Shown one piece after another: positions 1-64,000 of a DNA stretch of 64,000 bases; within the stretch, counting starts at the first letter, position 1, and every line of letters begins with the position of its first letter. The position numbers and the translations under genes are program-made. Source of the stretch: Kudoa neothunni. Taxonomy: Eukaryota > Animalia > Cnidaria. The notes beneath the pieces were generated by a model. That model was given only the letters and a program-made list of their open reading frames with translations. It did no database searches and was not told the origin of the DNA. The stretch lies in contig OZ199839.1 in NCBI GenBank assembly GCA_964304625.1, forward strand, positions 2,684,519 through 2,748,518, written 5' to 3'.

Positions 1-1126
1 GCACCTCCTGAATAGTCAAATGGGTATAATTTAATCCCGCTGCATTTGAAACCGTAGACTGACGATGTAAATCCATTAACATCAAGATTGCGTAAACGAT
101 TTCTAAAATCATCCTGACTATTATTATTCAAGTTGGCTAAATTTTATTATTATAATGAGTGGTTCGAAATTAGTACCTCTAATATATTCGTGAAAGTTCT
201 GAGACCTTAAATTTTTTATCCTAAAATAGTTGAATGATTCAGAGTCGGTGTCTGCATTTAATTTGATTGTTGTACATAAATTAATACATTTTTGCTCAAA
301 ACATCGACTTTCATAACTACCATTCACTTCACTTTTGAATTCATAATAGCATAAATCACTGTTATATGGATGATCATTAATAAATTTAAATTCATGAGGA
401 ACTAACGAAACCTTCCCCATGATTTTATGAGCTACTGATGAGACTAGAAAATTGGTTTTCGTGTGAAATTGATATGTTGGTAAGAATTTGTTGAGCGTCA
501 ACTCATAAACGGATTCCAAATCGATTCTTTTTGAAATAATAATTTGTTTGTCTGAATTGGAATTTCTAGCAGTAGTTGGTTTTGCACTTTTAAAATAAAC
601 ATCATTCATTAGTAATGGATGCACATGTGTATCCTTATGCAAATATTTTGGTATCGAGAATTTTATCTCCGTCTGTAGAATGTTCATTGGAAACGATTCT
701 TTCATAAAATAATAATCTGTGCATTTCAATAATAAATATCCATTGGATAATACATCTTAATACCTTTGTTAAGTTTGTATGCTTTTGTTACTGTGCCCGA
801 TTTTATTTTCAGGAATACATTTAAAGAATCATCCAGTATAACCTTGTGTGTGTAAGGGTCCATTTCATTATGAGTGAGCTGGTCAATTTTATGTTCATTT
901 GGCGACTGTTGTTCGTCAGCCCAAAAGAATTTGTACTCCGTAGGGAAGTCACCATCATCATGAAAAACGAATGCATATTTTAAAGTATCTTCACCTTCTT
1001 TTAGAACAACGCTTTTATATTTTAAACAGTCTATGTAATGTATAATTTATATCAAATATAATAATTATTGATACCGTTTGGTTTGTGATATAAAAATAGC
1101 AAATAAATAATAAAACTATATTTCAT
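1..1126 (-). CDS. Orphan secreted/surface protein with Cys-patterned beta-rich domains (3' part runs off the window)
   Basis: ATG at 1126 starts a signal-peptide-like exon (MKYSFIIYLLFLYHKPN). Three phase-1 GT-AG introns (1074-1031, 763-717, 176-137) join exons into one open frame that includes most of ORF 124..729 and continues to position 1. No family recognised. Confidence 0.7.
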
Positions 1127-1476
1127 TTTATCTAATGGTTATCGTCGTTAGCCGGCAAGTTTATATAGGGATGAATGAATAGACGAATTAGTATTATCTT
1201 GTAGGGTTTCCTGATCAATACGAGATTATTTGGAACCAATCTGATATTCGTCGTATTCATTCAAAAATTCATTAAATTAAAATAAGTTTTATCATTAAAA
1301 TTTTTGTCTCATAAAGTTAAACATAAATAAATAATACACGGAGAACAATTTTCAATGTATCAAAATTAATAATAATAATAGGGAAATAATTTACTGAGTA
1401 ATTATATATTTTCTCTGTTTTTATGTATTTCAACATCTTATAGAAACTACCAAAATGAGAGTCATTAATCTTTCTA

Positions 1477-1678
1477 ACCCTAGAAAGCTCACCAAAAATA
1501 GTTACACAAAGGCTCAATGGGTCCCGTTTTGGTCCAAGTATAAATTGGATAAAAAGCATACATAGGATGAACAAATATTTTGACTCCTGTAAATATAATT
1601 ACATAAAATTTATGATATAATTTTATAAGCATCTAATTAAATTTTGGACCAAAAACGGGCCCACTGAGGTTTCCAGGG
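1477..1678. mobile_element. Short piggyBac-like MITE
   Basis: Ends CCCTAGAAAGCTCA...TGAGGTTTCCAGGG in CTAA (TTAA-like) context. An internal inverted pair is present (CTCAATGGGTCCCGTTTTGGTCCAAG / TTTTGGACCAAAAACGGGCCCACTGAG). Confidence 0.55.
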
Positions 1679-3832
1679 CTAAATTTAAATGACGTTAACT
1701 TTTTAATTCCCCATCGTTTTGCGCTTCTACCCGTTGGAGGTAATTTTTTCTATCGTGGTTTAAATGGGAGAATACGGCGACAGGTAGAACAATTTAATTT
1801 GGAGTAAATCAACTGTGTTTTTAAGTGCGCTACTGTGATGGATACGCTCCATACCGATAAAAAAATTGGTTAGATATGTCAGAGGTCAGCAAATCAATCG
1901 GGTTGCGGTTGCGGAGCCGAACGGTTATCCTAAGATAGAAGACGGCCGAGAATATATACCATATTTCCACGAAAATTAAACTCAGTCGTTAATTTTACAG
2001 AAGGTATACCTAATAGATCTTTTATAAGGCAGGTTTTATATTTCTGGCATCAAATCAAAAAGATTATACTCCTGTGACTATCTAAGAAAGAACTGTAGAG
2101 TGAGTTTATTTAGCTGACAGTTATTATTATATTCGTAGAAAACTTTGTTTTCTATTAAATTATTTATAAGCATAATATACACCTATAGTAGAAGATAAAA
2201 ATAATGAGAGTTATTGAGTAAATAAAAGATAAAACAAATTAATAAAATTGACGACTAACCCTATAGTTTAGTGATGTGTCTAATAAAGTCAATTTTTGGT
2301 CCAGGAAGAAACATCATTGCCGACTACTAGTTTATGTCTGTTAGTTATTTCAGGAATTATTGATGATTGGGATAATGAATGCTTGTAGCCCCAATAAGGG
2401 GAGAAATACCATCTAAATTCTTGCCGCCCAAAACACGTGAATAACATTCATTTTTTTTGCATTTACAAAAGATTTAACATTGGGGTCTTATGTTCCCAAA
2501 AGAGATAAATCCGTTACATTGTTAAATTCATTTTACCACAATCCGACAGTTGATTGAGATCATTCAAAAAAGCTACCAGATATCATATCTTTGCAATCAA
2601 ATAAAATGCGACTTGACAAAATAGATCAAATATGTGCGAACTATTCTACTTACCGAATTACAGCAAAATGTCCCATTGTCATATTTCACACAATTTTAGC
2701 TATGGTGTCAATAAATGTGTGTTACATATTGGATAAAGACATAAAATAATTCGACGAAATGAGTTTTTAAAGCCACTGAGTATGTAATTAATAAGGTTTC
2801 AGTTAAATAAAAAAGGTTTAATCTTTTCACGCCTAATGTTAATTTAAGATTTAAATGTAAAAGAGAATAAATATCATTTACATGACGCCCCATTTTGAAT
2901 ATTTTCCCCAAAATAATTTTAGAACATATTAGTAAATTTAGATATATTTAAACCCCAATTAACCCTATAAAGCAGTGTTTCCCAACCTTTATTCTATCGC
3001 AACCCACTTTTTTTTAAAAAAAGTTCCGTGCCCCACCTACTTTCAGAAGTGCTGAGTTTTTTAACTTAAACTGTTTACAACATTGGATATAGTTATATAT
3101 CACATTAAAATTTAAAATCAATTGTATGTGATTCCTTTATCATTAAAATGTATTTGATTGGATCTAACGTAATATATCGATGGACTTTAAAAATTAACAT
3201 CTTTAGTTCTTCATTCCGCCAAAAACAGCGTCAAATGAAACTCATAGTAATGCAACCTTCATTAGGAAGTACTTTACTAATAAAGGGACTAATAAACAGA
3301 AAATTATTAATTTTATAGACCCGAAATTAGTAAATATTATATTAGATTTAATTAAAAAAACTGTATACATGATTCTAAATGTGTCAAGGTTGAGATCAAA
3401 CCATTCTGATTCTATTCGGGTGAAGGACATGTTGAATATTATTATTATTATTATTAATTTTTATATAATGAATAATTGCATTTTGTATTTTTTATGATGT
3501 TAATCGTCACTTAAAAATAAGCGATATTGAAAACCAACCTTGAGTTTTCCAATAATTAGTTAATAGCTTTACGCAAGCATAACCTACATTTTTGAGGAAT
3601 TGCTAGTTTATTCTCGCTTTTTTTCCTAAAAGTGATGGTAACGAATTGCTTTATTATTTCCTAGCTTGTTAAATATTTCGGCGGTTACTTCTATTTCAAA
3701 TTAAGTAATAACCACATAAAACAAGTTGTTTTATCCAAGTTGGGGAATTAATTTGAAAAACCTCTGGGGTGTCTTATGCATCCCCTTCGGCACACGCATA
3801 AATCTTTTGAGTTTCGTCTTCCGTTGGTTTGA

Positions 3833-5331
3833 CCCTTTGAGAACAACCATAGGATCCACGCGCCACCATTTATATTGTTTTGTTGTTAACCATCTAATGA
3901 TATTGGGGGTCGGATCGTCTCTAACGTAGAATTGAATAATATATAACTTTTCCTCCTTTAGTTCCAATGTTCTTGAATTCAATCTATTTTTTATTAATAT
4001 ATTATTCTATGTAATCGAGGGAAATTGGACAAGTTAGGTTTTTTATTTATCCAAAACTTTAAGAATACCCTCCAACGATCATTTGATCATATGATCATTG
4101 GGAGTCGATTCGACCCCACCTTTTTATTTCATCATTATGTATATAAATTTCATTGAATTTGTTATGGGAAACATTAAAAAAATTTGCCGACAAAATTCTA
4201 AGGAAAATCCAAATTAATTCTTGAATTAATCTTATGCAACCTAATCAAACATTGCTCTTGCACAATTTCGACGATCGATTGCACTAGATAATATAAAATA
4301 TTTTTTTCCTTCAGTAATAGTTTGGTATTGAGATAATATCTATGGATTCTAAATATAATTAATTATTCCATAACGGTCAATCTTCTGGTAATGAATATGA
4401 GGATGTTATAATTGAGGATCTCTCAAGAAACTGATGACGGCGATCTTGGCATGGCATATATGATAATTCATTTATTAGCAAATATGGGTTAGTTTATAAT
4501 CTTACAAAAAGATCTACATCAAGAACAAGCCGAGAAAATATTTTTTTGACTCTCCGCCGCGCTCAACGATCTATGCGACGTTGAGAGTAAAATCAATGCT
4601 TGATCGTTGTTATTCGCGGATTGTGCAATCACCATTTTTGCGTTGATCAGTTAATTAGACGTTTCAATAAGTTTTTCAAAATTGGAAAAAAAAACTATGG
4701 GAAATAATATATTACGTAGGTAGTGATACTTTCTGGTTGAATGTTCGAATGCGTTATAATTTTTAAGCGCGCGATATCATAAAGCTACTTTTATGGGTTG
4801 TTTTAATTTCATTAAAATTTCGCTAAAATTGTAATAACTAGCATTATTAAATTAGTTCATATAGATGAATTTCATTTCATAATGGAGCCGCCATTTCCAC
4901 ATTATGTAATATTAACGATATATGGCGAAGTTGTCTGAATGCGTACATTAGCGGATTATCGAAGATTAATGGGTTAGTAAACTGTAATTTCCTCAAAACT
5001 TCCTCGATAGATTTCTTACATAGTTTATAAACTGAAACAAAATATTTTTTGGTGAAGAGAAATAAAATAAAAATGTAGATTCAATTCGACCCCAAATGAT
5101 TGTTGGAGGTAAGTCGGTTTTATGATCGTTAGAGGGTTAAGTTAGTTACATTTTGAGTAATTTCGTCTGAACTTTTTCCCATTTTATTACATAAATCTAT
5201 AAATAATAATTTTTTTCAAATTAGATGAAATTCTGGTGAAAATACATAAAATATAGCAAGTTTATTAACAAAATTTATTTTAAAAATAATGGAAAGGTGG
5301 GCTCGTGAAGCCCAAGGTTGTCTTCAAAGGG
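3833..5331. mobile_element. Non-autonomous piggyBac-type element containing a second nested one (4068-5136)
   Basis: Outer TIR CCCTTTGAGAACAACC...GGTTGTCTTCAAAGGG+TTAA. Inner TIR CCCTCCAACGATCAT...ATGATCGTTAGAGGG+TTAA with subterminal GTCGATTCGAC-type palindromes. Confidence 0.6.
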
Positions 5332-6903
5332 TTAATTGATCTCCTCCCATTTTACCATTCTCAATTCTAACTTTGATTTGGAGATGTGGGGGTTTCTTAA
5401 TGTCTTTGATTCATCTGTAAAAAAGGATTCCCGATAATTCTTTATTCAGTTGGGTAACAAAGATAATGAGGCACCTGTGAATTTCTCTAACTCTATCTTC
5501 TTAATCAATCTCTCTATGGTACTTTAATCTTCTGTTTACTATTTTATTTACACGAAAAATCCAACGAATGGTTCAATATTTTGATTTTAATTCTATTATC
5601 TATGCTAGTAGCAGATCCATTTGTTCATCTTAATTAAATACCTTAATAATGTTGATCTAAAACGTTTTTTATGAACAAGTGTCTCTATAAACGATTTTAC
5701 GCAAAGTACGAAGTCTTTACGACATATAGATCTCGCTATCATATTATATAAATTAATTAATGTGATATAAAAAACTAAAAATTTGATTAAATGCTATCTA
5801 GAGAAATTGATTTTCGTTCATTCACACGCCAAAAAATTTGCAAATAAACGTTCCTCTACCAAACTAAATTCAGAAATTGAATTTAAACTCGATGACGAAA
5901 ACCATTAAATCTCATTATAGGGTCTAATCCTGACAAAGGATTTTATTTGAGTGCGTCCAATACTCCACAATTGTAGATTTTATTTGAATTCCTAGGTTAG
6001 GATTTTGATATACTATTATGTTGTCTATTTAATTAACTACACAATTCACTGAGCGTTATTATTAAATAGTTTGTGTGAATGTTATCGGTTATGTTAAGTT
6101 ATCATCCAACAGAATATTAGGGGGGATTTTTCAATATAACAGTTAATGTTTATAATCTACGATAGTGACTGTTCTTTGTGGCCAACATAGACCACATAAA
6201 AACAATGTAATCTACGGTCATTGTTTATTTAGTTTTAATTCTCACGGCGAGTTTTTTAAATAATAAAATTTTTAATCCTAAATACCAAATTATTACGAAC
6301 CACCTTTAATCGCACCGAGGATTAATTCATTAAGAATCTGCAACGTGAATAATGTGAGAAAAAGTCATTTACCATAGTTCTTTATTTAGAACTATTTAAA
6401 TAAATTAAATAAATATTAATTATACTCGCTATTTATAATAACAATATGAATTTTGGTGGCTCATTGTATATAAATAAAATCATGAGCTCACGCAGCATTA
6501 CCACTCACATATTTACCGATACAATTAAAATAACGACATGAACCACTTAATTAAATAAAGAAATATAGAAATAAAAAACAATGAAAAAGATGAAACGAAA
6601 TTTTCAGTTTTCACAGCTCCACATACTCAATTTCTATAAGGAAATGTACAATTTAAATTTGGTATCTTAGTGAATTTTATTACATAATAAATAGATTATG
6701 AATGCGAAAGCTATCAAACAGATAATAGTTTTAAACAAAAAAAGCTAAACCAATAAATGTGTTTATTATCTCTAGATCATCACCACCGGCCTCATTGCAT
6801 ATACGCGCAGGCTCACCAGAACAGTCGGGTTGAGGTTGTTATTGCTGTCTCCAAGCTGGACTATCTCGCTTAATTTTACAATCACAAAACTGCCACATCC
6901 AAG

Positions 6904-9900
6904 ATGACCGTAGATTATAATCGTTCATCCACAAAAGTTCCGATGAAAGGAAATGTTTATGGTGTGTCAGGCCCAGGTAATGGAATAGTTAACCATTAAA
7001 AACAATCACTATAAACAACAACTATAATTTATTGTTTGTAGTTGTGATTGCTGATGGAATGAGAGGCTTTGCTATGTATGAACTCGTAAGTTGCACCCAT
7101 TAACTAAACTTTTATCAATACCTAAGGCGATGGTGTTGTTTTTGTGACTCTAGTTTAACTTTAAATTATCATTAAAGGTGAAAGTAGGACATTCAAAGTT
7201 GGTTGGTGAAATCATTCGTCTCGAAGAAGACACTGCTACAATTCAAGTCTACGAAGAGACATGTAAATGGTTGATTGGTTGTTTGCATAGATTGTAAATG
7301 AATGTAGCTGGGTTGACTGTTGGAGATCCTGTAGAGGGAACCGGTAAACCACTATCGGTGGAATTGGGTCCTGGGATTCTTGAGAATATATTCGACGGAA
7401 TTCAACGACCTTTAAAGGTGTGTTTTTTATTAGCAAATTTTTTGGATGAGATGTGATTATCACCACATTTAGGATATCTGTGATCTAACCAAAGGAATAT
7501 ACATACCTAGAGGGTTTAATGTGAATTCTATATCTCGAGAATCGAAATGGCACTTTATTCCATCAGAGACAGTCACTGTACGATGAGTTTAGTCTCGATA
7601 ACTCGTGTATATATACTTGATTAAGGTTGGCACACACATCACCGGCGGTGACATCTATGGACATGTTCCCGAAAACAACATGATCAAACACATGCTCATG
7701 TTTGTGCCGGGGAGCAGTGGAAAGGTGACGTGGATTGCCCCAGAAGGCGATTACACTATTATTGTATTAGTTTATGATGATAGAATATTTTTGAATGTGA
7801 TGGTCCTTGTTGGTAGGATACCATTGTCAAAACTGAATTCAACGGAGTGGAAACAAACCATCAAATGCTCACAGTGTGGCCTGTACGTAAACCACGTCCA
7901 ACCAGTGAAAAACTGGCAGCCAACCATCCACTCTTGACTGGTCAACGAGTGCTAGATGCTCTATTTCCGTAGATACATTGTGAGTGCGAATGAGTTTCAT
8001 CAAAGTGTTTAGATGTGCACAAGGTGGCACAACAGCCATACCTGGCGCGTTCGGTTGTGGTAAAACTGTGATCTCACAAGCTCTCTCCAAACACTCCAAC
8101 TCGGATGTGATTATATATGTGGGATGTGGTGAACGTGGTAATGAGATGTCTGAAGTTTTGAGAGATTTCCCAGAGGTAATATAACAGCTGTTGTGGTATG
8201 AATTGTTAACTGAAATGGTAACTACAGCTCAAAATCGAAGTTAACGGAAAAACCGAATCCATCATGAAACGCACCACACTTGTTGCCAACACTTCCAATA
8301 TGCCTGTAGCTGCTAGAGAAGCTTCCATCTACACAGGAATCACGTTGGCAGAATACTTTCGAGATATGGGTTATAATGTGGCTATGATGGCCGACTCCAC
8401 TTCACGTTGGGCTGAGGCTCTTCGTGAAATCTCCGGGAGACTTGCTGAGATGCCTGCCGATTCCGGTTATCCCGCCTATCTTGGTGCTCGTCTGGCGTCA
8501 TTCTATGAGCGCGCTGGTAGAGTTCAATGTCTTGGAAGTCCACTTCGCAACGGCACAGTTTCTATTGTTGGTGCTGTTTCACCTCCAGGAGGTGATTTTG
8601 CTGATCCAGTTACATCTGCCACTCTTGGAATTGTTCAAGTATTGGTTGATAATCGTGTGAATTCTGTTGTTAGATTTCTACTCAACAATAGGTGTTTTGG
8701 GGTTTGGATAAAAAATTAGCTCAACGTAAACATTATCCATCTGTCAATTGGCTCATCAGTTACTCCAAATACCTTCGTGCACTTGATGATTATTATGATG
8801 AGTTTTTCCCCAATTTTGTGGAATATCGGACAAAAGTATTTAAATTACTGGAATTCTTAAGTTTAATCTTCAATTATTAATGAGCCTGCGAAGCTTTAAT
8901 TCCTCATAAATTTATTATTAAGAATTATACGATTAGCGGCTGATTTGCAGTTATGCTTTCTCGATATAGAGTCGCCAATCGATTTTACCTAATCCCCGTG
9001 GGACCAGAGAAAAGTTATTGAGAGTGCATAACTGACCGAGTTTATGTACTTTTTGATGCTTTCGCAGGCAATTAGAAATTTCTTATATTGAAACAATATA
9101 ATAAGGTTCACAAGTATTAATTTTTAGAAAGATTTTTATCTTTTTAACATAACTAGAAGAAAAATTTATCTATGCGTTTTGATCGTTATCATTTTTATTA
9201 GTGTGATTTTTAAACGCAAAACTTTTGTAATTGGGCTTTGAAAAATAATTATTCGTTATTGAGAGATAATGGTTAACTTGCTGAATTTTTTGAAAAATAC
9301 GAGAATGATGTTATAAAATTGTTTCATGGTTAAAAGTTGAGCTACAGAGATTACATATAATTGTTAAAATAGCAATTTCAAAAATTACTATTTTAACAAA
9401 TTAAGTATATTTTAAATGTTTCATAATCATCCTCGCTTTCTTATTTTACTCAAAATAAATTGATAAATTTTTAATGTCGTTAAAAAATCGTCAAGTCTTG
9501 CAATGACAAATGTCAAATCAAAGGATGGTCTGAACAACTCCTAGAAATGGACGTATAAAATTAGCTCATAAATTATTTTCGGTCTCTTTCTAAATGTGAA
9601 TTGAATTCCAGACGTAAATTAAAGCTTACTTTAGAAAATTTGTACATATTACCATAATTAAACATTATTTTGTTGGTTGAATATTGTTGTTTTATATAAT
9701 TTAAAAAAAGACCTGTAGAAAATCTTGCAGCAATAGCATTCAATTTGTTCTACTAGTTATGGTAACAGTTTTGAGTACATAAATGACCACCCAAGAAAAT
9801 TGACTGTTTTTAAATTAAGGCGTGACGTATAATCATAAAAGCTCCTATAAGTAATGAATGTTCTTAAACTGAATTCCTTTACCAATCTTTTCACATATTT

Positions 9901-12900
9901 AATCGTCTATAATCAGTCAGTTTATAAATCAATTATAATCTATGGCATAAAATTATCATTTGATCCTCTTTTCAGGATACTTCTTTTGAATTAATCCAAG
10001 CCTATTTTATACGAAGGAATCAATTCGAGATTATTGTTTAACGTTCTAAGTAACAATTAATCAGGCCCCTCGGAGTATAGGTGGACCCCAGAATTTTTTT
10101 ATGATTTTGTTTAATAATTGTGTTTTGTATCAATCTACCAAATTATTATTGTAAGAAATGTTTTTACTAATGCGTGCACCTATATGCAATGTTCCTATAT
10201 CTATATAAATAGGACGACCGATTATTTTAAAATGGCTGATATTGGAATTCGTTAGTAACTCCACAAACACACAATATAGATTCTGGATTACATTTTATAT
10301 ATTGTCTAAAAGAAACCAAATTGCTCATCACGACATATTTTCTCCGTTGTTATAATCTTTGTTCGCCACGTTAACCTAAATGCCCTATATTTCTCTACTT
10401 GGGAAAATCTATCATTTATCTGACATTCCTCCGTAGTTTCTGCATTATCAAAGCGGAGCGTTCTTGTTAGTTGCATGAATCTGTACAAGGAAATAAGATG
10501 TTTGTATATCCTCCTACCTTCGTCACAACCAAACATATCAAAAATAGGCTCTTGGTTATCCTTATGGATAGTTATATACAATAAACATCCTTCAATTATT
10601 TCCATAATGATTCTTATCGCATTGATTGATATGTTTAATTGTTCGTTCCACTATTTCCATTGGGAAGAAATGATGAAAACATCCCGCAATACTAAAGATT
10701 CTTTGTGTGTCGTACTTAGTCACACCTTAAAGAAAATTCTTTTTATTTTCTGCCGCCACCTTGGTTTTCTTTGGTTTGATTGCAATCCATAAATCCTTGT
10801 TTTTGTATACAAGCGAATCGTCATTTTCACCACACACGAGATTTTCATCATTCTCATCGCTGAGTCTCTTTCAAATACACCAGGTCGGGTCTTTCTTTTT
10901 CATTTATGTCAATACTATCCTCGCTACTTTTCAAAAAGAAATGCATATCTACAAAATAGAAATTTGTACATGGCACGTTCCTGGCACAAAATTATTTGTT
11001 GGATTTTGGTATGTAGAATAGGTTCAAATTAAATTTCCATTTAAAAATTAATTTAAATAATAATATATTTTTAAAATATCAAAAAAACTCCTGAGGTCCA
11101 TTTGGATCCCAATTATACTCCAAAGATGTTTTTGTTATAAAATTTGTTGACATAAAAATTCCAATAAATTTATTCCTCTAAATATAAACGTGTTTTATGA
11201 GAATAGAAGAAGTTTGGATTCAAATTATTATAAACGACTGAGAAAACAGGATGGCAATTTCGTTTGGGGTCCAAATGGACCCCAGTTTACTTGGAGGGTT
11301 AAGGATTTTTCAAAGCAGAAATAGGGACGAAATCAAAATCACATAATGTAAAAGATTTACCGATTTTCATCCCAAATTTTTAAAAAATGGAAAAATAATT
11401 AACTTTTCATTATATCTAAATGATTTACAATGTAATCATTGATATAATAAATTAAAACAACGGATTTTGAAAATTAAGGTTGGAACCGAAAAGTTACGTA
11501 AAATGAATAATCCCTATTTTTATAAAGAAACTTCGTTGTAAATGACTTTTATTATTTTTAATTTTAACTGCATAAAATAAACTTTCTTTATTACTGAAAT
11601 ATTTTTAACTCTGATAATTATATAAAGAGAAGAAAAGTAAAAATACGGAAAATCGATTACCTACTGTAATTAGATGTTTCTATCGTAATTTAAATTTAAA
11701 TCATATAAACACTGAGTGACATAAACCAACAAATTAATTCACTTAACGAAGCTGGATCATACAAAAGAGCGACTCCTTTGTGTTTATTATGTAGTACTAT
11801 TAGGAATTAGGCGATCTCTTCAATTAGCTCCAAAAATCTCTTGAGAATTTTCGTAGATTTAACCAACTTAATTAATTCGCAACAATAAACTAGGTCGTAA
11901 TAATCAGAATTGGCTTCTTCAATAAGATTTTGACATCGACAAGGTTATGTTATCTATATTCTATGAAGCTAATTGTATCAATCGTCAAAGCCGTAAATGA
12001 ATGAAAGCTAACCTCGTTATTGCCATGATTTTTCCGGTGAATAGAATAATACAATAAAACTCGAGAAACTGCTTATATTGACTTCCTCGGTGCTTCATTA
12101 AAAGCGATAGAAGTCCGTTTATGTTGCCTGCCATGAATGGTGCGTCATCTCTTGTTTCATTTACCATTTCCAAGTTGTAGAAACTTTTATAAAATACCGT
12201 CACAAAATTTCAATATTTAAAAAAAAATATTGTTTTCAGTAGTTTTACCATAAATAGATCTCATGCCAATAAGCTACTCAGTAATTTCAAATGACTTTGA
12301 AACATTATGAACAAAAACAAATAACTGTGCTGTTGAATAAGTAGTTGACCCAACTAAGACAAATAGGAAGTAGAAAAAATTTTCTATTTTATTTATAAGT
12401 TGTATTTTTACATCTACAGAATGCGATGAAATTCTTCGATGAACCGTCATACGATTCAGAGCTACCATCTGAAACCTAGAAACAACTTCTCACCTGCTGT
12501 AATAATCACATTTCTCAAAATAATTGGCATTAATAAAAACCCTCCCAGTTTTCGCTATCAACAGCAATATATTATAGCTGTGCTCACATGCTGCTGTAAG
12601 ATCTGACTGCGCTGTAAATGTTGTTTGTTGTGGATGAAGGAACTTCTCCAACAGTTTAATCCTAGCGCTTCGTTTCTCATTCAATAAATTTTCAAGTCTA
12701 TGAACGGTCTCGTGATGCCTTTTGATATTTGATAACTTTAATAAAGCTACTATGGAATGAGATAGCAGACAAAAAATATTTATTCCTTATTGAGTAAAAC
12801 AGTATTTGTTGTCTAGGATTTATCGAATTTATTGTTTTCATCACAAGCTTTCTTTTTCAAATATCGGTAGTCTTAATTTGGTAGTAAATCTAATTAAGCC

Positions 12901-14277
12901 ATTTTAAATTTGATATATACCTTACATGGACAAAATAGCTTGGTGGGAATAGGTGAAATGCATTTTAAATTGGCACGCAATATGTACCAACATATGTACC
13001 AACTACCAGCTCGAACAAATTTTTATTCTTAATGCCAAATTTCACTTTACTTCTTATTTATTTTACTTAATGAAAAGATTTTGAAAATCTTTAATTTTTC
13101 CGCACAATATAAATCTTTTTATTTGGCATCGTTTATGAGATGTATTTAATTAATTTTATTTAAATTAAATTTGAACACAGAATTAGCCTGATCAGAGGGG
13201 TTTCTTAAGCATAGATCCATCGAGTATTAACTGCGATTTTCTTCACTCCGCGCACTTGAAAGAGTAATTAAAACTGACACACGAACTTCGACCAAAAGAC
13301 GTGTTCTCCGAATCAAAAGCTGAAGCGACTTGTAGCACTAAGTCTTCTTGTATATTTAGAAAGTTTGATTTTGATTTTGCATTAGTAACGGCTTGTATTT
13401 AACAATACAATAATAATTTATCAATGACATCATTGGATGTGTTCGATATCTAGATGAATCGCGGGAAGGTTAACAGTCAAATAATTTTTCATTTATTTTA
13501 AGGTGTTTCATAAATTTGAATTTAATTGGGTTTCATTGTGAGCCAGAGTTTACGCACTCCTGGTATATATATATATATATATAATTGGTTTTATCATCAA
13601 AAACAAAATAAAATCATAGAAAGAACTAAAATAATTAGTCTAACTCATTTTAATAGTTATTGGTTATTGCGTAATAGTCATTTCTTTACATTCTCCCTTC
13701 GAGATATTTATTGATAAATAAAATTAATATTTGGACAGTTTAGAGAAATTCTCCAAGAGGAAGAGGACCTGTCGGAAATTGTGCAACTAGTTGGAAAGGT
13801 AGAAACAACTTATTTAATTTGATAATGAATGTGTTTAAATTGAATTAGGCTTCGTTGGCTGAAACCGATAAAATCACATTAGAAGTAGCCAAAATCATCA
13901 AAGAAGATTTTCTTCAACAAAACAGCTACACGCCATACGACAAATTTTGTCCTATATACAAAACTGTGGGAATGATGTCAAATATATGCCTTTTTTATGA
14001 ACTTGCGAGAAAAGCTGTTGAAAGCACCAACAATCAAACTGATCAAAAAATTAGTTGGGCTGTGATTCGAGAACAAATGGGTACAACTATTCTATATGCT
14101 CTTAGTACGATGAAATTTAAAGTAATAATTGAGCCAATTCCAGCCTCATTCATCCAGGTTTTTTTCTAATGTATTTTGTAGAATCCTGAACTCGACAGCG
14201 AAGAAAAAATCCGTCACGAACTCAATGAACTAGCCGAACAAATGCAAACTGCATTCAGACAATTGATGGACTTTTAG
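6904..14277 (+). CDS. ATP6V1A: V-type H+-ATPase catalytic subunit A (13 exons)
   Basis: Motifs GVSGPVV, P-loop [34 protein letters not shown] and [17 protein letters not shown] introns at 6977-7041, 7086-7177, 7263-7307, 7418-7472, 7578-7625, 7764-7816, 7969-8012, 8176-8227, 8639-8691, 8836-13738, 13799-13848 and 14122-14181. TAG at 14275-14277. Confidence 0.97.
8970..11666. mobile_element. Tc1/mariner(pogo)-type MITE in V-ATPase intron 10, split by a piggyBac insertion
   Basis: Inverted, diverged copy of the element at 40704-42152. Right end AAAATCGATTACCTACTG+TA at 11666; the left end is degraded, so the start is approximate. Confidence 0.75.
10066..11298 (-). mobile_element. piggyBac transposon relic
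   Basis: Right end GGGGTCCAAATGGACCCCAGTTTACTTGGAGGG+TTAA. ORF 10306..10605 has the piggyBac-type segment [13 protein letters not shown]...DRF. Confidence 0.75.
11700..13562 (-). mobile_element. hAT (SPIN/Charlie, GTF2IRD2-like) transposase relic
   Basis: Broken frames carry [32 protein letters not shown] and DDAPFMAG...FYCII (decayed TDGAPAM / HCIIH). hAT-like end GTTTACGCACTCCTG at about 13562. Left boundary approximate. Confidence 0.7.
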
Positions 14278-15329
14278 TAATACCTCATTGAGAAATGATA
14301 TGAACGTTTTGCTGCTATGGCAAAATTACGATTTTATATTTAGCGTTTTGTCGTTATTTTTCAACCATAAAGCGAATGAATTTTTTAGAAATATGTGCGC
14401 GCCGCTACAGCTACATACCTTAATTACAATACAGTATCGATTGTAATTAGCATACCAAATTCGTTTAATTTTAGTTTGTTTCATGAGATATTAAAAGTGC
14501 TGTTTTAATTATCCAACAATATAAGGTCAAAAAACTCCCATTAAATTTTTTTTAAATCATTTTATTGCAAGATAAGGCTAATAAATTGACTAAGCAAAAT
14601 TATGTTAATGAGTAGAGAAACTGATTGGTCGATGGTTATTTGAAAAATGGAGATTTAGCGCTTTATCAGGCCTATAGTTCGTCGTTATTGTATGTGAACG
14701 TAAATTAATTTATTTTAGCTTCTGTATATTATGTAAAGGAATTAATCTAGAATTTGTTTTATTATATATTTTGTTCAGAAATAACATAAAGATTATTATT
14801 ATCAACGTAATATCAATTTGTGGTAATACAAAGAATAACCGATAGCAAATAAACGCGCACGCATTTATTTTCCTTTATTATTCTTTGTGGATAGTAGAAC
14901 TTTTTAAATATACACAACAAAAAAATATAGCGTGCGATTTTTTAGGAAGAGAAATTATCATTTCTTAAAATAATTTTGTTGATGTAATATATATTGTTAA
15001 AATAAGTTCAAATTTAATGAATGATTAGTTCAATGAAATTGCAAAAATAAATCTTTGTTATTTATTTTCTAGAACTTAATCAAAACAATTACTCTTATAT
15101 ATTTAAATCCTGCATTTATGAATCTTGTTTGGTTGACAACTGGAATAAGATCCTCCAGAAATATAATTTATTCTATTTAAATTTACATTAAATTGATTCT
15201 CTTCATCAAATAATTGAAAAAACTGTTTACTTTAATCTAAGTATTTTTAATTAATTTTTATAAAATAGTTGTATTTTAATATTTTGACGAATCCAATTTG
15301 AATTTGAATAAACAAAAACAGCGACATTA

Positions 15330-17007
15330 CCGTATATACTCGAGTATAAGTCGCAGTCTTAAACCAAGAATTTATTAATGCTTAAACTTTTAACAATTTA
15401 CAAAGTATATTTTAAATAGAATCTGATTATTTTAAGATTAACAAAGAAAATATTCATTATGCAAAGAATAAAATGATTATTTCAAAAAAATTAACAGACT
15501 GTTAATATCCAGCGTCGTCATCATCATCCTCAGCCGACCAAAACTCATCCTCACCGAAGAGGCGTGCACTTTGTTCTAATGTCAAAGTATCGTCGTAAAT
15601 TTCGTCTATCTTTTCTTCTGTAATACTGTGTACTTCGTCTTCAGTTACATTCATCGCATTAGAAATGTCACATTTTTTGGACGATTTTTGAATTATACTC
15701 GCGTCTATGGAGAGCCAAGAATCTTTTACCCATTTAGCTACCAATGTTAATGCAGGTCTCTTAAAATTTCCCGATGCCGTCTTTTCCGCCAATCCGTCTG
15801 ACATCTATTTGGTCCATTGATCGCGTACTTTACATTTGAATGGAAAATTTAAAGAAATTTCTAAAGGTTGTAATATTGAGGATAAGCCCGAAGGAATAAC
15901 AGTAGTATCTGTTTTATAGTCGTTTTTGACACGTTGTTTGACATCATCAACGAGATGAGCTCGGAACATATCCCATACTAACAGACATGGGTTTTTATCC
16001 AAATATGAAGTCCTTACGCATCCATCCATCCTTTCTTGTGAACATGAATGACGACTCCAAGTGGGAATTATTCTTTTGGAAACGTTTTCCGTTTAAAAAT
16101 TATCATTAGAGGAAATTTATTTCCATCCGCCAAACCGGTTAAACCGACGATAAAGTGTGTTTTTTCGTGACCAGTAGTTCTAACCGTCACGGCTTTGGTT
16201 CCTATGTTATTAACTGTCCGGTTACCAGGAGCATCAAAAAACGTAGGTGTTTCGTCCATGTTTCCACTTCCACTTCGACTAAGATCATAATTTCTCGTTT
16301 TTCTTATAACTATAACATATTTATGAGCGTTGATAATCTTGTCTTCCAAATCGGACGGAATTTTTTGGCAAATTTTGGTCCTTTGTCTGACAACTAAACC
16401 ATGCCTGTTCACAAAATGCGTGAACCATCCAGCAGATGCTTTAAAGTTTGAGTCCTTTATAACATCTTTGGATTTTAAGCGAATCGCTCCACGCGGCACT
16501 ACGTATCCGCTTTGTCTCATTTCCTTTATCCAATTGATTAACTCTTCCTCTCCGCGGATAAATTTGGACTTTTTTCTCCTATTGGCTTTTTTTGAAACTG
16601 GCATTTCCTCCAACTGCAGAAAAGATTTTCTCCAATCGCGTACTTGCCTTTTTCTAACTCCATTTTTATTAGCCGTAAGTCGATTGCTGTCGCATTTGAT
16701 AGCATATTTTGCAACTTTTAATTTGAATTTGGCGTCATAACAGTGTCTTTTTTTAATGGAACTCATTATCCTAACATAAGTGAAATACATATTAAATATC
16801 AAAAAATCAATCCAATCGTTTTAATTAAAAAAATATTTTTTTATATATAATGATAAAAGGTAGAACATAAACTTATTACGGATGATTTATATACTTTACA
16901 AACTATGAGTCTAATTTTTACGTCGATGTCTCGTGTATAAGTCGCACGAGGTTTATGAAGTAGAGTATTTTGAAAATAAAGTGCTACCTATACACGAGTA
17001 TATACGG
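15330..17007 (-). mobile_element. pogo/Tigger DNA transposon with a disrupted transposase
   Basis: TIRs CCGTATATACTCG(A/T)GTATA flanked by TA at both ends. ORFs 16068..16802, 15805..16029 and 15502..15804 give a Brinker-like DBD, CENP-B HTH (FKASAGWF), NMDET, WDMFRAH and LQPLE, with a frameshift and a stop. Confidence 0.93.
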
Positions 17008-17374
17008 TAGATGGAGAAAAATGTTCGAAACGTAAACATTTCAATTTTCTTAGAGGGTTATCGTATCAGTAAGTGAGTCATTATTCCGAAATTAAATTTT
17101 AACATTAACGTTGGAATATTATAATTAAATTATACGAGTTTTAGGCTTATACATCGATATGTAATTATCTTCACGTATTTCAACAATTAACAAAATGAGA
17201 AATAAAATAAGCGAAAAATTCTTCTGTATGGTTTACCCTAGTACAATGCAACCTCGGAGTTCAACCAAAAATTTTGAGCCAGAAAAGCTATTGATTTCGA
17301 ACACATATAGAAAGGATATTCAGAAAAAATCCAGTTGGAGTAAAAAACAGTTTTTTTGTTTACAAAGTTAAATT

Positions 17375-17860
17375 CCTGCCTCAACTAGTTAGGTTGTGAA
17401 GTTCGGCTGGTTAGACCTTCTCCATTCACGCTGTAGGAACCGCTGCGGCAGATTACCGCGACTTATGTTTATGCGGTGATATGGGATTTTAACCCAAAAA
17501 ATATCATCGTTTCGGAGCAACCACCACCCCAACCATACCCTGGACAAACCCAAAATTATTCTGGTAAAGTCTTCTAAATGGGGACTTTGGCTCTATGGAA
17601 ACCCCCTCTGAGTTTTATTTCGTTCCTGTACCCCGACGTTTATGGGTTTATGAGCGCCCGAGTTCTACCCTTCCGCCAGACTCCTCTCCCAGCTGCGAGC
17701 AAGACCACGATAAACCGTAGATCCTTGCGATCAGATTACTACAGCCTTCCTACTTAATTTCGAATTAGGAGTACAGGGAAGCCTGGACTAGGCCTCGAAT
17801 TCACAACCTCAAATTATGCGAACATCATTGAAAGAGAACCACTCGTAATCTATCGTATGA
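17375..17860 (-). mobile_element. tRNA-derived SINE, longer copy
   Basis: GC-richer block. Its minus strand begins with a decayed A/B box head (GAGGTTGTGAATTCGAGGCCT) and shares AATTAAGTAGG(A/G)AGGCTGTAGTAA...GCAAGGATCTAC with 45559-45700. Confidence 0.6.
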
Positions 17861-18392
17861 CAGCCCAAAAAATATTCATCCCTTATTTCATTCTTATCAT
17901 TATATTTTATATTTGTTATATTTTATAAACACAAGACATGCTTGTTTTTTTAATAAATACGAATAAAAATAGTCATTTATTGAGGAGCGGTAACGGATCA
18001 AACTAATTTTGAATATTTTGCATTGGAAAAATCATTCGGAGTTCGAACACACTTCTAGAACGGATTATGGTCGAAGTCCGAGGTTGCACTTTATGTATCA
18101 TTTCGAATTGTCTCCTGAGCGCTCCAGTTAATATTTTTATTTCAATCAGAAGATTATTAGCTATAAATTCAGATCACATAATAATAGGAGGCACTTTAAA
18201 TCAGATTATCGCTAAAATGGCACGCTCATCCCTTTGAACAACTTCAATTGAAATCATAGCATATAACGATGATATTTAGAATAATCGAATAAACAGAGGA
18301 TATTTTCACACAATTTCAATCGCATAAAATACTATTAATTTAGGCGTCCAAATAAAGACTATTTTAAACAACTGACACCAACAAAAACTAAT

Positions 18393-18941
18393 CTAGATTG
18401 CGGTTATTTTTTTGCATGCTTATTTTTTCTTTCGGTTGCAGCAAGGACACGACATTGTTTCTTGATGACTCTTGAACGCTAAAAAATTATTAATCTTTCA
18501 CACACTGACCGACCAACAACTAGGCTGAAGTTACCAATCTTTTAAGATGTTGAACCTTGAATCTTTCGAAATCATTGAGAGAGCTTCTAATAGCTCTAGC
18601 AGCTTGATGCTTAGCCCAGCTGGTTTCAGCCCATTTCTTCTCAATCTCGGCTTTATCAAAGGCTTCCTTGACAATTCTGGAAGGGGAATGATGGCATATT
18701 TTAACATTAAACTTTGTCAGTCGGATGGTTCTAATATTGACGCTTTGTCTTGGAACACCGGTGCTGGGACCATCGATGAGAACCCACTTTTGAGAAATTG
18801 GGTTCACAATAACGGCCAATTTTCCCCTAAACTTGCCGTCCTCAATATGAACAACTTTTCCAATCTCTACTTGATTTTTAAATGTAACCTAAACAAATAT
18901 ATCAGTGAAAGAGTGAATTTTACAGAACCATGTCGTACCAT
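18393..18941 (-). CDS. RPL14: 60S ribosomal protein L14 (eL14), 3 exons
   Basis: ATG-only first coding exon (18941-18939), with introns 18938-18889 and 18534-18479. Motifs VEIGKVV, VLIDGPSTGVPRQ, KWAETSWAK and LNDFERFK. TAG at 18395-18393. Confidence 0.95.
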
Positions 18942-20183
18942 CGAATGAGTCGTCAAAAGCGTGTGTCGCCCGAATTCGCACGACATCTAACCGAGAATAT
19001 GAATTGATGTTGTCTACCTAATTCTTAATTTTCTGATTTATATTTTGAATTTTTCTAATTATTATGTAATAGAAATATAAAATTATATATCTTGATTATT
19101 TTTGAGAGAATTAATTCGTTTACGTCGTCTAAAACGTATTTACTTAATTATAGAATTGAATAAATAACGTCATTCCTCGAAATTATTAAAAATATTAAAT
19201 TTCATTAATTTATAATTGTGAGAAACAAATTCCAATCCCAGGCACTTCCAGGTTTTTCAGTAATGCGTGCGCTATTTATTGCAAACATTAAAACTAGTAC
19301 TGCCTAACTAAATGAAACCTCTAGCCATTTTTTTCGGGAAGAATCATAATTGTTTGTTAATGGCATAGTGATATTTACTTATACAGAAAAATTTATAAGT
19401 GGCTCAGAAAATTCAATGTTATGACTTTATTTGGTTTGTGTTGACAACTTCCCGCATTTGAGTAACAACATCCAGTAAAGAGCACATTCTGTTGCTTATG
19501 AACGTTTTGATAGTTCAAGCGGAAGAAAATATTCTTTCAGGAATAGCGTAACAAAAAAATAGTTAAAATAGAGATGTGCAATATTTTCCGATGGAATCAA
19601 AACTATGTTTCTGGTAAACAACGCTCCAAATGCGGTCGAATCAAATCTAATCTTGTGACATCATCACTTCATGGATATTTATTGTATTCAACTTCAATAA
19701 ATAAGATTTATTTTTGATCAACATTTTCAGTTTCAATGAGTTTCTTGACAACGCATAGAGTATGGAATTGTGGTTTCATATTAGAATTAAATATACAACT
19801 CAGTTTTTGAAAAATAGGTGTTTTGATTAATTCAACAATTTTTCTAGATACCGCCTAGCCATAATATTGCTTGCTAGTTCAGGAATTAATTGAATAAATA
19901 TTTAACAGTAATCAATTTCATTAACATGCATAGGTAAGTTTAAATATAATATATTAAATCATCTATTATTTTATTAACAGATTTACCTCCTCTATTGCAA
20001 TCATTAGGTAAATAAACTTTATTTGAACAAGAATGCTTTCGCTCGACGAGCTTTACAATAGGAGATATGAACCAAATAAAAAAGTAACATTACAGTTTAT
20101 GTTCACGATGATTTTTATGTTATTGAAAAATAATTGTAAGACATTGAATAAGATCCCAATTACCAAAGAACCGCTTAATTATA

Positions 20184-23100
20184 GACAGTGGCTATTGACA
20201 CGACAATTAATTTCTCCAAAATTACTATTAATTCAAGTCTGAAATTTTAAATATTGTTTTAACATACTGTTTTATATTAAATAATGGAATTTGATCAAAA
20301 AAGTTGTTCATCTAATTTTGGGTTTTTATGACAACATTTTCACTTAATTCAACTAATAAATAATATATAAATTATTTATTTTTACATATTTTATTACATA
20401 GAGCTATAATGTATGTTTTGAAGTAAAATTTGAAAGAATATCTTCTTTGTAACATTAGAAATGAACGGATTACATTTAAGTCGTGATATCGACAAAGTTG
20501 AATTCTAGCGTTGCAAAGTTAACAATAAATATAGCAAAACATTCGTAATCAATATGAAAGTTAACAATCTACTTTAATATAATTAAATTAATTAGAATTT
20601 TTATTTAATTTGGCGGAGACTTTTCCTTTTTCGTTGCTCTTAATTGCTGTCAAGCCGTAACCTTTAGGCTTCCCAACTACCTTAACTTTCCTAGGAAGTG
20701 TAAGATCTAAACGTAATAATATTTTCTACATTAAGTTATACATCTTTTAATTCTGGAGGGTTTATTGATTCTCTGTTTTCGACATCAGTTATGTCCGGAT
20801 TAGGGGCGGTTCCAATTACATCCTTTTCAAGCGGCTCAGGTGGAGGTGTATCCTTTATTTGCGGAATTTCAACAAGACTACTTTCTAATTAAACAAATTT
20901 GCCATGTTTTCATAACTTAAACCTATGCTATACCTGAGGAAATTGGTGCAATGAAGTCAACGTCACTATCATACCCATCAATACCTGCCTCTAAGAGTGT
21001 GCCAAACTCTAAATTAAATCATAGTTTTCAAACATAGAAACGTTTTACCTATCAATTTCTTCAAACCCGCCAGATTATGATTTTTAATAATGTTTTCACC
21101 CACTTTGAATAATTTGATGCAGTGATCGAATATATTCCCCGCGATACTCAGCAGAAGACGAGGATAATTTATTGGTATATACATTAGCCAACTTCATGCG
21201 TTTGGAAAAAGTGGTTATAATATCATGTTGCTTTTTTTATAACAATACCATTTGGGATGATGTTTTGAGTTGAGTCATTTTTAGTTTTGACAAAATTTGA
21301 TATATGTTCTTTGTTCCATCTGGGATGATATATATGTGGGTCAAACAATGGTAATAATAATTTTGATCTTTGTGTCAGAATGTGTTGGCAAGGTAGCTCA
21401 TAAGATCGATAAAACTTACATGTACAAAAATTGATAGTAGAATTATAATTTAATCCACAATCAAATTTTGTTTCCATCTTTCTCAATTCTATAATTACAA
21501 GTTTACAGGAGAAGGAAGTTAAGTGATCCCAATACTTTTTTTCAACCTCATTTTCAATATTCCTATAGGATGTCTTAGATAATTCGGTCACTATACGGCA
21601 AATTTTTTCTGTTCTGAATGAATTCAAAAGAATAAAGAATTTTTTATCGCGCTCTTCACTTTTGAATTAAAAGCTTCTAGTCGATTATTTGTTAAATTAT
21701 TGTAAGTGTCAAGCTTTACTGAATGATATGATCCATTGTAATTTATTGGATCCCAATTTTTCTTGAAATAGATATTGAAATCCAAAATATTATAACTATA
21801 GAGCTCATCACATAAGTTTTCATATTCCACTACATTTTTAGTATGCATCATTTTTTAAGGGTGAATAACATGGATTCTTTTGTTTCATTATTAATATTAT
21901 AATTCGTAAATTTTAACTCTCGTTGAAAAATCTGTATAACGTGAAATTTACAAATAAACATTTCGGCATTGGAAAAATGATTCTTCATAAATTTTCGAAG
22001 CTTTAAATCCTTATCAGTAACAATCGAGAGGATTTTTTCCTTTATCCAAGGAACAATTGAAATCAGTTCATTAATGTACCAGTCAACTACTACTTTAGTC
22101 TCCTCAAATATTATACATGCACTATTTAGATGTGTCAAACCCATAGAGTCTTCAGAAACCGTCAGGTACAAGGGGGCCCTAAAGTTAGAATATATAGATA
22201 ACTTTAATATCTTAAAATAATAAAAATAACCGCGAATCAAGTAATTTGTAGGTTGCGTCAATTGACAGATATTCGTGGATGAAAAAACATCCTTCATTTT
22301 TTCATCCACGAATAGAATTGCACTAACTTTGTTTGTTTCACCTGCTAGTATTCTAACATCACAATTATAATCTTCCTTTACTAATTTATAAACGAAGTTC
22401 ATATCAATCTTCTGCGTGGATAGATTTTTTTTAATATTATATATAGACTTCAATGTTATCATTTTACCGGTTTCTTGTTGTATTTTGGATTGAATCAATT
22501 TTTTGTTGGCGCACAAAGAAACTAGTTCCAATACCCTTTGATCATTACGATCCAATTTTCGTTGTGGAGGCAAAAATTTAAAAAAAGTTGGGTTGGTTTC
22601 ATGATTGTGGCTTAAATTGAGTGATTTTACTTCGAGCATTTTTCCGTCTGAACTTACTCTTAGTGATACATGAACAGGACAGGTGCCTTTCATGGTTTAT
22701 TTTTCTCGAATACCCTTTGATCTGTCTTCATATTGGTCACTAAAATAACAAACATATTTGATGGAGTAGTAATTTAAGTTTTCGTTGAATTTTTTGGTGA
22801 GGACTCGCTTTAGGTTTGATAGTTTTTTTGAGTCACGCTTAATCAAGACACAGCATGATTGCTGTTCAAAATTATGTGTAAACTCTTCTAATTGCGTAAA
22901 AGAGTCAAATTTTTTACCTACTTCAAATAAATCAATATCGGTTCTATTTGCCATTTTCCATATATGCGCCGCAAATATTTTACTTTAATTTTACAAATTT
23001 TCTAATTCAAATTATTATTAATCAATATTTACCTAATATATGTTTATATGAGACAAGTGTAACAATTTTGACTTTCTGCCTTTCTTGAAATTAAACTTAA

Positions 23101-23296
23101 TTTTCCCAATATTATTAATGGAAAAGTCAATAAAAAAATTTTGTAACATAAATAGATGTTTTAGGAGATCAATATATTTTAAAACAATATATAAAATTTC
23201 AGACTTGAATTAATAGTAATTTTGGAGAAATTAATTGTCGTGTCAATGGACAGTCCCGGCAAGGGATTATACGCTAGCGTGTCAATAGCCACTGCC
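20184..23296 (-). mobile_element. Mutator-like (MULE) transposon with a SWIM-domain transposase pseudogene
   Basis: Long TIRs start G(A/G)CAGTGGCTATTGACACG, with a perfect 9-bp TSD TTAATTATA (20175-20183 and 23297-23305). Motifs IDATYK, TDKD, CKFH, TNNRLEAFN and SWIM CTCKFYRSYELPCQH. In-frame stop at 22697-22699 plus frameshifts. Confidence 0.92.
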
Positions 23297-26200
23297 TTAA
23301 TTATATCATTTTTGGATTGTCATGTTGTTCTACTGTCTAACATGAAAATAAGATTTACACATTGTAACTCAATGATTGTTTGCTCTACAAAATTCCTAAT
23401 AATTGATAATATAATTTTCTCTTTTTGTTTTTTATAGGCCATTTTAGATTTTTTCGTAATACAAATCATGTAATGAGAAAATACCAAGAATACTTCTTGG
23501 GCAACCTTCTCAAGCGAATATCAAATAAACGTAAACCGAATTACGTTAATACTCTTACAAAATATTCGAGTAAAAACACTGTCATGTTTTCTTGCAATAA
23601 ATCACCTCCATAAGATCCATATTAAATTAAATTATTACAGTTAAACACAAAATACATAATTATTCATTCTTCAATTCGTTGAAAATTGTTTTTGTGTCAT
23701 TTTTTATTTAAATAATTGTGTTACAGCCTTTTGTTTGACGTTCGTATAAAAAATTATACCTAAATGAGATTTCATCTCCATGTAGGACCATTTATCCATG
23801 AAAAATACAAATAATCAGTAAATTAGATAATTGTTATTTAATTTTATTTGTATATCAATAAATTTAAAACAAGCTTAACATTGGATACGACCAACATCGA
23901 ATTATTTTCCAGAACTTAAGCATTGAGAATGTCAAAATGCATAACACGCTTCGACAAAATTTCAAAATAATTCGCAGTCATGATGAGACTGTACATCATC
24001 ATTTTTACTGATGAAAAAGTCAAAAATAATAATCTCAATTAAAACATAATATTCTAAAATGTATTAATTTTCATAAACTTTTGCCAAATTTTTTCGATCT
24101 GAATTTCTATATTATTTTGCTTTCAGGAATAAATTATTAAAAAGTATAATTTTACTTTAATTTACGTAAATTTATGCTGAAAGTATTTTAATTACAAATA
24201 AAACATCGCACAAATTATAAAAAAATTTTTTGAAGATTTCTCTTGAATACAAAAACACGTTTATGTTTCCATTTTTTAGAATCTGCGATATTTTCATGTT
24301 TTGGGAACATTATTTTTCGATTATGCAATTTAAAAAAGACAAGAGTGCCAAAATCCGACCAAAAATGATATTCGTTGAAAATCGGTAATAATCGTCATCT
24401 TGGGTTTATATCAATCATCACTATCTTATTCTTTTTAAAAACGCCATTTCTTAAATTCAAAAGATAGAACTAAAAATTTACTGACTTATCCACCCTAATA
24501 TACCATAAAATAATATAAAAATATTATAAGCTACATGTCACGATTAAAAGAGCCCAAACATAGTCTGACGCTATTATCACTGAGATAAAGTGAGGATATG
24601 TTTAATAAGTGGGGATAAAGATCGGTTCGATGACTGAACTCTAGTATAGGCCCCCAATCTGACGCCACCATATTCAGAGAAACGTATGCTTCTTCCGTTG
24701 AGAAAATTGTACACCATTTTCTAATTAAAAAGGACCATTTCTTAGTTATTTTAAATTAAGTTAAACAGAACGGCAATTCTGGGGCGTATTGTTCCCATTT
24801 TTAGCGCTTTTCATTGTTTTCGTCGAAAGTGGTCGCAAAAATCTTTTTTGCTCTTCTCACTTGAAGCGAATCAAAATTTGTCCCAAAATGTTAAAAATAA
24901 ATTCTTCACATAATCTCATATACGATGGTGAATTCAACAATATGATCCTCATTGTGCATTGATGGAGTAGGGGACCTATTCTAACTGAGATCCTGGTCCG
25001 GTTTTTGGCAAAACTGAAACCGACTTTAAAAATCTATTTTTTAATTAATGCAAGTTTACTTCTATCATCAATTGATGTAGGATTCTAAACAAGAAACGAC
25101 TAAATAAAGTTTTCAATCCAGCACATTTTTATATATTTTTTGCGTGCAAAAGACTTAACATTGATAATTAAAAGAATTATTTACAAAACCGAAAGCTGTT
25201 TTAGAAAGAAATAAGCCCTATCAATGAGTATTGTATGATAAAGAACTTAGTGAAAGTTCTAAATCAACAAATTCAATAAATTTTCGGATGTTGAAACTCT
25301 GCTGATGAAATAAATAATTATCATGAAAAATAGGCCAATAGAAGCCATAATATCACATCGAATTTTGGCAATCAATAAAAACACGCTTACCACAAGACCC
25401 ACGTGAATATTGTATTTCGTAAATACACACCTTCTTCAATGCGCAGAATTACGAATACCACAAGATAAGAGTTGGATTCGATCCGAATTATTAGAACTGT
25501 TAATTTGATGTAACGCCGTAAATCAATTCCAAGCTCATGTCTAATTCGGTTAAAGCACTGGCTATTGACACGGAAGTTTTTAATCCATACTGACTACTCC
25601 GCTTGCGCAATGTCCATTATTAATCCCAGTTACTCCCACTTATAGTTGATTTATAAAATGTATTTTTTAAAATCTGCTGTATCTAATTGTTTTTAGCTCA
25701 TCGCTACCGCTCTAAGAGGCCAAAGATAATTAAATACACTCAAAACTATACCCACCTGGATGTTACGATCCGAGTCAATGACCATTTCCTTCGGCGGGGA
25801 ATTGCTTATGATGAACCTGTTGGATTATAAAAGTATACAAGACTTGATTGTTTATATTCAAACTCATAAATTATTTCTAAATAAAAATTTTTATTAACAA
25901 TCCAAAAAAAGCAAATTTAATTCGAAAACTATTAGGTGATATTTCAGACAACGTAATTCCTTCTAAGATAATCATGGATTGTTAACAAATTATTTAAATA
26001 TTAATAATCGATCGTTTTGACACAATTACCAACGAACAGAAATATTTTAATTAAACGCAACTTAATTTGTCGTAATCTTAACTGAATCACAATACAGATA
26101 ATTCACACTCACGTCATATTTTAATTACAGGTATTAAAATCAAGATTAAGGTTGACTATTTAATATTAACGATGGATCCGGACTCATACGTGCTCATTTC

Positions 26201-26415
26201 TTCAACCTACTTAAAACAACACTAATAATTATTTGAAGCCTGAAAATATTTTTTTTAAAATAAATATCGAATAACTAAAAATTAGTTATATCGCCTTAGG
26301 AAATAGTTTCAATATCGTGGTAATCAATTCAATGTGATTATAAATAAAAATGGGAATACTTTTACTCGGAAGAATTCGGCAATTCTCATCAAAAGTCGCC
26401 CACATTTGAACGTAC

Positions 26416-28323
26416 ATGAGTGGTGGAAAAATCAAAGTAAATACCTCAGTTCCAGTGTTTTTATGGAAACTTTGGGTGCTGCTGAGTGACAATCAAAACA
26501 ATTCATATATTCGTTGGTCAGAAGTGTGTTTTAGTGTTGTGTTTGGAATCGGGATTGATTAATACATAAAAATATTTAGAATGGTGACAGTTTTATTGTA
26601 ATGGATGTTTTGAATTTTTCCAAGAAGATCCTACCCCAATACTTTAAACATAATAATTTTGCTAGTTTTGTACGACAATTAAATCTATGTAAGTGATCTT
26701 TTATTTCAGCTGTTACTGCTTCTGTTTGTGTGCTTTCGGACACATGTATGTAATCGATTGAAATTAGATGGCTTTCGAAAAGTGATCGATGTCCAACAAG
26801 GAATATTGAGTAGTGCTGAACCGGAGCAATTTGAGTTTCAACATTCTCTGTTTAAACGAGGTAGACAGGATTTGATTGAACAAATCAAACGTCGGGTAAT
26901 TTCAACTATATTTTTGTTGAGCCAACGTATGTACTCAAATTTTTCGATATAGCTCGGCGGAAATAATAAAAAAGCAAAAGTAGAAAATTTTGAGACCACA
27001 TGCAGCCAAGTTCAAACTGTAGCTGAATCTCATCGCGAAATCTCCTCCCAATTGTCACTATTAAAAGAGTATCGCTGTTTTTGTTGGTCTCTTGTATTCT
27101 GAACAATTTTACATTTAGTCAGAACGAAAGAATATGGTCAGAATTGATTATGTTACGAGAACAACATGATCGACAGTCAAAAGTTTTAGATCGAGTATCC
27201 ACGGCTATTTCCTATTCATATGTTTATTGTTTACGTTATGTCTAATCAGAATTTGTTTTAGTTGATCAATTTTTTCGCTTCTGTCTTCAGACCATACAAT
27301 AGTGGACTTTCTCACACACTTGTTAATAACTTTATTCAAGATGGTGATAATTTGTCCAATTACAATAACTTTATATCAACTCTAACCAATGTCCCAACTA
27401 CCGACGATATCATCAACAATACCAATAGTAGTAGTAGTAACAACAACAACAGTCACAATGGTCAAAACAATACAAATATTAAACCATTCGAAAATCTATC
27501 CAATTTTAATTTTAACAATAATGCGTACTTAATATTTTACTTCAATTCCCATTGTGCAAATAATTAAATGTCTTTTAGATTGGCTGCTCTCACGTTCAAT
27601 ATGCCTTCTATCGAACAACAACAGCAACAACAACCTTTACAAACCCATCAATTACAACAGCATGATAATAGTGCACTTCTAGATGATGTATTTTTATTTG
27701 GGTCTTTATAAGGATATATGTGGTGATATTTTTTCCAGCGATTTCAACCCCTTAGTAGTACTGAAAATAGTTTTCAAGAGTTGCCTCTTGCAATTCCACC
27801 TGGTCCCTTAGATTCCGATGTATTTGGGACTATTGAAAGTGGCAACAAAGAGTTGAGGACCCTTGACAAACTTGAGTAAATTAAAAATTTTTAATAATGT
27901 TATTAATTGACTTTTTCCCTCTAGAAATAATCCCAACTACATACCATCCCTGTCGCACAGCCTATCAGATAATTTTCTACTACAACCAAATCTGGATAAC
28001 GTAGCCATCACCTTCCCAAACTTTAATCCCCTGAGTGCTAATACCAATAAAAGTAATTTGTATGGGTTGGCAGCTGTACCAACTGAATCCATTCAACGTC
28101 CATCCACATCAGCCGCATCCTCATCCAACAGTGGAATCGGTGTAAATGACAAATTGTATTTTTTTCATTCTCCAAACAAATTTTTTATCCGCTCTTTAGC
28201 CAAACATTAGTTGATAATTGTAGAGCTTTGGATCAAGAACTATCCACCATACAAGAATACCTTAAACTTCAAAATATTGAAGGATTTCAAATTGATGATA
28301 GTCATTTGGATGACAAATTATAA
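26416..28323 (+). CDS. HSF1: Heat shock transcription factor
   Basis: DBD motifs [35 protein letters not shown] and [14 protein letters not shown] segment [21 protein letters not shown]- and Q-rich linkers, and an HR-C-like [12 protein letters not shown]. Short GT-AG introns; TAA at 28321-28323. Confidence 0.9.
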
Positions 28324-29886
28324 TATAATCGTCTATTAATATTTATTTTTATCTTAAACGTTGATTTCTGATCCAATATTGCAGTATAAAATGAATGTCA
28401 CGACGTTCTACACCATTCAATGCTTGGGAGTTGGATCGCTCATTTGAAAATGTTTATGCTTGTTTTATAATAATTTTCACCTGTTAGGAAATATTTTTGT
28501 TTTATGTTTTCATTATAAATGATTTTGGGATTGTTTTTTCGTTACCTACCAATTTTTTACGTAGAAAGTTGGGATGCTTATTAAACATTCTTTCGGTTGT
28601 TAATTTTGAATGGTCGATGATGCTTGTTGCGCACTATCGTAGATGGAGTAAATTCTGAGTGTAAAATAGTAAGATTTTGTGATAGTTTGAAATTATAAAA
28701 CGTGTTAAGCTAGTCAGTATGGTTATAGACAGTCTAAAATGGAATAACTTAATTTTACATAATCATTTAACTCTCTATGAATTTCTTGGGGTTGAAAATG
28801 TATAACACCGCTTCTATTTATTTGATTATTGTCATTGGCCAGGGGTTGGCGACCCGCTAAGATTGCTGGATCGGATAGTCACGCTAAACTAGAAGGCAGG
28901 TTAATATATACATAAATGCTTTAGCTATAATGAGTTTTTCACTAAAATACTAATATATCTAGTTCATCCGCAAATGATAATTTATTTCCATCTTTAACTG
29001 ATAAAGAGCCCCATTTAACTTAATTATTGTCCAAAAAAGACAAGAAAAATAGTTAAAACGTTCAATTAATTATTAAATCTCTTTTTTGTGAAGGGATGCC
29101 GAGTTGTCTTTATATGTGTTAGGGGGTGCGAGAACTAAAATGAATCGGGAAGCGCTGGAATAAAGGTGTTTTATTATTTTAGAAATGTAAGAGAACACGA
29201 ATACACAATAAAAATATTTAACATTTGAAGAAATTGTTAATAAAAATTGATGATTTCAGATAACATAGCCTCTGTCTTCTTTAATTGACTTTGACTGCAA
29301 AATTTTCTTTAAACTTTAAAATTTTTTTCATGTTTAAGTAATAGATATTATGATTATAAAAAATAAACCAACAAATGATATGTGAAAGCAATAAGTCAAT
29401 TTTTAGGAGTGCTTAACTTGTCCGCAAGAAGTGATAAAATTTATCTTTAGTGAATAGAAGGAATTTATTGTATAAACAATAAAATAAATACCAGTAGTTG
29501 ATTATTAAGAGAGATTATGGTGTTATTTCTTATGTAAAATTATTATAAGATGGAGTCCTATTTTCGATGAAGCATCGTAATTTGATATTAGTAATACTAG
29601 CGTAGCAAATTGAGCCAATTAATGAGAAATTCAAAAAATGCACACACGAGCACATATTACTCTCTATGACTAAATAAAATCTCTCCATCCCACAGACAAA
29701 TAGCTTGTCTCAATTCTAACAGATAATCATGATTTATTGTATATTATAAATGTAGAAAAGAGGGTATAATTTGGAACAGAGAATAAATTTTTTAAAATAT
29801 CCTTATTAAATAAAACATGAAAAATTCATTTTATTTCAAACAATTATTTTTCAGATGATGTTTTCACAACATAAAACTTTAAAATG

Positions 29887-31381
29887 TTATAAATAACCAA
29901 ACGTGAGGAAGCCTGTGTGCCCAGATATTTCCTTATATGAGCAGGTCAGAATTTTTTCCGGTTGCTCCTGCATATCATCCTGCAAACATAATTATACAGA
30001 GCCATTAAAACACATAAAATACACTAAATTTCGTTCTTTTTTGAGGCATAGTTTCATTATCGTTGTCGTCATTGGTGGAGCTCGACTACAACATCAACCT
30101 ATCAACAAATCACATTCAAATGATAATTACGGTATTTTTGGATAAATGTCTCTCAAAAAAATATGGTTTTTCCAAACACTCAATAGTCTTTATTTCTACC
30201 AAATAAAGTTTACCCAACATTTAAAAAGATGCGTTACTTTTGAATTTGAATAATTCCAGCTGTTCAACGGTTCTTTGAACCTGTTCAATGCACGGAGAAA
30301 ACGAGCAAAAACTCCCACCCGATTTCTTTTTGTGAGTTAGCAAAAACAGCAAAAATATACACCAAACTCACTTTAAGAATATTGAACGCGTGTTTAACAG
30401 CCAAAAAAGGTTTTGGTAGGTCGAAAATAACTAAAAATTCTTACACAACTTTTAGAATGTTCAAAATCATACCCGCATCGACACCATTTTCCAATGAGTT
30501 TTCTTCGTCAATTTTAAATCCATCATTACACACATCAACATGATAAACATTGACTATATCTTGGTAGCCATGATCGTTAAATTCGCATCTAAAAATAGTT
30601 CAAACTCCTTATTTTCATGTCATTACATTAAATAAAAATTGCTTTCATTCCACCGTATAAACTATAAAAACTTAACTCGACCTTAAAAATTGTAAAAATA
30701 ATGAACTATGATTACGCATTAAAACTGTTCATTTCCTCTCATAAAGAAAAAATTTAACATTGACTTAACAGTTGATTCTCAGTCTCAGTGCGTAAATTTA
30801 CTTGGCTTGTTCATAACGCAGTTCATTAAATTCAAATGTATGCAATTTTCCAATTGGTGCAATTGCATTAGCTAAAGAATGCGACAACGAACCACTTCCA
30901 GTTCCTATAGAATTATTGTTATGAACTACACAATTCGTACACATTACCAGATTCCACTACAATTGAACCAGGCTTTAGATTTAAAAAGAAAACAATCTGG
31001 CTGATATTAGTAGAATAAATTATTTGAGTTCGATGAGAAAGAGATTTCATCCACAAATAGGGGCTTGGAAACAATGCATAAACGTGACCTTTTCGCTTGC
31101 ACGTAGAAAATATCTATGTAAACATGTTTTATTACATAATTACCAAATTAATCTAAACAAAACTTTTGAGCCATATTGTTTGCCAATAATGTCATTGTGA
31201 CTAAATGAGCCGAATTTCATTGAAGTAACAGCATTTTTTGTGACTGTAATGGCCAAGTACTGGGGTTGCTATTGTTTTATTTAATTTATGGATAAGTTAA
31301 AATGGCGAAGGAAAAATTCACCGCAAGCAGCACAACGACGTTTCCCTCCTCAATAATTTCTGTTCTCTCTGAAAATTTCAT
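29887..31381 (-). CDS. TRMT61A: tRNA (adenine58-N1)-methyltransferase catalytic subunit (Trm61/GCD14)
   Basis: Spliced translation gives [58 protein letters not shown] and [11 protein letters not shown] at 31381, TAA at 29889-29887. All exons are too short for the ORF track. Confidence 0.93.
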
Positions 31382-33035
31382 GTGTCCAATGTGTGTGCAC
31401 GCATCCATGCACTAATATTTTCGTTACCTAAAATCTTTAATCTCTTCGATCCCAATTAGTTTTACCTATGAAAAAATATATATGCTTAAATTATAATTAT
31501 CTTTTACTACATTCGATAATCGATTTTGCACACTTTTTGTGAAGTTATTTGATTATAACTCCAAATGTTTCCAATGTTTATATAAGCAAATATATTAAAC
31601 CTGGGGTAATTTCGGTTCAATCAATAGACTGTAAATGATTTAAACTGCGTAGCAAAAATCAAACAACGTTTCGATTTTTCACGCTTTATTCCAGCCACTC
31701 CGTTGATCAATGTAGCACCATTCGCAGAAAAATTAAAAATTTAACAGTAAGCGAAGATAAAAATACAACAAAATTCGAAGGAAAATACAAGGTAATAAAA
31801 TACTTCGAAAATCTTACATAAATAAACGTTAAGATAGTTACTATGAGATATTTCAACATAACAAATATAGCAATCCTAAATGACCTCCTCGAAAGAAGAA
31901 CTAAATTTTCTTTCTAATTTAAAAAAGTTTAGATCGTTTCCAAACATTGTTAGAATTGGAAATTGATTTGTATATGTCAAAATTGACACAAATCAAAATT
32001 AGTGATTTTTCCAAAATTCGAAACTAAGAATCGCTTGATTTTTTGTCTGTTATAGAATTTATATTCGTTTATATTATTTCAATAAAAAAACATCAGTTTT
32101 TCTCCTAAGTTCCAAAAGAGGATATACACACTGAACCCTCCAAACCTGTGGGAGGGGGGTCCATTTGACACCAACGCAATGCCTGAATAATCTAAAGCTT
32201 ATCTGTTAATCAAATAGGTTAATAACGAGTAGTATTTCTCTAAACGCTGTATATTTTTTTAATATTTGTTCAAAAATCGTAAGGAACTTTTATCCAGCTT
32301 AAAATAACAATTACTAATATCACGTCGTTTTCAGGATCCAATTGACCCCACGACTCTCTTTTATGTAAGGAATGTAAAAATTATTTCATATAATTTATGA
32401 AATTTTGGAATAATTCTATCGATTAAATAAATAACAAAATACGATACAAATGATGATCACCTGCTAGCGCGACATCGATATAAGCATATCATCCCTGTCT
32501 GGATACAGCCATAGCCCCTCAGATTATGATGACTCTTTACACTGATTATTCAACCTATGAAAACTCTCCATTATTTTTCATAGTTTCGTCTTATAGGTGG
32601 CATTAAAAAAACACATGTGATAACTATTTTATGAAATAATAGTTGTTTGCAAGCATTTCATGTTTCATGATAATATTACATCGCGTTGTTTATAAGAAGA
32701 TAAATTAACATAAAGTAGTTGAACTATTGGCTTAAATAAAAAACACAGAACTAAACCTATAAATACAATCATAATCCAAAGTAACGTACCAACATGTAGT
32801 GTTGTGCTAACGCAAGCAAGACATAGCATTAATAATTGACCGTTTATGCACAATTCAAACGATTAATTTTCTTCATATTTTTAATGTCGATATTAACTTT
32901 TATTTAGGACAATTTTAGGAAATAAAAACGTGTAATACACTTCTACACCGTTTTTATTTGGATTATATAGCTTTTTCAGCTACTACGATGGTACATAATG
33001 CATGCTGTTCTTTATGAATCCGTATTGAATGGAAA

Positions 33036-35024
33036 ATTATCTGTTTACATTTTAAAATATGGCGTGATTACAAATATCTTTAAAAATGTCAGTTTAAAAA
33101 AATCAACAAGAATGCAGCTTCGATCATTATCGTAGCGTGCGCACCATTTTGCGCGTTCTTTTTTTATGTTGTATTTCTCTAAGTTTCCACATATATGTAA
33201 CTTTGAGACTAGCAGTATCTCCAACCTAGTCGTATTATAGTATTTAAGTGTAAAAACCATATTTGACTCGGTAGTAATAGATTTAGATAATTTGGTTGAA
33301 TTTAAATTAACTTTTATCCATAAAGAATTCTAAATATTAAAAGTTTCGTTGATTGGAAATGTCAAAACCAATTAACTTTAGTTTATATAATTTTCTTAGT
33401 GGTTTATATCTTTAATGGTACGAGAAATTGTGACATTACTATGACTATCATAATATCTCTCATATTTGTGATACATTTATAATTATAAGAATTTCTTTTG
33501 CATAAGGAGGTTATATAATGATCTCCAGCTATAGTCGAATGTCAACATATTAAAAATGAAACATTCTGTTTTAAGATTTCGTCGCCCAAAACAACCAACA
33601 AGTGGTACACGGCTGTTGTAAAATTTTTAGCAAGTTATATTACATGGAAATAAAAAAGTGATCGGCTCACAAAAATATATATTGCTTAGTAATATATTTA
33701 CATTTTTGAATGCAACATCCCCTTACGTTTGGGCGACCTTTTTTTTTATTTATTTGCATATTTAAGAGTTAATCTGATTAGATTGAAGAGTTGAATTTGA
33801 GGAAACCTAAGTTGTTTAAATATTTTGGTATCCATACTTGAAAAATTGCTGGAGCATACGTTTAACGCTTCTATACGAATAATTCGAAGCACATACATGT
33901 CGATATCAATAAACACGCGGTGCTTTAACTACTGCTATATACTCAATACAAATATTAATAGCCATTATTTATGACTATTTTAAAAATAATTATTGATAGG
34001 TCCTATTGTTTATTTTATTAAATTTGCAACAGAACAATTATTCGCCAAATACTTTATACTCTATCAACTTATATTTGACCGAATAAAAATTACGGAATCC
34101 CCAGATGATACACAAAGATTCTAATAGTTATATTACAAATAATGAATCTTGGACTAATTTATTGTTGGTAAACAGAGGTTCTTTAGAGAAACAAGAGCCT
34201 ACCAACCAAGAAGTGCGGTACGGATAAATTCTCGCTAATCTCCTATTAAGTCGAAGTATGTATAAAACTTACGTATACATGGCTTAAAAATCAATTACAA
34301 AAAATTTATATATATAACTAAGTAAAATAGATTAATATGCATATAATAGACCATTTTTCTTGAAATTCTATAGGAATAAATATGCGGATTATGAAATAAA
34401 TATAATCTCTAAGGCATATTTTTTAGATTCGAAAAAAAATTAGTTTCTATACTTACTTTTTAACCTTATAGAGGCATTCCTGGAACAGTCAAGAAGTCAA
34501 TAGTTCAGTTTCGGAGTAACGCGAAAAATACTGAAATTGGGGTCCCTAATGGACCCCGCATCGGACAGGGAGGGTGAATAAGTTTAGCAAGGTTTTTTGA
34601 TCTAGAAGCAGCTTGTAAAACTGGCGCTGTGACTTAAATTCTACCATTACTAAGTTTCATTCGGTAACATGTTTCAGAAACCTTTTAAACATAACTCGCT
34701 AATTCATCTCTGATCAAAATTTTTCACATTAATAATTAAAATCACAAAAACTATATTTAACACCAAAAATGTAAAACTAAAGTAGAGGTCTATAGATAAT
34801 TCTAATTATATTACAAAATGTAATTAAATTGAATATAATAATAATAATAATCTCAAAGTTGCGCATATATGAGGAAACTTAGGGAAATACAGCATAAAAA
34901 AGAACGCGCAATGTTGTTCGCACGCTACGATAATGGCCGAAGCTGCATTTTTGTTGATTTTTTAAACTGATATTTTTCAAGATATTTGTGATCACTCCAT
35001 ATTTAAAAAATGTAAACAGATGAT
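33036..35024. repeat. ~170-bp inverted repeat pair (33036-33208 / 34851-35024)
   Basis: For example, GCAGCTTCGATCATTATCGTAGCGTGCG matches the reverse complement of CGCACGCTACGATAATGGCCGAAGCTGC. Similarity runs along both arms. Confidence 0.8.
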
Positions 35025-35260
35025 TTATTATAAAAACGGAAGGTTTGTACACGCGCAAAAGAACGAATTTTTGGAGGCAGATACTCCCGCATTACCGAAA
35101 AATTGTTCTATGCAATTTATAAACTAAAAGTTAATAAAACTAGTCAATTTTAATAATTAATTAATTAATTAACGATTACCTTACATATTGTATATTGAGT
35201 TACTTGTAACGCTATATAAGTAATTTACCTTTCCAAATATTTTATTAGGGTTAATTAACT

Positions 35261-35263
<3 letters not shown>

Positions 35264-35295
<32 letters not shown>
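35264..35295. repeat. (TA)n microsatellite
   Basis: Direct TA run. Similar runs occur at about 13564-13583 and 61478-61501. Confidence 0.9.
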
Positions 35296-35299
<4 letters not shown>

Positions 35300-35765
35300 A
35301 CAGCTATAGGAACTAACTTTTTTCCAATGTATACGTAGAAAAAAAAACAGTTCGAATCATCCGATACAATCAGAAGATATCGATTCTAAAGTATTCTTAG
35401 ATTTTTTCCTTATTCATTCGATATAATTATTTTTTACTAAAAAATGCGAACAAATATGATTATAAAAACTAAAATAAACAATAAAAAAGTGGGACCTATT
35501 CGACTCCAAAAACGACGTGGTGTATTGGCGATTTTGACGTGCTTGGAGGGTTAAATACTACGATCGGAAACTAATTTTTCACAATTTTTGCATCTTCCGT
35601 AAGGAAATACTCAGAATCAGTTGCATACTGTAAAATGACTACAATATGAATCAAATATTTGACTCGAAAATGCGCAATTATTTGAATTATACACAACAGC
35701 AAAATAAAGCCCACGTTATTTAATTTATTTAACAATATATAAAACTACATAATATTCTACAAATT

Positions 35766-38657
35766 CTACATGTTATCGAGGGTTTCTGTGATGCGAGAAG
35801 AAATATCTTTGCCGGGAACAACTTCTACAATAAATACCAATGAAGGAATTTGATAAAGTGAATGGAATATTTGGATTACCTTGGTTGAAATGGGCGGCAG
35901 TACGTTTGCGTATATTGCTGATAGAGGTGGAATCATTAGCCCATTCGAGAACCAATCTTCTTCCGTACAAATGAGTACTGTATCTCATGCACTCAAAACA
36001 ATACTAAAACAATAATTAGAACAATATCACAATAGTTGGAAGATATACCTTGGCATCTTCCATAGTCAAAAATTCCACAAAAGCGAAACCCCTATGTTGA
36101 TTTTTCAGAGCTGAATTTGTCGTAGAGAGTTTCTGGGGTAGACGTACATTTTTTACATTTCCATAGGTTCTAACATAACAGTTAGCCAAAACAAAATCGC
36201 TTATAAGATACTTGAACAACTCCATCACATCATTTCTAGTGGCTTCAAATGGAATATTTCTGACAAGGATTTTAGGAGCATCTCCCTCATCAGTTTGGGT
36301 GGTTGCAGAAGCGTCATTGCTTAACATGGCTGTTCTAAATCCATTAATATTGAATTGATTAAATAACTCAACTTAGTTAGTAAGTTACTTAGGGACAATT
36401 GTTCTATCGGATAGTTTCATCTCTATGGGACTCTCATCGATTGAGCACCCCTATTTGAGTGAATCAAAAACAACAAAAAATCATAGATTGAAGCAATTAG
36501 AGGTTCACCTGTAGTGTCTTAACGCATTGTTTCGCATCGGCCGCATTGCCGAATTCAATGAATCCATAACCAAGAGATTCATTCAAATTGTTGGGGTTTT
36601 TGCGAGCCAATGTTACACCTACCACTCCAGCCACCTCTTCCACGCACTAAAGAATTAAAACAACTTCTCATCAACATCCATTATCAAACTGATTATTGAC
36701 CTTTTTGATAGTTTCTTCGGTGGTAGAAGGATTGAGATTTTTCACAAAAACAACACAACCTGAAACGGGTGTAACTTGGGGTGGATTAACGGAGGTAGAC
36801 TCATGATTGCTAGTTGTAGAAGGTTGTTGTTTGGTGGACAGTGCTTCTTTCGGAGCCCATTCCAAATACAGCGGAGTAAATCTAAACTGAAGGAACCTCA
36901 ATATTTTGACTTGTATCATTAGAATTACTCTAGTGAACGCAAGTTTATTAAATGCTAGCTTGGCGACATTCGAGTCTTCAAATTTGATAATAGCTGTCAC
37001 ACCATAAGGTGGAACAATAACTCTAGGTTTGATCACCATTTTCGATTCGTCATTGGAGTTCATTTTTGAAAGTATAAATTCCATGAGTTGGGCTGAGGTG
37101 ACATTCTCAGGTAGATTTTTGGCCAATAAAACACAATCACTCTTTTCGTTGTTATCAGCCTACCAACAATAGATTGATCTAATTATCGGACATTCCAGTG
37201 ATTCTTACTTGTCCGAATGAATCCAAATTCACACCATTAGATTCAAGGAAATGTTTGGTTTCATTCACAAGCGCGGTTTCACCAGCAGCAATAGATACTG
37301 CTGGATTATTGGCAAAAGATGGATCCAACAATAGTTGTTCTTTTGTAACGCCCAGTCGTTTCGATAGAATATTCGCGACTGTGTTCTGATTGATAAACAG
37401 TGTGTTCCAAGTGTGTGTCATATTGGCACCTTCTTTCTTCAGGCGTTTCAGTTTTTTCAGTTTGTAGGAGTTAGTGGAACCTGATACTGAAGCATTAACA
37501 AAGTCATCTACTTCGTCTGATTTGGCGGGAACCAATCGAAGCAATCTTCCTTTAAAAATAAAGTTGTTCAATTGATTGAAAGCTGTCACAGCGTTTTCCG
37601 GCAACATATATGTCACAAACGCACAACCGATGGGCTTGGATGTGTCTTTATGGGTGGGCATATTTATATCAACGACAGGACCATAATTTTCAAAAAGTTG
37701 TTTAATTTCAGCCGAATCACACACATAGGGAAGATTGGTCACAAACAACCTACCAGTATCCAACAGTGTTTGTTCACATATTCCTTCATCATTTGGACCG
37801 GTGATATAACGGGGTTGTTTAGTAACTTTCGATCGGTTGGATTCAAGTATTTTCACAGTGTTACCCTTGAGAACTTTACCAGACAATTTGACCGCCTTTG
37901 TAAGGTCGGTTTCGTTGGAAAAATCTGCATAAGCTACGCAGGTTTTCTTTCGTTCACCAACCGGCAAAATTCGAATATCCAACACATCTAAACCCTGGAA
38001 AAATTTCAACAATCTATTCAATTTTATATTTGGTCTAAGATTGGATAGTTTGGCAGTGTACAGAATTTCTGTGGTGGATTGGTCAGCAACTTCTGCAACT
38101 GCTTCGCAATGCTCTTCGTTGACATCGGTTGGTGGCTCAATAGGTTTAACACCGTTCAATAACATATATTCGTTAAATTGATCTCGATCTTCAGCACTAA
38201 TACCACAACTTTCCAAAATCATGGTTTCATGTTTCGAAAGTTGTTTAGTTTTCGAGTTTTTGTTAGATTCAGTTTGATTATTACTAGATGGGGAAATGTC
38301 TTTGTTTTTAAACTCTTTGATGATTTGAATTCTCTCAATACGATCTTTTTCACTTTTCAAATAGGCAGAACTTGTTTTCGAATATCTACTCCAAGGTCGC
38401 TCAAGGGTTTGGTCGTTAACTGACCTAGCAAACTCGACCACTATTTTACAGGTGTCAATATAGGTTTGATTCATTTTGGTGACGGCGTTTTGAGCTTCAT
38501 CTTCGTTTGAAAACCCTACAAACGCTATTCTCCTGAAAACATCCCCTTGAGCGTAAATCATTCGTGTGTCCGTGATAGTTCCGTAAACGGAAAACAATTG
38601 ATTTAAACGTTCTTTATTAATATATTTCGGAAGGTTTTTGACAATAACTCTACTCAT
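35766..38657 (-). CDS. RBM19: RNA-binding motif protein 19 / Mrd1 (multi-RRM pre-rRNA processing factor)
   Basis: MSRVIVKNLP start, RPWSRYS, GRLFVTNLPY, HTWNTLF, PLYLEWAP, KILVRNIPFEA, HRGFAFVEF and STHLYGRRLVLEWA. Short introns; TAG at 35768-35766. Confidence 0.95.
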
Positions 38658-39071
38658 CTTGAAGGGAAGCAATCTAAAACATAATTAAAATTATACGAGA
38701 TGAAAATAATTTTATTAAATTTGATTAGTTAAAGAATTAAATTACTCTTATACAAAGATAATTATGCGATAAATTAGAGAAGAGGGAAGCACGGCCACAA
38801 TGATGCGAACTTAAACGACACGTCTTATTGTATAAAACATGGGATTCCGATGATTAATGATTGATTAAAATTCCAACAAACTTCATTTATTTGGGTCTTC
38901 TATAATGAATTGTAATATACTAATTTACATAAAATTTAATAGAAATATGATCAATTTGATTATATAGTAGAATGAGGTTATAATGTTAAGGTGGAGGAAT
39001 TTGGTGGATTAAGTTGTAATAAGTGAATGAACACGGGTGTTCGTTCCACTAGCTAATTCTAACTAGTTTGA

Positions 39072-40557
39072 ATGTTGGCGCCCTTTAGACATAGACACAG
39101 ATATTTGTGTTCGATGTGAGAATGGTTTTAATTTTTCGGAAATAATTTAATTGTAGCAATGCTGTCGCCAACCGTTTCAAAAATGTAGGAATAATGATAT
39201 TGACAAGTGATCTTGGTTCGAAAGAAGTGTCGAGACTTCGAGTTTTGAAGAATTTGGTGAGATATGCAGATTATGATGAACTATGGCTGTTCAAGTGGGT
39301 CGATTATTCTTCCATACTTCAAATCAATAGCTGGATTGATATATTCAATCTAGATTCAAATTGTATCTTGAGAAACTACTGCTAGCTCAACGAATGAAAA
39401 ACATGGAAAAGGCACTCGAAGGCATTCCATCTATTTACGATCCTCAAGAAAAACTTATTGGCCAAGTTTTACACAAAATAAACACAAATTATCCCAATAT
39501 CAAGTTCACTTTTTACAAAAAGACCATTAGTTCTGCTAAAGAAGTTTTCGACACTATGGATCAGATTTTGAGGTGGAATTGTTTATTATTAGTGACTTTG
39601 GTCTAACTCAGTTGATCTCCTGTTAGTGATAGAGTGGACCATTTGGTGACGTTTCCTATACGACCAACCTACACATGTAGCGAATGGTCCAGAGAATTTT
39701 TCGATATAGCTTCCTATATCCGAGCAAACAAACAAAAAATCAACTTGACAATGAGTTGTGTTCAACCTTATCGACTGCGAAAAGATTACACTCAGCTAAT
39801 GGCTAATACCATTGAGAAGGCACTGAAATCGCTGAAACAAGTTAAGCAAATGGATTATGTGGTTCTCTTTTTGGCACCGTTTGTCAAATTGCAAGTAGAC
39901 ATTACAGCTATTGTCATCCTTTCAATTATTCTCAAGGAAATCAAACATGGGGATTTGAGTTATTTGAATTATATGGCGATGGCTGATACCATTATGTCGA
40001 AAGTCAATCTACCCAATCATTATTTGGTTACTTGGAATCTCAATGTATTAATACTAGTGTCGAGTTGATGTAAAAATGTTGTCTACCTGCAGGAGAATAA
40101 TGAAGACAATTTCCTAATGCCAAACACTTTCACCGCTTTGCGTCATCTGGTTCGAAATCAAAAGAAAAAGGCCTTTCTATTGGTGCCCCTTGGCAATATC
40201 TTTGATGGTAGACTAATGAGATATGAATATGATCTGGATATGACGGTCATCATAAAAAAAATTGTATTAGGAAAGTTTTATGATTAATTTTTTTAATCCA
40301 AATACAGGAACCTCATGTTAACCTTTCAAAGTTGGTGCCTCTTGATAGGAATCCTGAAATGATTAATGTACTATTGTGAGTTTTAGTAGAGATTTGCAGA
40401 GCTTGTGTAGGTATTCTACAAGATTTTGTGTGACCATTTGGACAATCACACTCAAAACTATCCCTGGTATTTGTTCGAAAAAGACCCCGACTGTGTTCAT
40501 CAAAGTTGCAGAGAAACGCGAGCCATTCTGTCCCAATTTTTCTCGAAACCAAATTAA
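39072..40557 (+). CDS. FECH: Ferrochelatase orthologue lacking the catalytic residues (candidate pseudoenzyme), 8 exons, 384 aa
   Basis: Exons 39072-39115, 39157-39294, 39354-39572, 39627-39894, 39937-40044, 40093-40263, 40308-40367 and 40411-40557 splice into an uninterrupted ORF. Blocks collinear with animal FECH: VGIMIL, FPIRPTYTCS, LMANTIEKAL, VVLFLAP...HGD, YLVTW, LMPNT, FLLVP...D...YEYD, NPEM and PDCVHQSCRETR. Confidence 0.85.
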
Positions 40558-40703
40558 ACGTTTTAATTTTCTGAATAATTGTATATGTTTATTTTTAATT
40601 AAAATCTATTGACTTTTTTTATATTTATGCCAGTTAAACATTATATGCTAGTAATTATATTGATATTACAATTATTTTAATATTTTTCTGAAAAGTATAA
40701 ATA

Positions 40704-42152
40704 CAGTAGGTAACCGATTTTACGTACTGTTAATTTTTCTTCTCTTATATATAATTATTAGAGTCAAAACTATTTCTAAAAATTATGAAAGTTTATTTCA
40801 TGTAATGCAAATTTAATGAGAAAAAAGATTTATAACGAATATTTTTATATAAATAGGGATTATCGATTTTAAGTAACTTTTTGTCTCCAACTCTAATTTT
40901 TAAAATCCTTTGTTTTAATGTATTACGCCAATGATTACATTTTAAATAATTTAGATATAATGAAAAGTTTATTATTTTTCCATTTTTTTAAAATTTCGGG
41001 ATGAAAGCTGGTAAATCTTTTACATCATGTGATTTTGATCTCCTACCTATTTCTGCCATGAAAATTCCAGAAATAATAATAATATCTAATTTATTTCCTC
41101 ACGTAAAATAAGTAGGGGTTCATTCAAAAGAAAAATTATGAAAAAAGGATCAAATAATAATTTTTCTGCTATACTTTATAAATGATTTATACATTAGAGC
41201 TAAGAAACCCGATTTATTATAGACGATTAAATATGTAAATAATTAATAAAGGAGTTCCATTCAACAAATTTTTTTATTTTTTGTAGACTTTATGATTAAA
41301 TGTCCCGTCCTAATTTAAAAATGATTAATTTTCTTGGGTGGCCATGTATGCAATAAAAACTGTTACCATAACTAGTAGAACAAATTAAATGCTATTGCTG
41401 AAAAATTTTCTACCGAGCTTTTTATACAATTTATATTTAATATATTGTTCAATCATCAAAACAATGTCGAATTATTTTAATAGGTCCAAATTCTCAAAGA
41501 TAAATTCTAATTTACGTGTGGAATTCAATTCACGCCTAGAAAAGACATCTAAATGATTTATGAGCTAATTTTATATGTCCATTTCTGATAATTGTTCAGA
41601 TCGTCCTTTGATTTGTCATCGCAAGACTTCACGATTTCTTAATGTCAATAAAAATTTCCCAATTCAATTTGAGTAGAATAAGGAAGCGAGAGTGATGATG
41701 AAACATCTAAAATATACCTAATTTGTTAAAATAGTAATTTCAAATATATTGTTGACAATTTATATGTATGTCTCTATGACTCAACTTTTAACTATCAAAT
41801 TAAATTATATAACATCATTCTTGTATTTTTCAACAAATTATCGACTACCTCTCAATGAACGAATAATTAATTTTCAAAGTCCAACTAACTACAAAATTAT
41901 TTCGATTAAAAATCACACTTTTGAAAATGGTAACGATCTAAATGCATAGTCACTAGTTTTTATTCTAATTATATTGAAAAGATAAAAATTGTTCTTAAAC
42001 TTAATAATTGTGAACCTTATTATATTACTTCAATACAAAATATTTTAATTGTCTGTACACACATCAAGAAAGTACTTAAAATCTGTTAGTGATGCATTTT
42101 CAGTAACTTTTCTCTGGTCCCTAAAGGATTACGGAAAACCGATTACCTACTG
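40704..42152. mobile_element. Tc1/mariner(pogo)-type non-autonomous element (MITE)
   Basis: 23-bp TIRs CAGTAGGTAACCGATTTTACGTA / TACGGAAAACCGATTACCTACTG with TA on both sides. A second copy lies in V-ATPase intron 10. Confidence 0.85.
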
Positions 42153-42417
42153 TATCACAGTTTGAGTCTATCCTTGTAATATTTTAAATATTGAGTCAAA
42201 TATACATATATATTATTTTCGAAGAAATTAATTTTAATTCCTATAATACAATGACTTTTTTTTTTGTTTTCATACGCAATAATGAGATCAAAATAAGTAC
42301 GAAAAATCCAACTAAATCACTGAATATGGCATATGCGCACGCACAGATATTCAAAACAAATTTTTCTTATAGAGTTGTATTTCGGGCACAGCAATTAGAA
42401 TATTTCATTTTTACTGA

Positions 42418-43872
42418 ATGCGTCTTTATTCTTTGCCACTTTTAAGTCATCTAAAATATTTTCGAGTGGGGTTTGGTGATTGATTAGCAATAGGCCTGAT
42501 TTTAATGTAGAATGTCTCGACAAAATCAAAATATGATGATGGAAAAACATTATTGGATTTTATAGAGTTACCTAAAGCAACTAAGGGTAGTGGTGAAATT
42601 ATTGTGCCGTTTCAAACAGATACAGCTGCGCCAAAGTAGTTCATTGAGTAATACTAAATGAATAAATGAGTAGAAAATATCAAAATTTACCGTTGTGGCT
42701 GAAAACCGAAATACCACTAGGCGAGAAATATTTCAATATCAAGTCCCAGCTGAAAGGCCTTGGGCTTGCTACTGTCTGTCAAGAAGCAAAGTGCCCTAAT
42801 ATTGGCGAATGTTGGGGTGGCAAAGGCGGGGCTATTTCCACAGCAACTATCATGGTGAGACCACTGTATTTTGATGATGTTTATGAATGAGAAATGAGTA
42901 GATAATGGGTGATACTTGTACAAGAGGATGCAGATTTTGCTCGGTAAAAACTGCTCGCCATCCAAAACCCTTAGATGAAAACGAACCAATTAACACCGCA
43001 AAAGCTATCGCTAGCTGGAATGTTGATTATATAGTGATTACGTCGGTGGATCGTGATGATTTGGAGGACTTTGGTGCTAATCATTTCGCTGAGACTGTTA
43101 AACAAATTAATAAAATGTATTATTTTTATAAATCAGTCTCGATGTAGTTTGAGAGTTCGTGATTATAACCCAAATTTTTTTAAAGAGGACTTAATTAAAA
43201 TTTACTATTTCCTTTAGGAAACCAGATATTTTAATCGAATGTCTCACTCCTGATTTCTCAGGCAGAGTAGACCTGTTGAAAACTGTTGTCGAATCTGGAA
43301 TGGACGTATTTGCACATAACATCGAAACTGTGGAACGTTTGCAGAGATTAGCTCGAGATCCTAGAGCCAACTATAAACAATCAATGTCAGTGCTAGAAAA
43401 CGCCAAACTTATCCGGCCTAATGTCATTACAAAATCTTCCATTATGGTAGGGATGGGTGAAACATCAGACGAAGTGATACAAACGATGACTGGTACCATA
43501 ATGGTTAATTTGATGAAATAAATCTTGTTAGATCTGAGAAACGCTGGTGTAGATTGCATTACAATAGGACAGTATATGCGTCCCACGAAACGACACCTTC
43601 AGGTGCAACAATACGTTCATCCTGAGTTGTTTGAATTGTGGAAATTGAAAGGAGATGAACTGGGGTTCAAATATACTGCTAGTGGTCCTCTTGTGAGGTC
43701 CTCTTATAGAGCTGGTAATTTTAGTGATTTAGCGTTTGTCTTTATGTTTATTAATTCAATTCAATTCAATTCGATCTAATTAATTATTTATTTATTTATT
43801 TATTTAGGTGAGTTTTACATCAAAAATATTGTGAAAAATAATCAGAACAACTTTAAACAATCTCCATCCTAA
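42418..43872 (+). CDS. LIAS: Mitochondrial lipoyl synthase (radical SAM)
   Basis: Presequence-like start [25 protein letters not shown], auxiliary cluster [12 protein letters not shown], radical [31 protein letters not shown] and [12 protein letters not shown] at 43870-43872. Confidence 0.96.
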
Positions 43873-44937
43873 TATATTCATAGTACGTGAATAAATTGTC
43901 AAATTTTAATTGTTCAATTATTTGTACGTTTTTTAATATTGTTTTTCTTCCACACTTATTTTATCTATAAAAACAACAAGTTGATTCAATATATACTACA
44001 TAAAACTTCCTTTTTTCAATATTTCCAAATGAATATTTTTTTACAATTTAGCATCGAATGTATGTTTTTGAGTGATTAATATAAATTCATAAGAATTTGT
44101 AAATTAGTTTAAAAATTTTTTTATTTTAATTAATTAAGTTTGTATAATCTTCTTAATCCCTCAATACACTTTATAATTTCCTCGCCATAACTCCACAATT
44201 AGTCCTTTAATTAATTTTATACATGGACAGAAAATTCACTAAAAAGTTTTCTTAAGTGTTGGGAAATATTTAAACGCAAATTATTCTCTAAACCTCACAC
44301 ATTGTACATCAACCACTCTCCAACGCTAAATTTTATTTTTTAAGAAAATAACTTTAAACATTTAGAAAAATAAAGAAAATTAATAATTCTTGATATGAAA
44401 AAATTATCCTACGTTGTGAAACTCCGCGAACGTTTTTTTAAAATAACTGTGAGTTTTCTGCTCATATAACTTCACAATAACCTTAATGCTCATTAGCTAA
44501 CCATAACTAATTTTGTTGGATCAATTTTGGATTAATCTTCAATAAATTTGAATTTTAGTTAATACATAAATAAAATCTAACAAAATATTATCTATTTGTC
44601 TAATTTATCCTAATTTCAGTGGATGAATGGTCGTACGTAACAATAAAACCTCATATAGGAATATTTATTGTTTTATACCCACATCGAATGAAAAGCTGTA
44701 ATACAATTAATTGAAATTAAAGGAATTGAGCATACTCAAAAAAAAGTTTGGTTAATTCAATTATCAGTAATCGTATTTTTGAACAGTGTTTCTCAACAAA
44801 ATAGGTTTCATTCCATCGGGAAGTATTACACATCTCTATATTTACAATCTTTGAGTAATGCTTTACTGGAGTGGATACTTTATTCTGATAGAATTATCGA
44901 AACATTTTGAAGCAATTGAATGTTGTACTATACATTA

Positions 44938-45523
44938 CAGCGGTGGCCTAACCGTGGCTCTTGCAAAAAATTTTGTTGAATTCTGCCAGCACGTTAATTA
45001 GGAAAAACTGCAAAGTTTAACTATTTAATCAAGTGAAGGAATGAGCTCTTTAATCATAAACTAGATATTATTTTTGATTAGAAAACATATCTGCAAACTA
45101 CTGTATAATTTTAATATTTTATGCAAACTAGAATTATTTCCAGTTTCATTAGGAAAAACAATTAAAACTAGTGTTTATTCATTATTAAATTTATAGGTAA
45201 CGAAAGAATAAAACACGAATTAAAGCTTTGAAGATGATTCATATTTCCAACTCACCAAACGAATTTTGGAAATACGTTCCAGAAACTAAATACTCAAAAC
45301 TAAAAGGAATTTTCCTCAAACTTGTTTCTATGTTTGGAAAACTTACTGTTATGAGTCTACTTATTCAACTATGAAGTTGGTAAAATCGAGGCATCGGGGT
45401 CCCTCCCTCACAAACAAACACCTGACGGAACTAATTCGTACAGTGTTAACAGGTTACGAACCAGATTACCGTCAACCCATTGATAATATGGAAACATGAA
45501 AAACTCGTGAGGTGGTCACGCTG
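44938..45523 (+). mobile_element. Internally deleted hAT element retaining the dimerisation-domain coding fragment
   Basis: CAGCGGTGG...CACGCTG ends. Decayed FWKYVPE..KY...LVSMFG.TY..ESTYSTMKLVKSRHR..LTNKHL at about 45260-45440. Confidence 0.65.
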
Positions 45524-45558
45524 TCCAGCAAAATGTGTTGTAAATTTACTATAAGCCT

Positions 45559-45700
45559 GACAATATGGCATAATGGTGTTAGGTCGAGATCGCACACCTT
45601 GAGGTTGCGAGTTCGAAGCCTAATCCGAAATTAAGTAGGGAGGCTGTAGTAACCGCAAGGATCTACAATTTATCGTGGCTTTGCTTGTAGCTAGGTTGTC
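45559..45700 (+). mobile_element. tRNA-derived SINE, truncated copy
   Basis: A box TGGCATAATGG (45566-45576) and B box GTTCGAAGCC (45611-45620), followed by body sequence shared with 17375-17860. Confidence 0.65.
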
Positions 45701-45929
45701 TCCAAGGGCGAAATATATCGCTGTTTTCAGTGCAAATAACGCCTCTGAAGCTGCAGAAAATAGTAATGAAGGAATTGTATATGAACGCGAATTATTAATA
45801 AAAAGACTTTAGAAAAAATTATTTTAGGATAATTTTCGAATCCAAAAGTGGCCGTAAGTTTCACAGCTGAAAAGAAAATATTTTTACCACGATCGCGTGT
45901 CCACAAGTTAAATGACCCATCTAATATAA

Positions 45930-48187
45930 AGGTGTTGAGTTTATCGCAGGTGATATTTCAGGTATTTGCACTGCCCCAAATGGGTCAACGGATGTAGTTT
46001 TTGGTTTAATGATATCTCATTATGGAATGAGATGTGATATTTATCCAAGTTTCGTTTATAAGCTTCAAGATAATTATTCTCTGACGAATTTTGACGTTTA
46101 TAAACCAAAACATTAGGTGGATCACACATCGGATCAGGAAAGTAAGTACGCTCTCAAACTCACTAATAAATTCCCCTTTGAAATCTGCCGCTTCAGCATA
46201 CGTGATTGGTTGACTTCAAGCGTGGGAGAGTCATCCGGTGAATTTATTTCAAATTTCGAGGGACAAGCTGAAGATTGCTACGCCCCTTGTAACAATGTGG
46301 AATTATCTTTTATTGCCTCAAAGACAATCGTGGAAGTGTTGTTTCAAACGAGACATTTTCCAATGGGAAAAGCTAACAACGATTATTTTGGATATAAACA
46401 AACAAAATTTGGAAAACTTGAATAAAAACATATTAATTATACTTATATAGTTATCATTGAATCCGGTTCTGATGATGGTAGATTATTGCCTGCTATAACA
46501 AAAGAAGATTCTACTTTGAATGTGTCCCTCTTTACTTCCATAACGGAGCCAAAATTTACAAGTTGCACCGTCTACATTTATAATGTCGATAAACCGCCAC
46601 TTTCTGGTAGGAGAAAAGCAAGATATAATATTAGTGAGAATAGTGTCGATACTAAATGCGGTACTGCTTGTGATAAGTCGTTAGTAATAAAGGATCTTTC
46701 TAGTGTAAAGCCATACATTCTGGAAATTGCACCTGTTGGCAGAAGTGATATGTCAGGAAATTTCAAAGAGAAGAGATTTTTAGAACAAGTATAAAAAATG
46801 AGATAAATATTTATATAACAATTATTTGGAAAATGAAGAAGGTAAAACATTTCCCTCAATTATCCCAACAATAGATGAAACAACAGCAACGATCAAAGAC
46901 CTTGCTGATGATGGAGAAATCAACAAAGATGACCCCACGTATGCATATTATATCAGCCCTCGCAGAAGGAATATATGTGTTTGTGCAATGAGCACTGAAA
47001 GTTATCTTTGTCGAGGATTTTGCCGAGAAAATTAAACATTTGTTGGGTTAACTCCAGGCACTGAATTTGACCTTAAGATAATTGCCCACAAAGATTATAT
47101 ATTCATAGTGCATCAAATCACAGCAAGTATAAAAGATTGGAATGATAAAAAATTATTAAATTGATGGGAATGCCCATACTGACACTTGACAAGCAATTTA
47201 TTGATAAAGGTATTCAAAGTGGTTGGTTCATTATCGACACCAGACCCCACCGCTCTATGTAGCTATAAAGTGAAGATTCAAAAGGAAACGAGCTTTGAAG
47301 TAATTCACGAATGTACAGAAACAACACCTGGCCAGTCTGCAAGTATATTAAAGGTTTCTTAAATTGAGATGGTTAGGTCAGCTGCTGATCAAAAAGCTAT
47401 TTCCATCCCTGCAAAAAATAATGTCACAGCAACCTCACGCAAGGAATTACCAACTTGTTCCGAAATATTATTTACTAATGCATACGATCGGTCCAAGAAA
47501 TATGAGATGCTGGTGACTGCCATTGGTGGTCGTTCACAGGAAATAACTGTTGTTGTCCCATAAAGTAATAATTTGTTTCTGTTTACTCCTAATAGAATAA
47601 TTCTTTACATAAATTTGTAATATTAGACCTTCTTCCAATCAGCCAAAATATCGACAAAAAACTTGTTATTAGCGTAAACCGCGGGGGGAACAAACTGAAG
47701 GTTACAGCACCACTTCCTAGCAATGCCACTGAAAGCACATGTGGTTGGGAGTTACGTAACGTTTCAGATGCCGAGAAGCCTTTAGTGAAATCGTGTAATG
47801 GCGCCAATGATAGTGGCTGTGAAGCTCTTCCGTTATGTAATAACTTTGAAATCACAAACGTTGACGACACCAACGAATATCATCTGACGGTGTATGCGAG
47901 CAGTGGTTCAACAATAATCGGAAATGGAGAAAATAAAAAGGGTAGATCGCGCGGTTGTTTAATATGATCATATATTTTTAGAAGAAACCCATGATACAAT
48001 GAAATCAACGTAAGTTGTATAAATTTGTTCAGCTTTAATATTTATATAGGTCCAAAAATACCATGTATTATTAATTAAGCCTATTTATTTTTGTACTGAA
48101 GTTATTTAGTATTATAGCTTCGGTAGTTACAGGAATTTTCATTGTCGCTATTCGAATAGGAGTGATTATTATGAAAAGAAGAAATTA
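45930..48187 (+). pseudogene. Pseudogene of a type-I membrane protein with tandem Cys-patterned FN3-like repeats
   Basis: About 100-aa exon-encoded units (for example FVGLTPGTEFDLKIIA and ITNVDDTNEYHLTVYA) and a terminal TM plus basic tail SVVTGIFIVAIRIGVIIMKRRN*. In-frame TAA at 47033-47035, frameshifts, and broken splice sites (GA donor 46412, TGG acceptor 46829, AAA acceptor 47160). Confidence 0.7.
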
Positions 48188-50862
48188 AAAATCACTCACT
48201 ACATTAGTTTTAATCAACTTAGAATTTATCATTTTAATATTTTATTGAGTCCTGTCCATAATTTTTTTATAATGATATTTGCCCCAATTTAAAAATAAAT
48301 AGTTTATTTCTTCTTCTGTTCTCAACATAAATTTAGAAATGTATATTATACATTGAAAAAATTTATATTTTAATATAGATCAATATTTATTTTTAAATTT
48401 GATTACCTCGTTAGTACTTCATTAATTATCAAATTATACTTTTCTGAGATAAATATATAAGTAAACGAAAAATAATTATTTACATATTTTAAAAAAAGGT
48501 AGCTGTGTTATAATTCAAAAACTACGTCGATAATATTTTTGGAACAAAAAAAATTCGAACAAATTCCAGTATTTTAAATAAAGGGCTCTCAGTGGTTTTT
48601 TCAAATTTATCCCCTCAGTCTGATGAAAAATCGCAACTCATCCCTTTAACTTGGAAGCCGAATTCGTATTTCCCACTTTGTCACTCTTAGGAACTAGAAA
48701 TAATTAAAAATAATCAAAATTAGTGACATTTGAATATTATTTGTTAAACAAATAGTCACCTTAAGTATTATTATTATTATTAATATTATTACAAAAAATC
48801 TCTAAAAGATAAACGAGGTATAAAAGAAAGAGACTAGTAACAGCTATATGAATATTTGTGAAATACTTATTCCTAACAAAATTTTAAGCTTTTGTAATAA
48901 ACTATCGAATTTAATAACCCTAAATAATATAATTATTTAGAAATCCTTAAGTATGTCACAAACCCCATTGCAAAAAAAATTACCCCTATCAAATTGTGAT
49001 GTCACTTAACTTACCCCTGCCATTTAAATTTTACCCCCTGTTGAGAACCCCTGCTCAAAGTAACTCGAAAATATTTTGAAAAGAAAAATCCGACCAACGA
49101 TCGCTTTTATATTTTAACGAATTTTTTTCTTTAACTCATAATATTATATAATCACATGCATAAAGCTAAGTTGCTCGTGTGAGTGTGCATGCGTGTGGTA
49201 AAATCTTTTTCCTTATATTGAGTCATTTATAAGATTTTAAACATATATGATATTTAGAAAAATCGAATAATTATTTGCATTGCAATAAATCCTCCAAAAA
49301 GTATTTCGAATATAATGATTTTGTCTATTTAAAGTTTGTTACGCCGATTACATGAGTTCAACAATAGGATTAACGCCGGCTTATCTCATGGTGGTAGTCG
49401 GTTGAATGAGACATTCCTTCTTGTATGCTCGATCAAATATTAGTTAAGCAATACAATCTATCTTTATGTACAAAGGTGGTGCGTCTATTTTAGTGTTATC
49501 CAAATACACGCTTATGTCGCGAGTTTAATGTATTTGTCTTGAAAAGTAGACTCTGAAAGCTCTATTAATTGTTTTAAATACATTATAAATGTCTACACCG
49601 TTTAATTAATGATGAAAGGGCAAATCATGTTATTATCAAATGTATTAAAGTCTTATAATATTGGCACTGTTTCATCAGATTTTATTTAAGTCCCGCACTA
49701 AATTGAACCTTCAGCAATCAAATTCAATAATGACGTTATACTTCGATTTCATCTGATTAATTAATATATATATATAATTTGATGTTCAAGAAATAAGAAA
49801 ATATTTGTAATATCGAATGCATTCTATTCGATATCGGATAAAGTGGTATTAATTTGAGCTATAAAAGTAAATTTTCGTAAATTATCTCCTAACTAAGTAG
49901 ATTTTGTTATTTTTATGACCTCTCAAAAATGATCTTTATTATAAATTCGCTAATCACAATTGTGGGAAGTACGATACTGTAAAAATTTTTCAATTTAAAC
50001 ACTTCTAATGATTACCTAAAAGTATTAATGTATTTATTAATAATTTAAAAATTTTACAATTCACAATATTTCCCCTCCGAAAAATGTTATATATTTCGCG
50101 CCAGTTTACCATATTTATCATTTAACACTAATTGTTTACATACATCCGAATACCCCCGCCTTTAACCGACAATTGAGAAGGACATTACTTTGACTATTTA
50201 AATGGTGTATTCCTGTTTGTATTGACCATTTTTTTGTTTTTCCGATAAATTTATCACAAGATGAGCGAAACTAATACCTTCATCAACAAACTAGCAAAGC
50301 TTCCGTACATTTGGGAATTTTTTTCATAATTCCATGAGTTAATAATAATAATTTAAAAATTTCCAAATATTTGAATAAAATAAGAGAGTTCTTAAACACA
50401 TGGAAACTCGTATCAACAGAATTTTTCCGCTTCCCAAACGCTCAGCCGGATGAGTTAATCCTATTCAAGTCACTGTTTGTTGTTCTGGTGCCGAAAAACT
50501 CAATTCTATTAGTGTATCAAATAAAAACTTTCAAAATTATAAAAAATAAATTTATGTGAAATGATGATATTACTGATATCAACATAAACCGTCAAAAGGA
50601 GCTCCTTACGTAACTGAGGTATCCAAAACAAACAGCATTAATATTGACACAGGCTTAAGATAAAATTGGAAAAACACAACAATAGTTAAAACATCAATTT
50701 ATATAAAGAATTCTATATTTGATATAAATTGAAATACATTTTATCGAGTAGGAAATCAATTAGAGGCAGTTAGTGTCACCACCGACCACATACGATCATC
50801 AACGCTTTGTCAATTAATGTTCTTATTGGCTCTATTTCACAACATTTTTGTTTCTAATCCAA

Positions 50863-52196
50863 ATGAATAAATGCAGTGCTTTGAGAAGGTTTCAGCTGTA
50901 TATACCTTCAATTATTGCTGGAGTACTGCTGTTTGGATTGTCGATTTTGTATTTTGTATTCGTGTAAGATTTTGGTCATGTGGTTAATTTGTTCTTTTAT
51001 TGGTTAAACGTTAGTCTTACCGAATATTATAAAATGAACATGATATTTATCATTGTGATAGATGTGATATTATTTTTTTACTTTGTATCCAACTATTTCC
51101 AAACATTATTCATATCGCCAGGCTACTTCAAAAAAGGTACAAATCATTAGGATTGATTAAAATATTTGTGACAAACTCAGTTATTATTTTGAAAAAATTA
51201 ATTTTCTATTACGAGATAAATCCATGGTGAATATGTGTTGAGTTGTTTGTTAGCCAAATCAATCGATAATGAAATTGGTGTGGGGAATATCGAATGTATC
51301 ACTGCACAGTATTATCAATTGTATGAAGTTAGAGAATACACCATAAAAACCAAGTTTTGCGACACGTGCCACTTTTATAGACCCCCTAGAAGTACTCACT
51401 GTGGTATTTGTAACTATTGTGTTCAAGTATATGATCACCCATTTGTCGTTTGATTACATTTATCCAAATAATTTCTCTATTCTAGGATTTCGATCATCAC
51501 TGCCATTGGTTGAATACCTGCATTGGAGCTAGAAATTATAAGGTGTTTTTCATGACCTTGGTAACTGGCACTTTGCACATATGGTTTGTGATTGGCACAA
51601 CTATCTATATACTAATAAAAACCACGATTTTACATATTAGAATTGTTAGGTAAGATTCGTTTGATCCGATTTTATGTTAAACAAGTGCTCTATTAGTGGA
51701 GTGATATTATTTTTTACAGTTGTATGCGCGTTACCAATACTTATGTTATTGTGTTTTCATTTGATTATGATTTCGGCCGGCATAACAACCAATGAACATG
51801 TAATTAACCATCACCTCAACTTTTCATGTGGCTACAACTTTCGGAGGGGATTATGTTCTAATTTATTGATACATGAAGGTAACTGGAAAAGTCAAGTCTA
51901 TAAAAGAGAATCCATTTAACCATGGCTGTTTGAGGAATTTATCTCTCAAATTATTTTCACCAAAACCACCAAAGTTTTTTCTTTTATCATCAAATAAAAA
52001 TTTGATTTGATTTTAGTTTCACCAAATACAAACCGGCAAGTTTTTACCTCGATGGATATGATCCTCATTTGGCCACCCAAATAAAAGATCAAATATCTCT
52101 GGTAATCGTCTGAATTTTTGTTGGTTTGTTATGGATTTAATTATTCAGACAACAATTCCTGCTATCAATAAAAACGATGTAACATTTAATTTGTAG
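50863..52196 (+). CDS. DHHC palmitoyltransferase, ZDHHC5/8-like
   Basis: TM1 [49 protein letters not shown]|[18 protein letters not shown], and GITTNEH|VTGK...NPFNHGC. Short GT-AG introns; TAG at 52194-52196. Confidence 0.9.
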
Positions 52197-53022
52197 TATA
52201 AAATTGTGTATTCATTTTTTTGTCTTTTATCTATGCGTGTCTGCTTAAAAATAATCACAACAATGCCAATATTTTTTGGTTGTATTACATCTACGTTAAT
52301 TCTACATTCAAATTTATAATTTTTCTAATCTACTAGTGCGAATTTCCCTACCCTGTCCAGGGTTGAGAATATTTCGTATTGAAACACAACTAAAAAAAAT
52401 ATATTGATCCTTTAACTTAAAACATAGAAATAATTAAATTAAATAAATTTTAAAATATGAGGAAAATTTGTCGAGTAAATTTTGAATAAATGACCAATTA
52501 TTAAAATTATATTCTATGTATGCATGCATGTGCACATATTATTAATGTTGTTACATTTCTAGGGACTATGATCGTATTTATAGGTGCATTTCTGCAGTTT
52601 TTTAGTTTTAACATTTAATCCAAGTTTTATTACAACTGCCAATTGATTTTTCTTATTTCAAATAACGCAGTGTAAAAATGTTGAACAATTACATCATTTA
52701 TTTTCTCAATGCTCTCTACAATACAAAACTAAGAATATTGATTAACAATTTTCACCTATGTTTTAGGACGTCCTCTACAACATAGAAATAAGAAAACTGA
52801 TTAGAAGTCATCGTATTTTGAATAACTAGTATAAAACTAATGAGAGAATGAGTAGCTATCGTTATATTCTGGAGAAAACGACATGCTATACTGATGTTGC
52901 GCATGCGCGGTGACTCGCGGGCACGGTGGTTCGTTATTTATTCATTATTTACTCGATAGAATTTCCGTAAATTTTTAAAAACCACATGTATCAATATTTT
53001 AAATAATTTCAAAAAAGAAAAA

Positions 53023-54180
53023 TGTGGGGTAGATTTTTACCCCATCAAGAAATTCTTGGTTGTAAACTTGTAAACGTGATTTATTTGCTCTTCATAGGAT
53101 ACGAGTTTTTTTAATCTTCCAAAAAGGTAAGTAATATACGATTTTAGAATATTACGACAAACAAATATAAAATCAGAATAATTATAAGAAATTAACACTA
53201 ATGAATTGTTGGGGTAAAAAATTCCCCCAGATTTTGTTCACAACAATTGATAGATAAAATAATTACTATTACATAAATAAATAAATAAATAAATAAACTT
53301 TTTAATTTATATGATGGATAAATTTGAAGTTATACGGTTATTACCTATTTCAACGGCCACGTGACTTACATTTTTAATTTTATCATTGCGATAATGAAGA
53401 TGGATTTCACCAATATTAGTTAAAATGATGAAGCAAATTACTTTAAAGTGATCATGAATACTTTACAACGGATATGTCGTACGAATCTAACGAGATTGAA
53501 AACTGAGAATTCGGGTCAATCTATAATCAGTAATGACGACCTATGGTGATGTTTTTCCATTTAATGGATTTATTATATATAAATGCGCGTTCCATTTACA
53601 AAAAAAAAAACTTTTGAGATAATATGGCAAAGTTATTGTATCTTTCCATTAATCATTAATGGAAAGAAACATCCTTGAAGCCCAAAATCCTAAGAGTTCA
53701 ACCTTATCTATTTTGCTATAACTCGGTACACAAAATAAATGAACAATATTTTCAAGATTTAAATATTTTCACGGAAAATTGATAAGAAACCCGCTACTGC
53801 TTGTTTCAGATGTACGAACTACTGTTGCAAAATTCATTCCAAGTGTTTACTAATCTTATTCTCATTTGATGTTCTATTTGGTTGCGAAAATAGTAATTAA
53901 AATATTTATTACATGATACAAATGTGAAATCTACTCAAACATTACGCTTTAAATAAAAAATTGTCATGGCGGATTTTAACGAATATAATTTTCGTAGGAT
54001 TACAAGAATTACTACTCGGGATGTTGATTGTTTTACAGCTGAATCTAGCTTTGGGATTTTTCCTATTTTTATTTTCTGAAATCAAATATTTTTCTAGTTC
54101 GAATGGAGAAATAAAAATATAGGGTAATTTTTTACCCAAAAATTCATTGGAATACAGTCGATTTTAGTACATTAGAGAGC
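53023..54180 (+). mobile_element. piggyBac relic
   Basis: GGGGTA..TACCCC palindromes at about 53025, 53211 and 54122. Decayed RPMVMFFHLMD and C-terminal Cys-rich KIDKKPATACFRCTNYCCKIHS (about 53775-53840). Confidence 0.6.
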
Positions 54181-54186
54181 TAAAAG

Positions 54187-55180
54187 CAGGACTTCCCAAT
54201 TTGGGGTCCGTGACTCATACCTTTAATCAACTAAAAATTGTACGACTGAGCGTGTTTTGTAAGTAATCGGAATCTCCCTCGAAAATATATTATGTACAAT
54301 GTAAGTTGAATTAAGTTTGGTAAACAGTAGTCATTCGATGAACTTTACTAAACACTAACTTACATGTTCAATTTACTATTACCTATTTATATACAGTTGA
54401 ATCTCGATTATCCGGAAGATATTTTAAATTTTATTTGAGTTTTATTGAAATTACGAGTCGATAAATGTTCGATTAACCGGAACCTCACCGTCACTGTCCA
54501 GAAAAAATCACTGGTATTAAATTTTCTGGATAATCAATGTTAGACTACGTATATAAAGCAAAAATTAACATTTTTTTAATCACAAATAATTTAATTAAAA
54601 AACTTTTATCACCTGAAATAAACAATTTAAAATAAATTTGATGAGCAAACTGTAAAATGCTTTAAATGAATCGAATTCCTAATAATTGTATTATGTACTT
54701 GTTAAGCTAACTATAAGACAAATAAGGATTAAAATCAATTCGCTCCCAAAAATTATATAAACTAACACTTCATATTCAAGAGCGGAAAATATGTTTCTTT
54801 TTCTCATATAGTTTTTAAATTCAGAATTAAAACAAAAAACAACAAAATTCATCTTACGCACGTGAGCGATTTCCTTATCGGATTTTTCGCATTAAAATAT
54901 TAAGTATCCAGTTCATTTGTAAATTATGATTTATGCGTATCGTTATCTCATAAAGAGTCCCGTCTCAACGTAATTATTGCTCATAAAAGTCAAAGAATTT
55001 AATTTATTATCAGTTGTGTTGATTTTATTTACATTTATCCTCTTGTTAATGTAGGCTATGTTTTTTCTTTTTTATGTAATTTTAGTAGAAATATCTTCCC
55101 GAAAAAAAAGACATTATAAAACTTACTTATGATTTTTTTTGATATGGGTTGCGGGAACTAAAATAACTCGGGAAGCGCTG
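54187..55180. mobile_element. hAT-type MITE with a nested Tigger-like MITE remnant from about 54394
   Basis: CAGGACTTCCC...GGGAAGCGCTG ends. A similar right end occurs at about 29120-29157 and a related left end at 2973. TA+CAGTTGAATCTCGATTATCCGG at 54394. Confidence 0.5.
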
Positions 55181-55364
55181 CTTTAAAGAAATAGATATAA
55201 TACTACAGTTAGTAGATCGAAACTAACTTAAACTCAGGATATGTACAGAAATAATAAGAGACTGCGTTGTATGCTCATTAGGTGGTAAATGGAGATTTTA
55301 AAAGAATTAACAAAAAGGAGAATCAATAGAAAATAGTGTCAGATGTTATTTTTTTTCCGAGGAA

Positions 55365-57224
55365 TCATTGCTTGGAGCTGGTGGATTCTTTATTATTCTT
55401 TTCCCCAATATCCTTTTGTTTTCTATAGATTTTCGAGAAGTATGATTTTATCTTCCGAAATTTCCTTCGATCCTCTTTACCATAACAATTTATATCCAAC
55501 TTAACCAGCCAGCTTGAAGCCAACTCAATCTGTCTTAGGATCGAAGGAATTGCAGTATTTTTGTGAATGATGTACATTCTCGAAAGAATGTTGGAAACTT
55601 GTAGACAATTCAGTTGATCTCTGCTATGCAAGATAATAATTGAGAGCAGATTCAAAAGTCGTATTGCATTTTCCACCACTTTGACACGATAAACCACACA
55701 AAAATCTTCCAAAAATAAACGATCATTATTTTGGGATGGCCACAATGTACATCTTGATAGTACTTCCACAAAATCTGTAGTCAACGTTTTGCTCAGATAT
55801 TGTAGTACATTTTTATAATAGGCATTTTGACTTTTACTATACACTATCTTCAGTGTATCCACAATCACACCAAGTGCTATACCTGTGGCTATGGTGGCTG
55901 GTTGAAATTTCCCAACATGCAACTTACACAGTGAAGATGATAACACTGAGATTATATCGAAACAATTCTCCAATATGATATCATTGTTTTTGGTGAGAAG
56001 TTGTCTAAGGAGAATTGCTGAGAAAAACAACATATGATTTTCGTCGGATGCATCTAATTTGAAATTATCAACATAAACGCGACTAAAATATAACTTTTTT
56101 TGTGAATCGGATTGGGTAGGGGTTCATCACAATCAATACATATTTTATGAACCGTCCAGCGTGACAAAAAAAATAACAGCACCTCCACAATTGATGGCCA
56201 TCTGTGTAACTGGCCCACTAGTAAATCGTAAAACTCTGAGCTAGCTCTAGACAGAACTACCACTATAAAGTGTAGTACTAAAAATGCGGTCTTATACACC
56301 ACAAAAGGGCAATAATTCAAAAACCCATTCCCACTATTTTCAATAACAACTTTTAAGCAGCTCAATATTTCAAGCAAAATTGGAAAAACTCCAATGGCAC
56401 AAACGAAACCCAACTTATAATCATCAAACTGACTTCTCATAGCTAGTACACGCTCAAGGAATGATAACATTTCTGTAAAATGAAATTCCGCAATCAAATC
56501 GTTCACGTCTGCTTGTTGATCAGCACTAGTTGAAGGTGAATAGAATATTAATATAAAATGATCAATACACAATCGCTCAACTTACCCATAAACTGATGAC
56601 AACAAATTTTCACAAACTACATGAGTAGAAGCGATTTTCGGGAATAAGCGATTCATATAACTCAATAGAAATACTATTTCTTGCCAATCATTCTGGAATA
56701 TCTTCAACTGTTCAACGGTTTTCAAACTCTCTGAAATTTCTTGTGGATTAGCTATCTGTGCTAGATTGAGAGATTCGGAAAGATCGGCTGCATTCTTCAA
56801 AATGCACGCCATCGTATCACCTACAACAAACAAGAAATATAAACATTTTTGAGAGAGGTTTCATTACGCGCTATATTTACCGAACCGATATCTCGCTGAG
56901 AAACCATCCGAAATTGATAGAAAAATGAATTTGATATCAATTCATAAAATTCCGGCATCGCGCAAAATACCAAACAGTAGAATTTGTTATTTTTATAGCT
57001 GCTCAACATATAACGATTTAAATGATAATTTTCCACCGCATTCTCAACATAACTTAAACCATTCGGCACCTTATTATTATATTTGATAACTATTGTTATA
57101 TTTGGAGGTGGTAAATTACATGAAATATGAATTCATCCAGTAGCTTCTGTTTGTTTGGTACTGTAGTAAGTTGTTGGTCGTATGGCCCTCTAGAGGGAAA
57201 TTTTATCGATCCCATGTGTTGCAT
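55365..57224 (-). CDS. Unidentified alpha-helical (ARM/HEAT-like) protein, possibly related to the SCAPER C-terminus
   Basis: Consecutive same-strand ORFs 55365..56033, 56054..56572, 56582..56833 and 56821..57069 are separated by short intron-like gaps and encode Leu-rich amphipathic helices. The start codon and some junctions are uncertain. Confidence 0.6.
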
Positions 57225-60200
57225 CCTTTCCACTGTGTTTACTCCCAATTATGTGTAATAATTGGTATAAAAATTTTCCGCCACAATCAGTAGGAAGATA
57301 CACTTGTATTTGGGGCCCAACCGACCTCATCAAATTCAAACAACTAATTAAACCACGGTTCTTATTTCAACTTTCACTATTTATAGGAATAAATAACAAA
57401 AAACTTCTGTATTATGGTTATTTTTAAAGTTTTTAACCGCCAATTTAATTGATTTTTTAATTGCTTAATTTGTTCGCCATACATTAAATCTTATTTATGT
57501 TTTGATCAAAATACTAATTACTCTAGGTAGTACCTGGCTGAAACCATTTAATAAAAAATTTAATAAAATAAGCTGAAAACTCAACAAATCTTCCACCGGC
57601 GATAAAGGAAGGACTTGTTAAAATAAATACATATTACATTATAGATTTATTCATTAATCCAATAAATTAACCCCTTTTTGTTTTATCTGATTATTACTAC
57701 ATCCAATATTGGATTAATTCTCTCAGTAAGTCATTAATTAACAAATATTTATTCCAATTTGTTAATGAAACATTAATTTAACAACAATAATACACTGTAT
57801 GGGAGTAAAATATTCGGTTATTAAGTTTGTTCTCAATAATTACTGAATCTAACTCTTAACGTGAAGAAATTCTTAATTTATTATACATATATTTTCATTC
57901 ATTTTCCGACAAATGTGTGATGATTAAATTAGTAAAAGTTTAAAAATGTATTTTTATTATATATTTTCTAAACTTTCCCTAGATTTATATATTACTCTTA
58001 AACACAAGATTAAACATTACAATGTTCTACATTCAATCATTTCCTCTATAGACGGATTTTATTCCCAAATAAATTATTATCTTAGTAATATTTGAATTTT
58101 TAATTTCCATAAACTCACATAATTGTTCATGGATTTATGCAAGTCAATCGATGCTTTCAAGCTTCGGCCGTGGGAGTCGAGTGGGCATGATCACATCCAA
58201 TGCAAATCTCAGTTAATCCTTTCACACGGTAACAATTCTTGACGATCGCGCCTATAGCTAAGCCACCCTCTATAATGTTACCACATTTGAGGGTTTCACA
58301 TGATGTGGTATAGTATTTAACTATTAGGCCCTATTGAAGGTTAATTCTGTAAAATAATTGCTCCAAGGAACCTTTTGGGGATATAAATGATAAAGATAAG
58401 TATCTGTTACCTTGTGAAATTGGATATTTTAAAGCACTCACGAATTGCATTCGATACGAGGGAATAAGATTCTCTGTGCATAAAAAGCGGGAGATATTTT
58501 CTCAAGGTTTAAAAAAGTGTTGATATCAGATTAGCAATCTTTAAAAATACAATAATTGAGAATCGAGATTAGGGATTAATACGCAGTTTGCATAAGGGCG
58601 TCAATGGATTATTTGGTCTCATTTAATGACCAGCCATCTCAAATAAGTGTTAACCATTGTCACTATCTTTGACTGTTGATAGCGTATTAATTGGACATTG
58701 GCTCAGTGAGGTTTTTAATAGCAGATCATTTCAAACTTTTAAGTGATATTTGTATTTAATGAAAAAATTTAGGTTCAGGGTTTAGGATTAATGATTGTTA
58801 AAAAATAAAAGAATAATAATACAATGTTAAATTTTTTCAAAAAAATTATATCTATATAAATCGTTTTTATATATTATGATTTACAAATCGATAAATCTAA
58901 CATTTGATAATCATATCGTGAAATCTTTTATGATCATTTAAAGTAAAAATCACGATATCATAACATACATAATACTAAGGTTGGCGAGGTTTATAAATTG
59001 CGAACAGATAATTGACTTTATTCAGAAGTCGCAATGATCTATTTTAGGGTCATATAATTTAAAAAATTGTATTTATAATTCAGATATTTTTTATACGAAA
59101 CACAAAATCCGCATATTGGCTTTTATTACAATGGATGATTTTGTGATAAACATGAAATTAATATATTTCAAAAATAATAATGCTAATTAAACATTTAATA
59201 AACCGATATAGGAATTCACGAAAGAACCAAATTATTTGTTCACGTGTGGACTCCAATGACCCTTTGTGCAAAAACTGTCTGTTATATGGATGGTATAACT
59301 ATTACAGCATTATAAAATTTTTATATTACTAAGATGGCACTAAATTATATATTCTGTGTTATTATGATTAAGAAATTATGGATGTGAAAAAAAATATTAA
59401 GCGACATTGACTGGGTCGAAAACGACCCAACAAATCATAATAGGTTTAATATCTTCATCTCAAGTTTCCATCCAAGTATCTAATAAACAACGTACCAATA
59501 AATACATACTGAACATATAGTTCGATATGTTGTTTAGATTTTATTGCTACTCAACAATCAAATATTATATTTCTTTATAAGCGCTAATGCCCAGCTTTGC
59601 GTGGTACTATGTGTTGGAAAATTTTAACTTTTAGTTTTATTTTTGAATGGAGAAATTCTACTGAAGATTTAATCTAATTAGCACGTTAAACCAAGTAAAT
59701 TTTATTTTTCTATTTTAATTGTTGCATTTTAAAGCTTTTCATTATTTTTGCAACTTGGTGATTTAGTTAAACAAAATTATGCGCGCACTTTCCATTAAAA
59801 TATAAATAGAGATATCGAGAGATATTAATGAGTATTTTTTAGGTCATTTTACAAATCATTGACCAATAATATAATGACATTAATTTTATGAACAATTTAA
59901 TTAACGATTGAAGTTCATTTATTTATTACACAAAATCATTAAGTAACTTAAATAGGACATTCAGTTCTTTCCAAAATTTCGTGATGAAAGTTAATCAGTC
60001 TAGTTATAAAATTTATTATTAGTCTGCAACGATAAAAATAATAAAATCAACCTAAAATGCGTCAGAAATAAAAATATTAATTGTTCCTCTTTTTTTTTAA
60101 TTTTTGCAATTTTATAAAGGATGTTAATGAGGTTTAATAATCTGTGAGTGATAACTTACGTATTCGCTAGTTTAACATAATTTCCCCATTTTTAAATAAA

Positions 60201-62269
60201 TGAAACCTTCATTTTTAACAAAAATACTTATTGGTTCAAAAATATACAAATATAATTATCAAAATACGATTAAACCTAAAATTGAAAGGTGTTTTTGGTT
60301 TGAAAAATTACAGTATTGCTAAAATATTTAAATATCAACTGGTTTTCACGAAAGAGTGCACCCTTTTAAAAGTAAACGTACGGTTTGATTGCCCCAAAAA
60401 TACCTTTGTATTGAACTATTCCTAGATTAATAAAAACTTTGTGAAAATATCGGTTAGATCGAATACACCAATAATTTCTCATTAACTTACATGGCACGTA
60501 ATGAGAGGGGACTGTATTTTGTGCAAAAGTAATCGTGAATATAAATTCTTAAACTACGTATAATATGCGCCTTTTATATAATAATGAATTATTGTTAGCG
60601 AAAAGAAAATTATATATTGACTTGAATATTAACCTTAAGGTTTGGGGTAAGGAATAATTAGGTTACTAAGAACTTAAACACTATTTAAAGAATTATCTCA
60701 TAAAATACAGAAACTTATCGAATTAATTATGCCGACTGTTTCGCAAGAAAGTTTAGGAAAACCAAAAAATAAATAAAAAATTTATCGAAAGGACGAATAT
60801 AGTTTCAATCTTAATCGATATATTTGATAAAAAGAAATTTTCACATCTCAGGAATTCCAATTGAGCATAATCTACATTTAAGAAGTTACCACAAAAGTTT
60901 AATTATTTGAAAACTCTACTCACATCTTACATTGTTTTTAGAATGGGTATAGAGACCAAAATTATTCCAACGTGGTAACAACATATAATCTCAAATTATG
61001 TGTTTTATTTAAAATTTATCGTACGTCTATTTGCTTAAAATGAATCTATATTTCAAAAAAATGTAATATGCTTCAAATTTTAAAGGAAATGCAACAACTT
61101 TTGTAAATGTGACGTTAATAGTTTTATTTGTCTTATAATTATTCCAAAAAGGCGCATGTAGCATTTTTGAAACAATCCATACAAAAATTAACAGATTTTC
61201 TTTGTATATAATAGGTGAAAGTTCATTCTAATTGACTAGCACTCCGAGGTAAACAAACATCAATATTATTCAGGTACTTTTTAATGTGTTATTTGAGTAG
61301 ACAACCAGAAAATTCCTTACTTCTGACTGCCTTATTGATTATATTTTTACTTCTAAGTAAATGAACGATTTTCATAATAGTATCATTCTTCCAAATATAT
61401 ACTAAAAGTTGTATTTAAAAGTTTCTCCATAGCACATGTGTACTGCTGCGAACACATACTGACAGACGTAAAAGCTTATATATATATATATATATATATA
61501 TTAGATAATGAAAATAACCTGAAAAATTCTCGGTGTTTCAGGTGCTAAACGTCTCCCGGAACTAGAGTTAGAAAAAGTTACATCCTTTGTTTTTCTTGTG
61601 AAGGATGCGTTTGTAAAAACCATAGACGCCAGAAGAAAGAAATTTATTGAAGTGATTGTTATAACTAGATTTTTTGACTAATTTTTTTATCACATCATTA
61701 TCTTGTACGTGTTTTTTCGACGAATCAGGCGTTATATTATTAAGCTACGATTCATTTGATGTATTATAACGATAAGAATCATTGTGTATCTCTTGTAATT
61801 TGTATGATACCTAATATATTTTAATTAGAAATAGATAGATTTTTCGTACAATGGTTCAAATATTGAAAATGTTTTTAAATGAAATTCAGGGCATGGTGGT
61901 GCTTCTTAAAACATTCAGGAATTTTATTGGTTATCGAGAGGAGCGTTGAGTGTATAATTATGAAGAACAAATTATATTCGTATTCATTCTTGATATCGAT
62001 ACATTTATAAGTTACGCCAATATTGCAAGTATGGATACCAAAAAATTTAAAAAACTCAGGTTCCTGCCAAATTTCCCCGTTGAATGGTTTAAGGTTTTTA
62101 TATAACCTTTTGAATATGCAAATAAATAAAAAATACTTTGTAAAAAGTTAAGAGAATATAGTAATTATCAATGCAACTGAATTATTAAGATATTCAACCC
62201 TGATAATTTTTTATTTGATTACTTTACATTAAAATAAATAAAAAAGATGTCAGTTGATCAAATATTGAT

Positions 62270-62700
62270 TTCTACCATAGAAAACTGCATGCGTGGTTAA
62301 ATCTCCTACTTCCGGACCAGTCTGATAATTTCCATAGAACTCTGTTTGGTTGGGCAAAGTTTCATCACAATCTATTATTTTTTTATGAAACTTGGTCATA
62401 TAAATTAGATGTTTATTTCATTAATACATGTTAAGAAACTTTTGTGTTGAAATTTTTGCGCTGAATGCAGGACATTTTTCCCTCTTTGTTCAAATAATTC
62501 AAATGTGAACGAATGCGTTCTTTTGAACGTTCCATAGCTGTCGGTTAGATCAACACCCAAAGCCAATTTTCATTATGAATTGATAGAATTTTTTAGACTT
62601 TAAGGGAGATCCTTCTTCAATCGTATTACAACTTGTAGGGGGCAAGTTAAGGAAAACAAACACTAGCGAAGCTATGATCGTGATCTATGGAAGGAAATAT
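62270..62700 (-). mobile_element. Possible P-element/THAP9-type transposase relic
   Basis: Fragment EFYGNYQTGPEVGDLTTHAVF(MV) resembles the G-x-x-D-x-G...LA-x-HALVFMV block. Heavily decayed. Confidence 0.3.
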
Positions 62701-64000
62701 TAATAAACTGTGCATCACATCTATTGAACTTGTAAGTTTCAACGTTCATAAAGTCTTAAAAATCTTCAATTAAAAAAACTAATAACTTCATAAATAAAAT
62801 GAAGAATTCGAAAATTCCGGATTGTCGGGTATTTTCTTAAAAATATGACTGGGTTAAAAGGGAGCAAAAAAGATGGTATAATATAATTTAAATAGTTGGG
62901 GTTCGTGAGATATTAGATAACTAATCTGAATTATCGCCACTAACAGAGGAAACTTGATCGATCACTTCGTGACACCAGTAAAAGTCTTGAAATTTCTGAC
63001 TTAAAGAGTCGTTCAAACAAACTTAGCTAGATTCTGAAAGTTTTGAAACATTTTAAAAGTATTAATGATGAAACCCAATGATATGTCTATTAAAGTGTAG
63101 CACAACGTACTAGGAGAAGAATAGTTAAACGTCGCTGTTTGTTGGGCAGCGAACACTGGGATATTCGTCAATCTGCGTATTTTAACAAACAATAATTAAT
63201 AAATATTGTTCAAATATCGATTTTATTCTTTTATTGGATGTAACTTTTGATGCCAGATTAAGAAAAATGACTAACTTTAATATTCATTAAAACTTGTCTG
63301 TTCTTTTCATATTGGTAATAATTTTATTTAATTATTTCAGTAAAACTGCGGAACAAAGGTTGTATTTTCCGATTACAAATTATAATTAATCCGATCATTA
63401 ATCTCACCTTTTTAAATTGAATTAATGTGGGATCTTTGAATAATTTATTACATTTCATACAATAAATTATTTTTGGCCGGAATGTTATCCATCTGCAACA
63501 TTTAAACATCTAATTTTCAATAGGAATATGAAATTCTCATTCGTATAGATTCGTGCAATTAATAAAGATAACTAATTTTGAGAAATTTGGATAATACATC
63601 AAAATAATTGCTAAGACAAGAAAACAACTCTAAAATATTATAATAATATTTAATTAAACTAGCTTGTTTTTATATATCCGACTAATATTATATAGAAAGG
63701 TTTTTACGGATAGCGGTATCTTAGAATAATTATAAATACCTCTGCAGTATGTAATGAAATATTCTGTAATCTCACACACTACCTTTTCAACCTTAAAAAG
63801 CATGGTTGTAATTATCAAATTTTGGACTACAGAGAAGTTGCTTTACTTCATTGAGTAATGCCTTGTATAACGATTACGAAATGGTTGTAAATATATAAAT
63901 ATTACAATAATTAACATGCATAGCGAATAAAATATTAATGTAAAATATAAAAACTAATAATTATTCGAAAATAAAATATCCAATCTGGTCGGCGTTGTTC

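Follow-up and report, generated by a model that had tools for sequence, protein, structure and literature searches.

A putative non-catalytic ferrochelatase, apparently maintained by purifying selection alongside a predicted active copy, in Kudoa neothunni

The DNA that we have analysed is a stretch of 64,000 nucleotides of Kudoa neothunni, a myxozoan fish parasite and relative of jellyfish (contig OZ199839.1), which we refer to as "the window". The gene that is located at positions 39072-40557 of the window, which we refer to as "pseudo-FECH" after ferrochelatase (FECH), occupies the forward strand and consists of eight exons, separated by seven GT-AG introns of 41-59 nt (Table 1); its coding sequence of 1155 nt is open throughout and specifies 384 residues followed by a stop codon, and this model has been rebuilt from coordinates as it had been claimed in an earlier note on the same DNA. 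The gene is arranged head-to-head with an RBM19-like gene, the interval between the two being probably a shared bidirectional promoter, and the same arrangement occurs in the orthologous contig L023, which is described below. On the other side of pseudo-FECH, an AT-rich element of ~1.45 kb is flanked by TA and bounded by terminal inverted repeats of 26 nt (88% complementary), and related contigs pile up over its left end; this element is probably a non-autonomous Tc1/mariner-like transposon. A gene that resembles the gene of lipoyl synthase (LIAS), a mitochondrial Fe-S enzyme, is located two kb downstream; this name derives from inspection of its open reading frames.

Table 1. Features of the pseudo-FECH locus, in window coordinates; residue numbers are those of human FECH.
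Feature	Position	Strand	Description
RBM19-like multi-RRM gene, first exon	37179..38657	-	Head-to-head neighbour; named by inspection
Intergenic interval	38658..39071		Probable shared bidirectional promoter
Exon 1	39072..39115	+	Start codon; basic, acid-free, species-variable N-terminus, mitochondrial presequence-like
Exon 2	39157..39294	+	First strand; T-x-D-L in place of NMGGP; beginning of upper lip region (human 90-115)
Exon 3	39354..39572	+	Arg in Arg115 column; Tyr123, Ser130-Pro131 and Arg164-Tyr165 lost
Exon 4	39627..39894	+	Pfam Ferrochelatase match
Codon at Cys196	39676..39678	+	Cys kept
Codon of extra Cys	39757..39759	+	Invariant across three species
Codon at His263	39877..39879	+	CCG, Pro
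Intron 4	39895..39936	+	42 nt; keeps the frame and lacks a stop in K. neothunni only
Exon 5	39937..40044	+	108 nt; Gly273-Asp274 kept; Gln302 lost
Codon at Trp301	40033..40035	+	Trp kept
Exon 6	40093..40263	+	171 nt; rebuilt active site; most conserved exon
Codon at Phe337	40195..40197	+	AAT, Asn
Codon at His341	40207..40209	+	GGT, Gly
Codon at Glu343	40213..40215	+	CTA, Leu
Exon 7	40308..40367	+	60 nt
Exon 8	40411..40557	+	C-terminal extension; D-P-D-C-x4-C; stop codon
Codon at Cys403	40483..40485	+	Asp
Tc1/mariner-like element (probable)	40701..42155		AT-rich; terminal inverted repeats
LIAS-like gene	42666..43779

Over positions 36800-40763, the assembly agrees letter for letter with a contig of short reads from a further sequencing run of this sample, so the substitutions that are described below are not errors of the assembly. 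The retention of intron 4 has been considered and rejected: the orthologous introns either shift the frame or contain a stop codon, and the structure model is of low confidence at this point, so intron 4 is regarded as spliced. The N-terminus has the character of a presequence that had been proposed for it, being free of Asp and Glu and containing 4-5 Arg or Lys within the first 25 residues in all three orthologues that we have compared, with only 1 of the 15 positions of exon 1 being invariant among them. The database searches and the folding were conducted exon by exon, and the joined protein, built from the coordinates, was scored in scripts only.

The relationship of pseudo-FECH with the ferrochelatases is recognised by independent types of comparison. 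Exon 4 matches PF00762 with an E-value of 1.4e-5 and 24.7 bits, slightly below the 27-bit cut-off for a query that is a single exon; the joined protein matches a profile of 78 bacterial ferrochelatases with an E-value of 1.6e-18 over residues 109-349, and an intact paralogue from the same genome with an E-value of 8e-15. The profile of exon 4 aligns to residues 182-262 of human FECH, stopping one residue short of His263, and the Atlas features of this exon are all ferrochelatase. The structure model of exons 4-5 (pLDDT 80.7, low only across the in-frame intron) has ferrochelatases as its sole matches (TM 0.61-0.71), a result that is biased by the bacterial FECH rows in the alignment, as an alignment of orthologues only has given a pLDDT of 51. 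The ferrochelatase fold is thus obtained from Pfam, from the profile and from the structure model alike, as the earlier note had anticipated.

The active site has been replaced to a large extent. The position of His263 is occupied by Pro in all three species, while the paralogue has His there, as do 100% of the 78 bacterial sequences; at the pi-helix, His341 is replaced with Gly, Glu343 with Leu, and Phe337 with Asn or Ser, where the numbering of exon 6 is anchored to the structure PDB ID:7ctc_A through the alignment of the paralogue. In K. neothunni, the codons of these four replacements are located where they had previously been placed, and the motifs NMGGP and GFRY, also named as lost, are both absent on alignment. 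Among the residues at the porphyrin and the top of the pocket (Arg115, Tyr123, Ser130, Asn75, Met76, Arg164 and Tyr191), Arg115 alone aligns as kept, with Arg in all three species, an assignment that depends on the weaker, N-terminal part of the alignment. The pseudo-FECH orthologues retain 13-16 of 54 family-invariant positions, 16 in K. neothunni, where the 54 columns are those conserved in at least 90% of the 78 bacterial sequences, a set that was selected by means of one exon of the active copy, so that conservation is inflated within that exon. In exon 6, where FECH has its metal-sensitive loop and its pi-helix (PMC9133952), an acidic sequence substitutes for the loop of Gly306, Pro307 and Trp310, and two new, invariant Arg occur at the pi-helix; Leu311, Pro313, Thr315, Asp340 and Tyr346 are kept, next to the lost Phe337, His341 and Glu343.

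The residues of the dimer and of the Fe-S cluster have changed less. Position 301 is Trp in K. neothunni and Phe in the other two species, and position 311 is Leu in all three; three of the four cluster cysteines (196, 406 and 411) are invariant, while Asp has replaced Cys403 throughout, so that pseudo-FECH, judged from its residues, falls outside the four-cysteine, [2Fe-2S] type of animal FECH. The exchange of Cys403 with Asp is said to abolish the cluster of human FECH, and Asp-ligated [2Fe-2S] sites occur in other proteins. Every variant of His263 that has been studied is inactive (PMC9133952), and pseudo-FECH is probably a non-catalytic protein of the ferrochelatase fold.

The search of exons 4-5 against 1.84 billion representatives has returned two relatives, whose contigs, L022 (SRR33849685, 406 residues) and L023 (SRR31175926, 374 residues), contain full genes with open frames; their introns are located as in K. 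neothunni except for the first, and one extra intron occurs in L022. At this point (L022:705-930), ~32 low-complexity residues are inserted ahead of the strand that runs up to position 263, with splice sites that are a best guess. Contig L023 is collinear with the window from 26.4 to 40.6 kb, including the RBM19-like gene, and its copy of the gene is therefore a true orthologue, the species being related to K. neothunni and probably a further member of Kudoa; the order of at least five genes is kept between L023:1-7631 and positions 26400-40600 of the window, with 14 kb fitting into 7.6 kb of 21% GC. The profile search with exon 4, which was word-based and limited in length, so that a blank from it means little, has returned the same two orthologues and nothing more. 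An exon of the active FECH, used as the query, has not returned orthologues from the species of L022 and L023.

The three pseudo-FECH orthologues are 45-59% identical, and they have Pro at His263, Gly at His341, Leu at Glu343 and Asp at Cys403 in common. With pS at 0.69-0.75, synonymous sites are nearly saturated; NG86, applied where dS could be measured, has given a dN/dS ratio of 0.15-0.16 and codon ML one of 0.06-0.07, estimates whose exact value is unreliable at such dS but whose direction holds; a ratio of 1 is rejected by codon ML (2dlnL about 278). For the same species pair, pN is 0.34 in pseudo-FECH and 0.30 in the adjacent RBM19-like gene. Taken as a comparison of sequences, these values indicate that pseudo-FECH is a conserved pseudoenzyme under purifying selection, and they agree with the view of the earlier note, for which a dN/dS comparison across related species had been proposed, that the gene is not a decaying pseudogene. 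That pseudo-FECH is decaying, is an artefact of the assembly or is a chelatase still active through other residues is hardly credible: the frames have stayed open in three species, the reads agree with the assembly, and hidden activity would have to be reconciled with the inactive His263 variants and with the small number of family-invariant residues left. What could be held in favour of decay is that a transcript has not been seen, as one RNA run has zero reads on either pseudo-FECH or its housekeeping neighbour. No RNA run contains K. neothunni, and the RNA reads that map to the parasite were too few for annotation (Weber et al., PMC12239612).

The constraint is unevenly distributed. In exon 6, 35 of the 57 positions are invariant, against 101 of 312 elsewhere (Fisher p 5e-5), and 37 family-invariant columns are lost in every one of the three species, 16 of them by replacement with one and the same residue. 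In a quick tree, the stem has ~10 changes per site and the tips 0.2-0.8, with outgroups that are bacterial only, so that the long branch of the dead clade cannot be placed. The pattern is a burst of change that was followed by renewed constraint, rather than decay. It also bears on the possibility of true neofunctionalisation, in which the fold would have been co-opted for a task other than heme, either as a structural subunit of another mitochondrial complex or through a rebuilt cleft that has acquired another ligand or chemistry. Such a task would fit the long stem, the shared replacements and a cleft that combines the acidic loop and the two new Arg with an invariant His and Cys; it would also fit the finding that Pfam, the PDB and the Atlas all fail to recognise the most constrained exon as ferrochelatase, the word-based, length-limited search with exon 6 having given no match in a set of 5.8 billion proteins, the JGI metagenomes, the PDB or the Atlas. 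We nevertheless consider neofunctionalisation unlikely, as similarity to any other family has not been found, and the conservation of the dimer residues and of the cluster cysteines is more simply explained by an assembly that resembles FECH.

The genome that we have examined amounts to 40.26 Mb, is assembled in 4 contigs, including one of 12.04 Mb, and has a GC content of ~30%; it corresponds in these statistics to the published assembly of 40.2 Mb, with a scaffold N50 of 12.0 Mb, a GC content of 30.41%, introns of 49 nt, and three chromosomes plus a mitochondrial contig (Weber et al., PMC12239612). A second FECH is located on the same chromosome, 6.5 Mb from pseudo-FECH, at C2:9.22 Mb (about 9.2197-9.2213 Mb; L007:3225-4830); its ten exons encode NMGAP, His263, Trp310, Phe337, His341, Glu343 and all four cluster cysteines, 47 of the 54 near-invariant family positions are kept, and its residues thus mark it as the catalytically intact, presumably active copy. 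Several family-invariant residues are replaced in this copy (Gly78 with Ala, Pro192 with Gln, Ala262 with Gly, Pro275 with Thr and Pro313 with Ala). No third FECH-like copy has been found in the genome.

The two copies are 20-22% identical, and six of the seven introns of pseudo-FECH match the second FECH in position and phase, with exons of 108, 171 and 60 nt being common to both, so both copies descend from the intron-bearing animal gene. The vertical inheritance that had been proposed for pseudo-FECH is thus borne out, as are the exons of 108 and 60 nt on which it had partly been based; the intron positions had also been likened to those of human FECH. The designation of pseudo-FECH as an orthologue, on the other hand, has to be replaced with that of a duplicate, i.e. 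a paralogue of the intact gene.

Upstream of FECH, six of the seven enzymes of heme synthesis are found or probably found: ALAS, ALAD, HMBS, UROD and CPOX are present, and a divergent, probable PPOX gives a weak match at C3:9.59 Mb. Two other matches of TIGR00562 were rejected as PPOX by inspection, the best one (C1:1.87 Mb) resembling a gene of the polyamine-oxidase type and the third resembling ETF dehydrogenase. The search with PF02602, conducted exon by exon, has given no candidate for UROS, a fast-evolving family that can be missed in this way; the gap corresponds either to a very divergent gene or to a replacement. In Sphaerospora molnari, another myxozoan, the pathway is likewise near-complete, with the step of UROS (EC 4.2.1.75) being absent from the transcriptome and reported from the genome (PMC11792419). 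It is therefore very improbable that K. neothunni is a heme auxotroph with pseudo-FECH as its sole relic of FECH, as the earlier note had inferred; the UROS gap and the weak PPOX match could be read in this way, but the intact FECH and the five clear upstream enzymes cannot, and an intact FECH with its pathway had been named beforehand as the case that would weaken auxotrophy. From the non-catalytic mitochondrial role that had been proposed in the same context, the non-catalytic part and, probably, the mitochondrial part are supported, while its connection with a loss of heme synthesis is not.

The reading that we prefer, at a probability of roughly 0.45, is that pseudo-FECH has a non-catalytic role as a partner, either of the active FECH or of the heme metabolon. 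The gene would have arisen by an old duplication of animal FECH and lost its chelatase activity, after which its active site would have been rebuilt and the protein fixed by selection in a non-catalytic form. The protein would be imported into mitochondria and located, like FECH, at the matrix face of the inner membrane, where it may still dimerise through Trp301, Leu311 and the C-terminal extension, serving as a structural or regulatory partner, i.e. as the dead half of a heterodimer, similar to a prozyme, or as the scaffold half of a heme metabolon. The site of three Cys and one Asp may hold a metal or an Fe-S cluster, as a stabiliser of the dimer or as a sensor of iron or redox state. FECH is an obligate dimer, whose formation in the human enzyme requires Trp301 and Leu311 (PMC9133952), and a hub for ABCB7, ABCB10, mitoferrin, PPOX, ALAS and MICOS (PMC7140478, PMC6717564, PMC9133952); in trypanosomes, the pairing of an active enzyme with a dead paralogue is an established arrangement (PMC5201418, PMC3663545). 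A more specific form of the partner reading, in which the homodimer has given way to an obligate heterodimer, made up of one catalytic and one dead subunit, the dead one bearing the rebuilt cleft and a Cys3-Asp metal site by which heme output is regulated, is put forward tentatively and is somewhat doubtful. The active FECH has drifted to Tyr301, Phe311 and Ala313, and Pro192, Ala262 and Pro313, which it has lost, are kept in all three dead copies; this pattern is a weak hint of complementary loss, or division of labour, between the two proteins. Several points speak against a partner: the acidic loop that faces Leu311, unlike that of FECH, might just as well prevent pseudo-FECH from pairing with the active enzyme; the Asp at position 403 is the exchange that reportedly destroys the human cluster; and C. 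elegans keeps its pseudoferrochelatase without an active FECH, so pseudoferrochelatases need no active partner.

The last point belongs to the main rival of the partner reading, in which pseudo-FECH would be a homodimer that carries on an ancestral side job of FECH independently of the active enzyme, as an adaptor of ABCB7/ABCB10, mitoferrin or MICOS, as a carrier of porphyrin or heme, or as a sensor of iron or Fe-S clusters. The ferrochelatase-like protein of nematodes (FeCL), which would be kept for this very job, is present in all nematodes examined, whether they have an active FECH or not (PMC5633385, bioRxiv 10.1101/236539), and ABCB7 binds residues 90-115 of FECH (PMC6717564), a region of which 9 of the 20 matching positions are invariant across the three pseudo-FECH orthologues. 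The invariance of the three cluster cysteines would also be expected, and the apparent conservation of Arg115 can be set beside the human variant E343K, which binds porphyrin without turnover (PMC9133952). The loss of the pocket residues Tyr123, Ser130, Met76, Trp310 and Phe337, however, makes the binding of porphyrin doubtful, and the strongest constraint falls on new sequence, not on the inherited surface of FECH; an independent role of this kind is possible, but we would not expect it.

The partner reading, like its main rival, concerns what FECH does besides catalysis. As one protein, mammalian FECH, serves the mitochondrial heme metabolon both as an enzyme and as a hub, it is difficult to tell its two roles apart; what its [2Fe-2S] cluster does has yet to be defined (PMC8529089). 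In Kudoa, where an active copy and a dead but conserved copy occur with the pathway present, catalysis, dimer assembly, the cluster and the binding of partners could be assigned by the expression of two genes, and the conserved dead copy points to a non-enzymatic job of FECH that is separable from catalysis. The Kudoa pair is no evidence of a heme-auxotrophic cnidarian. If the heterodimer were real, two independent animal lineages would, together with nematode FeCL, have preserved the same non-catalytic function of FECH.

In comparison with the mitochondrial FECH of animals (PpfC, PF00762, EC 4.98.1.1), pseudo-FECH is alike in fold, length, presequence-like start and exon layout, and it has the same residues at Cys196, Cys406, Cys411, Trp301, Leu311, Gly273-Asp274, Pro313, Asp340, Tyr346 and, probably, Arg115; it differs at His263, His341, Glu343, Phe337, Asn75, Met76, Arg164, Tyr191, Gln302, Trp310, Tyr123 and Ser130, which are all replaced, and at Cys403, where it has Asp. 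Judged by these residues, it lies outside the active ferrochelatases of EC 4.98.1.1.

Pseudoferrochelatases themselves are already known, the term having been applied to fecl-1 of C. elegans (PMC9133952), and nematode FeCL lacks the active site and has no assigned function (PMC5633385, PMC9133952, bioRxiv 10.1101/236539). FeCL and the Kudoa protein are both of the animal FECH fold without His263 and conserved across species, and filarial FeCL, like the Kudoa copy, coexists with an active ferrochelatase; in nematodes, however, the upstream pathway is missing and the active enzyme is of bacterial origin, whereas Kudoa has kept the pathway and a vertically inherited active FECH that shares introns with its dead copy. 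No FeCL sequence was returned by the search of exons 4-5 or by the profile search of exon 4, and pseudo-FECH, compared with FeCL by description only, probably arose independently, so that Kudoa would provide a second case to be set beside the unexplained FeCL. Eleven duplicate ferrochelatases without the catalytic His, found beside an active enzyme as in Kudoa, have been set aside as dysfunctional (Weerth et al. 2021, PMC8529089); these came without a test of selection, whereas the Kudoa copy is demonstrably conserved across species. The prozymes of trypanosomatids, i.e. the AdoMetDC prozyme and the dead deoxyhypusine synthase (PMC5201418, PMC3663545), are likewise conserved, dead copies of a duplicated, oligomeric enzyme of a parasite; their folds are different, and the heteromer and its activation are proven there, while they are inferred only for Kudoa. 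Our search of the literature has found no report of a ferrochelatase paralogue in myxozoans or of a pseudoferrochelatase in Myxozoa or Cnidaria; what sets Kudoa apart is that the dead copy coexists with an active FECH and a heme pathway that are both native, and that selection on this copy is shown.
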